From Prochlorococcus sp. AG-679-M23 (lineage in GTDB: Bacteria > Cyanobacteriota > Cyanobacteriia > PCC-6307 > Cyanobiaceae): DNA of 64,000 nucleotides. Shown piece by piece: positions 1-64,000 of this stretch. A model generated the notes under the pieces. That model saw only the letters and a list, made by a program, of their open reading frames with translations. It did no database searches and was not told the DNA's origin. The stretch lies in assembly GCA_003208875.1 (NCBI GenBank), contig QCUR01000001.1, positions 320,001-384,000 on the forward strand, read 5' to 3'. The position numbers were made by a program, and so were the translations under genes. Each line of letters starts with the position of its first letter. The stretch's first letter is position 1.

Positions 1-225
<225 letters not shown>

Positions 226-287
226 AAATAAACTTAATTTATTGTCTTTAATTTATATTTTCTATGCAGTTCTCAAGGTTCACACTA

Positions 288-404
288 TCCTGGTGTTCAT
301 GGCGATGTGGAACCACTCCGATCCATCTCGAACTCGGTTGTGAAACGCATCAGCGGCGAAAATATTTAGGGGGTAGCCCCTTGAGAAAATAGCTCAATGC
401 CAGG
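288..404 (+). rRNA. rrf: 5S rRNA
   Basis: TCCTGG...CCAGG terminal helix and CGAAC loop, immediately after 23S. Confidence 0.96.
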
Positions 405-415
405 TAAAATATTTT

Positions 416-450
416 AAAGGGTTTACTTTTATTAAAGTAAACCCTTTTTT
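416..450. terminator. Bidirectional intrinsic terminator between rrn and mutM
   Basis: AAAGGGTTTACTTT-TATT-AAAGTAAACCCTTT inverted repeat with T-run. Confidence 0.85.
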
Positions 451-1327
451 ACTTCTGACATTTACGGCACCAATGTGTACTTCTTCCTGAAATCTTTTTT
501 CTTTCAATTAAATTTTTGCATTGACGACATTTTTTACCAGTTCTTCTATAAACATTAGTTTGTAATCCAAAATTGCCATTTTCACCTTCTAAGTCTCTAA
601 AGTCACTAAAGGTTGTCCCCCCTGCACCAATACTTTTTTTTAAAACTTCGACGATAGCTCTAATAAGTCTTTTTATTTCATTTTTTTTAATTGTTCTAGC
701 CTCTCTAAAAGGCGATATGCCTGCAGAGTATAGACTCTCATCTGCATATATATTCCCTATCCCAGCAATTATTGTTTGATCTAATAAGATAGATTTTATG
801 GATCTTGATTTGTTTGAAATTATATTTTTTAGATAATTGACATTAAAATTTTCAGAAAAGGGCTCAGGTCCCAATGTTCCTAATCCCTTAATAATATTAT
901 TAGGCGATAATCCGTCTCTAACCCACCACATTTGACCAAAACTCCTTACATCAATATATCTAAGTTCATTATTATCGTTATCAAACAGCCTTATTCTGGT
1001 ATGTTTACAAGGATCAGTAAGAGTATTATTAAAAGTGAAATAACCAGTCATCCTTAAATGAACGATTAGAACACCATTTTCTACAAATGATAATTCATTT
1101 GCATCATTATTATTACTAATAGTTTTCTTTAATTCCGCGATTAAATATTTTCCTCTTCTATCCCATTTATATATAAGTGAGTTTAGAAGACCTTCAATAA
1201 AGTCTCTTTTATCGATCGGATACGCAACAGTTGACTCTCTACAGATTTCAACTCTTTTGATAATAAAATTCTTGAGTTTTTGTTCTAAACCTCTTCTAAC
1301 CGTCTCAACTTCTGGTAACTCAGGCAA
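449..1327 (-). CDS. mutM: Formamidopyrimidine-DNA glycosylase
   Basis: N-terminal [23 protein letters not shown]-terminal C4 zinc finger. Confidence 0.98.
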
Positions 1328-1331
1328 GTTT

Positions 1332-1541
1332 CTAGGTTTTCTCTAATTCACTTTCTGCAAAATTATTAGTATTTGCTCCTCCTTCAGTTCCACTTATTCC
1401 CCCATAATTCACTTTTTCAAATCTCACTACACAGTTATACTTGATTCCAGTTGTATCGACTGAAGCAACTTTGCCAATTTCGTTGTACCAGTATGACTCT
1501 GGTCTTTTAATTCTTACAAGATCTCCTCTTGAAATTGCCAT
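1332..1541 (-). CDS. psaE: Photosystem I subunit IV
   Basis: [19 protein letters not shown]...VRFEKVNY...TNNFA. Confidence 0.98.
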
Positions 1542-1621
1542 TAATTTAAATTTAACTAGTAAAACAATACCTCAAAAGGGATATCTAACCAAAAACTATT
1601 CACAGATATTAATCAAATTAA

Positions 1622-2383
1622 TTAACAGAAATCATTTATAAGATCTTTTTCAAATTTTTCTTTAGCCGGAATCCAACCCCTCCATTTTCTTCCAGGAATT
1701 CTTACATCTAAATCTTTTGTTGAACACTTTACAGAGATAATAACTTTTTTGTTATTTTGATTTAGGGCGTTTAGAAATTTTCTACCACTTCCTTCTTCTA
1801 ATTCGGTTTGTTGAATTGTTAAAGGACCATATTTTTTACTCTCTTTACTTATAAATTGATTAATGTTTTCTTCTTTAAGTGAAGTATTAACTTCTTGATT
1901 ATTGATATTCTTTTCACTTAAAAATAATTTCGAACCAACTTCTAATGAATCTGGATTCTTGAGATTATTAATTTTAATAAGTTCTTTAAAGTTTAAACCA
2001 TATTTAGTAGAAATTTCTGTAAGACTCTCCCCTTTTTGGACGAGATGATAGCTATTATTTATATCCTTATTAGGTTTATTTTCTTGACTAGAATCATAAA
2101 TTTTTAGATTTTGTCCTACATATATATAATTTTCATCTTTTAAATTATTTAATTTAATAATGAAATCTTTTTTTATTGAATAAAGATTTGAGATACTTGT
2201 AATCGTATCGCCCACTTGAACTATATGAGTTTTTTTAAAGTCTGATATTTCATTATTAGATGATTCTACCTTCGTAGTATTTTCAATTTGATTATTTGAT
2301 GAATCAATAATTTCTTCAGCCTTTATAAAATTAGTATTGAAAAAATTAATAATGAAGGCAAATAAAATAAACGTTAATTTCAT
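1622..2383 (-). CDS. Secreted LysM-domain protein (two LysM)
   Basis: Signal peptide; HIVQVGDTITSIS and HLVQKGESLTEIS repeats. Confidence 0.9.
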   Translation of the reverse strand: MKLTFILFAFIINFFNTNFIKAEEIIDSSNNQIENTTKVESSNNEISDFKKTHIVQVGDTITSISNLYSIKKDFIIKLNNLKDENYIYVGQNLKIYDSSQENKPNKDINNSYHLVQKGESLTEISTKYGLNFKELIKINNLKNPDSLEVGSKLFLSEKNINNQEVNTSLKEENINQFISKESKKYGPLTIQQTELEEGSGRKFLNALNQNNKKVIISVKCSTKDLDVRIPGRKWRGWIPAKEKFEKDLINDFC

Positions 2384-2455
2384 TAATTTATCTATTTTCT
2401 TAAAGATAATCTCTGTATTTAAAATCGCTAGACTTTTGAAACCAAACTAATTAAT

Positions 2456-3847
2456 TTAAATCTTAAAAATAAATTTTATAATTTTCATTACTTTGTCATA
2501 AGGTGGGTATCTCAAATTCAAATCAAATAAAAAGCCTTTGTAAGTTATGGATTTTTGATTTGAAAAGTTCTTAAATCCTTCTTCTCCATGAAATTTACCC
2601 ATTCCACTTTTTCCAACCCCTCCAAATGGTAAATTTGGAATAAGTACAGGCAACATAACATCGTTAATACAAACGGTGCCAGAGCTTGTAACTTTAGAAA
2701 TATGATCATGGATTTTTTTGTTTCCTCCAAAAATATATATTGCTAAGGGCTTTGAAGCTTGATTAATTTTTTTTAATGCTGAATCTTTATTGTCAATCCC
2801 AATAACTGGAAGAAGGGAGCTAAATAATTCTTTTTGAATAATATTTTTATCTTGTAATTTTACTTTTAAAATTGTGGGTGATATCTTCATTCTTTTTTTA
2901 CTACAAGTTCCTCCAAACAAAATACGTTTCTCCTTTTTATATCTTTTGAGAAGTTCTGAAGTCATGGAAAATTGGTTTTTTTGCAATTTGGATAAGTTTT
3001 TTGAGATTATTGGATCTTCTCCATAAAAAATATTTATAAATTTTTTTAACTCTTCAACTAATTGATTTTCAATTTCTTTCTCTACAAATATATGATTAGG
3101 CGCCATACATGATTGGCCTGAATTGAAAAATTTGCCCCATACAATTCTTTTTGCTGCAATTTCTAAATTTGCATTTTTGAAAATAATTACTGGATTTGTT
3201 CCACTAAGTTCCAAAGTTAATGGAGTTAAGTTTGTTGAAGCTGATTTCATAATAGATTTTCCCGTTTCAGTACTTCCTGTAAAAAAAATATGATCGAAAT
3301 TTTGTTCTACCAGTTTTATTGACTCTTTATAGTCTCCCTCAATCGTTAACAAAATATCTTTTTGGAAATATTTATCAGTTAATTTTTTGATTAGTTTAGA
3401 TGTAGAAGAACATTTTTCTGATGGTTTTATTACAGCAGTATTTCCCGAAGAAAAAATATTTACGAGGGGCTTTAAGAGATACAATAAAGGATAATTATAT
3501 GGCCCTAAAATCAGAACACAACCTAGTGGTTCGTAGATTACTTTTGAGAATGATGGGAAAAGATATATTGGCGTTTTTACCTTTTTTGGTCGCATCCATA
3601 ATCTAAGATTCTTCTTTATTAAGGAAATTTCTTCTTTAATTAAGAGTATTTCTGAAAGAGCTTCAAGTTCTGATTTACCTAGATCAAGGAAAAGAGCTTT
3701 GATTATTTCTTTTTTATTCTCATCTAAAAGTTGAGAAATCTTGCTAATCTGCTGGATCCTCCAACTTATACTCTCTGTTTGACCAGTAATTACTTTATTT
3801 TTTAATTTCTCAATATTTGATTTATACGATTTATCTAAAATATTCAT
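2456..3847 (-). CDS. NAD(P)-dependent aldehyde dehydrogenase
   Basis: PYNYP, KPSE, FTGS, LELSG, GQSC, PFGGVGKSG motifs. Confidence 0.95.
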   Translation of the reverse strand: MNILDKSYKSNIEKLKNKVITGQTESISWRIQQISKISQLLDENKKEIIKALFLDLGKSELEALSEILLIKEEISLIKKNLRLWMRPKKVKTPIYLFPSFSKVIYEPLGCVLILGPYNYPLLYLLKPLVNIFSSGNTAVIKPSEKCSSTSKLIKKLTDKYFQKDILLTIEGDYKESIKLVEQNFDHIFFTGSTETGKSIMKSASTNLTPLTLELSGTNPVIIFKNANLEIAAKRIVWGKFFNSGQSCMAPNHIFVEKEIENQLVEELKKFINIFYGEDPIISKNLSKLQKNQFSMTSELLKRYKKEKRILFGGTCSKKRMKISPTILKVKLQDKNIIQKELFSSLLPVIGIDNKDSALKKINQASKPLAIYIFGGNKKIHDHISKVTSSGTVCINDVMLPVLIPNLPFGGVGKSGMGKFHGEEGFKNFSNQKSITYKGFLFDLNLRYPPYDKVMKIIKFIFKI

Positions 3848-3966
3848 CTAGAAAATTTTTTATATGATAGTTAATATATCAGATTAATAATATTAAATAT
3901 CGATAAATTATTTAAACAAATAAGGCCTTATTATTTTTATAAATAATATCAATATTAAATCATATT

Positions 3967-4548
3967 TTGAAAATAATAAGAAAAGAAGCACAATTTATTA
4001 TTCCTTCTTTTTTATGTTTTTTATTATTTATATTTATAAATTTTAAGCGCTTTTTCTTGGTTTCAGACCTTTCCTATTGGTCGAGTTATCTTATTAATCA
4101 ACCTTATAGGATATTAAGCTATAGTTTTGTTCATAAAGATTTTAATCATTTATTATCTAATTTATTTGGAATAATTGTAGTTAGATATTGTTTTATAAAT
4201 TTGAACTTAAAGAATATTTTTCTTTTCCTTTATCTAATTATTTTATTAATACCAATTCAGACTTTTTTTTTATTTATACTAGATAATTTTATATTTTATA
4301 ATCCTAATCATTTGTTGGTTGGTTTTAGTGGAATTATATTTGGTACATTTTCCTTTATATTGCTTTCCTCTCTTTATGGTAAAGAATATATTTTAAATAT
4401 TTTTATTGGCTTGAAAAAGAACAGTGAAATTTATAAATTAATGACCGTTTTTTTGTCTTTGGGGATTGTTTATTCTTTTTTACCAAGCATAAGCTTATCT
4501 GGACATATCGCAGGAATATTGAGTGGCTTTATTATTTTTATTCTTTGA
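3967..4548 (+). CDS. Rhomboid-family intramembrane serine protease
   Basis: H-x4-HLLSN, GFSG, GHIAG motifs; multiple TM helices. Confidence 0.88.
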   Translation: MKIIRKEAQFIIPSFLCFLLFIFINFKRFFLVSDLSYWSSYLINQPYRILSYSFVHKDFNHLLSNLFGIIVVRYCFINLNLKNIFLFLYLIILLIPIQTFFLFILDNFIFYNPNHLLVGFSGIIFGTFSFILLSSLYGKEYILNIFIGLKKNSEIYKLMTVFLSLGIVYSFLPSISLSGHIAGILSGFIIFIL

Positions 4549-4635
4549 AGCGAGAATATATTTTTCCTTAGTAATGATTAAATTAACTACATCTAAATCT
4601 TAAACATCTTATTTAATTTAGTTAATATATTATTA

Positions 4636-5526
4636 ATGAATAAAAATTTTTCAATCAGACTAATATCTAATAATGAGATCCAGAAAGTTACTGATTGGGC
4701 TAGGTTAGAGGGATTTGCTCCTGGATTTGATGACATCTCAATTTATAAAAATACCGATAAAAAAGGGATATGGGTTGGATGTCTTGATGACGATCCTATA
4801 GGTTCTATAGCTTGTGTTAAATATAATTCTTCTTATGGATTTATAGGATTATTCATCGTAAAAAAAGAATTCCGAAATATGGGTTATGGAGTGAGATTAT
4901 GGAAACATGCATTAGATTATTTGAAAAATGTTGGTTGTATTGGTTTAGAAGCAGCTCCAAACAGATTAGATGATTATCAAAGGTGGGGTTTTAAAAAATC
5001 TTCCATAACAAATAGATGGAAATTAGAAGGCATTCAAGATTTACCAAATGGGAATTTTTATAAAGATGATAATAATACTTTTAGTGTTGTTCCAGGTAAC
5101 CAAATTCCCCCTGAAGCTGTTTTAATATACGATTCGCAACGAGAACCTAGTCCTAGGCCTCACTTCTTGAACGATTGGCTGAAGAATTCTTTTGGAAATG
5201 TTAGTGCGCTTGTTGATAATAATGGCATGTGCCATGGCTTTGGGAGGATAAGACCTTGTATGCTTCAAGATAATAATAAAGGTTGGCGAATTGGCCCTCT
5301 TTTGGCTGATACTCCTCCTTTGGCAGAATTGCTTATTAGAAAATTAGTTAGGAATCTAGAAGCTCAAATCTTCTTGGACTGTTCGAATCTCAATCCTTAT
5401 GCAAATTATCTTTTATCTAGTATGGGTTTTAAAGAAATTTCACAAACTTATAGAATGTATAAAGGAATTCAACCTTCATGCCCAATGAATCAGGTATACG
5501 GGCTTGCTTGTTTAGAGTTGGGCTAG
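4636..5526 (+). CDS. GNAT-family N-acetyltransferase (YitH-like)
   Basis: FIVKKEFRNMGYG acetyl-CoA motif; RIGPLLAD; YGLACLELG terminus. Confidence 0.88.
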   Translation: MNKNFSIRLISNNEIQKVTDWARLEGFAPGFDDISIYKNTDKKGIWVGCLDDDPIGSIACVKYNSSYGFIGLFIVKKEFRNMGYGVRLWKHALDYLKNVGCIGLEAAPNRLDDYQRWGFKKSSITNRWKLEGIQDLPNGNFYKDDNNTFSVVPGNQIPPEAVLIYDSQREPSPRPHFLNDWLKNSFGNVSALVDNNGMCHGFGRIRPCMLQDNNKGWRIGPLLADTPPLAELLIRKLVRNLEAQIFLDCSNLNPYANYLLSSMGFKEISQTYRMYKGIQPSCPMNQVYGLACLELG

Positions 5527-5621
5527 TCATTTTTCTAATACGGAATATTTTTTCTTACTTCTATTTATCTTTCATAACTAGAAACTTTATAGAGTTATTG
5601 CTTTATTAGATTTTGAGAAGG

Positions 5622-5876
5622 TTAATTTTCAGCTGTTTTTAATATCCTTTCTACAGTATCTGCATTGATTATTATGATCTCTCCATTATCAATGTCTGCC
5701 ACTTGAAACAACGTCCATGAATTTGGATTTCTTGCTCCTCCTATACAGTTAATAACTTGCCCAATCCAATATTTATGACGATCGTTTTGTGTATTTCCTG
5801 GAGGCTTTTCATTTTTAATTACTACATGATCTCCAGGCTTAACGAAAAGAAATTCATAAGTTTCCGAAGAGGCCAT
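5622..5876 (-). CDS. DUF3104-like picocyanobacterial protein
   Basis: FLFVKPGD...WIGQVI..GGARNP...LFQVADIDNG. Confidence 0.75.
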   Translation of the reverse strand: MASSETYEFLFVKPGDHVVIKNEKPPGNTQNDRHKYWIGQVINCIGGARNPNSWTLFQVADIDNGEIIIINADTVERILKTAEN

Positions 5877-5892
5877 AGTGTACTATTCTTAA

Positions 5893-5908
5893 TAGTACAA
5901 ATATACTA
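5893..5908. promoter_or_regulatory. Putative cyanobacterial LexA box
   Basis: TAGTACAAATATACTA, one mismatch to AGTAC-WNW-TGTACT, just upstream of the 5876 start. Confidence 0.6.
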
Positions 5909-6090
5909 TAAAGTCTGTATTTTTGGTTTTACTTTATGAGTAGTATTTATTCTCCTAATCATGTAAAAATATAATTTATAAATAAAAAAGTCAAACTATT
6001 TAAATTAGAAATAATTACGAAACTATTCAAATTTTTAAATGACTTTGAGATTAAAAAATATAACTAAAAAGAATTAAAGTATCTGATCTT

Positions 6091-6225
6091 TTAAATTAAA
6101 ATAGATTTAAGTTGATCAAGGATATCAGTACGACTAGATACTAATTTTGTAAATAATAAATAAACTAACCCACCCATAGCAATTCTTCCATTTAATTTTT
6201 CTAACTGTTTGAGTTTCTTAAACAA
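6091..6225 (-). CDS. hli-like (high-light-inducible protein) ORF, possibly degenerate
   Basis: Manual translation (TTG start) LFKKLKQLEKLNGRIAMGGLVYLLFTKLVSSRTDILDQLKSILI; ExxNGRxAMxG motif. Confidence 0.6.
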   Translation of the reverse strand: MFKKLKQLEKLNGRIAMGGLVYLLFTKLVSSRTDILDQLKSILI

Positions 6226-6359
6226 TTTTTTTTTTATTCTTTTTAAAATTTAATCGCTTATATTAAAAAAAAAGTAGCGGTTGTTTCTAAAAATTATTTT
6301 ATTTGACCAACCTAGGTATATTAGTTTTCGTTAAAAATTTATTTCAATAGTGGAGGAGA

Positions 6360-6497
6360 TTAAAGCCACCCTTCTTTCATTTTTAAATAAAGTTGTTCTG
6401 TTTCCGCAGAATAAATATTACTGTCTTGATATGATTGCTGCTGCTGCTGTTGTTGTTGCTGAGTAGAATCAATTTCTTGAGTTTTTACTTCGCTCAT
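6360..6497 (-). CDS. 45-aa acidic microprotein with Q9 tract
   Basis: Manual translation MSEVKTQEIDSTQQQQQQQQQSYQDSNIYSAETEQLYLKMKEGWL. Confidence 0.55.
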   Translation of the reverse strand: MSEVKTQEIDSTQQQQQQQQQSYQDSNIYSAETEQLYLKMKEGWL

Positions 6498-6620
6498 TTG
6501 ACCATTAAAAATTAGATGTGTTTATTCTCTCATATTTAAAGCTTTTTTTGTTTGTTTGAATTCTTAAATTTTATTTAAATTTATTTTAATCTAATGTGTT
6601 GCCTTTTATTCGCAGAGAAA

Positions 6621-6722
6621 TCATTTGACAGCAGTAGTTTTGGAGTATAGAAATTGAACCTCCCAATATACTATTCCAAGAAAAATTGCACTGGCAAGAA
6701 GAATTTCAGAAATTGTAAGCAT
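6621..6722 (-). CDS. 33-aa single-TM microprotein
   Basis: MLTISEILLASAIFLGIVYWEVQFLYSKTTAVK. Confidence 0.55.
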   Translation of the reverse strand: MLTISEILLASAIFLGIVYWEVQFLYSKTTAVK

Positions 6723-6867
6723 GGCTTTGTCGTTAGTATTTTAATTTTCGTATCAACTGACACAGAAATCAATAGGTACTATATACATAAAAATTTTTAT
6801 ATAAATCTTAAGTGGTTAAATTAGGTCTTTGAATATTATAAAATTAAAATATATTTAAAATTCTTTC

Positions 6868-7302
6868 GTGGAAAATTCCATAAACATTTCTATCTTGATC
6901 CCCTTGATACCAATGGGTATGGCTTTACTTATATTAAGTCTGCTAGTAAGTTTCAATAGAACAATAAATAGACTTACTAAGCCAGTTAGCGCTCTTGCAG
7001 TCTTTTCTTTATTAAGTTCTGCTCTGATAAGTGCATTCTTATATTTTAAAAAAATTGAAGGCGAAGTATTTTTATCTGATTATCTAAAGTTCTTTGGAAG
7101 TACAAATTTAATACTCCACCTGAATTCTTTAACTGAAAAAATCGTAATATTTTTTGCCGTAATAATCGCAATTGTAATTGGAGTGCTCTTTTATAGATTG
7201 CCTAGGCGAAAAGGCTATGTCTCATTGATAATCGGAATTAGCTTGATTTCTTCCTCGATAATGTTTGCAGTATTTTTTCTTAATTTTTCAGTCTTAATTT
7301 AG
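6868..7302 (+). CDS. Membrane protein resembling NdhF/NuoL N-terminus
   Basis: LIPLIP...LLVSFNRTINRLTKPVS resembles the NdhF N-terminus; only 144 aa. Confidence 0.65.
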   Translation: MENSINISILIPLIPMGMALLILSLLVSFNRTINRLTKPVSALAVFSLLSSALISAFLYFKKIEGEVFLSDYLKFFGSTNLILHLNSLTEKIVIFFAVIIAIVIGVLFYRLPRRKGYVSLIIGISLISSSIMFAVFFLNFSVLI

Positions 7303-7808
7303 GATTGAGTTATCATCGCTAAGGCTTCATTAAGTTCTTCAACGTGATTAAGTTCGTCTTGCGCAATTTCTTTTATCTTTTGATCTTCAGGGTGATCTAT
7401 TAGGTACTTTGTATAGGTATTAAATGCATGCTCTTCAATTTTGATATTTACGTCATAAGCATTTCTTGGAGAACAGAAATAATAAAAAACCATGATCCAG
7501 TAATAGACAAGTACAAGGTGCCTTGCTAAAAACCTGTCAATCCAAAACTTATCTCCTCCTCTTTTCTCCATTTCTTTTAGATGCTCCGTCTCATTAATGG
7601 CTTGGTAAAAATGTTCTTTCATCAAAAACATTGTGATGTCATTTTTTAATCCAAGTGATTCTTTGAAATGAAGAACAGAAAGAAAAGCAAAATAAGGAGA
7701 CCTTGCAATAACTTCTAATACCCAAAATCTCTGCAAATGCCTATCTGAATAAACAAAATCAAGGATCTTAACCGTATTGTTTAGAATAAATGAATTCAAA
7801 TTTTTCAT
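7299..7808 (-). CDS. ptox: Plastoquinol terminal oxidase (alternative oxidase family)
   Basis: RFWVLEVIARSPYF, NETEHL, EEHA, DELNH diiron motifs. Confidence 0.93.
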   Translation of the reverse strand: MKNLNSFILNNTVKILDFVYSDRHLQRFWVLEVIARSPYFAFLSVLHFKESLGLKNDITMFLMKEHFYQAINETEHLKEMEKRGGDKFWIDRFLARHLVLVYYWIMVFYYFCSPRNAYDVNIKIEEHAFNTYTKYLIDHPEDQKIKEIAQDELNHVEELNEALAMITQS

Positions 7809-7963
7809 AAATACTTCAATCTCTATTAATAAGTATAATTACTTAAATACTAGGCGTTTAAACTTTTAACTAATAATTAATATTTTTAAAGTTTAAGCAA
7901 ATCAAAATTAAGTATTGAAAAAAAAATTTTTTAATGCATATTTTAAATAGCTAAATTTTTTAA

Positions 7964-8104
7964 ATGACTTCAACAGAAAAGATTGCCAATGCTAAAAAAA
8001 GAATTAATGAGTTAGAAAGACTAATTAAATATTGGGATAATTCAAATGCACAAAATATCAAGAAAATTGATTTTGAAGTTAATAATGAAAAGATAGCTGC
8101 TTAA
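7964..8104 (+). CDS. 46-aa hypothetical coiled-coil microprotein
   Basis: MTSTEKIANAKKRINELERLIKYWDN... Confidence 0.55.
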   Translation: MTSTEKIANAKKRINELERLIKYWDNSNAQNIKKIDFEVNNEKIAA

Positions 8105-8262
8105 TTTATTAGCTTGAAATAAACTACGCTAGTTTTCTTATATATTTAGTACATTACTTACGTGTTGAATATTCATATCATTCATTTTGATTGATTAGAG
8201 CAATTAAACCTATTTTCAAAATTCAAAATTACAAATAATCTAGTTAAATATTAGATTATTTT

Positions 8263-8376
8263 ATGAATACATTTACTAACAAATACTTGTTCCCTATAAA
8301 GTTACTCCCTTGGATTTTTTGGGGTTTCATATCAGTTTTGGCTATTTATTTATTCTCTAATGCATGGATAAGTTAG
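8263..8376 (+). CDS. 37-aa single-TM microprotein
   Basis: MNTFTNKYLFPIKLLPWIFWGFISVLAIYLFSNAWIS. Confidence 0.45.
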   Translation: MNTFTNKYLFPIKLLPWIFWGFISVLAIYLFSNAWIS

Positions 8377-8391
8377 AGATTTTATGATTTA

Positions 8392-8700
8392 CTAGCTCCT
8401 TTTAATCCAGTCAGGTGAACCTCCAAACCAGTCAGAAATGTCATCTTTATTTGGATTGAAATGATTCTCTCTTTCTAATCCATCAATTCCTAACGATTGA
8501 ATTAGTCCATTCATACTATCTTCGCTTTGTCTTCCATGTCTTCTGATACTATTTGCTTTTTTTAACCAAAGAGATATTGTCGAGCTGTGTTTTGCATATT
8601 TTTCAACGTATATTCTTTCTTTTAACGAAACTTCTTTATCTAAGGATATTCTTCTAACTATTTCCTGGATTTTTAATCTTTTTTGAGTACTTAAAAGCAT
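8392..8700 (-). CDS. Hypothetical protein
   Basis: 102-aa ORF with DWFGGSPDW C-terminus. Confidence 0.7.
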   Translation of the reverse strand: MLLSTQKRLKIQEIVRRISLDKEVSLKERIYVEKYAKHSSTISLWLKKANSIRRHGRQSEDSMNGLIQSLGIDGLERENHFNPNKDDISDWFGGSPDWIKRS

Positions 8701-8971
8701 TAGATAATTAATAACTTAATTTTTTTATAGGAGCTTTATGGCAAAATAACTTGTCAATATTAATTTCAAGAAATTTCTCTATCTAAAGGGGTTTTTAAGG
8801 GTATTGGTTATGAATTGCTTAAATTAAGGATTAATTTGTCTTTGATGATACCAAGAAATATATAAAAATCTTATGGGATAATTGAAAAAGATAAATAATT
8901 TTAATCTTATTTTATCAAATTAAAGACTTACAAGATTGATCAGTTGCATAATGGTAGTTTTGTACTATTAT

Positions 8972-8987
8972 TAGTACAGATGTATTA
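8972..8987. promoter_or_regulatory. Putative LexA box
   Basis: TAGTACAGATGTATTA, 6 bp before the 8994 start; second degenerate box at ~8953-8966. Confidence 0.6.
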
Positions 8988-8993
8988 CAAGAA

Positions 8994-9191
8994 ATGAAAA
9001 TTTTATCTTCTTCCCCCTACGCTACATTTAATCCAAAAGAGTGGAACTCATTTTCAAGAGCTAATTGTAGATTCTCTAGTACTCCAATAAAAATTAAAAA
9101 AAAGTTTTTTAGTAACTTTAAAAATGTAAAATCTACTAAAAATATACAAGAAAATAATAAGCTTCCAAAACAAATACAACTTGCCTTCTAG
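8994..9191 (+). CDS. Hypothetical protein
   Basis: 65-aa basic ORF ending QIQLAF. Confidence 0.55.
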   Translation: MKILSSSPYATFNPKEWNSFSRANCRFSSTPIKIKKKFFSNFKNVKSTKNIQENNKLPKQIQLAF

Positions 9192-9287
9192 TAATAAAAA
9201 ATTTCAACTAATATTCAGTTTTACGAAAAATATTTTAAGAATCCCTATTCTTTGTTAGATTAATAGAAATACAAAAAGGTTTTAAAT

Positions 9288-9587
9288 TTGTCTGTAGATC
9301 GCGAACTTTTGAAAGAAGTTACTCAAGAACTTTGGAATACGGTTAAAAAGCTAAGGCCAGAAATAGATAGGGAAACTCGCCTTCAACTAGTTTTAAAAGC
9401 TTTATTAACTATTGGGGATTTACCAGATCAACTACAAGCAGCAATGGTAGTAGGGGTTTGTGCCGAAATGGATAAAAGCGATATTGAAAATGCTGACGGT
9501 AATTCCAATACTAAAGAAGAGAGTAATTCTACTTCCGTTGATACTTCTACTGGAAGAAAAGTTTTTAGAAGAAGTTCTGCAAAATAA
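9288..9587 (+). CDS. Conserved picocyanobacterial hypothetical protein (TIGR03894-like)
   Basis: DRELLKEVTQELWNTVKKLRP...GRKVFRRS. Confidence 0.7.
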   Translation: MSVDRELLKEVTQELWNTVKKLRPEIDRETRLQLVLKALLTIGDLPDQLQAAMVVGVCAEMDKSDIENADGNSNTKEESNSTSVDTSTGRKVFRRSSAK

Positions 9588-9607
9588 AAGCTTCTTCTAA
9601 AAAGAAA

Positions 9608-9841
9608 TTAGCCTTTAACTTTTTTTGATTCGTTTTTAGAGATTTTTAGAAATAGAAAATATGAAATTACTAGTAAAAGTGGTACAAAGATAGAATGCAA
9701 AGTCATCATCAACTCTGTTTGACTCATTCCTATTAGATTTGAATCATTTGGTAGCTGCTCTGACCAAGTACCAGCTAAGTGCCAAGCCTGGGGAATAGAT
9801 AAGAAAAACATATAAAAACTATAAGTAAAAGTTATATTCAA
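9608..9841 (-). CDS. Hypothetical membrane protein
   Basis: PQAWHLAGTW followed by TM helix; true start may be the second Met. Confidence 0.6.
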   Translation of the reverse strand: MNITFTYSFYMFFLSIPQAWHLAGTWSEQLPNDSNLIGMSQTELMMTLHSIFVPLLLVISYFLFLKISKNESKKVKG

Positions 9842-9925
9842 ATAAAGAATATCATCCGTAAAAAAAATTACTTTTTTTCTTCTTATTTCTTAACTAAAGA
9901 TATTTTTCAGACTTTGTCGAATGCT

Positions 9926-11458
9926 TTAAAGATCTATGGTTTTAAGAAGCTTTTTATATTCCTTCTTCCCCATGATTTTTTCAGCCGCATATGCTCCACT
10001 TGCTGAGACGGCAGGTATACCAATTCCAGGGAAAGTACTTGCTCCACAAGTAAGCAAATTTTTAACAGATGTTTTACATCCAGGGAATAGTCCTTGAGCA
10101 GCCGATAATGCTGGGCCGTAGCTACCACAATAAGTATTGGTATACTTTTTATGCGTTAAAGGAGTGCCAAGCAATTTTATCTCAATTCTATTATCTATAT
10201 CAGGTATTATTTTTCTCAAAGATTTGAGAAATATTGAACATCTTTCCTCTTTAAGTTCTTTGTAAGCTAACTCATTAGATTTTAAATTCTTCCAAATTTC
10301 CCATGGTTCATTGGCTGGAGTATACCCATGCAGGACGTGTTTACCTTTTGGTGCCATACTCTTATCTAATACAGAAGGAATTGAGAAAACTGCTACATTT
10401 CTTTCTGCAGTAATTCCTCTCTCCCAGTTATCAACGTGTATTGCATGAATTGGTAAATTTTGTAGACCAGAGGCATCAAAACCTAAATGAATATGAAGAA
10501 AAGAACCGCATTTATTAATATCTTTAGCCTTTGGGCTCCATTTTTTTTGGAATTCTTGTGGAATTAATTTTCTGGAAGTCCAAGCATCAGTATTCATTAC
10601 GACAAAGTTCGAAATAAAATTGGAACCATTTTCTAAAGTTACACCTGAGGCAATATTTTTACTAAAATTTACAGCTTCTACTTTAGAAGAAAGAATTAGT
10701 TCACCGCCATTTCTTTTGAAAGCATCAACTAGTGCCTTTACTATACTTTCACTTCCTCCCTTTGGATATTCTAAATACGATTCAGGTTTAAACCATTCAT
10801 CAAATAATGTAGCCATCGCAGCAGAATTTGTATCATGCATTGGCATCCCACTTATTAAAAAACTAAGCAAATCAACCCAGTTTCTAAGGAAAGGATCATT
10901 TAGGTGACTGTCGACAATATCCCCAAAACCACCATTTAGCTTTGGTAATGATTTTATATTAGGTAAGAATTTAGATGCTAATTTTATAATCTCTAAAAAA
11001 TTAATTGTTTCAGGTGAACTGGAGAGGAGCGGGATTTCACTTACTATTCGACTAAGAGGTCTTATCCCTGATACAAATGAATCCCACTCATTAACAGACT
11101 TTTCACCTCTTAATAATCTTATTCTTTCTTTAAATGGTTCTTGTCCTACTTCCAAATTGAATTCGCCTTCAGGGACATTGACATGCCATCCTTGATATTT
11201 AATAAGTTCAACCTTTTCGTCAAGTAATCTAAGTATTTGCCCTAAAGGATTGGTCGTAGGCCATTTTCCGATACCACTCCATAATGAAGGACCAGATTCA
11301 AACTTATAACCTCTCATATTAAAGCTATGCGCGACACCTCCTGGTTTAGAATGAGCTTCAGCTATTAGAACTTTTTTACCTGCTAGTGCTAATAAAGAAC
11401 CGCAACATAAACCTCCAATTCCACTACCTATAATTATTACGTCGTATTTATTCATCAA
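9926..11458 (-). CDS. Phytoene dehydrogenase / carotenoid isomerase-like FAD oxidoreductase
   Basis: GSGIGG Rossmann motif, FESGPS, YPKGG, FPGIGIPAV. Confidence 0.9.
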   Translation of the reverse strand: MMNKYDVIIIGSGIGGLCCGSLLALAGKKVLIAEAHSKPGGVAHSFNMRGYKFESGPSLWSGIGKWPTTNPLGQILRLLDEKVELIKYQGWHVNVPEGEFNLEVGQEPFKERIRLLRGEKSVNEWDSFVSGIRPLSRIVSEIPLLSSSPETINFLEIIKLASKFLPNIKSLPKLNGGFGDIVDSHLNDPFLRNWVDLLSFLISGMPMHDTNSAAMATLFDEWFKPESYLEYPKGGSESIVKALVDAFKRNGGELILSSKVEAVNFSKNIASGVTLENGSNFISNFVVMNTDAWTSRKLIPQEFQKKWSPKAKDINKCGSFLHIHLGFDASGLQNLPIHAIHVDNWERGITAERNVAVFSIPSVLDKSMAPKGKHVLHGYTPANEPWEIWKNLKSNELAYKELKEERCSIFLKSLRKIIPDIDNRIEIKLLGTPLTHKKYTNTYCGSYGPALSAAQGLFPGCKTSVKNLLTCGASTFPGIGIPAVSASGAYAAEKIMGKKEYKKLLKTIDL

Positions 11459-11488
11459 AAATTAAACCCTAAGAATAAATCTTAAAGC

Positions 11489-11599
11489 TTAAACAAAAGT
11501 ATTTGTTGTTGTTGTGATACTAAGAACAACTGCAAGGAAAAATATATAAGGGACAGCCTTAAGTGGAATATGGCCTTGTCTTTTAGAAATGAAATCCAT
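11489..11599 (-). CDS. 36-aa single-TM microprotein
   Basis: MDFISKRQGHIPLKAVPYIFFLAVVLSITTTTNTFV. Confidence 0.55.
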   Translation of the reverse strand: MDFISKRQGHIPLKAVPYIFFLAVVLSITTTTNTFV

Positions 11600-11752
11600 T
11601 TTTCAAATTAAGTTATGTAAAGATAATAGTTGAAATTTGTTACGAATGTGTGTCTGTACTCTACTTTCTTAGAAATATTTTGAAATAAAGAAGAAATTTT
11701 ATTTTATTTTTTTTTAAAACCTTTTTATGATGAATAAAAAATAATATTTAAA

Positions 11753-12253
11753 ATGACTCTAGAGACAAAAAAATTACCACAATACACAGAAATAAAAAAT
11801 TTAGAGAGTATTTCTAAAAAAGATGGAAGTGGTATTGAATATGAAGATTTAATAGGAACTTGGAAATTTAATTCTGTATGGAAGAAAGGCTCAAAAGAAA
11901 TAGATAATATATCTAGTTCCATTCTTCAAGTATTATCAGCAAAATTACAATTAAAGAAAACTAATTCTCAAAATAATATAGTTGATTACGAGATAAAAAA
12001 TTCAGTTAGTTTTGGGATATTATCGATTATTTTCTGTGGGCAAGCATCATTAAAAGGTCCGAGGCCTCTATTGCCCTTTTTCTTCGAGAACTTACTAATA
12101 AATCTTGGAAATTTTATCTTAGTTAATAAACCTTTAAAAAAACCAGAAGAAAAGCAAATGCCTTTTTTCTCTTTAATAGCTATCAGTAAAGAAAAAAATT
12201 GGATGTGTGCTAGAGGAAGAGGAGGAGGACTCGCAATTTGGATTAAGTCTTGA
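11753..12253 (+). CDS. Hypothetical protein (possible lipocalin/fibrillin-like barrel)
   Basis: LIGTWKF and ARGRGGGLAIW motifs. Confidence 0.65.
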   Translation: MTLETKKLPQYTEIKNLESISKKDGSGIEYEDLIGTWKFNSVWKKGSKEIDNISSSILQVLSAKLQLKKTNSQNNIVDYEIKNSVSFGILSIIFCGQASLKGPRPLLPFFFENLLINLGNFILVNKPLKKPEEKQMPFFSLIAISKEKNWMCARGRGGGLAIWIKS

Positions 12254-12257
12254 ACTT

Positions 12258-12473
12258 TTAGTGATATTCACCAGGATGATCAACTTTTCTGACGGTAACT
12301 TTATCCACTTTTTGGCCATTAAATCTTAAAAGATCATCACCAGAGAAACTATATCCAAGTCTTTGAGCAATAAGTGCTACATCATCTGCAGTTGCAGAAG
12401 AAGTAACCTCTTTTCTTAAATTATCTTCTGACTGCATTTGTTTTAAAAATTTTCTAATTTCAGAGAAACTCAT
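12258..12473 (-). CDS. Nif11-like leader peptide family protein
   Basis: FLKQMQSEDNLRKEV...DDVALIAQRLGYSFSGDDL. Confidence 0.8.
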   Translation of the reverse strand: MSFSEIRKFLKQMQSEDNLRKEVTSSATADDVALIAQRLGYSFSGDDLLRFNGQKVDKVTVRKVDHPGEYH

Positions 12474-12529
12474 TTTAACTTTTATGCATAATTTTATATT
12501 AAAGCCTTAGAAAAAAATTAAATTGTTTT

Positions 12530-12892
12530 TTGCAAAGACCAATAAAACTAAATAAACACTATATTAAATGTATGACTTACTTATTTTTATATGTAGTTGG
12601 GATAGTCTTGATATGGTGGATATATCGTGTCGGTTGGGTTGAGGCTTTGAAAACAGTAATTAAAGTTTTAGTTCCTTCAATTCTTATAATTTTATTTAAT
12701 ATTAAAGCAGGAAGATTACTTTTCAAAAATCCTTTAGTTGGATTATTGAGTGCTTTACCAACTTCAATTTTTATTTATAGGGGTTCCCTTCCAGTCGTGG
12801 CATCTATTAATAACTGGATTGATACCAAAAGAAGCAAATATGAAGAATCCAAAGACGTAATTGATACCGATTCAATTCCTCTAGATGATTAA
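12530..12892 (+). CDS. Hypothetical membrane protein
   Basis: Hydrophobic helices; start likely ATG at 12572. Confidence 0.65.
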   Translation: MQRPIKLNKHYIKCMTYLFLYVVGIVLIWWIYRVGWVEALKTVIKVLVPSILIILFNIKAGRLLFKNPLVGLLSALPTSIFIYRGSLPVVASINNWIDTKRSKYEESKDVIDTDSIPLDD

Positions 12893-12901
12893 TATTTTAA
12901 G

Positions 12902-13324
12902 CTATTCAAATCCCAGAAATAATTCTTTGTGTACTACGAGAACATCAAATAAAGATGTTCCATGGGAAGGACTTATTGGAATATTATCTACATTTAATGC
13001 CTCTGCACAAATTAGATGACCATCCCATCTTGTATTATGTTCACTCATTCGGATTGACCAATCAATTACTTTTTTAAAGTGCTCAGGCATCTCAGATCCA
13101 ATTTTCCTGCATATTTGGCAAAGATTTGTAAGAAGGGGAGGTTTGGATGGCCTTTTTAAATCTTTAACAAGACTTGGTTGTGTAAATACACTGGTGTATC
13201 TGATGTAGTCAATTAATTCATAATCTTCATCTGTAAGTGCTGCTTTATTCAATGCTATTTCAAATTCTTCTATAGGGGTAATTGGCCTTTTAATTATCTC
13301 ATTTTTCATTATCTCATTTTTCAT
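12902..13324 (-). CDS. Hypothetical protein
   Basis: Start reassigned to MKNEI so that it overlaps only the tatA stop region. Confidence 0.7.
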   Translation of the reverse strand: MKNEIMKNEIIKRPITPIEEFEIALNKAALTDEDYELIDYIRYTSVFTQPSLVKDLKRPSKPPLLTNLCQICRKIGSEMPEHFKKVIDWSIRMSEHNTRWDGHLICAEALNVDNIPISPSHGTSLFDVLVVHKELFLGFE

Positions 13325-13604
13325 TATTATCTGATTCTGATAAATCCTTTTCCTCTGGTTCTTTAGTAACTTGATCGAGATTATTGGTAAATTTTTTCTG
13401 AGGAGATTTTGGTAAATTTTCGCTCTCTGGCTCATTAATTACTTGATCTATCTCGTTTTGAAATTCATTCGATGCTTTTTTTAAGCTTTTTAATGTTTTG
13501 CCAAGTTGTTTTCCTAATTCTGGTAATTTCTTGGGACCAAAAATTAATAGAGCTAGAATTAAAATTACTGTTACTTCTGGTAAACCTACCCCAAAGATAT
13601 TCAT
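13314..13604 (-). CDS. tatA: Twin-arginine translocase subunit TatA/E
   Basis: GVGLPE...LLIFGPKKLPELGKQLG. Confidence 0.92.
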   Translation of the reverse strand: MNIFGVGLPEVTVILILALLIFGPKKLPELGKQLGKTLKSLKKASNEFQNEIDQVINEPESENLPKSPQKKFTNNLDQVTKEPEEKDLSESDNNEK

Positions 13605-14053
13605 GATAGAAGTCTATTTAATTCATTATTAAAATCTATTATTAATATAATCTAATGATTTGAAAATATCATTTTATAAACTCGCTTTGTTACTCTTCAA
13701 AGAAGTTTATAAAAAATAATTGTAATTATTACTCCCTTAAAAAAAACTAACCAAAGTAGTTGGTAATCATTTAATTTTAATTTTTCTTGGTACCACTTAA
13801 TAAGTATTTTGTGTCTTTTAATTATTCTTTTTATTAATTTCAAAATCTATTTTTTAGATAAGACTAACTTTATATAAAACTGTATAGGATGGAAATGATA
13901 AATTAATAAATTTTGATTATCAGTAAGTACAAATTTTTTAAATAAGTAATCACATTTAATCCAAATTATTTTTGGCTTTCTTATTCTTTTAAAAATTGGC
14001 TTTGCATAAATCAAACTAAATTACAAAAATGTAATTAACTTTTTTTAAATATA

Positions 14054-14293
14054 ATGAAAATCTTATTATCAGCTTTTTTCTTATTTGCCTTTATACCTCC
14101 ATCAAAGGCAGTTACTACAAAAATGTTTAAAGTATTGGATACTTGTGCTAGATATCGTCTTGGAGAGATTGATGCTAAACAAGCTATAGAAAAACTAAAA
14201 TTAAAATCTAAGAATTCTTCCGAAATCGACTTAAAAAATATTGTAAGTAATTACTGTTCTGTATTTACCCCAAATGAAAATATAAAATTCTAA
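14054..14293 (+). CDS. Secreted hypothetical protein
   Basis: Signal peptide, two Cys. Confidence 0.65.
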   Translation: MKILLSAFFLFAFIPPSKAVTTKMFKVLDTCARYRLGEIDAKQAIEKLKLKSKNSSEIDLKNIVSNYCSVFTPNENIKF

Positions 14294-14311
14294 AAATTAT
14301 TTTTAGAGATC

Positions 14312-14449
14312 TTAAATTTTTTTATTCCAACTATAATTTTTTAATTTTTCTTTTATTTCATTTACTCTCTTATTGTTAGTGATTTTTAAATTAAAAAGTA
14401 TTCCCAAAAAAAGAATGAGAAATAAAAAACTATATATGGCAAATTCCAT
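14312..14449 (-). CDS. 45-aa single-TM microprotein
   Basis: MEFAIYSFLFLILFLGILFNLKITNNKRV... Confidence 0.4.
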   Translation of the reverse strand: MEFAIYSFLFLILFLGILFNLKITNNKRVNEIKEKLKNYSWNKKI

Positions 14450-14599
14450 AAGAATAGATATATTCAACAACATTAGTAAATTAGAGGAATCTTTTAGTAT
14501 CTTTTAGAACAATGTTTGAAAAATTTATCTAAAACTTTGTTGTTTTTGGTCACAGAAAAATAATTATTGCTTCTAAGATGGAGTTTTATATAAACTGTT

Positions 14600-15049
14600 T
14601 TGCAGATTGGAGATAAAGTACCACAATTTTCTTTACTAGATCAGAATGGCACTAAAAGGTCAAATAATGGATTAAAAACTCCCTTAGTTTTGTTTTTCTA
14701 TCCAAAGGACGACACCCCGGGATGCACTATAGAGGTTTGCGGATTTAGAGACAAGTATGACCTTTTTAAAGTCCTTGGTGCTCAAGTTTGGGGGGTAAGT
14801 AATGGTAGTTCTTCAAGCCACTTGGCATTTGCTAACAAAAATAAATTACAATATCCTTTGTTATGTGATAAAAATGATTCACTAAGAAAAGCTTTCAAGG
14901 TACCCAAAGTACTTGGTTTATTAGATGGAAGAGTTACCTATGTTATTGATAGAAATGGGTTTATTAAACATATCTTTCGAGATTTGTTGAATGGGCCAGA
15001 ACATATAAAAGAGGCAATAAGAGTCTTAAAGGAAATTCAAAATCAGTAA
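14600..15049 (+). CDS. bcp: Peroxiredoxin Q / BCP
   Basis: FYPKDDTPGCTIEVCGFRD. Confidence 0.95.
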   Translation: MQIGDKVPQFSLLDQNGTKRSNNGLKTPLVLFFYPKDDTPGCTIEVCGFRDKYDLFKVLGAQVWGVSNGSSSSHLAFANKNKLQYPLLCDKNDSLRKAFKVPKVLGLLDGRVTYVIDRNGFIKHIFRDLLNGPEHIKEAIRVLKEIQNQ

Positions 15050-15093
15050 ATTAATTATTCAAACCCTTAGAAATTAATATCTTTTCTTATAGG

Positions 15094-15396
15094 ATGTTTT
15101 CTATTAATAAATCAAACTTTATGAAAAAAATAGGGATGCAAGCAGTTGATGAAGCAATTGAAAATGGTATTGACCTAGATGGGACACCAATCCCCTCAAA
15201 AATGCTTGAGCTTTACAACAGGATTATGAACGAAGAAAACAAAAGAGAAAGAAGCGGAGTTAAAAAGTCAATGAGAAATAGATGTGTAAAAACAGGTTCC
15301 AAGCATTTTGATAAAGAAACTCTAGATCAATTATTAATTGATTCTGGTTGGGAAGGCCTCAAAGAAAAAGAAATTTTATTTTTCTACAGTAATTAA
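15094..15396 (+). CDS. DUF4090-like protein
   Basis: AVDEAIENGIDLDGTPIP...RSGVKKSMRNRCV. Confidence 0.75.
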   Translation: MFSINKSNFMKKIGMQAVDEAIENGIDLDGTPIPSKMLELYNRIMNEENKRERSGVKKSMRNRCVKTGSKHFDKETLDQLLIDSGWEGLKEKEILFFYSN

Positions 15397-15399
15397 AGT

Positions 15400-15744
15400 T
15401 TATTTAAACCATCCTTTTTTAATCGGAGTTTTTTCTTCTTCTTTTTTAATAGAAGCTATTTTGACAGCTTTCTTAAAAGCTAAGTTAGCTTCTACTACTG
15501 TTATTGTTGATATAAGAAATAAGCCTGATATACCTATTAATTGTTCTGTTTGACTTGGTTCTTTATCTCCTTGCAAAATTATTCCTATAACAAACCATGC
15601 AGTCACTACTCCAGTAGTAATGAAATATGGTAACCATCTTCTCTGATATAGATAACCAGTTCCAACTCCTGGTAAGAAATTAAGTAGTGATGCGACCCAT
15701 CCGCTTGAAGAAGCTAATACTTGATCTTTTGATAATTTATCCAT
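15400..15744 (-). CDS. Hypothetical membrane protein
   Basis: LLNFLPGVGTGYLYQRRW and TM helices. Confidence 0.75.
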   Translation of the reverse strand: MDKLSKDQVLASSSGWVASLLNFLPGVGTGYLYQRRWLPYFITTGVVTAWFVIGIILQGDKEPSQTEQLIGISGLFLISTITVVEANLAFKKAVKIASIKKEEEKTPIKKGWFK

Positions 15745-15916
15745 TTAACTAAGTGTTAATTAAATGAGAATTTATGTAAGCAAAAGATATAACTGCACAA
15801 ACTACCCAACTAAAAGGCAAAAACATTCTTATTTTTTCTTGCTTATCTTTCATTCCTTTATTATGGAAAAGATTTTATGAATTCGTGGTTTAAAAAATTT
15901 ATAAATTAATTGAGAA

Positions 15917-15944
15917 AAAAGACGGCTAAAAATAACCGTCTTTT
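15917..15944 (-). terminator. Intrinsic terminator
   Basis: AAAAGACGG...CCGTCTTTT downstream of the 15970-16209 ORF. Confidence 0.7.
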
Positions 15945-15969
15945 AAGAAATAATTTTTTTGAAAAAAAA

Positions 15970-16209
15970 CTATGCTTTTCCTTTAGTTCCGGAAAGTAAT
16001 TTAAGCTCATTCTTGACTTCTTTTTCCCTTTCTTCAAGATGTTTTAATTGAGATTTAAAAGCATCTTCAAGTCTTTTTCTTTGGGTTGTGATTTCATCAA
16101 GTTCTTCTTGATGATGGTTTTTCTTTAGTTCTTTCATCTCAGTATCAGAAATAACAAATACTGGACGATATGAAGGAGTTTCAAAAAGAAGATCAAACAT
16201 TGAATACAT
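15970..16209 (-). CDS. Hypothetical coiled-coil protein
   Basis: MYSMFD..PSYRPVFVISD followed by coiled coil; own terminator. Confidence 0.75.
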   Translation of the reverse strand: MYSMFDLLFETPSYRPVFVISDTEMKELKKNHHQEELDEITTQRKRLEDAFKSQLKHLEEREKEVKNELKLLSGTKGKA

Positions 16210-16413
16210 AGTGACCTTTGAATTAAGTACAAGTCAAATATCTTACAAATATTTGAATCTTGTAAGGATACAAACCGAAAAAAATTATACGGCAAATACA
16301 CCGAATTTCGGTTTACCTAACTAAACCGGCCAGTATTTACCGATCTATTTTTTATCGCTAATGTAATGTACAGGTATATTCGGACATGAGCTGAGGATGT
16401 TTTAGAAGTAAAA

Positions 16414-16830
16414 ATGGATTTAATTATTACTTCCAGATTAGTAATTCCTTCAAGAGAATTAAAATGGCGTTTTTCTAGATCATCTGGCCCGGGAGGTCAA
16501 AAAGTAAATAAAACTAATACTAGAGTAGAAATTATTTTTAATATCAAAGAATCAAAAGTCTTAAATGATTATCAAAAAAAAGTTTTAACGAAAAAATTGA
16601 AAACTAAATTAGTCAATAACTGTATATGTCTAGCCGTCCAGGAGGAAAGGAATCAATTACTTAATAGACAAATAGCTATAAAAAGAATTAGCTCAGAAAT
16701 TAGAAATTCATTAAACAATTCATCCAAAATTAGAAAAGCTACAAAACCATCTAAAGCTTCTCAAAATAGAAGGCTTGACTCCAAAAAAAAACGGGGAGAA
16801 CTAAAAAAGAATCGACAGATAAAGTATTAA
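16414..16830 (+). CDS. arfB: Alternative ribosome rescue peptidyl-tRNA hydrolase ArfB
   Basis: RSSGPGGQKVNK GGQ motif and basic C-terminal tail. Confidence 0.92.
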   Translation: MDLIITSRLVIPSRELKWRFSRSSGPGGQKVNKTNTRVEIIFNIKESKVLNDYQKKVLTKKLKTKLVNNCICLAVQEERNQLLNRQIAIKRISSEIRNSLNNSSKIRKATKPSKASQNRRLDSKKKRGELKKNRQIKY

Positions 16831-16938
16831 ATTATTTAAATTAATTTTGGTGAAAATATTTTCTAACTATCAATGTCTAAATTGGATTATTTTATGGATA
16901 TCTTTGATTTGACTTCTTTTCATTAAACTTCCAAATAA

Positions 16939-17187
16939 ATGAAAAAAGAATATGATTTTTGGTTAATTGACTCTAACTCAGTTGGAGTAATTCGTTTTTA
17001 TAAAAATAACCAAAATAAAGAGGATTTGATCGAATTTATGTTTATTGAAGAGGGCATCGTCATGGGTATTCATGGAGAAAATCCTCCTTTAATGAAAACA
17101 AGAAAAGAAATGAAGATCCAAGATGCAAGATTATTTTGGAAAAAATTAATAAATGAAGGATGGGAAAAAACCAATCCTAAATGGTAA
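16939..17187 (+). CDS. DUF1651-like protein
   Basis: PPLMKTR...ARLFWKKLINEGW..PKW. Confidence 0.75.
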   Translation: MKKEYDFWLIDSNSVGVIRFYKNNQNKEDLIEFMFIEEGIVMGIHGENPPLMKTRKEMKIQDARLFWKKLINEGWEKTNPKW

Positions 17188-17329
17188 ATATATTTTCCTT
17201 TTAAAATAATTTCAAATTTAGAAAAATAAATTTATTTCTCAAAAACGAATTTTTTAAATTTTAAAATGTTTTCCAATATCAGTTACTAAATTTAAAAAAC
17301 TAAATTATGAATATATTTTATTTATAAAT

Positions 17330-17497
17330 TTATACGCTTATAAAAGTTCCTTTAGGATATAACTCTGAAATTCTATTCTTTTGTATAATTTTTCTTTTCT
17401 TAAGGTCATTTTCATATCTATTTAACATCATCAAATAATTAGTAGATCCAAACAAAAACAAAAAAATAATGAATTGAAATCCTGCCTCTAAGTTCAT
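17330..17497 (-). CDS. 55-aa single-TM protein
   Basis: MNLEAGFQFIIFLFLFGSTNYLMM...YPKGTFISV. Confidence 0.5.
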   Translation of the reverse strand: MNLEAGFQFIIFLFLFGSTNYLMMLNRYENDLKKRKIIQKNRISELYPKGTFISV

Positions 17498-17687
17498 AAT
17501 TTTATATTTAAACTTTATTTAAATTTGACAACTTTTTTATAAAAAGCCATCAGTATTTATATCTATTTAAAAGAAAAATTAATATCTCTATAAAATTAAA
17601 GGATTTTTTATAGGAATATATAAGTTAATTTATTAATTTTCAATAGCAATTTGTTTTGACAATGCTTAGCATTTAAAAAAAACAAAT

Positions 17688-17948
17688 TTGAATAATAATT
17701 TATCAGAACAAGCTTTTAATCAACTCCTTTTGCAAATTGTGGGTAAAAAATTAATAGATAGTCTTAATATGATTGATTCAGATTCAAAATCAAAGATTGA
17801 AAAATGCATAGCTATCACTAATGAAGAATATTCTTATGCATTATCATTACAGGCTGATTGTGTTCCAGATTCTAAAAGAATGATAATTCAAGCTCAAAAA
17901 AAATTAGAAAGTCTCAACTCATTGTTGACTTTAGCGAAAATAATATAA
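17688..17948 (+). CDS. Hypothetical protein
   Basis: 86-aa helical ORF. Confidence 0.55.
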   Translation: MNNNLSEQAFNQLLLQIVGKKLIDSLNMIDSDSKSKIEKCIAITNEEYSYALSLQADCVPDSKRMIIQAQKKLESLNSLLTLAKII

Positions 17949-17967
17949 ATTTTAAAACGATTCCTAT

Positions 17968-18837
17968 TTACTTTATAAATTTGAATATCTGATTCTTAAA
18001 TTTTAAAAAGTAAAAAATGCAGGAAATTAGTAATAATGAAATACCATAGGAACCACCTAATGGATTTGTATTAGGCGCGCCATAACCAACTAACCAGACA
18101 GGCGCTTCTTTAGATATATTTATTAAACCATTATTTAAAACAAACCAAATACCGACAAGTCCACCATGTAGACCAATAGCTCCCCACAATGATCCCTCAT
18201 CTTTTAATCTTATAATCGAACAAAGGATTCCTAAAATGAATAAACCTAGAAGAATGCCTAATGTATTCCAAAATGGCATTTTGAATCCAATATGAACAAG
18301 GCTAAAAACTATAGATTGGCTAATTAAGGCAACTTTTATTCCAAATTGAAGTTTTAAGTCTTCTAAAAGCCATCCCCTAAAAATTATTTCTTCAGCAACT
18401 CCAATGCCAAAAGTAAGTAAAATCCCATTTAATATTATTTCTGAGGACAATCCTCCTGAAAAAGTAATGTAATTACTTTTGAGTAATGGTATCAAAATTA
18501 AAATTAGTAATATTAAAGCAAAAATAATCCCTTGAGAAAAAGATAAGATATTATTCAATAAAGTTTTATTATTTATACCAAGTGTTTCCCAACTATTTCT
18601 TATTTGCCATCGAAAATTAAACCATGCAGGCATTAAGGCAATAAATAATAAAAATGTAAATATTGTTCCTATTAATGATAAAGCTTCTTTGCTTAAATTT
18701 AAAAATAAAAATGACTGTGAGAATATCCAACCTATTAAGTAAAGAAATGGGATAAAAATTATAGTTATAAAAATGTTAGTTTTATTAAGAAAAATACTGT
18801 TTGTTTGGTTTTTGCTTTTCTTGTTTTGATTATGCAT
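17968..18837 (-). CDS. CPBP (CAAX/Abi) intramembrane metalloprotease
   Basis: EEIIFRG, FSLVH, AIGLHGG motifs. Confidence 0.92.
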   Translation of the reverse strand: MHNQNKKSKNQTNSIFLNKTNIFITIIFIPFLYLIGWIFSQSFLFLNLSKEALSLIGTIFTFLLFIALMPAWFNFRWQIRNSWETLGINNKTLLNNILSFSQGIIFALILLILILIPLLKSNYITFSGGLSSEIILNGILLTFGIGVAEEIIFRGWLLEDLKLQFGIKVALISQSIVFSLVHIGFKMPFWNTLGILLGLFILGILCSIIRLKDEGSLWGAIGLHGGLVGIWFVLNNGLINISKEAPVWLVGYGAPNTNPLGGSYGISLLLISCIFYFLKFKNQIFKFIK

Positions 18838-18864
18838 AATTTTTTATTTAATAAATTAATCAAG

Positions 18865-19095
18865 CTAAAGTTTTCTTATCGATTCATCTATATTTTTTGA
18901 CGAGCCTGCCTTTCCAGTTAAGACCCTAAAAATTTGTTGTAACAAATTCGACTTTTTATTTTTATTATGAATTACTTTTTTAGATAGGTGTGATAAATCT
19001 CTATAAAATTTCCTGGTAATTTTATCTTCTTCTTCGCTAGGCCAAAGTAAATTAGAACCTTCTTCATATTCTTCCTGGTATCTTTTTTTATTCAT
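18865..19095 (-). CDS. Hypothetical protein
   Basis: 76-aa ORF. Confidence 0.5.
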   Translation of the reverse strand: MNKKRYQEEYEEGSNLLWPSEEEDKITRKFYRDLSHLSKKVIHNKNKKSNLLQQIFRVLTGKAGSSKNIDESIRKL

Positions 19096-19183
19096 TTTTT
19101 TTCATATCTAAACAATGTAAATTCTACTTATTGCCAATACTTAAAAGTATTCTTTACTTAGTTTGTATATTTATTTAAATGTA

Positions 19184-19273
19184 ATGGAACTTAATTTCAA
19201 GACTTTAATGTTTACAGCATTATCTCCAATACTCATTGTTGCAGCAATCCTTGTAGTGTATTTATTTCATTAA
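19184..19273 (+). CDS. 29-aa single-TM microprotein
   Basis: MELNFKTLMFTALSPILIVAAILVVYLFH. Confidence 0.45.
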   Translation: MELNFKTLMFTALSPILIVAAILVVYLFH

Positions 19274-19313
19274 TTTCAATTTTGTTATCTAGAAATTTCA
19301 AATTTAAATAATT

Positions 19314-19409
19314 TTAAGGGTGAATAATCCCTGTTTTTTCTAAAACAAAGGATAAAATTGCTATGGCAGCCATAACTGTAAGGATCTTGTTCTTATTGAT
19401 GAAATCCAT
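19314..19409 (-). CDS. 31-aa single-TM microprotein
   Basis: MDFINKNKILTVMAAIAILSFVLEKTGIIHP. Confidence 0.5.
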   Translation of the reverse strand: MDFINKNKILTVMAAIAILSFVLEKTGIIHP

Positions 19410-19574
19410 ATAAGATATAGATAATTAATAACTAGTGCTATTTTTAAAAGTTAAGCGTATTTGGTTTTATATTCAATTATTTAAAAAAAAAAACATATTT
19501 CATTAATAAAAATTTTCATAAATAACGATACTAAACTGTAAATTATATTTAAATTTAGTTTAAAGATTATTTTT

Positions 19575-19916
19575 ATGGATAAAAAAGGAGCAAAAGGCTA
19601 TTGGATATCAACAGCAAAAATAATTAATCAGGAATTATTTGATGAGTATGTAAATAAAGTTGCTCCATGGCTAAAAGAAGTTGGTGGGGAAGTATTTGCA
19701 AAAGATACAGAACCATTAGGAAAGGAACGAACTGAGGATTCTAATTTAGCTGTTATTTGTGAATTTCCCTCCATGAGGGCTGCAGTTGAAGCTTTTGAAT
19801 CTGAAGAATATAGAGAACTTTCAAAGTTAAGAAGAAAAGCAACTGAGAATTCTACCTTTACAATAATGGAAGGTTTAGATGAAGCTGCAAAATTAAGAAG
19901 AGCGATGGGGAAATAA
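19575..19916 (+). CDS. DUF1330 family protein
   Basis: KGYWI...EY...GGEV...CEFPSMRAA..AFESEEY. Confidence 0.85.
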   Translation: MDKKGAKGYWISTAKIINQELFDEYVNKVAPWLKEVGGEVFAKDTEPLGKERTEDSNLAVICEFPSMRAAVEAFESEEYRELSKLRRKATENSTFTIMEGLDEAAKLRRAMGK

Positions 19917-19983
19917 TTTGTTATTCATAATTTCTGTGATTTCTATATATAGTGATTAATAAGAGAATATTTATAAGAAATTT

Positions 19984-20124
19984 ATGAAACACAGCTATGT
20001 TGGAAATTTAATACCCTCTATAAACTCCTATCAGAAAATTATTGATCAATATGAAAGAGGTTTAAAAAAAGGAGAATTTTATGAGGAGCAAATTGGAGAA
20101 GATTTAATTTATCCAGATTGGTAA
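19984..20124 (+). CDS. 46-aa hypothetical microprotein
   Basis: MKHSYVGNLIPS...EDLIYPDW; abuts the next ORF. Confidence 0.45.
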   Translation: MKHSYVGNLIPSINSYQKIIDQYERGLKKGEFYEEQIGEDLIYPDW

Positions 20125-20126
20125 AA

Positions 20127-20315
20127 ATGCTTACAACAAAAATTACTTATGCTCTATCAGATTGGATTAGAGAGTGGCGAAAATGTAGAAAAAAAAATCC
20201 ATCTCTTGATGATTGTATAAAGTTTACAGAATGGAAAATAGAAAATTATGAATTAACAGATAGTGATCGTATGATAATTGAGAGTATTTTACTTTATGAA
20301 ACTGAAGAAAGTTGA
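20127..20315 (+). CDS. Hypothetical protein; paralog of 38621-38806
   Basis: Shared ALxxWIxxW...NPxLxxCIxxxEWK...ELTxSD...ILxY pattern. Confidence 0.75.
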   Translation: MLTTKITYALSDWIREWRKCRKKNPSLDDCIKFTEWKIENYELTDSDRMIIESILLYETEES

Positions 20316-20320
20316 AAATT

Positions 20321-21532
20321 TTATAAATCTAATTTTTCATATAAATTTCTCCCCTTCCAAGTCCATCCATTTCCAGTAATTGTTCTATAAATAGATAAAA
20401 AACTTATATAAATTACAATAAATCCGCCTATGCTATTGAGGTACCAGTAATTATTAGGGATATCAAATTTATTCTTAAATATTAGCCTTTTTAATCCATA
20501 ACTAATAATAGATATAAAAGAAATTAGAAAAGATAGTAAATATATCTTTGTATTATCAGTAAAATTAATTTTTATTAGTGATATCAGAAATAAAATCAAA
20601 GGAAATGAATATAAGAAAAATACAAATATTGATGCACTTAGTGATTTTAAAATATTTTTTTCAAGGCCTAGGAACCAGTTTTTACTCCATCCTTCTATTA
20701 ATGAATTTAAATTTCTATACATATTAAGAGAGATATCGTTAATTGCTATAGAAAAATTTAAATTTAAATTATTTGATTTTATTTTTTCGGCTAATGCTAA
20801 ATCTTCAACTACTTCATTATATGTTTCTAGATGTCCGCCAATTAGATCATAAGATTTTTTTTTAAATAGCATAAATGGACCTGCGGCAAAAGAATCTTTA
20901 TTTGACGAATCATTAGTTTTAAAGATTGGGAAACCTAGCATAAGAAGACTAGTCATTATTGGTTGGACCATCCACTCCGCTAAGCAATTACAATTTATTT
21001 TTGGAGCTAAAGATAGTAAATCAATATCATCTGTACAAGATTTTAATAATGCATTAAAAATACAATTTTTACCAATTATGACGTCCGCATCTATAAATAA
21101 AATCCAATCAGTGGTTAATTGTTTTGAACCTTTATAGCAAGCCCAATTTTTCCCAACCCAATTTTTGTCACTTGGTCTATCCCCAGACGAAATAATTTCT
21201 ATATCATCATTTTTTTGAAAATATTCATCTTTACATTTTATAGCCGCATGATATGTATCATCAGTACTTGAATCATCAACAACTAAAATTTTAAAAGTTT
21301 GGCTAGGTTTTTTTATTTCACTTAATGCTTTTAGGCAATTGACAATATTTATCTCTTCATTATAAGCCGGTATTAAAATTGATAAGCTCTCATTAAGTGG
21401 CTTTGAATAAACAGAATTTTTTAAAAAAGGTGCTTTATTAAAAATATATATTTCATAAAATAATGAAAATAATATTAGAACAAAAGATAAAAAACCTAAA
21501 TACAAGAGAATGCTATTTGTATTTAAAATCAT
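20321..21532 (-). CDS. Glycosyltransferase family 2 (membrane)
   Basis: IPAYNEE, VVDDSSTD, WVGKNWA, FIDAD, EDL, WKGR. Confidence 0.92.
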   Translation of the reverse strand: MILNTNSILLYLGFLSFVLILFSLFYEIYIFNKAPFLKNSVYSKPLNESLSILIPAYNEEINIVNCLKALSEIKKPSQTFKILVVDDSSTDDTYHAAIKCKDEYFQKNDDIEIISSGDRPSDKNWVGKNWACYKGSKQLTTDWILFIDADVIIGKNCIFNALLKSCTDDIDLLSLAPKINCNCLAEWMVQPIMTSLLMLGFPIFKTNDSSNKDSFAAGPFMLFKKKSYDLIGGHLETYNEVVEDLALAEKIKSNNLNLNFSIAINDISLNMYRNLNSLIEGWSKNWFLGLEKNILKSLSASIFVFFLYSFPLILFLISLIKINFTDNTKIYLLSFLISFISIISYGLKRLIFKNKFDIPNNYWYLNSIGGFIVIYISFLSIYRTITGNGWTWKGRNLYEKLDL

Positions 21533-21660
21533 TTCCTGGGTCTTATACTTAGGATCTCTAGATACTTTTTTAATATTAAAAGTATGGCTTTAAAATCTAC
21601 TTGAATAACATAGAACAAACAAAGCATTAGAATTCTCGTATAAATCGATAAAAAAGTAAA

Positions 21661-22010
21661 TCAGCATATTTACCGATTTACTTGAAATAGAGATAGGAGT
21701 AATTTATGAATGTTGAGTTAGGAGGCAATCTAAATGATTGATAGTCCGCCTGAAATTTAGCAAATTTACTAATATAGGAAGTGTATTCCTGACAATGGGA
21801 TTAATCGAAAAATAAAGTTCAATCAATTAGTCTGATAAGACTTCGCTTTATAATTACCAGCGACAAAAAAGAACTAAATTTATCGAGAAGTATCCCCTAA
21901 TCCAACTATTTAAAGCTCATGAATAAATGAACTTTATAATATGTTTTAAAAATCCTGAAAGTAGGAAATAAGAAATTTAAAAGAGGCCTGTTATAACTGG
22001 CCTCTTTTTT
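21661..22010 (+). ncRNA. Putative ~300-nt transcription unit with micro-ORF MIDSPPEI (21734-21760)
   Basis: Operator-like site, -10 TAATTT, GGAGG, micro-ORF and terminator 21979-22010; homologous unit at 40186-40386. Confidence 0.6.
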
Positions 22011-22085
22011 ACTGATTTATATAATTTTAAATTTTTATTATTAGTTAATATTAAATTTCAATTTGAAATAAATTATATTTATAGA

Positions 22086-23036
22086 ATGAAAGAGAAAAAT
22101 TTATTCCCCTCCATCGAGCCAAGAGAAAAGGGTTTTTTACAGGTAAGTAAAATTCATTCTATCTATTGGGAAAGATCTGGAAATCCAAAAGGTAAAAAGA
22201 TATTAGTAATTCATGGTGGTCCTGGAGGAGGAAGTCAGCCAAGATATAGGCGATATTTTAATCCTGAAAAATTTGATATTGTTCAATTTGATCAAAGAGG
22301 CTGCGGTTCTTCAAGACCTTTTTCAGAATTAAGAGAAAATACAACAGGCGACCTAGTAGATGATATTGAAAAATTAAGAGTAAATTTGAAAATAGATTCT
22401 TGGCATTTGTTTGGGGGTTCATGGGGCTCTACTCTGGCTTTAATTTATTCAATTAAAAATCCATCAAGAGTCTTAAGTATGACCTTAAGAGGAATATTTT
22501 TATGTAGAAAATTTGAACTCTTATGGTTTTATCAATATGGCGCAAGTGAGATATTCCCTGAAGAGTTTGAAAAATATATTGCAGTAATTCCTAAGGATGA
22601 AAGGGTTGATTTGATAGCTTCTTTTTATAAATATCTTACCTCCCCAGATATTGAACTTAGATCAAAAGCAGCTACTGCATGGACAAATTGGGAACTTTCT
22701 ACAAGCCATCTTATAAAAAGAGATATTGATGTTGGTAAAAGTAAAACTAATTCCTTTTCGGATGCTTTTGCTAGAATAGAATGTCATTATTTTATAAATA
22801 AGATCTTCTTAGAAGAAAATTTTATTTTGAAAAATATAAATATTATAGAATCCATACCAACTAAAATAATTCAAGGCAGATATGACGTAGTTTGTCCTGT
22901 AAGGAGTGCTTGGGACCTTAGTAGAAAATTAATAAATTCAGAGTTAATTATCGTAGATGAAGCTGGTCATTCAATGAGCGAAAAAGGCATCACATTAAAA
23001 TTATTAGATTCAGTTCAAAGATTAGAAAGTTTTTAG
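22086..23036 (+). CDS. pip: Proline iminopeptidase
   Basis: HGGPGGG, FDQRGCG, GGSWGS, QGRYD, AGH. Confidence 0.96.
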   Translation: MKEKNLFPSIEPREKGFLQVSKIHSIYWERSGNPKGKKILVIHGGPGGGSQPRYRRYFNPEKFDIVQFDQRGCGSSRPFSELRENTTGDLVDDIEKLRVNLKIDSWHLFGGSWGSTLALIYSIKNPSRVLSMTLRGIFLCRKFELLWFYQYGASEIFPEEFEKYIAVIPKDERVDLIASFYKYLTSPDIELRSKAATAWTNWELSTSHLIKRDIDVGKSKTNSFSDAFARIECHYFINKIFLEENFILKNINIIESIPTKIIQGRYDVVCPVRSAWDLSRKLINSELIIVDEAGHSMSEKGITLKLLDSVQRLESF

Positions 23037-23067
23037 GCAAATTTTATATAAATAAATTTATCAAGCG

Positions 23068-23241
23068 TTATAGACCATTATCTTCGATATTTTTAGCAAT
23101 ACTTCTTAGTAACTCAACGATATCAGAGTCATCACATTCTGTATCCTCTTTCAGCAGAATACATTCATCTCTAATGCTTACATTAGTACTCCACCAAATT
23201 CCGGAACTATTAGTATCGTCCCATTCAAATCTATCGGACAT
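23068..23241 (-). CDS. 57-aa acidic hypothetical protein
   Basis: MSDRFEWDDTNSSGIWWSTNVSIRDEC...; directly after the 23247-23492 ORF. Confidence 0.6.
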   Translation of the reverse strand: MSDRFEWDDTNSSGIWWSTNVSIRDECILLKEDTECDDSDIVELLRSIAKNIEDNGL

Positions 23242-23246
23242 TACTA

Positions 23247-23492
23247 CTACGAGTTCACTTTGATTTCTTCTTTAATATCTTCTTTGATTTCTTCCTTTAC
23301 TTCTTCTGGCCATTCAATATCAAATGTTGAATACTCTTCGGTTGCAAATCCTTCAGGATGGCGCTTACAAATTTTTCTTCTTCTAACAAAAACGTGGTCA
23401 ACTCTTTTTTCTTCGTCCGGTGTAACTGTCCTTTCAATTTCTATAACTTCGGTAAATTCTGTTGATTTAAGCTCAATTGTAGGTTTCTTCAT
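23247..23492 (-). CDS. Hypothetical protein
   Basis: 81-aa ORF with EEIK-type repeats at the C-terminus. Confidence 0.65.
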   Translation of the reverse strand: MKKPTIELKSTEFTEVIEIERTVTPDEEKRVDHVFVRRRKICKRHPEGFATEEYSTFDIEWPEEVKEEIKEDIKEEIKVNS

Positions 23493-23634
23493 GCTTACAA
23501 TAAATAACCTTTATACATTAAAGGTTGATACTAATGATCGTGGATTTCTAGTTGTAACTTATTTAACTTAAATTCTTTCTAAAAATAAATTTTTTGACAG
23601 ATTTTAAGGTTTTAATTTTTTGAATAAATTAAAT

Positions 23635-25140
23635 TTATAATTCAAGATTTAATTCATATTGAAGATCACCTTTTGGTTTTATATTGATTTTTTTAGGATG
23701 ATTTTTTTTCTTAATTAATGATGTTCTTCTAGATCCGTGTTTTAAATATACTTCTTTTGAAATATCCCAATAACCATCTATTTGAGTTATTTCTTGAATC
23801 TTTTTTCTGGCAATCTTGGTTGTTTTTGAGAGGTCGATTATTGGTTTTGCATATTCAGAATTTGAATACTCAGTTGAATTGAAATTTTCCATCAACCAAG
23901 GTTCATGTATAAAGTTATCAGGATAATGTTTTATCTCCGGTACCCATTTTCTAATAAAATTCCCTTTTGGATCATGATCTTTCCCTTGCTTAATAGGATT
24001 ATAAATTCTATTTATATTTATAGAGGTTGTACCAGATTGCATTTGGCATTGATTCCAATGAATTCCAGGCTCATAGTCAATAAATTTGCATGCCAATACT
24101 GAACCAGAATCTTGCCATGGTATCCATAAGTTATAGCTTGCAAAAGACATCAACATTGCACGCATTCTGAAATTAAGCCAGCCATTAAAATTCAAAGATC
24201 TCATACAGGCATCTAAGAAAGGAAAACCAGTTTTACCTTCACTCCATAATTGGAGTAAATCATTATCTTTTTTTCTGATTTTCTGGAAATATGGATGAAA
24301 TTCTTTAAATTCTAATTCTGGTTCACTTTCAAGTTTTTGAATAAAGTGACAATGCCAAGTTAATCTACTTTTTAGCATTTTAGAATTAGTATTTTTCATT
24401 AAATTAGCTTTATAAAAAATCTCTTTTAAAGATATACAGCCCCAACTTAAATAAGGAGAAAGTCTTGAACAGCTATAAAATGATTTCTCGGGGCTTGAAA
24501 TGTCTTTTGAGTAAGAATTTAATTTCTTACTGAAAAAATATTCCATTCTTTTTAGACCATTTTCCCTCCCACCCTTTAATCTTCCTTCACATAAATCATC
24601 TTTAAAGCAAAAGAAATTATCTGGTGGTATTGCTCCAGTATCAATTTCTATAGGATTAATATTTGAAGGCTCTAATAACAATTTTTTCTCCATATTTTTT
24701 TTCCATTTTTTTGACCAATTATTTCTATCTAAATTTCCTCTAAAAACAGAAAATTGTAAATATTCCTTCCAAATTATTTTTTTCATTGAAGCCCATTTTC
24801 TAACTTCTTTATCTCTTTTATATGTAAAATAGTCACCAGTTTCTTGATGGCTATAAATACCCTTTATATTGAATTTATTAGATATCTCATCAAAAATTTC
24901 AATAACTTTGCCTGTTCTAATTATTAAAGGTTGTCCAATATTTGCAAGTGAATTTCTTAAATCTATAAGACTCTCCTTGCAAAATTGCCACTGCCTATCT
25001 GAATAAGTTTTTTGTCTCCATAGTTCTTTTTCAACTATATAAATAGGTAATATATCCCAATCTTTTAAAGATTCAATTAGAGCTTCATTATCTTTTACTC
25101 TTAAATCTCTTTTAAACCATAGTATATTTATATCTTTCAT
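23635..25140 (-). CDS. Cryptochrome/DNA photolyase family protein
   Basis: WFKRDLRVKDN, SRLSPYL, GKTGFPFLDACMR, NFRMR, DYEPGIH. Confidence 0.93.
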   Translation of the reverse strand: MKDINILWFKRDLRVKDNEALIESLKDWDILPIYIVEKELWRQKTYSDRQWQFCKESLIDLRNSLANIGQPLIIRTGKVIEIFDEISNKFNIKGIYSHQETGDYFTYKRDKEVRKWASMKKIIWKEYLQFSVFRGNLDRNNWSKKWKKNMEKKLLLEPSNINPIEIDTGAIPPDNFFCFKDDLCEGRLKGGRENGLKRMEYFFSKKLNSYSKDISSPEKSFYSCSRLSPYLSWGCISLKEIFYKANLMKNTNSKMLKSRLTWHCHFIQKLESEPELEFKEFHPYFQKIRKKDNDLLQLWSEGKTGFPFLDACMRSLNFNGWLNFRMRAMLMSFASYNLWIPWQDSGSVLACKFIDYEPGIHWNQCQMQSGTTSININRIYNPIKQGKDHDPKGNFIRKWVPEIKHYPDNFIHEPWLMENFNSTEYSNSEYAKPIIDLSKTTKIARKKIQEITQIDGYWDISKEVYLKHGSRRTSLIKKKNHPKKINIKPKGDLQYELNLEL

Positions 25141-25584
25141 CTATGAAATTTATTTTAATTATAAAAAAATAAACTTTAATTAGTTACCAAATAAAAAATT
25201 TATTCTTTTTGGAATATTTTTAAAAACTCTTTACTTTCCATACCTAAAAAACTTTTTTCCTTTATAGATTCAATTACTTTTGTATAGTATCTATATTTAA
25301 TTTGATACTCACTCATTAAAAGAATTATACGTCAATTTTTTATATAAATTCTCCTAACTATCTCTTCATATTTTTTTTGTCGGTTTTTTCTAGTTCCTCT
25401 TTATTAATTAAATATTTTTTTCGATCCACTCAAAAACATCTTTAGCTTCCCGTTTATTTTGCCGTTAGTTATCCATCTTTTTATATAAATTTCATCTCCA
25501 TCTTCTAATTCAAAACATTTTTCAGGTGTAGGCAGCGTGTAATTATTAAATTTATCAGTATAGTCTTCGATTAGTTTCATTCAA

Positions 25585-25945
25585 TTAATCTTTATTTTTA
25601 AGTTCGAGTTCTCGCATAAACATAAATGCACCAAATGAAAAAGCAAGTGAGATTAAAAAAGTTAGAGGAAAATAAATGCCCCATAATTTTAATTTTAATC
25701 TTTTCCCCTCTGCAAAATAAAATATAAATATTGATATGAGATGAACTCCTGTATCAGCTGATATAAATCCATAAGTAGGAGTTATCCATGCGTCATCAAA
25801 AAATGTGGTTCCTATATCTATTACAGAACCTTGAATATTCCCATTCCTTACTTAGTTAATAAATTGAATAATAAAATGGTCAAATTAATCCTGCTAGTGA
25901 AGTCACTCCATAAATAGTAAGTCTAATTTTTGACCATATAGCTTT
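25585..25945 (-). pseudogene. Degraded DUF2834-like membrane protein
   Basis: C-terminal frame ...FAEGKRLKLKLWGIYFPLTFLISLAFSFGAFMFMRE intact; N-terminal part in another frame with stops (AGLI*PFYY). Confidence 0.5.
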
Positions 25946-26161
25946 ACCTTTTTAGTATATTTATAGCTAATATTGAAGAATAATTGATGTATAAATTCAT
26001 TCTAATAATAAGTCTTTTTTAATAATAAATATTCAAAATATACATAATAATGTTCCTATTCTTTTTTTTATTTGTTTTAAATTTTCTATATTTGGGTCGA
26101 ATTACTCACATCTTAAATTATGCTTATCAGCTATAAATAGGTTATAAACAAAAAATAATTT

Positions 26162-26272
26162 ATGACCCAGATTTTTTTTATTGATATCACGCTTGCTGGT
26201 TTTGGGGTATTTATTTATTTCTTTGGTCTTAAAAAATTATTATTTAATCACCCAAGAACTTCTCAAGACTAA
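26162..26272 (+). CDS. 36-aa single-TM microprotein
   Basis: MTQIFFIDITLAGFGVFIYFFGLKKLL... Confidence 0.45.
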   Translation: MTQIFFIDITLAGFGVFIYFFGLKKLLFNHPRTSQD

Positions 26273-26278
26273 TAATAA

Positions 26279-26425
26279 ATGATAAAAATTAGTAAGGGAA
26301 TGCCAATTGAAATAGGGATTAAACATCTTTCTTTATTAAAAGAAAAAGGATTAATAACAGAAGAAATATTTTCTGATGCTGAAGAACTACTGATTAAGAG
26401 TGAAATAGATATTCCTTCTAAATAA
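26279..26425 (+). CDS. 48-aa microprotein, SHOCT-like
   Basis: LSLLKEKGLITEEIF. Confidence 0.45.
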   Translation: MIKISKGMPIEIGIKHLSLLKEKGLITEEIFSDAEELLIKSEIDIPSK

Positions 26426-26525
26426 TTAAATTTATACAAAATTCTTATTAATTGAAATTCTAATTTACTTTTTAGATAAATAAAATCTTATCTGACTAAA
26501 CTTAAAATAAAAATTAAAAAAAATA

Positions 26526-27149
26526 ATGTTAATCACAAAAAAATTATGGGAAAATAACTCCGATCTAGCTTCGCTTAGCTTGAAAACTAAATTTGTTCAA
26601 GGGATCAGAAATGGAAACTTACCTAGAAATATTTTTAAAGAGTATCTAGCTCAAGATTATTTTTTTTTAGAGAGCTTTGCTAAGGCTTATGGCTTAGCTG
26701 TTTCTAAATCAAAAGATAAAAGTGAAATTAAGTCTTTAAGCCAACTCTTAGTAGGCGTGTCTGATGAATTAATTCTTCATGAGACTTATGCAAAAGAATG
26801 GGAAATTGATTTGTCTACTAACTATATAAAACCTGCTACAAAGAACTACACTGATTTCCTTTATGATGTTTCCTTAAAACTAAGTTCAGTTGAAATAATG
26901 TTTGCAATGACTCCTTGCATGCGTTTATATTCTTGGATAGGAAAAAGCTTATTGGATATGATTTCAAATAATCCTTATAAAGAATGGATACTTACTTACT
27001 CTAATGAAAGTTTTGATAGTTTAGCAAAATCACTTGAAAAAATAATTGATAATTACCAAGAACCATATGACATTAATCAGGCAAATAATTTATATAAAAA
27101 AGCCATGGAACTGGAATTAGATTTTTTTAATGCCTATTCAAATTTTTAA
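26526..27149 (+). CDS. tenA: TenA family (thiaminase II)
   Basis: YLAQDYFFL, PCMRLY, YKEWILTY, ELDFF. Confidence 0.92.
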   Translation: MLITKKLWENNSDLASLSLKTKFVQGIRNGNLPRNIFKEYLAQDYFFLESFAKAYGLAVSKSKDKSEIKSLSQLLVGVSDELILHETYAKEWEIDLSTNYIKPATKNYTDFLYDVSLKLSSVEIMFAMTPCMRLYSWIGKSLLDMISNNPYKEWILTYSNESFDSLAKSLEKIIDNYQEPYDINQANNLYKKAMELELDFFNAYSNF

Positions 27150-27185
27150 TAAATTTAAGGAAGTTTTTTCATTTAAAAAATTATT

Positions 27186-27968
27186 ATGTATTCTAATATT
27201 GCTCTTTCTATAGGCGGTAGTGACTCAGGCGGAGGTGCAGGGATTCAAGCAGATTTAAGAACTTTTATGGCGCTTAAAGTCCATGGATGTTCTGTGATTA
27301 CATGTATTACTGCTCAAAATAGTGTAGAAGTGAAATGTGTAGAAGCTGTAAACAATGATACTTTAACAAGCCAGATTGATACCTTATTTTCAGATTTTGA
27401 TATCAAATCTTTAAAAACTGGAATGTTGCTAAACGATAGTATTATTAATGCAACTGCCTTAAAACTGAAATCTTTTTCTATTCCAAAGATTATTGACCCA
27501 GTAATGGTAAGTAGAACTGGTTCTAAATTACTTGAGGATTCTGCAATTAATGCTTATAAAAAGTTACTTTTACCAATTGCTGATTTAGTAACTCCAAATA
27601 TTTTTGAAGCAAATCTTTTGTCAAATTTGGACATTAAAAATGAGGCAGATATAGAGCAATCTGCAAAAAGTATTATTAAACTCGGTGCTAAAGCAGTTTT
27701 AATCAAAGGTGGTGGATTGAAGGATATGAAAGGTAGGGACTTTTATCTTGATGTCAATGGAGGGAAAAAGTGGTTCATAAATAAATTTATTAATACTCAA
27801 AATACGCATGGTAGTGGATGTACTTTAAGTGCTGCAATATGTGGTTATCAAGCATTAGGATTTGAACTTATAGATTCAATTCAAAAATCAAAATTATTTA
27901 TTGAAAGATCCTTGAAGAACTCTTATCAAATCGGATCAGGACCAGGCCCACTTGGACATTACCAATAA
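27186..27968 (+). CDS. thiD: Hydroxymethylpyrimidine/phosphomethylpyrimidine kinase
   Basis: GSDSGGGAGIQAD, DPVM, TPN, THGSGC. Confidence 0.96.
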   Translation: MYSNIALSIGGSDSGGGAGIQADLRTFMALKVHGCSVITCITAQNSVEVKCVEAVNNDTLTSQIDTLFSDFDIKSLKTGMLLNDSIINATALKLKSFSIPKIIDPVMVSRTGSKLLEDSAINAYKKLLLPIADLVTPNIFEANLLSNLDIKNEADIEQSAKSIIKLGAKAVLIKGGGLKDMKGRDFYLDVNGGKKWFINKFINTQNTHGSGCTLSAAICGYQALGFELIDSIQKSKLFIERSLKNSYQIGSGPGPLGHYQ

Positions 27969-28043
27969 CTCTGAAAGAATTGACTAAATAAAAAATAAAA
28001 ATTAAAAAATAAATTATTAAAATCTTTTATTTTAAAAATCTTA

Positions 28044-28229
28044 TTAAAACCACCATTTTTTATTTTTATTTTTTAAAAATAAAATTTCTTCTGTTTCCCA
28101 CCCACCTTCTAACCACTCAAGATGTTCCAGCAATAAAGATTCGCTTTCTCCCTTTGTTAAATGGCCTAGTCTATTTGCAATTCCATCAAATCTTACTTTC
28201 ATTAACTCTTCGATTTTGATGTTATTCAC
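28044..28229 (-). CDS. Hypothetical protein
   Basis: 61-aa ORF. Confidence 0.5.
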   Translation of the reverse strand: MNNIKIEELMKVRFDGIANRLGHLTKGESESLLLEHLEWLEGGWETEEILFLKNKNKKWWF

Positions 28230-28375
28230 AATTAAAACAGATAATTTTTATCTAAATAAACTTGATTGATTGTTAATGTCAATGAAATTATTCTTTTTTT
28301 ATATTTTTAAATATGAAATTTGTATTAAATACAACTATTTTGTAGTGATAGTAATTAAGACTTATTCTCATAGAT

Positions 28376-28390
28376 TGTATTTCTAGGTAC
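28376..28390. promoter_or_regulatory. Putative NtcA box
   Basis: TGTA-TTTCTAGG-TAC (GTA-N8-TAC) upstream of the 28417 ORF. Confidence 0.45.
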
Positions 28391-28416
28391 TTTAAAAAAT
28401 AAATCAGAAATTTTTT

Positions 28417-28560
28417 ATGAAAAACCAAGAAAAAACAACCTCAAAAACAGTTGTTAATGTCGGTTATTGTGAGAGCACTTCTGAGTGGCTTAGTAGGATA
28501 ATGACTGAACTCGCAGATGAAAGTAAGAATTTTGTGGATCTATCAGTTTTGTGCGCATAA
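28417..28560 (+). CDS. 47-aa hypothetical microprotein
   Basis: MKNQEKTTSKTVVNVGYCESTSEWLSRIMTELADESKNFVDLSVLCA. Confidence 0.55.
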   Translation: MKNQEKTTSKTVVNVGYCESTSEWLSRIMTELADESKNFVDLSVLCA

Positions 28561-28923
28561 ATTCAATTATTTAAAGTCAATCGCGTAAGGCCTATTTAAG
28601 TCTTTTTTGTATTAGATAAACTTATATAAGTTATTTGAAAGGCATATGGTTATGACTTTTTATCGGTATATCTGGTGACAATAAATATATTTCAAAATAA
28701 TTTATTTTATTAGAAAATCATTTCTTCTAATGCGGCCTATCTCAAAGAAACTTTATAAGAAATTAGTTAAAGCTTCCAAAAAATGAATAAATTACTTCTT
28801 TACTTTTCAGCTCTATATTTTGGAGCAAATATCGGAAAATCTTTTGCTAGTGACAGCTTTACATACTACTTAATGATTTCTAATTAATCTATCTTTTCTT
28901 GGGCATTTTTTAAGCTTTAGTTT

Positions 28924-29430
28924 TTGACTCTAAAATATAAAAGTAATCTTAAAAAAAAACTCAAAGTGTATTTAAATAAAAGTAGTTCTGAAATTATAAA
29001 TGAATTTAAATTATCTCCTCACCCTGAAGGCGGATGGTTTAGAGAAATCATACGAAGTGAAAATCATGTAACTAGAAATGATGGTCAAAAAAGAAGTAAT
29101 ATAACTAGCATTTATTATCTACTTTGTAAAAGTGAGAGAAGTAAATGGCATCGAGTAAATTCTTCCGATGAGATATGGATTTATCTTCAAGGGGCACCAC
29201 TTAATTTATATTTTCTTGATGATAATAAAGAATTAAGAAATATTAGATTAGATTTAAATAATCCTATTGAAATGATCCCCTCTGGATATTGGCAGGCTGC
29301 TAGCAGTAGCGGAGAATTTACACTCACAAGTTGTTGTGTTGGCCCCGGGTTTGATTTTAATGATTTTCAAATGCTAAGAAATATAGATCCTTCTCTAAGA
29401 CCAGCCAAGGCTATTGAAGAACTAATTTAA
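28924..29430 (+). CDS. Cupin domain protein (DUF985/cupin_5)
   Basis: PHPEGGWFRE, TSIYYLL, WHRV..DEIW, CVGPGFDFNDF; start may be downstream. Confidence 0.9.
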   Translation: MTLKYKSNLKKKLKVYLNKSSSEIINEFKLSPHPEGGWFREIIRSENHVTRNDGQKRSNITSIYYLLCKSERSKWHRVNSSDEIWIYLQGAPLNLYFLDDNKELRNIRLDLNNPIEMIPSGYWQAASSSGEFTLTSCCVGPGFDFNDFQMLRNIDPSLRPAKAIEELI

Positions 29431-29451
29431 TTTTTAAATTTTTTTTATAAT

Positions 29452-29838
29452 ATGATTGAAATGAATCATGATCTTATTAATACAATCGGCATAAAGCAGA
29501 TAGCAAGAGAAGAAGCCCATCTTTACCAGGTGAGTGATGTTCAAGGATTAATTGATACTCTTGATAAGGATATTCCTGAATGGTCTGATTTTGATTGTTG
29601 GGAAAATATACGAGTTCAGCAATGGATTTTTGAGAGAGCTATGGATATTTATAAAGGTAAGAAAATTGATATTAAATGTAGTTGTTGTGAATACAATTAC
29701 ATAAGTCAAAGAGACTTAGTAAAAAGTTCAAATAAAAAATGTTACGGGATAAAAAGTGCTTATATGATCGAAAAGGTTTTCTATGAAATTACATTAGCTG
29801 AAGCTAGAAGAGAAAGTGATGGTACATATTCAGCATAG
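29452..29838 (+). CDS. Hypothetical protein
   Basis: 128-aa ORF with Cys cluster. Confidence 0.7.
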   Translation: MIEMNHDLINTIGIKQIAREEAHLYQVSDVQGLIDTLDKDIPEWSDFDCWENIRVQQWIFERAMDIYKGKKIDIKCSCCEYNYISQRDLVKSSNKKCYGIKSAYMIEKVFYEITLAEARRESDGTYSA

Positions 29839-29902
29839 AGTTGTTAAAAATTAACCTTTCTAAGATGAATAAGTGAAACTAAGCTATTAGTTCATAGACT
29901 TT

Positions 29903-30204
29903 ATGAAGATTATGGATAATTTTGATGATGATCTTTCTTCAAAACAAAAAGAATTTGTAGAGCCTACAGAGAAAACTACAAATAAAGATTTATTTGAAAA
30001 AAGATGAATTTAAAGAGGTAACTCCAAAAATTGTTCATCTTAATTCACTTATTACAAAAAATATTTATCTTTTTACAAAAGATCCAAACTATAAATTGTT
30101 TGCCTTGCTAATGGCTAATGGTTCAGCTATTTATATTTTCATTATTTGTTTTGGTGGCGACATTAATGAAAAATAATCTTGCCCCCTATATTAATTCTCT
30201 TTAA
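29903..30204 (+). pseudogene. Doubly frameshifted membrane-anchored protein
   Basis: MDNFDDDL...FEK / KDEFKEVTPK...KLFA / MVQLFIFSLFVLVATLM...NSL* in successive frames; shifts at an A6 tract (~29997) and a GCTAATG tandem duplication (30107-30120). Confidence 0.55.
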
Positions 30205-30357
30205 AGATTTAGACTTAGTTATATTTCTTATTTTTTTATTCATTAATTATTATTTTGAATTGGTGATATAATTAAATCATTCCACTTATGGATCTATAAT
30301 TACATGTAGTCACTTTTGATATTATAATTGAAGAATATATATAGGTATGAAAAAGAT

Positions 30358-30759
30358 ATGACCCAAGCAAAATTGGAGGGTTTATTAAAGATAGATAACG
30401 AATCATATAACCTTTTACGAGTCCTCACAATGTTCATGAAGTTAGATAATTCTCAGGACGTTCCTCTTCAGGCAATGGCAGTATTTTGGTACGTAGCAAC
30501 CTATCAAAATTGTACTAAGAAGGATATTGAAAAATACTTCGATATGAGTAAAGCTAGTGCTTCAAGGATGACGGACTATATAAGTCGATATCATAGGCTA
30601 GGTAAGGCAGGCTTAGGTCTAGTTTCTAAAGAACAAGATCCAAAAGATAAAAGAAGAACACTTTTGAAACTTACAAGGAAAGGTAAAGATCTAATTGAAA
30701 AGTCTTTTAATACTCTCTATGAGGATATGAAAAGTTTTGAAGCTGAATTTGAAGAATGA
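30358..30759 (+). CDS. MarR-type winged-helix regulator (cyanopodophage-like)
   Basis: MSKASASR HTH; GLGLVSKEQDPKDKRRTLLKLTRKG wing. Confidence 0.85.
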   Translation: MTQAKLEGLLKIDNESYNLLRVLTMFMKLDNSQDVPLQAMAVFWYVATYQNCTKKDIEKYFDMSKASASRMTDYISRYHRLGKAGLGLVSKEQDPKDKRRTLLKLTRKGKDLIEKSFNTLYEDMKSFEAEFEE

Positions 30760-30947
30760 ATACTTGCAACTCTTTTGATTCCTTAGCTATTGGAAACTTT
30801 TAAAAAACATTTAAACTGGCTCTGAAACACAAATAGCAGGTTATCCGTTTCTTAATAGAAAATAACAACTTATTAGTTACTCCATAGACTTTCTAAGAAG
30901 TTAGAATTTAATAATTCATTAATTCATTATCACCAGCAAAAACAGCA

Positions 30948-31202
30948 ATGGAGGAATATAGAGAAAAGTTAGAGAAGATTTACCAACAATTAAATGAAGA
31001 AGAAGATCCCCTTTTAAAAAAATGGTATCAATCACTTATTCCTAAGGCGATATTATTATTTCCTGTAGTTGCTTTTAGTTTTACATTTTTAAAAGTAAAT
31101 ACTGATAAATCAATATTAGATTTACTCTCTTTTGCTGCAGTTGGTAGTTTATTAGTTTTTGGAGGTATTTTTTTGAATTATTTCTTATCTAAACGAAGAT
31201 AA
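30948..31202 (+). CDS. Hypothetical two-TM protein
   Basis: Two hydrophobic helices. Confidence 0.6.
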   Translation: MEEYREKLEKIYQQLNEEEDPLLKKWYQSLIPKAILLFPVVAFSFTFLKVNTDKSILDLLSFAAVGSLLVFGGIFLNYFLSKRR

Positions 31203-31597
31203 TGGAAGCATTTAGTCAAATAAAAATCTTAAATATTAAAAAATTGATTTAGCTCTATTAGCTCTGCGGATTGTTTTTTTTAAAATATGATTTTTTATGG
31301 AAAGGTCAGAAATCGCATAGAGAGTTAAAAAGAAAACTGCTTTTGCAAAAATTGATATTTGCATAATAAAAATAAACCTATTTACATAGAACCAAATCGC
31401 TAAATATAAGCAAGTCCTTAAAGACCTCAAAATCGTGAAGGAATAATTAATTAACAGTCCAATAAGAAAAAGAGGTTATTTACTTTTCTCCGATAATCTT
31501 TTTATTTGTAGAATATCTTTATTAGAAATTATTAACAAAATTATTTTTAGTAATTAATACTCTAGATATTTGAGGCCTTTCCCCAGTAATGTAATAA

Positions 31598-31666
31598 TAT
31601 CAGAAACTCCTCACACACTAATTTCTGATAATCAAGCACCCTTATCTCTAAATTAGGGTGTTTTTT
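31598..31666 (+). ncRNA. Yfr1/Yfr10-like sRNA
   Basis: ACTCCTCACAC motif (31606-31616) in the loop of a TATCAGAAA/TTTCTGATA stem, then a CACCCT..AGGGTG-T6 terminator. Confidence 0.75.
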
Positions 31667-31765
31667 ATTGACAGAAAAACAGAAAGTCATAACTGGCACA
31701 TGTGACAATTAGATTGCTTTTCTCATCCCCTTCCAGTTTAGGAGAGTGTATGGCATATTAAAAAG

Positions 31766-31857
31766 GTGTGTAGGAGTGGTTTTACTAAAAAAGTGGAAAC
31801 AAGGAAACACTTAATTTAGTTAAACCAAGAAAAGACCTCTATTAGGGGTCTTTTTTT
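31766..31857 (+). ncRNA. Yfr2-family (Cyano-1) sRNA
   Basis: 5' GTGTGTAGGAG, central GGAAACA-A-GGAAACA loop, GACC..GGTC-T7 terminator. Confidence 0.88.
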
Positions 31858-31889
31858 ATGCTTCAAAATAGATTGAATATTAAATTATT

Positions 31890-32072
31890 TTATTTGTGAA
31901 AATTATTAGAGGAGCCAATGGTTAAATTCTGAGTTGAAATCTTATAGAACTTCTCATGTACTGAATCACTAAATTCATTTTCATTTGAATAATTCATTAG
32001 GTCCAGCGGTTCAATATTTTCGTCGAACCATTCGTCATATTCAATATTATTAGGTTCAGCAAAATAAGTCAT
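31890..32072 (-). CDS. Acidic hypothetical protein
   Basis: 60-aa ORF, YDEWFDE motif. Confidence 0.5.
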   Translation of the reverse strand: MTYFAEPNNIEYDEWFDENIEPLDLMNYSNENEFSDSVHEKFYKISTQNLTIGSSNNFHK

Positions 32073-32231
32073 ATTTAATTAATAGCTATCAAAAAATATG
32101 TAAACGGTACATGCTATACAAAATTAAAGATTAATTGCTAAAAAGGAAATTGAAAAATCTAAATTCAGAGACAAATTAAGTGCTTCCTTAATTATTGGTT
32201 TTAAATTAGTAATTACACAATTATTTTTTAT

Positions 32232-32552
32232 ATGGCTCATTATCACGTTCATGGATTAATTCCTGATGGAATCTCTCAAGCTGAAGGTTACAAAATGTTT
32301 GAGCAATATATTGCTTCCGGTGCACCAATGGATAACTTTGAAGGATTTGAATTGATAAGTAGACTACATGCCCCTGAAACCGGAGAAGTTTTTGTGACTT
32401 TCAAAGCTGATAATCACTTGGCAATATCTGAACATTTCGGAGTATGGAGAGCAAAATTTGGCCTCGAATGGAATATAACTGCTGTTTTAAATGATGAAGA
32501 AGTCATTCAAAGAAATAAGCAGGTTGCGGATGCTGTTGCTGCGATGGGATAA
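32232..32552 (+). CDS. DUF3303-like protein
   Basis: DNFEGFELISRLHAPETG...ADNH...W...ITAVLNDEE. Confidence 0.8.
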   Translation: MAHYHVHGLIPDGISQAEGYKMFEQYIASGAPMDNFEGFELISRLHAPETGEVFVTFKADNHLAISEHFGVWRAKFGLEWNITAVLNDEEVIQRNKQVADAVAAMG

Positions 32553-32561
32553 TTTAATTGA

Positions 32562-32604
32562 TTGACAGTCGATCTATATAAGAGGGTTATAACCCTCTTT
32601 TTTT
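32562..32604 (+). repeat. Dispersed ~45-bp element, copy 1
   Basis: TTGACAGTCGATCTA, then palindrome AAGAGGGTTATAACCCTCTT and T-run. Confidence 0.75.
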
Positions 32605-32980
32605 AATAGCAAAGAACACTATCAGCTTTAATTGATTCTTCAATTAGTACATCTGGCATAGCAAACTCTGCTTTATATCCATTTAGAAGCTTCTCATCGT
32701 AACCTCTTGATTTGGCTGACTTTCCTGAGACATATATGGTAACTTTTGAATTCTTTAAATTTTCAAGATGTTCGTATAAATCTCCAGTACCTTGACCAAC
32801 TATTTCTCCAGCTTTTTTGCAATTTAATATATCTACTCCGTCTCCTGCCAGAAAAAGAGTTACTTTATGATCGTTTTTTTCTGCATTAAGTGCAACAAGT
32901 AAACCTAAAGTTATTTTATTTTGGGATTCTAAACCGCTATAAATATGAACAAGCACTGTATTATCGGTAATGATAGACAT
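32603..32980 (-). CDS. DsrE/DsrF-like protein
   Basis: VTLFLAGDGV...IYVSGKSAKSRG. Confidence 0.8.
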   Translation of the reverse strand: MSIITDNTVLVHIYSGLESQNKITLGLLVALNAEKNDHKVTLFLAGDGVDILNCKKAGEIVGQGTGDLYEHLENLKNSKVTIYVSGKSAKSRGYDEKLLNGYKAEFAMPDVLIEESIKADSVLCY

Positions 32981-33157
32981 TTAACTCTCCCTTGAATTAA
33001 GTTATTTAATTTTAAAAAAATCTATCTTTATTAGCTTCATTTTTTATGAAACCCTTACCACTGGCAAAGCTAATTATTAGTAATTGAAATTCAATCTGAA
33101 TTGAAGGGCAATTAGCTTCTTTTTTTCTTAATATTCAATTACAAAGTATTCAAATTC

Positions 33158-33562
33158 ATGAGATCTCTTTTATTCTTACCTTTACTTTTTGGTTTCTCAG
33201 GACCAGCTATTGCAGATTCAGAAGTATATAAAATAGACGTATCAGCAGAGAGTTATCGTAACTATATTCTTAGTGGAACTGATAGGAATGGGTCTGTAAG
33301 TGGGGAAGATCCTACAGTTACACTGAATAAAGGAGATACAATTATTTTTGATGTTGATGCATCTCGTCATCCATTCTATATAAAAGCTGAATTTTCTCGT
33401 GGAGGTGGTGATCAGGTAACTACAGGGAGAATTTCTGGGACTCCAGGAACGCAAAATGGAAAACTATCATGGAATACCACGGGCGTATCAGCAGGTAAAT
33501 ACTTTTATGTTTGTTCTCCGCATGCATCTTTTGGAATGGGCGGGACAATTATTGTTAAATAA
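33158..33562 (+). CDS. Secreted cupredoxin-like (blue copper) protein
   Basis: Signal peptide; HPFYI; YVCSPH-x4-MGGTI type-1 copper ligand pattern. Confidence 0.75.
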   Translation: MRSLLFLPLLFGFSGPAIADSEVYKIDVSAESYRNYILSGTDRNGSVSGEDPTVTLNKGDTIIFDVDASRHPFYIKAEFSRGGGDQVTTGRISGTPGTQNGKLSWNTTGVSAGKYFYVCSPHASFGMGGTIIVK

Positions 33563-33717
33563 ATAAATGAAACGCTTACTACTTACTCCTATATTCAAAC
33601 GTTTTAAAAAGAGTGCTTTTTTCTCATCACTTAATCAGAATACTTGTCCTGTTTATGATGCTGAAGAAATAAAAAAACAAGAACAAAAAGAAGCTATTAA
33701 TAAGTTATATTCATAAA

Positions 33718-33741
33718 AAAAGGGCGTTAAGTACGCCCTTT
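33718..33741. terminator. Intrinsic terminator
   Basis: AAAGGGCGT..ACGCCCTTT. Confidence 0.65.
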
Positions 33742-33901
33742 CTAAAAGCTAGATCATCCCCATCACCCAGCCTTTCTAAAATAATAGCACTACATATGGT
33801 GTTTGACTGTAATATTTCTTACTTTAGGTGGGGTTGTTTGTTTCTATTTTATTTGCCATGATAGAAATCCCCATCACTTAGACTCGCAAGGGTCTTTTTT
33901 T

Positions 33902-34291
33902 ATGTCTAGTTTTGGATCAGATACTCCATTTATGCTTCTTGCAAAATTAAAGATTAAGGAAGATAAAGTTGCCGAATATTTAGAAATTGCTGACAAGACA
34001 GATAAGGCTGTTGAAGCAAACGAGCCAGGTATGCTTCATCATACTTTTGATCAAGATCCAGACGAACCACTTCGTTTTGTATGGTCAGAAGTTTATAAAA
34101 ACGATGATGCTTTACTTGCTCATTTAGCTAATCCAGCAGTAGGAGTATATCTTGAAGCTCATGCTGAGCTAGGGACTGATTTTTCTGTTGAATTTTACGG
34201 AACTGTGGGGGATAAAGTGATTGAAGCTATGCAAGGAACTGGGGTTCCTTTTAAAGTCTTCAAAACACAATTCGGTTATAGCAGGGTTTAA
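33902..34291 (+). CDS. Antibiotic biosynthesis monooxygenase (ABM)-like protein
   Basis: EANEPGMLHH, WSEVYKNDDALLAHLANP; start reassigned to ATG 33902. Confidence 0.82.
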   Translation: MSSFGSDTPFMLLAKLKIKEDKVAEYLEIADKTDKAVEANEPGMLHHTFDQDPDEPLRFVWSEVYKNDDALLAHLANPAVGVYLEAHAELGTDFSVEFYGTVGDKVIEAMQGTGVPFKVFKTQFGYSRV

Positions 34292-34316
34292 GGTTAGTGA
34301 AATAACTAAATAGCTA

Positions 34317-34625
34317 TTACGCCGCTGTTTCTATCTGATCTGTAACTGCAACGAACTCTTCATCAGTAAGGACAGGTGTGACTTCTATTTCATTTCCAAA
34401 GCCAGCACTCCAAGGTTGACAACACTGCCAAATGTTTGAATGGTCAGAAGCTTGAACTATTGCCCAACCATTAGCTCCCTGAGGATTTAAAACTCTATTT
34501 AAAACTTTGAATCCTTCGAAACTGTCATAGGGAGATCACTCTTTTACATAATCAGTAAATGTTTTGGTTGCTTTCATTGAAGCTTCCATTGATGGGAACT
34601 GCCATTGAACTATGTATGTTTGCAT
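34317..34625 (-). pseudogene. DUF3303-like gene with a single in-frame TGA
   Basis: MQTYIVQWQFP...YVKE*SPYDSFEGFKVLNRV...EVTPVLTDEEF; TGA at 34536-34538. Confidence 0.8.
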
Positions 34626-34772
34626 AAAGCTTTTATTGATTAGTTAACTAATTATGAACAATATCTATTAAAAGGAAATTGAAAGTTAAATAACGAATAC
34701 CAAAATACAGACAGCTATGTTTAACAGCAAGCTTAAAGTTTGAGAATTAAATTTCATCTCTAATTTGCATGA

Positions 34773-34892
34773 CTAAAGGATCAAAAAGAATCTTAGTCCT
34801 AGTGGCAACCACAAACATAGAAGAAGCATTAGTAATAAAGAAATAGCATGGACATTTGGAATGTACTGCTCTTTAAAAATTTGTGTCTTCAT
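34773..34892 (-). CDS. 39-aa hydrophobic microprotein
   Basis: MKTQIFKEQYIPNVHAISLLLMLLLCLWLPLGLRFFLIL. Confidence 0.45.
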   Translation of the reverse strand: MKTQIFKEQYIPNVHAISLLLMLLLCLWLPLGLRFFLIL

Positions 34893-34895
34893 AAT

Positions 34896-34985
34896 CTATC
34901 TGGCTTTCCTAAGTTTGATTTCTCTTCTGACAAGTAAACCTAAAACTACAACACACATATTCATTAGAAAAACATCTAATGGCAT
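34896..34985 (-). CDS. 29-aa TM microprotein
   Basis: MPLDVFLMNMCVVVLGLLVRREIKLRKAR. Confidence 0.5.
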   Translation of the reverse strand: MPLDVFLMNMCVVVLGLLVRREIKLRKAR

Positions 34986-35067
34986 TAAATAAAAAAGTAT
35001 CTACTTAATTAATAGCAAGAATATTGGTATATGAATCAAGAAAGAATCACTAAAATACTTAGACTAC

Positions 35068-35205
35068 TTATTCAGATTCTTTATGAAGTCTCTGATAGAA
35101 ACCTACTCTTCTCCAATAATCTTCATATATGAGGTTTCTTTTTTGATAATCTAATGCGTTCATATTCTTGTCGAGTATGGCAAAAGGAGAATTAGTAAAT
35201 TTCAT
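35068..35205 (-). CDS. 45-aa hypothetical protein
   Basis: MKFTNSPFAILDKNMNALDY..., N-terminus similar to 35732-35917. Confidence 0.55.
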   Translation of the reverse strand: MKFTNSPFAILDKNMNALDYQKRNLIYEDYWRRVGFYQRLHKESE

Positions 35206-35255
35206 AGTAAATCCTAAAATAATTGTTTATTAAATATCTATTAGATATGAGATTT

Positions 35256-35357
35256 TTATCTCGAATAACTAGATCCTCTATAAGTAAGCTTTATTGTCTT
35301 CTCTTCTTGGCTCTTGCAATATACAAATGACTTGCCATTAAAATACATGTTTACCAT
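35256..35357 (-). CDS. 33-aa DUF4278-like peptide
   Basis: MVNMYFNGKSFVYCKSQEEKTIKLTYRGSSYSR; LTYRG motif; directly downstream of the riboswitch. Confidence 0.75.
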   Translation of the reverse strand: MVNMYFNGKSFVYCKSQEEKTIKLTYRGSSYSR

Positions 35358-35374
35358 GATGCAGCTCCTGACTT

Positions 35375-35437
35375 GCTCAAGTCCCCGTCCTTTGGCTTGA
35401 GTCGTACTGCGGTCTATCTAGTGGTAGATCGGACGAT
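35375..35437 (-). promoter_or_regulatory. Glutamine-II riboswitch (Downstream-peptide motif)
   Basis: Minus strand CGTCC...CGCAGTACGACTCAAGCCAAAGGACGGGGACTTGAGC with P1 CGTCC/GGACG and pseudoknot CTCAAG/CTTGAG. Confidence 0.82.
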
Positions 35438-35440
35438 TTG

Positions 35441-35489
35441 GTAGCTGTAGCTACACTTTATTTATAGAGTATTTGTACTCAATTGTCAA
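35441..35489 (-). promoter_or_regulatory. Sigma70 promoter with NtcA box at the inferred start site
   Basis: TTGACA-17 nt-TATAAA (35489-35461); GTA-GCTGTAGC-TAC at 35441-35454. Confidence 0.75.
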
Positions 35490-35518
35490 TATATTTAGGT
35501 AAATTCAATATTTGGAGA

Positions 35519-35662
35519 TCAAGCAGATTCGGTTAATTTGTTCTTCATATCTTCAATTTTATTAATTAATTCATCTAACCATTCTGTATTATTTTCTGTT
35601 CTTTCTTTAAAATATGAAATTTTTGATTGATTCATTTCATGTGTCTCGAAATCTCCGCTCAT
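35519..35662 (-). CDS. 47-aa protein; paralog of 39732-39875
   Basis: MSGDFETHEMNQSKISYFKERTENNTEWLDELINKIEDMKNKLTESA. Confidence 0.75.
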   Translation of the reverse strand: MSGDFETHEMNQSKISYFKERTENNTEWLDELINKIEDMKNKLTESA

Positions 35663-35731
35663 AAAATTTTTCCTTTTCTAAAGTTTTTATGTGATTAGTG
35701 AATTAATCAGCATCAATAATTAAATAGATAA

Positions 35732-35917
35732 TTAGATAGAAATCCTGTCGATCATCAATACATCTTGGGTTTGGATTGTATCTCTCTTACTTTCATCCTC
35801 AGAATCTTTATAAGAATCGATTTCAGCTTGAACTCTTCTCTTATAAACTCCTTTGATGTAATCCAGTTCTTTTCTCTCTTTATTTAAAATTGAGAATGGT
35901 GAGGTTTTTAAGTTCAT
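35732..35917 (-). CDS. Hypothetical protein
   Basis: 61-aa ORF, SPFSILNK motif, GGAG upstream. Confidence 0.6.
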   Translation of the reverse strand: MNLKTSPFSILNKERKELDYIKGVYKRRVQAEIDSYKDSEDESKRDTIQTQDVLMIDRISI

Positions 35918-35944
35918 TAATAGCTCCTTTAAAATAATTTTTGA

Positions 35945-36082
35945 TCAACACCAGTTTTTATCAGATTCAATAAAAATATCTATAGTTTGCTGATTTCTGG
36001 TTTCTTCCTCTAGAAGTTCTTCTTCTGATCTTTTTTGAATCTCAGAGTCATAAACTTCTTTTTTTGTTGGTGTGGTAGACAT
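35945..36082 (-). CDS. 45-aa acidic microprotein
   Basis: MSTTPTKKEVYDSEIQKRSEEELLEEETRNQQTIDIFIESDKNWC. Confidence 0.5.
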   Translation of the reverse strand: MSTTPTKKEVYDSEIQKRSEEELLEEETRNQQTIDIFIESDKNWC

Positions 36083-36401
36083 TTTCTCATGACAACTACA
36101 AATATGTTCTAACTAAATAGACGAGTCATACGATTAATAAAGATGTTCGGTTTGAGGTACTCCAATATACGGATAAAGGATCAACAATTAAATTTCAAAA
36201 TGGTTAAAATAGAATATATTTCCAAACAGACAAGATAAAAATATTTAATATTCACTAGGTATCTTGATAAATATTAATTCGCAGGTTTAATAATCATTAG
36301 GATTGAAATTTTATCAATATTTTTTCATTCGTAACCAATATTGTTTTTAGAGTGTGTTATGTAAATAATCAAATTTAAAACAAAATTTGGAGGTAAATCT
36401 A

Positions 36402-36443
36402 ATGGTTTTAAAAGTAGTAAAACCATTCCTTGAGTTACGTTAA
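36402..36443 (+). CDS. Putative 13-aa micro-ORF with strong SD
   Basis: GGAGG-8 nt-ATG; MVLKVVKPFLELR. Confidence 0.35.
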   Translation: MVLKVVKPFLELR

Positions 36444-36459
36444 AACCTTTATTTTCCAA

Positions 36460-36594
36460 TTAGCTAGGAAGTTGGTGTGTAGGTGGTGCATGAAATTTTC
36501 TCTTTTTTCTTTTTGATCTCTTGTAAATAACAAAAAGACCTAATCCTAATAAAGGAAATAATAAACCCTCTACAAATAAATGAAAGTTAATCAT
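36460..36594 (-). CDS. 44-aa TM microprotein with basic tail
   Basis: MINFHLFVEGLLFPLLGLGLFVIYKRSKRKKRKFHAPPTHQLPS. Confidence 0.5.
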   Translation of the reverse strand: MINFHLFVEGLLFPLLGLGLFVIYKRSKRKKRKFHAPPTHQLPS

Positions 36595-36780
36595 AATCGT
36601 TACCCCTATGTAACCGTTATGGAATTATTTAGCCCAAAGTAACACTTTAATTATTATCGGTCTATCACTTAGGTCTTATGACTCAATTTTATGAGAGCTT
36701 TTCCCTTTAAGAATCATCAATAAGGGCAAACCTAAAATCATCAGCCCCCCATCTATCAATAAAAAAGTATTCAAACTATT

Positions 36781-36954
36781 TTATTTATTCCATCTAAGTG
36801 GTATTCCTTTTTTTACGGTGTCTTTTTTCATATCATCCATCTCTTCCCTGATTTTGTTGTAAAAGGCTAGCTCTTCAGGATCCTTAGAACCAAGTCCATA
36901 TTTCATTGTTGCAGCAAGATATATTCTGTGCTTTCGATATGAAGATAATGCCAT
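36781..36954 (-). CDS. 57-aa hypothetical protein
   Basis: MALSSYRKHRIYLAATMKYGLGSKDPEE...KKGIPLRWNK. Confidence 0.6.
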   Translation of the reverse strand: MALSSYRKHRIYLAATMKYGLGSKDPEELAFYNKIREEMDDMKKDTVKKGIPLRWNK

Positions 36955-37148
36955 AAACGACCCTAATTTCTAAATCATATCTAACTTCGTTGTACGTTGT
37001 TTGTATCTACCTTACCAAGAGATGTCAATTATTTTAATGATAAAAAATTATGCTCTAATTTCTGCTCTAATTCGTCTATATTAAGTGATCTTAAAATTAT
37101 TTAATTTTTTTAATTCTTTAAAGCTAATGATAGTAAGGTCTCGAGGTA

Positions 37149-37237
<89 letters not shown>

Positions 37238-37562
37238 AGTGGACCAGATAGGATCGCCTGCAGCACAGTAATTCCGAAGTGTGCAAGATAAATTTAAATG
37301 GACTATCTGTTGCTGTCAAATAAGTTCTAGGGAGTGCTGTAATCATTATTCAGTCCATTTTTTTATTTGTGAATCCATATTTTTTACATTGTTCACTATG
37401 AATTTAAAGTAGGAAAAGCTGAAAAACCGTGGCCGAATAACTAAATTCAAGGTTATAGATATAAGCAATATACTTTACAACCCCTTACAGTTGACTCAGA
37501 AGGGGACTTTTTTTTGAGATGATTGGTAAATTATCAAAAGCAACTAAACAATTAATTCCCTG

Positions 37563-38102
37563 ATGGAAATTCATAGAAAGACATTACTAAATCTTATAAA
37601 AGAAAGAGCATACAAGAAAGGTAAATTCACCTTATCTTCTGGTAAAGAATCAGAGCATTACATTAACTGTAAACCTGTTAGTTTATCTTGTGAGGGAAAT
37701 GCACTTATATCCCATTTGATGTTTGAACATATAGAAGATAAATCTGTAGCAGTTGGGGGACTTACGCTGGGTGCTGATCCTTTAGTTTGTGGTATCGCAC
37801 AGAAAGCATACTACTCAAATAAACATATTGATGCTTTGATCGTAAGAAAGAATCCCAAAGGATATGGAACAAAAGAAGTTATTGAAGGTAACAAGCCACC
37901 TGAAGGATCTATCGTTACAGTATTGGAAGATGTAACTACAACTGGAAGTAGTGCAATCAAAGCAGTAAATGTTTTGCGTGATGCAGGTTACATTGTGAAT
38001 CGTGTTGTTGCAATCGTTGATAGAATAGAGGATCACAATGTATGGAAAAATAACAAGATAGAATTTATTTCTCTATACAAATTAGAGGATATTATTGAAT
38101 GA
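37563..38102 (+). CDS. pyrE: Orotate phosphoribosyltransferase (phage-like copy)
   Basis: FTLSSGKES.HYINCK, GGLTLGADP, IVRK, VLEDVTTTGSS PRPP motif. Confidence 0.95.
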   Translation: MEIHRKTLLNLIKERAYKKGKFTLSSGKESEHYINCKPVSLSCEGNALISHLMFEHIEDKSVAVGGLTLGADPLVCGIAQKAYYSNKHIDALIVRKNPKGYGTKEVIEGNKPPEGSIVTVLEDVTTTGSSAIKAVNVLRDAGYIVNRVVAIVDRIEDHNVWKNNKIEFISLYKLEDIIE

Positions 38103-38132
38103 ACTGTTGGCACTTTGCACCTCTAATAATTA

Positions 38133-38178
38133 TTGACATTCGGTCTAAAATTGGAGGGATAAAACCCTCCTTTTTTTT
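38133..38178 (+). repeat. Dispersed ~45-bp element, copy 2
   Basis: TTGACATTCGGTCTAAAAT, GGAGGG-ATAAAA-CCCTCC, T8, ATG. Confidence 0.7.
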
Positions 38179-38442
38179 ATGAACACACTCATCATTTCAA
38201 CTTTTAGCTGTACATTTGAGGAATTTAAAAATGATGTTACTAATTTATTTCTTGAAGAAATGTGCAAAGAATTTGTGACTGATTATGAGTTTGTAAAAGT
38301 CAATGATCATAAATCTCATTTATTAATGAACTGTACTGACTTAGAAAAATTAGGTGCAGAGATGGAATCGCCTTTTGCAAAGGAATGGGATAAAAAAAAT
38401 AATTGTAAGGATACCGTATATGCAATTGAGCTTGTTGAATGA
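38179..38442 (+). CDS. DUF3764-like small protein
   Basis: TFSCTFEEF..., ferredoxin-like pattern similar to the 40445 ORF. Confidence 0.6.
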   Translation: MNTLIISTFSCTFEEFKNDVTNLFLEEMCKEFVTDYEFVKVNDHKSHLLMNCTDLEKLGAEMESPFAKEWDKKNNCKDTVYAIELVE

Positions 38443-38450
38443 TGTGATCA

Positions 38451-38495
38451 TTGACGGTTGATCTAAAGTAGATAGTGTATAAAAGCGCTTTTTTT
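38451..38495 (+). repeat. Dispersed ~45-bp element, copy 3
   Basis: TTGACGGTTGATCTAAAGT...ATAAAA...T7, ATG. Confidence 0.65.
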
Positions 38496-38621
38496 ATGTC
38501 CTCTTCAATGAAAGATTTCTTGGATAAATTTTTTGATTTATGTAGAGAATATCAAGAAGAAATTCCACCTCAAAAGATGGCTGAAGTTTTAAGAGATTAC
38601 GCAGATAGGTTAGATGGATAA
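38496..38621 (+). CDS. 41-aa hypothetical protein
   Basis: MSSSMKDFLDKFFDLCREYQEEIPPQKMAEVLRDYADRLDG; TAATG-coupled to the next ORF. Confidence 0.7.
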   Translation: MSSSMKDFLDKFFDLCREYQEEIPPQKMAEVLRDYADRLDG

Positions 38622-38806
38622 TGTTAAATACAGATGAAGCAACTGCATTAGCCAATTGGATACAAAACTGGAAAAAAACTTATAAGGAAAATCCAAAGTT
38701 AAATGAATGTATTACATGGTTTGAATGGAAATACCAAGATAGAGAACTTACTTCAAGTGATAAGAGTTCAATCGCAACTATTTTGAGATATAACTCGGAA
38801 GAATAA
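38621..38806 (+). CDS. Hypothetical protein; paralog of 20127-20315
   Basis: See paralog pattern. Confidence 0.75.
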   Translation: MLNTDEATALANWIQNWKKTYKENPKLNECITWFEWKYQDRELTSSDKSSIATILRYNSEE

Positions 38807-38808
38807 TT

Positions 38809-38901
38809 ATGTATTGAATAGCTATTACTTATGGAGTTGTTAGTTTGTTATTACTTGGTGGCTTTGTGTATTTAACCTTCAAAATGACCTCTAAAAAATG
38901 A
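38809..38901 (+). pseudogene. TM micro-ORF with TGA at codon 3
   Basis: MY*IAITYGVVSLLLLGGFVYLTFKMTSKK; ATGA-coupled to the next ORF. Confidence 0.4.
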
Positions 38902-38993
38902 TTGGAAGTTTGCCTAAATTAATTGCTCTTCTTATGGTCTTGCTACTTGTAGGTAGTACTTTTGTTGGTGGGATTATTTACTTTATAAAATGA
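38898..38993 (+). CDS. 31-aa TM microprotein
   Basis: MIGSLPKLIALLMVLLLVGSTFVGGIIYFIK. Confidence 0.5.
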   Translation: MIGSLPKLIALLMVLLLVGSTFVGGIIYFIK

Positions 38994-39145
38994 AAAAGTG
39001 TGATTGATGTAATAAGGAAGATGTGATCCATTACAGAGTAAAATCTATAAATTATAAAAGTTGGATTTTTTGCTGCAAGCAATGTTGGGATATTGTTTCA
39101 AAAGAAAGCCAATATTCTTATGGTGGAACAAGAAAATCAAAATAA

Positions 39146-39259
39146 ATGGAATTTTTTACTGAAATTTGGAATAGTCAACCAGCTACAGTTATTGGTGTAG
39201 GAACAGCAACTTTAATATTATTGGGAATTTATATATTTTTACTCAATACATATAAGTAA
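39146..39259 (+). CDS. 37-aa TM microprotein
   Basis: MEFFTEIWNSQPATVIGVGTATLILLGIYIFLLNTYK; TAATG-coupled to the next ORF. Confidence 0.6.
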   Translation: MEFFTEIWNSQPATVIGVGTATLILLGIYIFLLNTYK

Positions 39260-39654
39260 TGATTGAAGAAGGAGAAATAATTGAAATTCCAGTAGAAAAT
39301 CCTACTTATTTCACTAAGACAAAGCAAAAAGAAATAGGGATTATTGTTTTTAGTTCTCTTACTGTAGTTTTATTATTATTGGCTATAACTGTTAGGAATA
39401 AGCCTGAAAATGTTTCCAGAAGAAAAGAATTAAAAGAAGCAGAGAATGAAAGAAATCAAGAAGCCAGAGAAAATTATATAAAGGATTTAATGGCTGATCC
39501 TTATTTAAATATAGTTACAGAAGATTTTTTTGAGGTACATAAAGAAAGATTAAAGGAGCATAGAATCTCAATATATCAAGGGGTTACATATTATTTAGGT
39601 AAAAAAGGAGGTCTTTATTATCGGAGCTCCAAAGGTACAAGAATTTATATCTAA
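39259..39654 (+). CDS. Single-TM hypothetical protein
   Basis: TM helix; C-terminal YLGKKGGLYY..KG.RIY. Confidence 0.7.
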   Translation: MIEEGEIIEIPVENPTYFTKTKQKEIGIIVFSSLTVVLLLLAITVRNKPENVSRRKELKEAENERNQEARENYIKDLMADPYLNIVTEDFFEVHKERLKEHRISIYQGVTYYLGKKGGLYYRSSKGTRIYI

Positions 39655-39731
39655 TTTTTAAGTATTTAATCCTGTTGAAACTAATAAATACTTTATCTAG
39701 AATTCTAAAAATTATAAATTTGGGGAAATTT

Positions 39732-39875
39732 ATGAGTGGAGATTATGAGACATTAGAAATCAATCAACCTAAGATTTCTTATTTTAATAAAAGATCGGAA
39801 GATAATACTTTATGGCTAGATGAAATGATTAATAAAATTGAAGAAATGAAAAACAACATTAGCGAAGCTGCTTAG
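39732..39875 (+). CDS. 47-aa protein; paralog of 35519-35662
   Basis: MSGDYETLEINQPKISYF...WLDEMINKIEEMK; start reassigned. Confidence 0.75.
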   Translation: MSGDYETLEINQPKISYFNKRSEDNTLWLDEMINKIEEMKNNISEAA

Positions 39876-39948
39876 AAATTAAAAATTTAAAAAAACATTT
39901 GCATAATTTCTTACCTTTGGTAATTTTAGTGAGCTTTAATAAGTTCAA

Positions 39949-40158
39949 ATGCAAGATCAAAGTATTGAAAAGATAGCAGCAGTTGCAGTAAACATAACTA
40001 GGGTGCTGGTAATAATTTATCTAGGCTTAGTAGAGGTATTTAAAATAGGCAAATCACTTAGAAAGATTTTAGTTACTGATAATTCTCAAAAATGGGCTTC
40101 ACAAGCTTATTCAATTCTAAAAAGACGACAAGCTAAACAAAAATTAGCGGGAGTTTAG
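39949..40158 (+). CDS. Hypothetical protein
   Basis: 69-aa ORF. Confidence 0.55.
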   Translation: MQDQSIEKIAAVAVNITRVLVIIYLGLVEVFKIGKSLRKILVTDNSQKWASQAYSILKRRQAKQKLAGV

Positions 40159-40185
40159 AAAATTAGTTATTTAGTTTTAGTTGTT

Positions 40186-40386
40186 TCGGTATTAATACCG
40201 ATATACAGAAAATATTATTCGTAGTAATTTCTAGTTAATTAAATGGAGGGATCAGAAATGATTGATAGTCCACCAGAGAATTTAATTAGATTGGTTTAAA
40301 CAGCCAAATCCTACTAAATAAAAATAAGCTAAGTATTCCTATAGGAGGTTGTTTTCATTTAAAGGCTGAGTTCAACCTCTTTTTTT
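40186..40386 (+). ncRNA. Putative ~150-nt transcription unit with micro-ORF MIDSPPENLIRLV (40258-40299)
   Basis: Perfect palindrome TCGGTATTAATACCGA, -10 TAATTT, GGAGG, GAGGTTG..CAACCTC-T7 terminator; homolog at 21661. Confidence 0.6.
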
Positions 40387-40403
40387 GATGCAGGCTTTTA
40401 TCA

Positions 40404-40444
40404 TTGACAGTCGATCTAAAATAAGGGGTAATTAGTTCTTTTTT
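40404..40444 (+). repeat. Dispersed ~45-bp element, copy 4
   Basis: TTGACAGTCGATCTAAAAT...T6, ATG; first 15 nt identical to copy 1. Confidence 0.75.
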
Positions 40445-40723
40445 ATGTCTCTTGAAACTACTGTTTTCACTTTCAAAATAAGTGTCCCTTTTGAAGAATG
40501 GGCTGCGGTTTATGACAGCGAAGAAAATATACAAATGAATAAAGAACGTGGAATTATTTGCCTATATAAAGGTTTAATGAAAGATGATCCAACCAATGTA
40601 ATTCTTATTGAGCAGGGTGAAGAAGGGAAATCAAAAGCTATGTTTGAAGATCCAGCAGTGAAACCATTAATTGAGAGTGCAGGTCATATTTATGATTCAA
40701 CCGTAATATCCAGTTACTTCTAA
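40445..40723 (+). CDS. DUF3764 family protein
   Basis: ETTVFTFKIS.PFEEW...LYKG...DDP..V...Q...SAGHIYDST. Confidence 0.8.
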   Translation: MSLETTVFTFKISVPFEEWAAVYDSEENIQMNKERGIICLYKGLMKDDPTNVILIEQGEEGKSKAMFEDPAVKPLIESAGHIYDSTVISSYF

Positions 40724-41275
40724 GTGAAACGCTTATTGCTCGCATCGCTTTTATTAGGTTTTATTTCTCCAGTAATGGCTAAAGAAATTTGTACCCTTAC
40801 AAGTGAAGTAGAACCAGATGTAACTATAACTTTGCAAAACTCTGGTTCTTCTTATGGTGTAGGGACTCTTAATTATAAAAACAAACCTTCATTAGGTTTC
40901 GATGTAGGTATCTGGAATGGATATGGAGGTCAGTATTACACTGCAAGATCATATTCACCTGAATTATTAAAAGAAGAAAAAACCTTTCAAGAAAGAACAA
41001 AAAATACAAAAGAGATTAGAACAGGACATTTTATGAATTTTGTGGGAAATCAATTAGGAAGAGCAACTAAAATAATGGATAGAAAATCTGGAAAATTAAG
41101 AGCATTAATGCCTTCACTTTCACAAGGTTATTATTATTCGATTCCTTTTACAGAAGAGGGACAATATGGGAGACAGAAATTATCAAAAGAGATGAAAACT
41201 ATTATTGACGCTACAGAGGGATTTTTTGTTGATTCAGGAGGATGCAGAAAATTCTTTCCTTATGGATGGGATTAG
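40724..41275 (+). CDS. Secreted hypothetical protein
   Basis: MKRLLL signal peptide; 183 aa. Confidence 0.75.
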   Translation: MKRLLLASLLLGFISPVMAKEICTLTSEVEPDVTITLQNSGSSYGVGTLNYKNKPSLGFDVGIWNGYGGQYYTARSYSPELLKEEKTFQERTKNTKEIRTGHFMNFVGNQLGRATKIMDRKSGKLRALMPSLSQGYYYSIPFTEEGQYGRQKLSKEMKTIIDATEGFFVDSGGCRKFFPYGWD

Positions 41276-41520
41276 ATGAGAGGATATTTTTCATTCTCCG
41301 CACTTCTATGCAGTAGAAGAGGACCATTTATATAGTCATTGATCGCCTCTCCAAGGGTGATGGGGATATCTAGGAAAACCTTTTTTGTTCTCTCTTCAAC
41401 CGCATTCTCCCAGGATTGGGCCAGATCCCTGGAAAGAAATGTTCTGGATCTCGGACCGACATAATTCTTCCTTCTTATTAGGACCTGCCAGCCGCTGCCG
41501 CTTCTTCTGATTGTTGCCAT
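41272..41520 (-). pseudogene. N-terminal fragment of a tyrosine recombinase/phage integrase
   Basis: MATIRRSGSGWQVLIRRK...SRTF...AQSW...TLGEAINDY; no catalytic domain; GC-richer; next to the tRNA 3' end. Confidence 0.78.
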
Positions 41521-41660
41521 TTCGGTGTCATCGTATGTGTGATGCACCTCCAGATATCTACCTTTAAAACAGAAAAGTAGACCCGCAATCGGACGTCCAC
41601 TTCTGATGAATTCTTTTTAGCGATAGTGATAATCTCTTTGATACCAAGTTATCCAACGAG

Positions 41661-41742
<82 letters not shown>

Positions 41743-41749
<7 letters not shown>

Positions 41750-41824
41750 GGTTGGATTTGAACCAACGTAGGCAGAGCCAGCGGATTTACAGTCCGCCCC
41801 CTTTAACCACTCGGGCACCGACCC
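41743..41824 (-). tRNA. tRNA-Tyr(GTA)
   Basis: GGGTCGGTGCCCGAGTGG...GACTGTAAATC...GGTTCAAATCC...CGGCCCA, long variable arm. Confidence 0.97.
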
Positions 41825-41925
41825 CTACTATTTGAACTTATCAGTTAATGGTCACTTTGTGTGAAAATGTTTTGGTTTTTTTGTTTCTTTCTAGATAGCA
41901 TTTAAATGAAAAGACTTAATAACTG

Positions 41926-42366
41926 ATGAATATTTTATTGATAAATGGGCCAAACCTTAATTTGTTGGGTATTAGAGAACCTGAAATATATGGAAATAAA
42001 ACCTTGAATGATATTGAAAAAGATTTAAACAAAGTTGCTAACGAAAAAAGTATTAATCTTGAATGCTTTCAAAGTAATCATGAAGGCGAAATCGTTGATA
42101 AAATCCAATCCTCGGTAAGTAGAATCAGTGGAATCCTTATTAATGCCGGTGCTTTTACTCATACTTCAATTTCTATAAGAGATGCTTTAATTGGATCAAA
42201 AATCCCATTTGTAGAACTACACATATCAAATATCTTTAGCAGGGAAGAATTTCGAAAAGAATCTTTTCTTACAGACAAAGCAATAGGAATAATTAGTGGA
42301 TTTGGTATTACAAGTTATTTTCTTGCTCTTGAGGGAATAATTGAATTTTTAAGTAGTAATAAGTAA
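41926..42366 (+). CDS. aroQ: Type II 3-dehydroquinate dehydratase
   Basis: [28 protein letters not shown]. Confidence 0.98.
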
Positions 42367-42975
42367 ATGCTAGTAGATTTTAAAAGGCCCTCTTCTAATA
42401 TTAAATATTTATCCTCATTATCCTCAGAAAGTTGGCTAGAGCAAGCTTTATCGAATCCAATAGAGATACTTATTGATCATGCTCATTGTGAAAGAAAAGC
42501 TGCTGGAGTTGCAATTCAATTAATGTTTAGATATCCATCTGAACCCGACCTGGCAGAAGTTTTGAGCCCCATAGCAAGGGAAGAGTTAGAGCATTTTGAA
42601 AAAATACTTGTTTTACTAAAGGATCTTGGTCATTCGCTTAAAGCTCTTAAGCCTCCCCCATATGGAGCTGAATTGGCTAAATGTGTCAGAAAAGTGGAAC
42701 CATATAGAATGTTAGATAGTTTCTTAATAGCAGGACTTATTGAAGCAAGAAGTCATGAAAGATTAAGTTTACTAGCATTGAATTCTGAGCACAAATCTTT
42801 CAAGTTGCTTTATGAGTCTTTACTTGAAAGTGAAGCAAGACATTTTGGAATTTATTGGAAACTAGCTCAGACTAAATTCTCTAAAAATGAAACTAACAAA
42901 AGATTAGAGGAATTATCTAATATTGAATCGGAGATCTTATCCCAAACGTTTGCTTTGCCAAGAATTCATAGTTAA
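42367..42975 (+). CDS. miaE: tRNA-(ms2io6A) hydroxylase
   Basis: DHAHCERKAA, EELEHF, IEARSHER, SEARH. Confidence 0.95.
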   Translation: MLVDFKRPSSNIKYLSSLSSESWLEQALSNPIEILIDHAHCERKAAGVAIQLMFRYPSEPDLAEVLSPIAREELEHFEKILVLLKDLGHSLKALKPPPYGAELAKCVRKVEPYRMLDSFLIAGLIEARSHERLSLLALNSEHKSFKLLYESLLESEARHFGIYWKLAQTKFSKNETNKRLEELSNIESEILSQTFALPRIHS

Positions 42976-42995
42976 TTGAATTTTGTTATTCATTT

Positions 42996-43751
42996 ATGGG
43001 AATTAGAAAAACTCTAAAAAATCTGCTTGGTTTTAAAAGTGATCTTGCATCATTAACAGTAGTTGGTGTTGGTCCTGGAGATAGTTCTTTACTAACTATT
43101 GCTGCAATAGAGGCAATTAAAAAAGCAAAACTTATAGTTTTCCCAATTTCAAGTGATGATAGAAAGAGTGCATCTGCGGAAATAGTCAAAAAATATATCA
43201 AATTCAAGAAAAAAATACCTATTATTTTCCCAATGGCAAGACAAGAATTTGATCCAGATCAAATCTGGTCTAGTGCTGTGGATATAATTGTTAAATCTGT
43301 TAGAAACAATAAATCTGTTGCTTTACTTTGTCTTGGAGATCCTTCACTTTATGCAAGTTCCTCAAATATTCTGAGAATAATAAATAATAATTATCCTGAA
43401 ATAATCACAAGGACAATACCAGGGATATCATCTATCTCAGCAGCAGCAGCTTTAAGTAATTTTGATTTGGTAAAGAAAGGTGAGACTTTGATATTAAAAG
43501 AATGTCCTTCTTCTAAACCTGAAATAATAACTCTAATAATTCAGACTAAAGCGAATAAAACAGTTTTAGTACTTATGAAAGTTGGGAAAAGATGGGGGTC
43601 AGTTAAAGAAGTTTTAAAAAAAGAGAAAATCATTAATAAAGCTTTAATCGCTTTAAATGTAGGGATGCCTGATCAAATTATCCAACATGCTTCAAAATAT
43701 AATGTGGAGACAATGCCTTATTTTTCTTTAATTTTGATAAGACCTAATTAA
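42996..43751 (+). CDS. cobI: Precorrin-2 C20-methyltransferase
   Basis: GVGPGD, LGDPSLY, PGISS, LMKVG, PYFS. Confidence 0.92.
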   Translation: MGIRKTLKNLLGFKSDLASLTVVGVGPGDSSLLTIAAIEAIKKAKLIVFPISSDDRKSASAEIVKKYIKFKKKIPIIFPMARQEFDPDQIWSSAVDIIVKSVRNNKSVALLCLGDPSLYASSSNILRIINNNYPEIITRTIPGISSISAAAALSNFDLVKKGETLILKECPSSKPEIITLIIQTKANKTVLVLMKVGKRWGSVKEVLKKEKIINKALIALNVGMPDQIIQHASKYNVETMPYFSLILIRPN

Positions 43752-44233
43752 TGAATAAGGACAAATTTCTAAGAAATGATTTTCAATGGTCTATAAGTAG
43801 GCAAATATTGTCTTTAATACTTGAAGATAAAGTAAGTGATATTTTTGTATGTGAATTAGTATGGGAAAGACTTTTTTATATCAATGAACCTTCTATGGAT
43901 GGATGGATTTCAAGTTCCTTAACTCCATCATATTGGTCAGAAAAATTTTCAAAAGCTCCTCAAATTATTTCAGAACGATCAGCTTCGGTTCATTTGACAC
44001 GATCTATACCGAAAGATCACAAACAAAATTTAAAAAAAATTCTTAATTTTAAAGGTTATAAAATTAACGAACTTTATCCTAGAAGAACAAGAAGAGCAAC
44101 TGCTGTCAATTGGCTGATCTATTGGTCTATTGACTCGAGTTCTTCTTTAGATGATTTTTCTAAGTTACCTAAAATATCTTCCCCATCTCCTAATCCAGCA
44201 AAAGGTCATTTTGGAGATCCTGAAATCAAATAA
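43751..44233 (+). CDS. DUF1823-like protein
   Basis: VHLTRSIP, FKGYKI.EL.PRRTRRAT.VNWL. Confidence 0.8.
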   Translation: MNKDKFLRNDFQWSISRQILSLILEDKVSDIFVCELVWERLFYINEPSMDGWISSSLTPSYWSEKFSKAPQIISERSASVHLTRSIPKDHKQNLKKILNFKGYKINELYPRRTRRATAVNWLIYWSIDSSSSLDDFSKLPKISSPSPNPAKGHFGDPEIK

Positions 44234-44305
44234 ATACTCCTGGATAGAGTAAAAGATAGTATTGAGGGTATAGTTGTAATAGATCTAATTTTCTTAGGGG
44301 AATAA

Positions 44306-45682
44306 TTGACTCTTCCATCAATAGCAATAATCGGAAGACCTAATGTTGGGAAGTCTACTTTGGTTAATAGGTTATGCCAAAGTAATGACGCAATTGTATT
44401 CGATAAACCTGGAGTTACTAGAGATAGAACTTATCAAAATGCTTCTTGGGGGGGGAGGGAATTTCAAGTGGTTGATACGGGAGGATTAGTTTTTGAAGAT
44501 GATAGTGAATTCCTCCCCGAGATTCGTACTCAAGTATTTTTAGCATTAGAAGAGGCTTCTCTCGCTTTATTTGTAGTTGATGGAAATCAAGGTGTAACTG
44601 ACGGTGATTTATCCATAGCAAAATGGCTAAGGAATTCAGCTTGTAAGACAATTGTTGCAGTAAATAAATGTGAATCTACATCCTTGGGAGTTTCTTTGGC
44701 CTCTGAGTTCTGGAAATTGGGTTTAGGTGAACCTTATCCTGTCTCTGCTATTCATGGCTCTGGAACAGGGGATCTATTAGACCTTGTTATTGATGGATTC
44801 CCTAAAGATTTAAATATTGAAGATAAAGAAGATAAAATAATGATGTCAATTATTGGGAGACCAAATGTTGGTAAATCCAGTTTGTTAAATGCTATTTGCG
44901 GAGAAAAAAGAGCAATAGTTAGTGATATAAGTGGGACTACAACTGATTCAATAGATACTCTTATTAAGAAAGATTCCCATCTATGGAAAATAGTCGATAC
45001 CGCAGGAATAAGAAGAAAAAAAAATGTAAAATATGGAACTGAGTTTTTTGGAATTAATAGAGCTTTTAAATCTATCGATAGAAGTGATGTTTGCGTCCTG
45101 GTTATAGATGCCATAGATGGTGTGACTGATCAAGATCAGAAATTAGCAGGACGAATAGAAGAACAAGGTAGAGCATGTGTCATTGTAGTAAATAAATGGG
45201 ATCTTGTAGAGAAAAATAATTCCACAATCTATGAAGTAGAAAAAGAACTTAGATCAAAACTATATTTTTTGCATTGGTCAAAAATGATTTTCATTTCAGC
45301 TTTGACTGGTCAAAGAGTTCAAAATATTTTTGAGCATGCTCTTAGTGCTGTAACCCAACATAGAAGGAGAGTCACAACTTCAGTCGTTAATGAAGTTCTT
45401 AAGGAAGCTCTTGGATGGAAAAGTCCACCAACAAAGAGAAGCGGAAAACAAGGAAGACTTTACTATGGGACTCAAGTAAAAAACCAGCCTCCAACTTTTA
45501 CTCTTTTTGTAAATGACCCTAAATTATTTGGAATTACATATAGAAGATATATTGAAAAACAAATAAGATTAAATCTTGGGTTTGAAGGGTCTCCAATAAT
45601 TTTACTTTGGAGAGGAAAACAGCAAAGAGACCTTGAAAAGGAGACTTCAAAAAAGAATATTAATATTATTCAAAAAGATTAA
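44306..45682 (+). CDS. der: Ribosome biogenesis GTPase Der/EngA
   Basis: Two GRPNVGKS G-domains. Confidence 0.98.
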
Positions 45683-46596
45683 TGAATTTTCTTACTAAAT
45701 TTCCTATTGGACAATATGTTGATGGTAATAGAAGTTGGTTAAGAATTGTCGACAGTAGATTAAAGATAATTGCAGTATTTATTTTTCTAATTACTCCAAT
45801 CTGGGCAGGCCCATTATGGAGACTAAGTTTAGTTATTTGTTTGATATCTATTACTTTTATCAGTTTGTTACCCTTTAGAGTTTGGTGGCGATCACTCCTC
45901 TTCCTTATAGGATTATCATTAATAATTGGATTATTATCATTAATTGCATTTTCTGATATTCAATCTCTTGATAGTTCTTTAAGAGATCCGAATGAATTGA
46001 ACTTGATTCTAGAAAGTCAGGAAACTTGGAATATTTTAGAAATTCCATCTAAGAAAATAGGATTTATAACTCTTGGGCCCTTTAACCTATCTAGGAAAGC
46101 TTTTGAGTTAGGAATAAAAACTTCAACATTAATATTTACTGTTATTCATAGTGTGAATTTGATGCTGCTAACAACATTACAGGAGGATATAGCCTGGGCC
46201 TTAAGTTGGTTTATGATCCCTTTGAGAAAAGTTGGGTTGCCTATTGATAAATGGCTTTTTCAATTACTGTTAGCATTACGCTTTATTCCTTTAGTTCAAG
46301 AAGAATTGCAAAACATAATTAAATCAGTATCAGTTAGATCAATAAATCTTAGAAGTTTGGGTTTTAAGAAATCTATTAATGTTTTATTAACAATGGTTGA
46401 AAGACTTTTTTTAAATATATTCTTAAGAATTGATCAAGGAGCAGATTCGTTACTTTCTAAAAAAGAAATAACAATAAAAACTAATAGATATAAAGCTTTT
46501 GATAAAAAAAATTCCCTAACTTTTATTTTTAATTCATTATCGATTTGTTTTATATGCATAGCAATTTTTCTTAGAAAACAGTATGGTGCATGGTAA
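45682..46596 (+). CDS. ECF transporter T component (CbiQ/EcfT family)
   Basis: LLALRFIPLVQEE, TM helices. Confidence 0.88.
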   Translation: MNFLTKFPIGQYVDGNRSWLRIVDSRLKIIAVFIFLITPIWAGPLWRLSLVICLISITFISLLPFRVWWRSLLFLIGLSLIIGLLSLIAFSDIQSLDSSLRDPNELNLILESQETWNILEIPSKKIGFITLGPFNLSRKAFELGIKTSTLIFTVIHSVNLMLLTTLQEDIAWALSWFMIPLRKVGLPIDKWLFQLLLALRFIPLVQEELQNIIKSVSVRSINLRSLGFKKSINVLLTMVERLFLNIFLRIDQGADSLLSKKEITIKTNRYKAFDKKNSLTFIFNSLSICFICIAIFLRKQYGAW

Positions 46597-46613
46597 ATAA
46601 ATAAATTTTTAGT

Positions 46614-46880
46614 TTGAGTTCAGAGCGTTATTTAAATCACCCAACATTTGGAATGTTATATCAAGTCTCTCTAGGAAGTGAGGGTAAAGATATTTATGCG
46701 ACTTTGTATGCACAAAAAATGTTTTTTTTAGTTGAAGTTAAACAACGAGAAGTGTTTTTTGAAGTTATACCTTATTTAGATGCTAGAAATCAGTCTGAAT
46801 TAAACCTGCAAAGAGCAAGAAGACAAGGATCAGAAGATTTCACAAAATGGGAAAATTTATTTAGACAAACTTTTTTATAA
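46614..46880 (+). CDS. pipX: PII-interacting protein X
   Basis: ERYLNHPTFGMLY, ATLYAQKMFFLV. Confidence 0.96.
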   Translation: MSSERYLNHPTFGMLYQVSLGSEGKDIYATLYAQKMFFLVEVKQREVFFEVIPYLDARNQSELNLQRARRQGSEDFTKWENLFRQTFL

Positions 46881-46883
46881 AAT

Positions 46884-47522
46884 TTGGAAATTTCAAATTA
46901 CTTGCAAATTAAAAAACAATTACCTCTTAATGTAAATTTACTTGCTGTGAGTAAGGGGTTTAGTAGTAAAGAAATCAAAATTATAAATAATCTAGGACAA
47001 AACGATTTTGGGGAAAGTAGATTTCAAGAGGCTATTGAGAAGAAACTCTTATTAGATGATTTAAAAAATATAAAATGGCATTTCATTGGAAGAGTGCAGA
47101 CTAATAAAATAAGAAAAATAGTACAAAATTTTGAATATATTCATTCTGTAGACTCATATGAAAAATTATTAAAGATTTCTAATGTTTCATTTGAAGAGAA
47201 GAGAAATCCAATAGTAATGTTGCAAGTCAAATTAAGTGATGATCCAAATAAAGGAGGTTTTAATCCTAAAGTATTGTTAGAAAAATGGGACCAGATTAAG
47301 GGATTTAAAAGTATCAAAATTAAAGGCCTAATGACAATCAATCCAAAGGGTTTGAGTTCAATAGATAATATTAAACTATTTAAAAAATGCCGGTTACTTG
47401 CAGATTCACTTAAACTTAAGGATTGTTCAATGGGAATGTCAGGAGACTGGGAGGAAGCTGTTAAAGCAGGTTCTACTTGGTTGCGATTAGGGTCAATAAT
47501 TTTTGGTAATAGAATATATTAG
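46884..47522 (+). CDS. yggS: YggS/PipY pyridoxal-phosphate homeostasis protein
   Basis: LAVSK, FGES, WHFIG, SMGMSGD, RLGS.IFG. Confidence 0.95.
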   Translation: MEISNYLQIKKQLPLNVNLLAVSKGFSSKEIKIINNLGQNDFGESRFQEAIEKKLLLDDLKNIKWHFIGRVQTNKIRKIVQNFEYIHSVDSYEKLLKISNVSFEEKRNPIVMLQVKLSDDPNKGGFNPKVLLEKWDQIKGFKSIKIKGLMTINPKGLSSIDNIKLFKKCRLLADSLKLKDCSMGMSGDWEEAVKAGSTWLRLGSIIFGNRIY

Positions 47523-47680
47523 TCGTTAATTAATTATATTTTATAAAAATCTTGTTTTTAAACTTGCAGTAAACTATAAGTAACGTTATTTAAGTATAGG
47601 TAGTTTATTCATTAATAAAAGATGGATATATTACTAAAGGTTTTTTGACCTTAGTTATCAATTTCAAGAGGATTTAAAAG

Positions 47681-48253
47681 GTGTCACTTATTTCTCGATT
47701 AAAGGCAGTTGTAGCAGGGGATGATTATCTGGATGATGATTTTGATGAGTTGGATTATGCATCAGAGGATGAATTTAATCGAAATAATGATTTTAAACAA
47801 AATCAAAAAAACTCGAATGCACTTTCAAATTCAAATCCATTTGAATTTATGAATAATAATAGGACATCAAATGTGGTTGGAATGCCTGGCATTGCTAATT
47901 CATCTTCTGAGGTAAGCTTGATGGAGCCTAGAAGTTTTGATGAAATGCCTCAAGCAATACAGGCATTAAGAGAAAGAAAAACTGTAATTCTAAATTTGAC
48001 TATGATGGATCCTGACCAAGCACAAAGAGCAGTTGATTTTGTTGCAGGAGGTACATATGCAATAGATGGTCATCAAGAAAGAGTTGGGGAAAGCATTTTT
48101 CTTTTTGCTCCTAGTTGTGTAAATGTAACTAGTTCTTTCCCAGAGGAAGCTTCTCCTTCTAATGTTTCAAGCAAAAAGACATCTTATAATTTTGAAACTA
48201 ACACAACTCCAGAGCCAGCTTGGGGAGAATCTAAATTATCGGCTTACAGTTAA
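47681..48253 (+). CDS. sepF: Cell division protein SepF
   Basis: [18 protein letters not shown]. Confidence 0.96.
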
Positions 48254-48260
48254 TTAATTT

Positions 48261-49067
48261 GTGACTAGTAAAATCGCAGTCATTGGGTTTGGAAATATTG
48301 CAAGAGCTATTATTACTCCGCTATTTGATAAAAATTTACTAAATCCAAAGGATGTTTATTGTTTAGTAAATACAAAAAAAAGTTTAGAAAATATTAGAAA
48401 AAACTATAAGTATGATATTAATATTTTTCAGGCAAACTCCAAAGGTTCAGAAATTATATGGGATTGCAAAGTTAAACTTCTCTCTGTAAAGCCTCAGCAA
48501 CTTAAAAATATAATTGAATTAAAAAAAAATAAAAATAATTTATTGGTTTCTATTTTAGCTGGTGTATCTTTAGAAAAACTTATTAAAAAATTTCCAAATC
48601 ATAAATGCGTTAGGGTAGTAACTAATATTCCAATAACAATTGGTAAAGGTTTAACTGGAATATCCTGGGGAGATGAAATAACAAAAGATCAAAAGCAATT
48701 TATAAAAAGATTATTTGAAAACTCTAGTAAAATTTATGAATTTCCTGAAGATTTACTCGATATTTTTTTATCAGTAACATCTTCTGGACCAGCTATAATT
48801 GCCTTGATTATTGAAGCTTTAAGTGACGGAGGTTTAAGCGGCGGATTGCAAAAAAGACTTTCTGAAGAACTAGTTGTAGAGATGATTCTAGGCACTGTTA
48901 GTTTAATAAAAGAAACTAATTTAACAACTGCTGAGCTTAAGAATATGGTAACTTCTCCTGGGGGCACAACCATATCAGCACTAAGGGTTTTAGAAAATAA
49001 GAGTTTAAGGTCTGCTCTTATAGAAGCAGTAGTTTCGGCCAGTAATCGTAGTAAAGAATTTCGTTAA
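48261..49067 (+). CDS. proC: Pyrroline-5-carboxylate reductase
   Basis: GFGNI, VKPQ, SGPA, VTSPGGTT. Confidence 0.96.
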   Translation: MTSKIAVIGFGNIARAIITPLFDKNLLNPKDVYCLVNTKKSLENIRKNYKYDINIFQANSKGSEIIWDCKVKLLSVKPQQLKNIIELKKNKNNLLVSILAGVSLEKLIKKFPNHKCVRVVTNIPITIGKGLTGISWGDEITKDQKQFIKRLFENSSKIYEFPEDLLDIFLSVTSSGPAIIALIIEALSDGGLSGGLQKRLSEELVVEMILGTVSLIKETNLTTAELKNMVTSPGGTTISALRVLENKSLRSALIEAVVSASNRSKEFR

Positions 49068-50230
49068 GGGTTAGATATTTTTATAGTATTTAAGTAAAGT
49101 TTTTCCAGAGCTTCAATATTTTTTTTAATTGTATATCTTTCAATTACTCTTTCACGTGCTTTTTCCCCTAGAGCCTTTGTGAATGAAGGATGATCTACCA
49201 AAATTGGAATTATAGTTTTTAATTGAGTGACAACATTTTCAGTAGAGATCACAATGCCTGCTCCATTATCTAAAACCTCACCATCAGCTCCAGCATCAGT
49301 TGCTACACAAGCTGTACCAGTGGACATTGCCTCTAAGAGTGATAAGGATAGTCCCTCTATTAAACTCGGTAAAAAAAATACCTCTGCGATTTGCATAATT
49401 GCTACCCTGGTTTCTAAATCAGTTTCTGATCCCCACCAAATTAATTTATCTTTTCCTAGGTTAGAAAAACTATTTTCCAGTGTAGGCTTCATTGGTCCGT
49501 CTCCAACAATTACTAGTTTGCAATTATTAGTTTTTGTTTGACGCCAGGATTTTAAAAGAGCCTCAATATTTTTTTCATTGGCAATCCTTCCCATATATAT
49601 AAATATTCTTCCATTCCCTAGTTTACTTTTTACTAAATTATATTTTTTACTTTTTACTTTCACAGGTTGCCAAATACTTTCATCAACTCCATTTGGAATA
49701 ATTATTTGCTTTTCTTTACTAACGCCTAGGTTCTCTAAAAGTGATTTTTGAGGTTCTGAAAAAACAATTATTTTATGAAATTTAGCGAGAGAGGGCGCAT
49801 AAAGTTGATAAGTTAGTTGTTGAGTACTTGCAGTTAAGTTCCTATTATTTTTATCAAATGCGGGATGAAATGTCCCTACAAGTGGGCGGTTTATTTGTTT
49901 GCAAAGTTCAGGCAATCTAAAGTCGAGAGGAGATAAAGTTAGACTTGCATGAACTATATCTGGCTTTAATCTCTCTAATGAATGCCTTAGTTCTTTTTCT
50001 GCTCTTGGAGAGGGGATCGTATAAACTTGTGATTTAATTAAGTAAGGAAGACTGACCTCAGGATCGTTTGCTAAAAATAAGGATTTAGATTCTTTTACAT
50101 TAGAGGGATTATCAAAATGTATAAAACTTACTTTATGGCTTCTCACTTTTAATTGTTCAGTAGTTAAATTTCCATAACTTACATTTCCACAAAAGGGAGA
50201 TTTTTTACCTAGCCAGGCAACATGAACCAC
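49064..50230 (-). CDS. Glycosyltransferase family 4
   Basis: PNGVD, GRI..EKN, EGLSLSLLEAM. Confidence 0.92.
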   Translation of the reverse strand: MVHVAWLGKKSPFCGNVSYGNLTTEQLKVRSHKVSFIHFDNPSNVKESKSLFLANDPEVSLPYLIKSQVYTIPSPRAEKELRHSLERLKPDIVHASLTLSPLDFRLPELCKQINRPLVGTFHPAFDKNNRNLTASTQQLTYQLYAPSLAKFHKIIVFSEPQKSLLENLGVSKEKQIIIPNGVDESIWQPVKVKSKKYNLVKSKLGNGRIFIYMGRIANEKNIEALLKSWRQTKTNNCKLVIVGDGPMKPTLENSFSNLGKDKLIWWGSETDLETRVAIMQIAEVFFLPSLIEGLSLSLLEAMSTGTACVATDAGADGEVLDNGAGIVISTENVVTQLKTIIPILVDHPSFTKALGEKARERVIERYTIKKNIEALEKLYLNTIKISNP

Positions 50231-50315
50231 ATCAAATTAATCAACTATTTATAAAGTTAACAGTCAAAGTTACAATCATCGAGATCTTTTAATTTAATAA
50301 CAATTTACCCCTTAA

Positions 50316-51095
50316 TTATCTATAAAATTCTCTTAACATTTTTAGTGACGATAATTCTTTTTCTAATTGAGCAGAGATCCAATTTTCAACAATTGATAAT
50401 ATCTTAAGCCAAACTTTTTTAGGTCCTAATAATTCTCCATTTGATTTGATTGGTAATTCTGCGAAAAGAAGTCTTTGTAAAAGAGCAATTTCAGAAGCAT
50501 TCACTTTTAAAACACTATCTACATCTTCTACTGTAGAAAATCCCTCATTTGGTAAATAGGAACATTGCCAATCCCAGTTACCTAAGGGTGGAATGATAGG
50601 CTCGCCCGTTTTACAGCAAAAATTTACAGGAATATTTATCCCTCCAATTGCTAATAAATGAATTAAAGATTGAATACTCATTGAAAGCATTTTGAAGTCC
50701 TCTTCACTTTCAAGGTTATATTCATAAATTCGATCTAAATGAATAAGTACGCTAGACAAGTAATCTTTTTGCTTGTCATTGTTTCCAACTAATAAAAAGG
50801 TTAATTCAGTTATTGCTTGGGCTGCAGCAAGACATTCTATATTTTTCCCCAATCCGTTGTAGCTTTTGAGAATTTTAATTTGACGAACAGACTTAAGACT
50901 TCTTTTCCCAAAGATCTGAAAACTTAAATATGTTAAAGGAGTAGCTGCAGCAAGACTACTTTTTGGACGCCTGGCGCCTGGAGCTGCAAGCCTAATAATA
51001 CCTTGTTCATCTGTTAAAACAGTTATTAATCTTCCACTCTCACCTAGCGGACTAGCTTTAATACAAAGACCTTTTATTCTACTTTCGCCTGACAT
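50316..51095 (-). CDS. recO: DNA repair protein RecO
   Basis: PLGES.RLITVLT...APGARRPKS. Confidence 0.9.
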   Translation of the reverse strand: MSGESRIKGLCIKASPLGESGRLITVLTDEQGIIRLAAPGARRPKSSLAAATPLTYLSFQIFGKRSLKSVRQIKILKSYNGLGKNIECLAAAQAITELTFLLVGNNDKQKDYLSSVLIHLDRIYEYNLESEEDFKMLSMSIQSLIHLLAIGGINIPVNFCCKTGEPIIPPLGNWDWQCSYLPNEGFSTVEDVDSVLKVNASEIALLQRLLFAELPIKSNGELLGPKKVWLKILSIVENWISAQLEKELSSLKMLREFYR

Positions 51096-51755
51096 TTAAA
51101 TAAGTCTAATTTCTTTAAAAATCTCATTAAAATTTGAAGTTCCAATACAATCTATACCTGAATCAAATAAATCAACAACTTGGGTTAGTGTTTTTATGCT
51201 TCCTACCACTTTTATAGAATTCTGGTTGCCAATAAATTTTAATATTTCAACTATATCAACTTTAGAAATAGCAGGTCCAAAACCATCTCCAAATTGAAAA
51301 TTTGTTATTCCTAATTCAAGAGAAATTTCTATGGCTTTTTCAAAAAGTTCTTTATCTAATTTTGTTTTGTTTATGATTATTGTGACTGGTAATTCTGAAG
51401 CATTAATACTCTCAATTTCACTGGCAAAACTATTTAAATCATTTTTAGATAGTTTTAGAAAATTAGGGATGTATTCTATTCCGCTTGCACCATTATCTTT
51501 TGCATAGCAAACAAATTCATCAATAAAATCAAGTGGTAAATCAGCTAATGGATAAGAAATTAGAGTATTTATATTTACTTTATGATTGTTTAATGCATCT
51601 TTTATAGGACTTAAAAAGTTAAGAGATGTAGAAACATTTCTAATATTATATTTTTGAATTAAATCGCAGTTGACATTTAATTCTTCCAAAGATAAATACG
51701 GATTAATTAATATTGCATGTATCTTTTCATTTAATTCGTAATCGATATTAAACAT
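51096..51755 (-). CDS. deoC: DeoC-like aldolase-fold protein (catalytic motif degenerate)
   Basis: Overall DeoC pattern (ISYPL, IKVVG, IGTS) and position next to recO; KTSTG replaced by QFGDG. Confidence 0.75.
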   Translation of the reverse strand: MFNIDYELNEKIHAILINPYLSLEELNVNCDLIQKYNIRNVSTSLNFLSPIKDALNNHKVNINTLISYPLADLPLDFIDEFVCYAKDNGASGIEYIPNFLKLSKNDLNSFASEIESINASELPVTIIINKTKLDKELFEKAIEISLELGITNFQFGDGFGPAISKVDIVEILKFIGNQNSIKVVGSIKTLTQVVDLFDSGIDCIGTSNFNEIFKEIRLI

Positions 51756-51763
51756 TTTTAGTA

Positions 51764-52348
51764 TTATTTAGACTGGATTAATCCATAACCGCCATGATTC
51801 CTTTTATAAATAACTTGTAGTTCATTATTTACTTTATTTCTAAATACATAAAATTCATGATCAATAAAATCTAATTGTTTTCTAGCCTCTTCCAAAGAGA
51901 TAGGAATCATTTCAAAATATTTTTTTTTAATAGATGGTTCAGGTAGTCTCACCTCTCTTTCCTCGTTGAATATATCTTTATCTATAGAATCTGATTCTTC
52001 AATCGCATTGGAATAAGAATTTTTATTCTTTACAAGATTATTATGTAATTTTTTATTATGCCTCTCTTTATATTTCCGTAGTTTTCTACAAAGTTTATTT
52101 GAAACCAAATCAATGCTTGAATAAAGATTTTCTGTTTTTTCTTCAGCTCTGATAATAGTTCCATTAGCAAAAATTGTAACTTCAGCTGTTTGGAATGAAA
52201 CCCTTGGATTCTTTTCGATTGAAAGGTGTATATCTACTTCTTTAACGATATCCTTATAGTGATGCGTTGCTTTTTCTATTTTTGCCTCAGTATATTCTTT
52301 TAAAGGTCCTGTAAGTTCGAGATTCTTTCCATGGATTAAAATTTTCAT
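51764..52348 (-). CDS. hpf: Ribosome hibernation promoting factor (LrtA/HPF)
   Basis: IHGKNLELT..L, LYSSID, FYVFRN, YKRNHGGYG. Confidence 0.95.
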   Translation of the reverse strand: MKILIHGKNLELTGPLKEYTEAKIEKATHHYKDIVKEVDIHLSIEKNPRVSFQTAEVTIFANGTIIRAEEKTENLYSSIDLVSNKLCRKLRKYKERHNKKLHNNLVKNKNSYSNAIEESDSIDKDIFNEEREVRLPEPSIKKKYFEMIPISLEEARKQLDFIDHEFYVFRNKVNNELQVIYKRNHGGYGLIQSK

Positions 52349-52392
52349 AATAAATCTAAAAATATTTTCATATTTCCTAAATCTACATAACT

Positions 52393-53037
52393 ATGATTAA
52401 TAGAACATCAATAATTAAACAACCTGATAAAATTTCATTTTTTTATGATGTATATAAATTACAAAAAGAATATCAAGACTCATTAATTTCAGGTAAATCA
52501 AATATGAATTTTATTTGGTTAGGCGAGCATCAACTTTGTTATACAGTCGGAAGAGGTTCCAATATGGATAACTTGCTTTTCTCAGCAGATGAACAAGATG
52601 TATTTAAAATTGATAGAGGTGGTGAGGTTACATGCCATATGCCAGGACAGTTAGTTACTTATTTAGTTTTAGATTTGAGTAATTTTAATAAAGATTTAAA
52701 TTGGTATTTAAGAAAAATTGAAAAAATAATTATTAAAACTCTAAGGAGTTTTAATATTAATTGCTCTACTAAAGATGGATTTACAGGTGTGTGGATAGGA
52801 GAAAGGAAAATTGCTTCAATCGGTATTGGATGCAAACGGTGGGTAACGATTCATGGCTTCTCAATAAACGTTAACTGCAAATTAGAAAATTTTAATAAGA
52901 TTGTTCCTTGCGGTATTGAGGGCTGCCAAATGGTAAATATGTCTGATTACAATAAAAATGTAGATATAAAAGAAGTTAAGAAAATTGTTAAAAAAATCAT
53001 TCATGAAGAGTTTAATTTTAATTTTGTATCAGAATAG
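52393..53037 (+). CDS. lipB: Lipoyl(octanoyl) transferase
   Basis: EH..YTVG, DRGGEVT.H.PGQ, KIASIG, HGF..N, PCG. Confidence 0.96.
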
Positions 53038-53067
53038 AAACTTAAAAGATTTGGAAATTTCATAAAT

Positions 53068-54993
53068 ATGGAAGAATTAGCATATTGGCCTGCAGCAAAA
53101 TCTCTTTCACAAAATGAAAAATTTACAAGTAAAAGGAAAGATATAAATAATCTTGATCATGTTGATCAAATATGGGAATACTTAAAATTAAAATGTGGGA
53201 ATACAGTAGCTATTAATGATTTGAGAGGAAAGAATAAAGAAAAAATTTCCTATTCTGAGTTAGCTAATTTAATCACTAAAGTCTCTAATTCTTTTAAAAA
53301 TTATGGAGTAGTTAAAGGTGATGTTGTCACATTTATATCTGAAAACTCACCAAGATGGTTAATAGCTGATCAAGGGTTGATGCGATTAGGAGCTATTAAT
53401 GCTGTAAGAGGTATTAATTCACCTTCAGTAGAATTAGATTACATAATTGAGCATTCTAATTCTGTTGGTCTAATTGTTCAATCTAAGGAAGTTTGGTTGA
53501 AATTAAATAAAAAAAATGAATTAAAAAAAAGATTTAAATTTATAATTAATCTGGAAGATGAACAATTTGAAGATTTAATAAATTGGCCTGAATTTATAAA
53601 AGCAGGAGAAAAAAATCTTTTAAAAAATAATAGTTTCGAAAAATATAATCATCATAGTAACGATATTGCCAGCATTCTCTATACATCAGGGACAACAGGC
53701 AAACCAAAAGGTGTTCCCTTGACACATGCAAACTTTTTACATCAAATCATTAATCTGGCCCATATCGCCGATCCAGAACCCGGAACTGCTGTCTTGAGTG
53801 TGTTACCTATCTGGCATTCGTATGAAAGAAGTGCTGAATATTTCTTTTTTTCATGCGGGTGTACTCAATTTTATACAAATCCAAAATTCCTGAAAGATGA
53901 TATTAAACAAGTTAAGCCAGTTGTTATGGCTACTGTTCCTAGGCTATGGGAGGCTATTCATGATGGCTTTTTCTTGGCTTTAAAAAAAATGCCTCCTAAA
54001 AAACAAAAAATCATAAAGGTTTTGATAAAGAATAGTTCTATTTTTAAAAGAAATTTAAGAAAGATCAGAAATTTAGAAATTAATCAAGTAAGTTCTTTAG
54101 CAAAAATATCTTTGACAATATCTATAATAGGAAGATTTTTGATACATAAGATATCTTCTACTTTTTTATGGCCAAGTATTTTGAAACAATTATGTGGAGA
54201 AAAACTTAAATTTCCAATCAATGGTGGGGGTGCTTTACCTGAGCACGTAGATTTGTTTTTTGAATCTTTAGGTATAGATGTTCTAGTCGGTTATGGATTA
54301 ACAGAAACTAGTCCAGTACTAACTTGTAGAAGAAGAGAACTTAATGTAAGGGGATCTTCTGGACAGCCATTGGCATTTACTGAAATTAAAATAATGAATG
54401 AAGAAAAAGATAAGATTTTGAAATTTAAAGAGATAGGCAAGATTCTTGTTAAAGGACCTCAAGTTATGAAAGGTTATTTGAATAATATTTCAGCTACTAA
54501 AGATGTTTTATCAAGAGATGGTTGGTTTGATACTGGAGATTTGGGTTTTCTTATTCCAAATGGATCTTTGGTTATAACAGGGCGAGCCAAGGATACGATA
54601 GTTCTTTCTAGTGGTGAAAATATAGAGCCAAGTCCCCTTGAAACTGAGATTCTTAGTTCTGAATTTATTAATCAAGTTCAACTAGTAGGTCAAGACAAAA
54701 AGTGTTTAACAGCACTTGTCGCTCCAAACATAGAATTAGTAGAAAATAAATTCTTTGAAAATGATATTTCTAAATTAAATACGAATAAAAAAATTGGTTT
54801 GTTTTTTAAGTCGCAGATAAATAATTTGTTAAAAAACAGATTAGGAGCAAGATTTGAGGAACAGGTATTAGATTGCTATTTTGTTGATGCTTTTACTTTA
54901 GAAAATGGTTTATTGACTCAAACTCTTAAGCAGAAAAGAAGAGAAATAGTTGATTTATATTCATCACAAATAGAAGAAATGTATAAAAAATAA
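53068..54993 (+). CDS. Long-chain acyl-CoA/acyl-ACP synthetase
   Basis: YTSGTTGKPKG, GYGLTET, TGDLG, GRAKD. Confidence 0.93.
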   Translation: MEELAYWPAAKSLSQNEKFTSKRKDINNLDHVDQIWEYLKLKCGNTVAINDLRGKNKEKISYSELANLITKVSNSFKNYGVVKGDVVTFISENSPRWLIADQGLMRLGAINAVRGINSPSVELDYIIEHSNSVGLIVQSKEVWLKLNKKNELKKRFKFIINLEDEQFEDLINWPEFIKAGEKNLLKNNSFEKYNHHSNDIASILYTSGTTGKPKGVPLTHANFLHQIINLAHIADPEPGTAVLSVLPIWHSYERSAEYFFFSCGCTQFYTNPKFLKDDIKQVKPVVMATVPRLWEAIHDGFFLALKKMPPKKQKIIKVLIKNSSIFKRNLRKIRNLEINQVSSLAKISLTISIIGRFLIHKISSTFLWPSILKQLCGEKLKFPINGGGALPEHVDLFFESLGIDVLVGYGLTETSPVLTCRRRELNVRGSSGQPLAFTEIKIMNEEKDKILKFKEIGKILVKGPQVMKGYLNNISATKDVLSRDGWFDTGDLGFLIPNGSLVITGRAKDTIVLSSGENIEPSPLETEILSSEFINQVQLVGQDKKCLTALVAPNIELVENKFFENDISKLNTNKKIGLFFKSQINNLLKNRLGARFEEQVLDCYFVDAFTLENGLLTQTLKQKRREIVDLYSSQIEEMYKK

Positions 54994-55050
54994 ATTAAAA
55001 AAGAAAAATCTCTTTGATATCTCTATATTGAGAGGGTAAATTAATTTTTT

Positions 55051-55497
55051 ATGGAAACCAAAAACTCTATATCCATCAAACGTTCAATAGCAATAAAAGC
55101 TATTGTTACCCCTACTTGGAAAGAAGATGCTGAGAAGGAATTAAGTAATGCGATTTCCGCAGTTGACCAACAGTTATCACAACTTGAACAAGAAGGTCAA
55201 CAAATAGTTAGTAATATAAGATCCCAGTCAGTAAATCCATTAGATCCTAGAGTTCAAGAGCAAGTTGGCCAAGTTCAGCAACAAGTTGGCGCAAAAAGAA
55301 ACGAACTAGAAGAGCAAAAAAGAAATCTATTGCAACAACAAAGTCAAGTTCGTGATTTAAAAATGGATGAAATTGTTGATCAAGGACAGGTTGATAGCTT
55401 TTGTGATGTTTCCGTTGGGGATAATCTTATTAAGAAGATGCAAGTTTCAATAATAGTTAAAGATGGGATAATTCAATCGATTAATAATAACGAATAA
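55051..55497 (+). CDS. YlqD family protein
   Basis: KAIVTPTWKE, coiled coil, QGQV...VGD. Confidence 0.82.
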   Translation: METKNSISIKRSIAIKAIVTPTWKEDAEKELSNAISAVDQQLSQLEQEGQQIVSNIRSQSVNPLDPRVQEQVGQVQQQVGAKRNELEEQKRNLLQQQSQVRDLKMDEIVDQGQVDSFCDVSVGDNLIKKMQVSIIVKDGIIQSINNNE

Positions 55498-55631
55498 ATT
55501 TAAAGGTTTAAATTCCTTTTGAATGTAAATCATAGTTTCTTTGGCGCTATTTTTTTGTAAAATATAAACATACCGATCTTTAGGAGTTTTGTAAGTTCTT
55601 AAAGCTAGTAAAACCTTAAAAAATCTATCTG

Positions 55632-57002
55632 ATGTCTCACGAAATATTTATGCCAGCTCTTAGTTCTACTATGACTGAAGGCAAAATTGTTGAATGGTTA
55701 AAGAATCCTGGAGATAAAGTTGAAAGAGGAGAATCTGTTTTAGTTGTTGAATCAGATAAAGCTGATATGGATGTTGAATCTTTTCAAGATGGATATCTTG
55801 CTGCAGTACTAATGCCAGCTGGTAGTACTGCTCCAGTTGGTGAAACCATCGGACTTATTGTAGAGAATCAGGATGAGATAGCTTCTATACAAGAACAAAA
55901 TAAAGGTAAACAGACTGAAGTATCCAGTGATGGTCAACTCGATTTACCAAATAACAAACCTGAAATAAAAGAAGAAAAGCAAAAAGAGGTGCCTCAAAAT
56001 AATGAGCAGGAAGTCGAGATTAAAAGGGAAAAAGTGCTAATTACCTCTAATGAGATTCAATTTAACGCCTCTACTAGTAATAATAATTCTTCAAGAGTAA
56101 TAGCATCTCCAAGGGCAAAAAAACTTGCTTCTACAATGGGAGTTGAATTAGCAAAAGTGCAGGGATCAGGACCTCATGGAAGGATTCAGGCTGATGATGT
56201 ACTGAAGGCAAATGGCCAACCTGTGTCTATTCCATGGATAGGAGAGGGAAGTTCTCCCGCTAGTATTTCCAGTCCTCATGTTCAAGCTGAAAGGAAGTCA
56301 GAGATATTAGGGAATAGTTTTGGAAACCCCGGTGAAACTGTTCAATTTAATACTCTTCAAAAAGCTGTAAATAAGAATATGGAATCAAGTTTAAATGTTC
56401 CATGTTTTAGAGTTGGTTATTCAATTAATACTGATAAATTGGACAATTTTTACAAGAAAGTAAAGCAAAATGGAGTTACTATGACTGCGTTGTTAGTCAA
56501 GGCAGTTGCAAAGACACTTAAAAAACATCCCCAAGTTAATTCAAGCTTTTCAGAAAACGGAATTTCTTATCCAGAAAATATAAATATTGCTGTGGCTGTT
56601 GCTATGGAAGATGGAGGGTTGATAACTCCAGTATTAAAAGAACCTTGTAACACTGATTTATTTGAATTATCAAGAGAGTGGAAAGATCTTGTGAAAAGAT
56701 CTAGAGCAAAACAATTAGAACCAGATGAATACTCAACAGGAACATTTACTTTGTCAAATTTAGGAATGTTTGGTGTTGACAGGTTTGATGCAATACTTCC
56801 ACCAGGTACAGGTGCGATTTTAGCCATAGCATCATCGAAGCCAACAGTTGTTGCTAATAATGATGGCTCAATATCTGTTAAAAAAATAATGCAAGTAAAT
56901 TTAACCGCTGATCATAGAGTAATTTATGGTGCTGATGGTGCATCATTCTTAAAAGACTTGTCTTCTCTCATTGAAAACGAGCCAGAAACACTTGTAGCCT
57001 AA
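55632..57002 (+). CDS. pdhC: Pyruvate dehydrogenase E2, dihydrolipoamide acetyltransferase
   Basis: ESDKA lipoyl site, ASPRAKKLA, DHRVIYG. Confidence 0.97.
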   Translation: MSHEIFMPALSSTMTEGKIVEWLKNPGDKVERGESVLVVESDKADMDVESFQDGYLAAVLMPAGSTAPVGETIGLIVENQDEIASIQEQNKGKQTEVSSDGQLDLPNNKPEIKEEKQKEVPQNNEQEVEIKREKVLITSNEIQFNASTSNNNSSRVIASPRAKKLASTMGVELAKVQGSGPHGRIQADDVLKANGQPVSIPWIGEGSSPASISSPHVQAERKSEILGNSFGNPGETVQFNTLQKAVNKNMESSLNVPCFRVGYSINTDKLDNFYKKVKQNGVTMTALLVKAVAKTLKKHPQVNSSFSENGISYPENINIAVAVAMEDGGLITPVLKEPCNTDLFELSREWKDLVKRSRAKQLEPDEYSTGTFTLSNLGMFGVDRFDAILPPGTGAILAIASSKPTVVANNDGSISVKKIMQVNLTADHRVIYGADGASFLKDLSSLIENEPETLVA

Positions 57003-57008
57003 ATTTAA

Positions 57009-58133
57009 TTGAATTTTGAAATTAATAATGATGAAATAGATCATAAGCTAGAAGCTTATGATTATATTCTTGATGAAACATTAATTGCTAATAAACCTTC
57101 TAAAGTAAGGCATGAATCTAGATTAATGATAGTTAGAGATAGTTCATTAGAAGAAGACTTTACAACAAATAAATATACAAAGAATCTCTTAGACGAACTT
57201 AGAAATGGTGATTTGGTAGTTGTAAATGATACGAAGGTGATGAAAGCAAGGTTAAAGGTTGAATTAGAAAATGGGAGATTAGTCGAATTATTAGTTTTGG
57301 AGAAAGCAGATCAATCTACTTGGCTATGTTTAGCAAGGCCTGCTAAAAAGTTAAAAATAAATAGTCAATTAAATTTAAAATCATCCTTGGCAAAAGATAT
57401 AAAATTGCATATTTCTGGAATTGATAAAGAAACTGGAGGAAGATTTATCAAGTTTCCAGAAAATATAAATGATCTAATCTCAATGAATAATCTCCTTGAT
57501 ATATATGGAGAAATACCCCTCCCTCCATATATAAAAAGCGCCGAAGAAGAATCTTTTCATGAAAACAATTATCAAACTGAGTATGCAAGTAATCCTGGAG
57601 CAGTTGCTGCGCCAACAGCAGGATTACATTTAAGTAAAAGTCTTATTTCAAAATTAAAAAAAAAAGGTATATTAGTTATGCCAATTACTTTGCATGTAGG
57701 TTATGGAACATTTAAGCCAATTGATCAAGAAGATTTATCTAATTTAAAACTTCACAAAGAGTGGGTCAGTGTTAGTAGGAAAGTGGTGGAAGAAATAAAA
57801 AGAGTAAAAAAAACGGACAGAAGAGTTATAGCTATTGGAACTACATGCGTAAGAGCTCTTGAAAGTTGTTATTCGTATGAAATGGAAGACCTAATTCCTA
57901 TAGCTAAGTATGTTGATTTAGTAATTAAGCCAGGCTATAAATTCAAAGCAGTTGATGGATTATTAACTAATTTTCATCTTCCAAAGAGTTCATTATTACT
58001 CCTAGTAAGCGCAATGATCGGTAGAGAAAGATTACTAAATCTGTATAAAAACGCCATAAAAGAAAAATTTAGATTTTTCTCTTACGGCGATGCTATGTAC
58101 ATTTCCCCAGATTCATTTCTGGTGAACAAATAA
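57009..58133 (+). CDS. queA: S-adenosylmethionine:tRNA ribosyltransferase-isomerase
   Basis: PLPPYI, AAPTAGLH, TNFHLPKS, FSYGDAM. Confidence 0.98.
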   Translation: MNFEINNDEIDHKLEAYDYILDETLIANKPSKVRHESRLMIVRDSSLEEDFTTNKYTKNLLDELRNGDLVVVNDTKVMKARLKVELENGRLVELLVLEKADQSTWLCLARPAKKLKINSQLNLKSSLAKDIKLHISGIDKETGGRFIKFPENINDLISMNNLLDIYGEIPLPPYIKSAEEESFHENNYQTEYASNPGAVAAPTAGLHLSKSLISKLKKKGILVMPITLHVGYGTFKPIDQEDLSNLKLHKEWVSVSRKVVEEIKRVKKTDRRVIAIGTTCVRALESCYSYEMEDLIPIAKYVDLVIKPGYKFKAVDGLLTNFHLPKSSLLLLVSAMIGRERLLNLYKNAIKEKFRFFSYGDAMYISPDSFLVNK

Positions 58134-58135
58134 AT

Positions 58136-59122
58136 TTAAGCTTTAACTGGCTCCTCAATTATTCCACTTGGAACTTCAGTAAACATAATTGATGATAAAT
58201 ACCTCTCAGCTAAATCTGGCAAAACAACCACTATAGTTTTTCCTGCATATTCATCTTGCTCAGCTAATCTAACAGCAGCAGCAGCAGCAGCCCCGCAAGA
58301 TATTCCTACGAGAAGACCTTCTTCTTTTGCCAATCTAAGAGCCATCTCGATTGATTCATCATTCGTAACCTGTTCAACTTTATCAACAATTGATAAATCA
58401 AGGTTTTTAGGAATAAATCCTGCTCCTATACCTTGTATTTTGTGTGGTCCAGATTTAACTTCTTCACCATTCATTGTCTGCGTAATAACAGGGCTATGTG
58501 ATGGTTCTACTGCTACAGAAATAATATTCTTGCCCTTCTCTTGTTTGATGTATCTTGAAACTCCTGTAATTGTTCCACCTGTTCCAACTCCAGCAACAAA
58601 AACATCAATCTCACCATCGCAATCGTCCCAAATTTCAGGCCCAGTTGTTTTGAAATGAATTTCTGGGTTTGCTGGATTATCAAACTGACCCGGCATGAAG
58701 TATTGAGAGGGATTACTTTCTGCGATCTCTTTAGCTTTGGCTATTGCTCCTGGCATACCTTTAGAAGCCTCTGTTAAAACAATTTCGGCGCCTAATACTG
58801 CCATCACTCTTCTCCTTTCAATAGACATAGATTCCGGCATTGTAAGGATTAGTTTGTAACCTCTTGCTGAAGCAGTAAAAGCTAGGGCAATTCCAGTATT
58901 TCCAGATGTAGGTTCAACAATGGTTTTGTCTTTTGTAAGTTTTCCGCTTTTCTCCGCATCCCATATCATGTTTGCACCAATCCTACATTTAACACTATAA
59001 GCAGGATTTCTTCCTTCGATTTTTGCTAATACAGTAGCTTTTGCGTTTTTAGTAACTGATTTTAATTTTACTAATGGAGTGTTTCCAATAGCGAAACTGT
59101 TGTCCTCATAAATTTTTGCCAT
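58136..59122 (-). CDS. cysK: Cysteine synthase A
   Basis: [30 protein letters not shown]. Confidence 0.98.
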
Positions 59123-59207
59123 TTATATTATTGAGAAAATATACATTAATATTAACTATTTTTTTGAAAAAGAGTATATGATTTTTTATACGGTAAATAC
59201 TAGGTAT

Positions 59208-60677
59208 TTAAAAATTATTTAATGCTTCAGAAAAGATTCTCCATAAGTGATCTTTATCTTCTAGTCCAACAGATACTCTAATAAGGTGCGAAGGAATGTT
59301 AAAACTTTCAACCCAATCTAATTCGTCATAATGAGCTAATAAAACATAAGGACATACAAGGGTAAATTTTGTACCTAAACTAGGACCTTTTGATATTTGA
59401 AGAGAATCATAAAACTTTTTAGCTTTCTCAAGACCTCCTTTTAATTCAAACGATAATAAGCAACCATATCCCCCATCAGGAGTAAGTATAGAATTGAAAT
59501 TAGGACAATTTTCGGGATGGAAAATATTTTTGATCTCTTTACAGGTTTCTAATCTTTTTTTTAATTCTAAACATGCTTTATTTTGCTCAAAAACTCTTTG
59601 TTTTACATCTCTACTAGCTTTTTCGAGTGAAACCATATCGCCATCAGAAAGCATTGGAAGGTTGATTTCATTTAAAGCATTTCTAAACTGATCAATCCAT
59701 CTGCTTTTTGGATTTAGTATTAGTGACCCAGCAAGAATATCCCCGCTACCTGAAAAGATTTTTGTTAGTGAAGTGAAAACGATATCTGCATGTTCTAAAG
59801 AATTTATATTTAAATTTGAACCAATAGTATCGTCAACTATCACAGGTATATTTAATTTATTAGCTATTTTTGAAATTTTTTTTATGTTCACACATTTGAG
59901 CATTGGATTACTTGGTAATTCAATAATCAAGGCTGCTGGATTTATTTTTATCATTTCTAATTCAATATCCTTGCAATTTTCTTCTGTTATTAACTTGGCT
60001 CCATGAAAGATATTCATTGGTAATTTAAGTACATCTACATATGGAAAACCAATTTGAAGTGTAGGTCTATCTGGAAATAATTTATATATTATTTCTAATG
60101 ATGTGTATAAAGCTGACATGCCAGATGAGGTCAAGTGAACATCATTAGAGTTTGTTTTTGTAAACTTAGAAATTCTATCTTTTATTCTTTGACAACTTTC
60201 TATCGCTAAAGACTTTGAAGGGCAATCCTCTAGGCCCAATTCAATTGCAGCCGCTCTTGAAGATATACCGAGACCGGTATGTTGCCAAAAAGATCTTGCA
60301 TATTTGCTCGCTGATTCTCTAGTAATTAAAAAAGCTAAATTATGCCTTCTTTCGATATATATAGATCCTTTAGAAGTATTTCTATCACAGTACTTTTTTG
60401 CTTTTAAGGCTATTTTTTCATTTGGATAGGGCCAGATACTTGTATCATTTAAGTGACTTTCTTTTTTTACCTTTTCACATAATCTTTTTACTAAAGGATT
60501 AAGTCCAAAACGAGGATAGATTGACTTTAATAATTCCATGCATTTTGGATTTTTTTCCTCATAATTAATTACATCTTTCCAAGTTGGTAAAGCTACAGAA
60601 ACAGCATGTTCATTATCAGGAATCGAATATCCCAACTCTAAACTTCTCCATATTGGATTTTTTAGTAAATTTCTCAC
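59208..60677 (-). CDS. PLP-dependent transsulfuration enzyme (cystathionine gamma-synthase-like)
   Basis: YPRF, SGM, DDT, SLTKIFSG, RVSVGLE. Confidence 0.88.
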   Translation of the reverse strand: MRNLLKNPIWRSLELGYSIPDNEHAVSVALPTWKDVINYEEKNPKCMELLKSIYPRFGLNPLVKRLCEKVKKESHLNDTSIWPYPNEKIALKAKKYCDRNTSKGSIYIERRHNLAFLITRESASKYARSFWQHTGLGISSRAAAIELGLEDCPSKSLAIESCQRIKDRISKFTKTNSNDVHLTSSGMSALYTSLEIIYKLFPDRPTLQIGFPYVDVLKLPMNIFHGAKLITEENCKDIELEMIKINPAALIIELPSNPMLKCVNIKKISKIANKLNIPVIVDDTIGSNLNINSLEHADIVFTSLTKIFSGSGDILAGSLILNPKSRWIDQFRNALNEINLPMLSDGDMVSLEKASRDVKQRVFEQNKACLELKKRLETCKEIKNIFHPENCPNFNSILTPDGGYGCLLSFELKGGLEKAKKFYDSLQISKGPSLGTKFTLVCPYVLLAHYDELDWVESFNIPSHLIRVSVGLEDKDHLWRIFSEALNNF

Positions 60678-60679
60678 TT

Positions 60680-61852
60680 TTAGAATTTATTTAAGGCAAA
60701 TAAGATATCTGAAATTAAATCATTTGTATCTTCACAACCTACCGACAATCTTATAAGTGAATCATCAATACCTAGAAGGGTTTTTGTTTTGTCATCAACA
60801 GATGCATGAGTCATTGTTGCTGGGTGGCAAATTAAACTTTCAACGCCTCCAAGACTCTCTGCTAATGAGAAATATCTGAGTGATTTACAAAATTTAAAAG
60901 TGTCCGATTTGTTTAAATTCAATTTAAGGGTGATCATTGAACCACCAGATTTCATTTGTGATTTTGCTAAATTAAATTGTGGATGTTTTTGATTAAAGGG
61001 ATAAAAAACTTTACTAATTATTCTGTGATTTTCAATTTTCTTAGAAATTATCTCTGCACTTTTTGTTTGTTGTTCGATTCTTAGAGGGAGAGTTTTTACT
61101 CCTCTTGTAATTAACCATGTATCAAAAGGCGAGGGTTGAAGTCCTAAAGCTTTTTGAGAGAAAAGCATCTTACTATTCCATTCCTCATTATTCGTTAGGA
61201 CTGCTCCACCAAGTGCATCACTATGGCCATTTATAAATTTTGTTGTACTTATAAGAGATAGTGTTGCGCCTAGTTCTAGAGGTTTTTGAATGAGAGCTGT
61301 AGAAAAGGTGTTATCTAGAACTACAGGTATTTTGTACTTATTAGCTTCATCACAAATAAGTTTAATATCAAGTACTTTCAAAAGAGGATTTGTTGGACTT
61401 TCAAGCCAAATTAAAGTTGGATGAAAGTCTTTAATTTCTTTAAAATTTTCTTTATTTGTAAAATCTGTATATAAAACTTCTATTCCAAATTTTTTGAAAA
61501 TCTTATCGAACATTCTTATTGTACAACCATATAGATTTGACTCGCAGAGTATTTTATCGCCTGATTTTAATGAAGATGTAATTGCAGTTACTGCACTTAT
61601 GCCAGATCCAAAAATTGTACAATATTTGGATTCTTCTATGGATTTAAGTATATTTTCTAGAATTTTAAAGTTTGGATTACCTGATCTGGTGTAATCGAAA
61701 TTGCCCTTATTACCATGTTTAAATGTTGAGGTAGAAAAAATTGGTGGCATGACACATCCAGTCTCTTCAGAAAATGTTTCTCCATGATGAATTGATAAGG
61801 TTTTAACACCTGGCTTTTTGATGATATTTTTCTTATTTCCCATTGTTTTCAA
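60680..61852 (-). CDS. metB: Cystathionine gamma-synthase/beta-lyase family
   Basis: YTRSGNP, ESPTNP, DNTF, STTKFINGHSD, ESLGG. Confidence 0.88.
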   Translation of the reverse strand: MKTMGNKKNIIKKPGVKTLSIHHGETFSEETGCVMPPIFSTSTFKHGNKGNFDYTRSGNPNFKILENILKSIEESKYCTIFGSGISAVTAITSSLKSGDKILCESNLYGCTIRMFDKIFKKFGIEVLYTDFTNKENFKEIKDFHPTLIWLESPTNPLLKVLDIKLICDEANKYKIPVVLDNTFSTALIQKPLELGATLSLISTTKFINGHSDALGGAVLTNNEEWNSKMLFSQKALGLQPSPFDTWLITRGVKTLPLRIEQQTKSAEIISKKIENHRIISKVFYPFNQKHPQFNLAKSQMKSGGSMITLKLNLNKSDTFKFCKSLRYFSLAESLGGVESLICHPATMTHASVDDKTKTLLGIDDSLIRLSVGCEDTNDLISDILFALNKF

Positions 61853-61917
61853 AATAAGAATTTATTAAACCTCTCAACAATAAGGTGAGTGATTTAATAA
61901 TTTGAAGAAAAGGATTT

Positions 61918-62526
61918 TTATACTTTTCTTGAATAGTATTCAACAACTAATAACTCGTTTATTTCAAGTGCGACCCATTCTCTATCACACTTTCCGTTGA
62001 TTTTGCCTGTTAACTTAGGTTTGTCTAACTCTATATGAGGTGGGACATTAGCTAAACCAGGAAATTCAATATTACCTTCTACAAGTTTTTTACTCGCTTT
62101 GTTTTCTTTAATGCTAATTACATCTCCTGGTTTACATTGGTAACCTGCAATATCAAGAACTTTTCCATTAATGGTTACATGCCCATGATTTACTAATTGT
62201 CTTGAACCTGGGATTGTTCCACCAAAACCTAATCTAAAACAAACATTATCTAATCTGTTTTCTAAAAGTCTAAGGAGATTGGTTCCTGTAGAGCCTTCTT
62301 GAGCTCTAGCTTTTTTAACGTAACGAACTAGTTGCCTTTCAGAAACTCCATAGTTGAATCTAAGTTTCTGCTTTTCTTCTAGACGAATTGCGTATTCTGA
62401 TCGCTTGCGACGGGCTTGGCCGTGCTGACCTGGAGGATTTGACTTCTTTGAAGCTTTCCTAGTGAGACCTGGTAGTTCTCCCAAGCGACGCGTAACCCTT
62501 AATCTTGGGCCGCGGTATCTTGACAT
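61918..62526 (-). CDS. rpsD: 30S ribosomal protein S4
   Basis: [21 protein letters not shown]. Confidence 0.99.
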
Positions 62527-62621
62527 AATTTTAAATTAAAATTGAGATTTGCAATAAATTGGATAATTGATTAAATTCAACTAAACTAATTACTACTGGA
62601 CTCTTATTTTACATCATTAAA

Positions 62622-62858
62622 GTGATTAAAAGCGTCAACAAACTACTTACATCTATATTTCTTTTGATGATTTCCTTCTATCAAAAGTGGTTCTCGCCTT
62701 TTTTTGGACCAAGATGCAGATTTATACCAAGTTGTAGTTCTTATGGATACGAGGCTATTAAAAGGCACGGCCCTTGGAGAGGTGGATGGTTGACCTTGAG
62801 AAGATTAAGCAAATGTCATCCGTTAACCCCATGCGGTTGTGATCCTGTTCCTGATTAA
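62622..62858 (+). CDS. yidD: Membrane protein insertion efficiency factor
   Basis: [19 protein letters not shown]. Confidence 0.95.
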
Positions 62859-62862
62859 GTGA

Positions 62863-63165
62863 ATGAAAATACTCATTTTTGTTAGGAAAGGTTGTTGCCT
62901 TTGTGAGACATTAAAAAATAAACTAATAAAAATAAATCTTAAAGAAATAAAACCTAAATTAGAAATTAATGAAATTGACATAGATAGGTTTGATTTGTAC
63001 CAAGATAAATATAAAAAATTTGATAATGAAGTTCCTGTTGTCGCTATTAAAGAAAGTAAGTCTCAAAAAATTATTGAGTTACCTAGGATCTCTCCAAGAT
63101 TGAAGGATGATCAACTAAAAAAATGGCTAGAAAAAAATATAAAGATTGCTTTGAATAACAATTAA
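62863..63165 (+). CDS. Glutaredoxin-like protein
   Basis: RKGCCLC, EVPV. Confidence 0.85.
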   Translation: MKILIFVRKGCCLCETLKNKLIKINLKEIKPKLEINEIDIDRFDLYQDKYKKFDNEVPVVAIKESKSQKIIELPRISPRLKDDQLKKWLEKNIKIALNNN

Positions 63166-63172
63166 TTGGAAG

Positions 63173-64000
63173 ATGAGATCAATAAAATTACATAAACTTC
63201 TATCTTTGGTAAAAATTGTACCAACATCTTTGTTGATAAATCCAGAAATAACTAATATATCTTTTAATTCCAAAGAAGTTGAGAAAGGAACTTTGTTTTT
63301 GGGATTGCCAGGATTAAATGTCGATGGAGGGAAATATTGGAAAGAGGCTATTGAAAATGGTGCAGAGGCAGCCATTATTGGTTTCAAAGCCAAAGAACTA
63401 ACTGAAACTATTGATCATAAAAAAGTTCTTGTTATAGAAGAGCCTTTAGGGGATCTTTTTTGTGGTCGAATAGTATCTGAGTTTTGGAAAAGACCTTCAA
63501 GTAAACTTAAACTTATTGGTGTGACAGGTACTAATGGGAAAACAACAATAACCTTTATATTAGAATATCTTCTTAATAAATTAGGAAAAAAGACAGCTTT
63601 ATTTGGAACATTATTTAATAGGTGGCCAGGATATTCAGAGGTCTCTTCACATACAACTGATTTTGCGGATAAACTTCAAAAGAAATTAAATGCTGCAGTT
63701 GAAGCCGACTCTGAGTTTGCAATATTAGAAGTAAGTTCCCATGCTATTGCTCAAAATAGGATATCAGGTTGTGAATTTAAGGCAGCTATTTTTACAAATT
63801 TATCTCAAGATCATCTTGATTATCATTCCGATATGGAATCGTATTTTAAGACAAAACAAAGATTATTTTTCCCGCCTTACTTATCAGTAAAAAATGGAAT
63901 AGCTGTTTTAAATTGCGATGACCTTTGGATCTCTAAATTGCCAACTCATCTAAAAAAAAGATCGTCTGTAGTTACTACAAAAAAGATTAAGAGCGAATTT
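63173..64000 (+). CDS. murE: UDP-MurNAc-tripeptide synthetase (partial, runs off window)
   Basis: Manual translation gives GVTGTNGKTT, EVSSH, FTNLSQDHLDYH. Confidence 0.95.
   Translation, partial: MRSIKLHKLLSLVKIVPTSLLINPEITNISFNSKEVEKGTLFLGLPGLNVDGGKYWKEAIENGAEAAIIGFKAKELTETIDHKKVLVIEEPLGDLFCGRIVSEFWKRPSSKLKLIGVTGTNGKTTITFILEYLLNKLGKKTALFGTLFNRWPGYSEVSSHTTDFADKLQKKLNAAVEADSEFAILEVSSHAIAQNRISGCEFKAAIFTNLSQDHLDYHSDMESYFKTKQRLFFPPYLSVKNGIAVLNCDDLWISKLPTHLKKRSSVVTTKKIKSEF

Follow-up and report, generated by a model that had tools for sequence, protein, structure and literature searches.

A family of picocyanobacterial sRNAs has differing RNA bodies and one portable 5′ cassette, and two of its members, Yfr8 and Yfr11, lie in the window analysed here, a stretch of 64,000 nucleotides from Prochlorococcus sp. 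AG-679-M23 (contig QCUR01000001.1). The best explanation of the whole, to which a probability of about one half is given, is an sRNA family in which the cassette combines an operator, a Shine-Dalgarno sequence (SD) and a mini-ORF, and in which the ORF would be translated and act in cis. Prochlorococcus has very few regulatory proteins and depends heavily on sRNAs.

The elements of locus 1 were confirmed by direct reading of the window and have the layout described earlier; the coordinates for both loci are collected in Table 1. A sequence-only reading of this DNA had claimed a twin layout consisting of a 16-mer, 23 nt, TAATTT, GGAGG placed 8 nt before an ATG, a tiny ORF and a terminator, and this layout was recovered at both loci. 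The accompanying statement that no other gene lies inside did not hold at locus 1, where the antisense RNA Yfr9 overlaps on the minus strand. Across codons 1–7 the two ORFs differ at CCG/CCA, CCT/CCA and GAA/GAG, and alignment bore out the claim that all three differences are synonymous third-position changes and that the flanks have diverged. Scanning with the 21-nt ORF pattern (at most 3 mismatches) gave 2 matches in the window against 0.01 expected, and none of 100 shuffles reached 2 or more. By folding, Yfr8 has an energy of -71.7 kcal/mol (z -4.87), and the final codons and stop of the Yfr11 mini-ORF fall inside a small predicted hairpin.

Table 1. Features of the Yfr8 and Yfr11 loci, in window coordinates.
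Feature	Position	Strand	Basis and remarks
16-bp operator-like site TCAGCATATTTACCGA	21661-21676	+	direct reading; -51 to -36 from Yfr8 start
Inverted repeat AAATCAG-N8-CCGATTT with 16-mer TCAGCATATTTACCGA as core	21658-21679	+	locus 1
Spacer, 23 nt	21677-21699	+	locus 1, between 16-mer and TAATTT
-10-like hexamer TAATTT	21700-21705	+	direct reading; putative promoter role
Yfr8 sRNA, ~299 nt, start to intrinsic terminator	21712-22010	+	RF02360 match end at 21712
Shine-Dalgarno GGAGG, 8 nt ahead of ATG	21721-21725	+	direct reading, locus 1
Mini-ORF MIDSPPEI*, subfamily A	21734-21760	+	direct reading; pattern match
Predicted Yfr8 5′-terminal hairpin; AGGAGG (SD) pairs with Pro-Pro codons CCGCCU	21712-21761	+	folding
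Predicted intrinsic terminator of Yfr8, last hairpin and U-run	~21979-22010	+	folding
Yfr9, antisense partner of Yfr8	21647-21938	-	RF02360 match 21712-21938 and PMC2518516 Table 1; 3′ end approximate, set by offsets given in PMC2518516
16-bp perfect palindrome TCGGTATTAATACCGA	40186-40201	+	-51 to -36 from Yfr11 start
-10-like hexamer TAATTT, 23 nt past 16-mer	40225-40230	+	direct reading, locus 2
Yfr11 sRNA, 150 nt	40237-40386	+	RF02363 match
Shine-Dalgarno GGAGG, 8 nt ahead of ATG	40245-40249	+	direct reading, locus 2
Mini-ORF MIDSPPENLIRLV*, subfamily D	40258-40299	+	direct reading; pattern match
Predicted intrinsic terminator of Yfr11	~40343-40386	+	folding

Locus 1 is yfr8 (with antisense yfr9) and locus 2 is yfr11. 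The Rfam search matched locus 2 to RF02363 (Yfr11) at 138.5 bits (gathering threshold 44), over the full length of the model (1–144 of 144), and locus 1 to RF02360 (Yfr8/9) on the minus strand at 223.4 bits against a gathering threshold of 40. The RF02360 model is oriented as Yfr9, and by the coordinates in PMC2518516 the ORF-bearing plus-strand RNA is Yfr8. In the sister genome G034, three ORF matches sit 21–22 nt inside the listed 5′ ends of Yfr8, Yfr11 and Yfr16 (for Yfr8, the ATG lies 22 nt inside the 5′ end in Steglich 2008 Table 1), and the mini-ORF strand of locus 1 was therefore assigned to Yfr8. The overlap with a described Yfr sRNA suspected in the sequence-only reading thus applies to both loci (Rfam, Steglich 2008), and the starts predicted there, 21712 and 40237, are the exact ends of the Rfam matches.

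According to PMC2518516 (Steglich 2008), where lengths in MED4 were taken from Northern blots and verified by 5′RACE, these are discrete RNAs of 149–290 nt; Yfr8 and Yfr9 form a 290-nt antisense pair, while Yfr11 shares 74% identity with Yfr16 and both are co-regulated with Yfr19, all three dropping after a dark-to-light shift and increasing with DCMU. The MED4 pairs Yfr8/Yfr9 and Yfr11/Yfr16 are the same genes as the window loci, with full-length matches, agreeing 5′ ends and a location in the genomic-island region. In the main text of PMC2518516, homologues of Yfr11/16 are given only for MIT9515 and Yfr8 is not linked to Yfr11/16, whereas here the 5′ cassette connects them. Relative to the known Rfam families, the cassette also ties in two further types, described below as B and C.

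The ORF pattern (at most 1 mismatch) was found in 269 of the 285 genomes of the genus and in 91 of the 92 whose completeness is 90% or more, and a reversed-pattern control gave 0 matches. The family of micro-peptide/sRNA units claimed from two copies in the window therefore exists and reaches far beyond them, and the promoter element is common to its members. A loose version of the pattern, run over genome contigs, returned mostly chance matches in unrelated bacteria, and only the Prochlorococcus rows were kept. Most genomes of the genus carry three syntenic copies. Subfamily A is Yfr8 (MIDSPPEI*), subfamily B reads MIDSPPEELNYKI* and scores 36.6 bits to Yfr11 (L015), under the Rfam threshold, subfamily C (MIDSLPEISE*) has no Rfam match, and subfamily D is Yfr11/16. 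The genome studied here holds five intact copies (Yfr8, Yfr11, two Yfr11-type and one type C) and one decayed copy without ATG or SD; the two extra Yfr11-type copies read MIDSPPEKFIKLV and MIDSPPEKFIRLV, with L003 and L004 scoring 89.9 and 89.3 bits to RF02363, and the type C copy reads MIDSLPAISE*. Five other small-genome genera carry MIDTPPE forms (MIDTPPEYQIEAN or MIDTPPEH). The consensus of the head is M-x-[DE]-[ST]-P-P-[EG] in an ORF of 8–14 codons. Types A, B and D carry consecutive Pro codons, as do the forms from low-light and Synechococcus-like genomes, but type C has Leu-Pro in their place and is nonetheless maintained in most high-light genomes. Among 65 aligned 5′ regions of the family, GGAGG is invariant (65/65). 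The leader of the cassette measures 21–22 nt, with the SD located 10–14 nt from the RNA 5′ end.

The upstream element of the cassette reads TCRG-N8-CYGA (wider form AAATCRG-N8-CYGATTT) and lies at about -51 to -36, with the -10 box 23 nt later. A copy of the element, equally spaced, lies ahead of Yfr19 (RF02366, 83.5 bits) in this genome, and another precedes a 50-aa ORF for which no NCBIfam family, and no Pfam family over the cut-off, was found. Scanned strictly for the palindrome (13 or more of 14 positions), the genome has only four sites, namely those of Yfr8, Yfr19, the 50-aa gene and one more; a looser scan (at least 12 of 14) gave 98 strand-hits against ~55 in a partly filtered shuffle, a chance level, and was left unused. 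When metagenome loci were collected by the operator alone, 99 were usable, comprising 26 of type A, 22 of type B, 45 with the 50-aa gene and 6 others, one of which (L161) is a Yfr8-like RNA with the ORF region deleted.

In NtcA-type class II promoters of cyanobacteria, GTA-N8-TAC lies ~22 nt upstream of the -10 box. The present promoters resemble these in that a 4-8-4 palindrome replaces the -35 box, here 23 nt before the -10 box, and differ in their half-sites, which are TCRG/CYGA rather than TGTA/TACA, and in a centre that lies ~2 nt farther upstream. An NtcA site was rejected, as the sites read TCAG-N8-CCGA and TCGG-N8-CCGA and not GTA-N8-TAC. A CRP-family search of the genome gave one clear protein and one HTH match below the cut-off, and no candidate for a second regulator. 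A single regulator most likely binds the 16-bp inverted repeat. Since PMC2518516 reports one response for Yfr19, Yfr11 and Yfr16, the element is probably the cis-element behind their joint response to light and DCMU; the co-regulation proposed in the sequence-only reading gains from the presence of the shared element ahead of Yfr19 as well, an RNA published as co-regulated with Yfr11 and Yfr16.

An older RNA, absent from Rfam, bears this ORF both in Synechococcus-like genomes of 57–70% GC and in low-light Prochlorococcus. Type C and the low-light forms, which were first found by the ORF-based pattern and later recovered independently via an RNA motif, have common downstream blocks (CTGCTCCAA, GCATCGTT-N1-2-AGGTGCCC and GCCCCAG). 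The motif GCATCGTT-N1-2-AGGTGCCC occurs in 94 of 301 genomes of the taxonomic family, spanning 19 of 36 genera and reaching 70% GC; outside the taxonomic family, 3 matches in 270 genomes, all without the other blocks, fit chance. An SD and mini-ORF were present 95–132 nt upstream of the motif in 31/31 loci examined in the taxonomic family (including L330), and the mini-ORFs found through the motif include MEDTPPGQMSGVC, MEETPPGQISGVR, MDDTPPEQLKR*, MDDTPPENS* and MTAETPPEQALEAR*. The start codon of the ancestral type is ATG, 5–9 nt from GGAGG, nearly throughout, with TTG and GTG each found in 1 of 23 sequences.

Tests for coding were carried out on samples picked without the ORF, one anchored on the operator and one on the downstream RNA motif. 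In the operator-anchored sample, ATG and frame were retained in 26/26 type A and 22/22 type B loci, and the leaders and tails of the two types are largely unalignable. In 23 distinct sequences of the ancestral RNA, minor-allele counts over codons 3–6 were 10, 14, 6 and 10 at third positions, 1, 0, 0 and 0 at first positions and 0, 2, 2 and 0 at second positions. Between the consensus heads of A and B there are 4 differences, each a synonymous third-position change (P = 15/3060 = 0.005), and the probability that the third positions are exactly the 4 most variable of the 12 sites in the 23 sequences is 1/495, both values being too strong because related genomes are not independent. The restriction of variation in codons 3–6 to third positions at motif-found loci points to translation, and the head of the mini-ORF is likely translated and selected as coding. 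On these substitution patterns, the head appears to be under purifying selection at the codon level, with a tail that is free in sequence and length. The codon-level conservation that the sequence-only reading had proposed to check is seen as third-position periodicity at the ORF-blind loci. Counting against a strict peptide reading, replacements at codon 4 of type A are common among metagenome variants (S to N, K, D or V); codon 5 of the same type shows the singletons R, S and L. A literature search for Prochlorococcus ribosome profiling, proteomic or reporter data on translation found none.

The stretch from two residues before Pro-Pro to one after it sets EF-P dependence, and the conserved residues of the mini-ORF cover exactly this stretch. 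As a mechanism, the strong SD would recruit ribosomes to translate the mini-ORF, which would work mainly in cis, the peptide probably being a by-product. A ribosome on, or pausing in, the first ~40 nt, at Pro-Pro-Glu, would open the hairpin formed by the SD and the Pro codons and shield the 5′ end. How long the sRNA lasts, or how actively it pairs, would in that case follow the translation state of the cell in a dark/low-energy regulon. Action in cis is favoured over a free peptide, tentatively and at slightly less than even confidence, because the residues flanking Pro-Pro are conserved, the tails are free, the SD lies near the 5′ end, and Yfr8 and Yfr16 are long-lived. Known 5′ stabilisers include the ermC leader when it holds a stalled ribosome and, in Bacillus, SD-like elements; these need no conserved coding head. 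The present RNAs are alike in having a strong SD ~10–14 nt from the 5′ end of a long-lived RNA (Yfr8, Yfr16), and unlike in that the organism is different, the coding head is conserved and Yfr11 is not long-lived. Table 2 of PMC2897979 gives decay values of >20 min (Yfr16), 19.7 min (Yfr8) and 4.8 min (Yfr11), with an ncRNA median of 3.3 min, and places Yfr16 and Yfr8 among the longest-lived non-housekeeping RNAs. The modest stability of Yfr11 counts against a 5′-stabiliser reading.

Since type C, with Leu-Pro, is retained in most high-light genomes, stalling at Pro-Pro cannot be essential in every member. The ribosome-sink and stalling-sensor roles suggested in the sequence-only reading are likewise putative. 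A more far-reaching form of the mechanism is speculative and rather unlikely. In it the mini-ORF would be an ancient, portable, cis-acting ‘translation-sensing cap’ whose EF-P- or energy-dependent Pro-Pro pause, inside the first 40 nt, would gate 5′-end stability and activity across a dark/low-energy sRNA regulon of the most abundant phototrophs in the ocean, under one TCRG-N8-CYGA-binding regulator.

A codon-level signature would equally be left by dual-function sRNAs whose 8–14 residue peptide acts in trans, with MxD(S/T)PPE as a partner-binding epitope and the RNA body base-pairing separately. Such RNAs are an established kind (RNAIII and SgrS are treated in PMC2518516), conservation of the head extends over genomes of 40% to 70% GC, and type C keeps MIDS-L-PE without Pro-Pro, a better fit to an epitope than to a stall motif; we nevertheless consider a trans-acting peptide unlikely, as members of just 8 residues would need to be functional peptides, the tails are free in length and sequence and are frameshifted in the type B loci L212 and L222, residue 4 is variable, and no signal sequence or partner is evident. 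Compared with SgrS/SgrT, RNAIII/delta-hemolysin and SR1/SR1P, the units share the form of a stand-alone, terminator-ended sRNA with a short conserved ORF behind an SD; they differ in an ORF of 8–14 codons rather than 26–43, in conservation of the first 7 codons only, in the occurrence of one ORF head on several unrelated RNA bodies, and in that translation and base pairing are here putative. The accessible papers on these RNAs report no base-pairing targets. An untranslated RNA element, in which GGAGG and CCNCC would make up a seed or a GC-rich 5′ hairpin and the frame would be incidental, ranks somewhat lower still. In the main text of PMC2518516 the authors saw these RNAs as without peptide-coding potential and discussed only a 44-aa frame in Yfr9. 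Because GG.GG and CC.CC are complementary in every member, an untranslated hairpin could conserve both the SD and the Pro codons; nt 1–50 of Yfr8 are predicted to form a hairpin beginning at +1, in which the Pro-Pro codons pair with the SD, and the variable positions of type A, at codons 4 and 5, fall in its predicted internal loop. RNAalifold gave the same 4 G-C pairs in 23/23 ancestral-type sequences, but since these pairs never vary they provide no covariation support and test nothing, and across 65 family 5′ regions RNAalifold found no consensus structure. Nor is the Yfr8 hairpin kept family-wide (67.2% of cells pair versus 66.0% shuffled), and an RNA-level account does not explain the strict 3-nt periodicity over GA.AC.CC.CC. 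in the ORF-blind sample. ATG at 5–9 nt from GGAGG is retained in nearly all members.

Leader peptides with Pro codons that sense proline or EF-P are exemplified by MgtP/MgtL in Salmonella. MgtP/MgtL and CadC share with the mini-ORF a short 5′-proximal ORF, consecutive Pro codons and conserved residues around Pro-Pro, and differ in that the transcription unit here includes no gene further downstream, type C is without Pro-Pro and stalling is putative. A corresponding attenuator, sensing proline or EF-P for a downstream gene, was considered for Yfr8, where a 313–316 aa ORF, on its sequence a putative proline iminopeptidase gene, lies 352 nt on; a same-strand ORF was present at +352 to +355 from the type A ATG in 4/4 loci checked (L001, L006, L029 and the window, at 22086-23036). 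This is very improbable, as the ORF stops ~225 nt from the Yfr8 terminator, the divergent type A loci L030 and L032 are without that gene, and unrelated genes flank types B, C and D as well as the low-light and Synechococcus-like forms. Each unit is closed by a strong terminator, and its product builds up as a separate RNA species of 149–290 nt (PMC2518516). With a terminator intervening and the neighbours differing, no linked gene in the same transcription unit was found.

Least probable of all is that the head is a relic of the 5′ end of a small-protein gene, perhaps phage-derived, kept only through recent truncation. Six viral contigs encode proteins of 71–87 aa (one cut at the contig end) that start MIDSPPE[FY]Q behind an SD and resemble the low-light form MIDTPPEYQI. 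For this 33-bit pattern, however, ~10 chance matches were estimated in a collection of that size and 10 stretches were seen, and the one long viral contig examined, L285, carries genes that read from sequence as WhiB-like and primase-type. The viral protein had no match in 50,697 phage records or, at E ≤0.001, in the 301 genomes of the taxonomic family; PHROGs gave 0 families, and Pfam gave only DUF1059, at E 0.056 and below the cut-off. The viral proteins are probably a chance N-terminal match, and a cassette conserved in several genera does not fit a recent truncation. For a type I toxin–antitoxin system, as proposed for Yfr8/Yfr9 in PMC2518516, no conserved intact Yfr9 toxin ORF was found among 56 type A loci; the same 35-codon stop-to-stop frame, without a Met codon, is present in 22/56, and the others have 26–68 codons.

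Returning to the cassette with a cis-acting ORF, Yfr8, Yfr9, Yfr11, Yfr16 and Yfr19 are already known, and the cassette, its age and two of the subfamilies appear to be unreported. The sequence-only reading had held that a full match to a described Yfr family with this peptide already reported would remove the novelty: both loci fully match described families, and the peptide was not found reported. In the openly readable literature, where the Yfr names occur in only three relevant papers, neither the mini-ORF nor the shared operator nor a link between Yfr8 and Yfr11 was found, and the strings MIDSPPE, MIDTPPE and MIDSLPE are absent from the searchable literature, a scope outside which subscription texts and closed supplements fall. 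The main text of PMC2518516 is without the terms Shine, ‘ribosome binding’ and palindrom, and the accessible portions of PMC7368042 and PMC6778093 do not mention the mini-ORF cassette. If the cassette is real, it would define a regulon and an operator with which a dark/redox regulator could be fished out, reclassify several ‘non-coding’ RNAs as bearers of a translated mini-ORF, tie the Yfr RNAs to an older, highly conserved RNA of marine and freshwater Synechococcus-like cells, and offer a testable example of one coding module reused across sRNA bodies. ORFs of 8–14 codons would be detectable through comparative genomics alone. The rarity of strong SDs, also claimed from the sequence, is reflected in the genome, where only 24 of 133 GGAGG-N6-9-ATG sites open an ORF of at least 50 aa.

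The best copy of the Yfr8/Yfr11-type inverted-repeat operator in the source organism's own genome (G000) precedes a 50-aa ORF, which was also found downstream of the operator in 45 of the 99 usable metagenome loci of the operator-anchored sample. This ORF returned no family in an NCBIfam search and none above the cut-off in Pfam; it may correspond to the AtpTheta homologue that is reported to be dark-induced in MED4. Yfr19 carries the same operator as Yfr8 and Yfr11, at equal distance, but lacks the mini-ORF. A further palindrome site, AAATCAGAGCTATTGCTAATTT, matched the operator at 13 of 14 positions. Coordinates of all these features are collected in the table.

Features of the source genome and of the window
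Feature	Location	Strand	Remark
Locus of the 50-aa ORF	G000, contig C6, 20116-20341, outside the window		begins MRSIMNWLSKMLESMAN; downstream of inverted-repeat operator
Yfr19 (L289)	G000, contig C3, 134914-135046	minus	RF02366, 83.5 bits
Operator-palindrome site	G000, contig C4, 105071-105092		
Decayed D-type copy (L291)	G000, contig C1, 218663	minus	box still recognisable
Unnamed, strongly conserved RNA	G000, contig C3, 23915-24330		further loci L296-L326, L330
316-aa ORF	window 22086-23036	plus	starts 352 nt past the Yfr8 ATG, same strand
Other RNA genes of the island-like stretch with Yfr11	window 31599-31831; 35376-35438 (-); 37149-37220 (-); 41661-41824 (-)		
91-aa ORF	window 41272-41547	minus	adjoins tRNA genes

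The decayed copy of type D (the Yfr11/16 subfamily) retains an ORF-head remnant, TTGATACTCCACCAGG, without SD or ATG, and gave no match in an Rfam search. On metagenome contig L161, a natural variant in which the leader and mini-ORF are deleted, the operator runs straight into the 3′ portion of a Yfr8-like RNA.

The unnamed, strongly conserved RNA of the table, the RNA body common to type C and low-light forms, gave no match against Rfam and is present in 94 of 301 family genomes spanning 25-70% GC, with copy number reaching 2-4 in some of them. Its invariant blocks are CTGCTCCAA, GCATCGTT-N-AGGTGCCC and GCCCCAG, and the closing helix shows a few compensatory changes.

Proteins of 71-87 aa starting MIDSPPE[FY]Q are encoded on viral contigs (L269-L275, L284-L288), and show a CNCG...H...H pattern with a weak DUF1059 match (E 0.056). 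These phage-like contigs also carry genes putatively encoding a WhiB-like protein and a primase, as read from sequence, and the MIDSPPE[FY]Q match is probably unrelated to the sRNA cassette.

Within the window, the predicted product of the 316-aa ORF downstream of Yfr8 resembles a proline iminopeptidase; its linkage to Yfr8-type loci is retained in L006 and L029 and absent in L030 and L032. In the window, Yfr11 (40237-40386) and the ORFs flanking it are encoded on the plus strand; in the sister Prochlorococcus genome (G034, contig C1, 358606-358754) and in the published table they occupy almost the same position on the minus strand, which points to either a difference between assemblies or a local inversion. 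The other RNA genes of the island-like stretch comprise Yfr10, a Cyano-1 (Yfr2-type) RNA, a glutamine-II riboswitch and three tRNA genes, two of which have identical scores.
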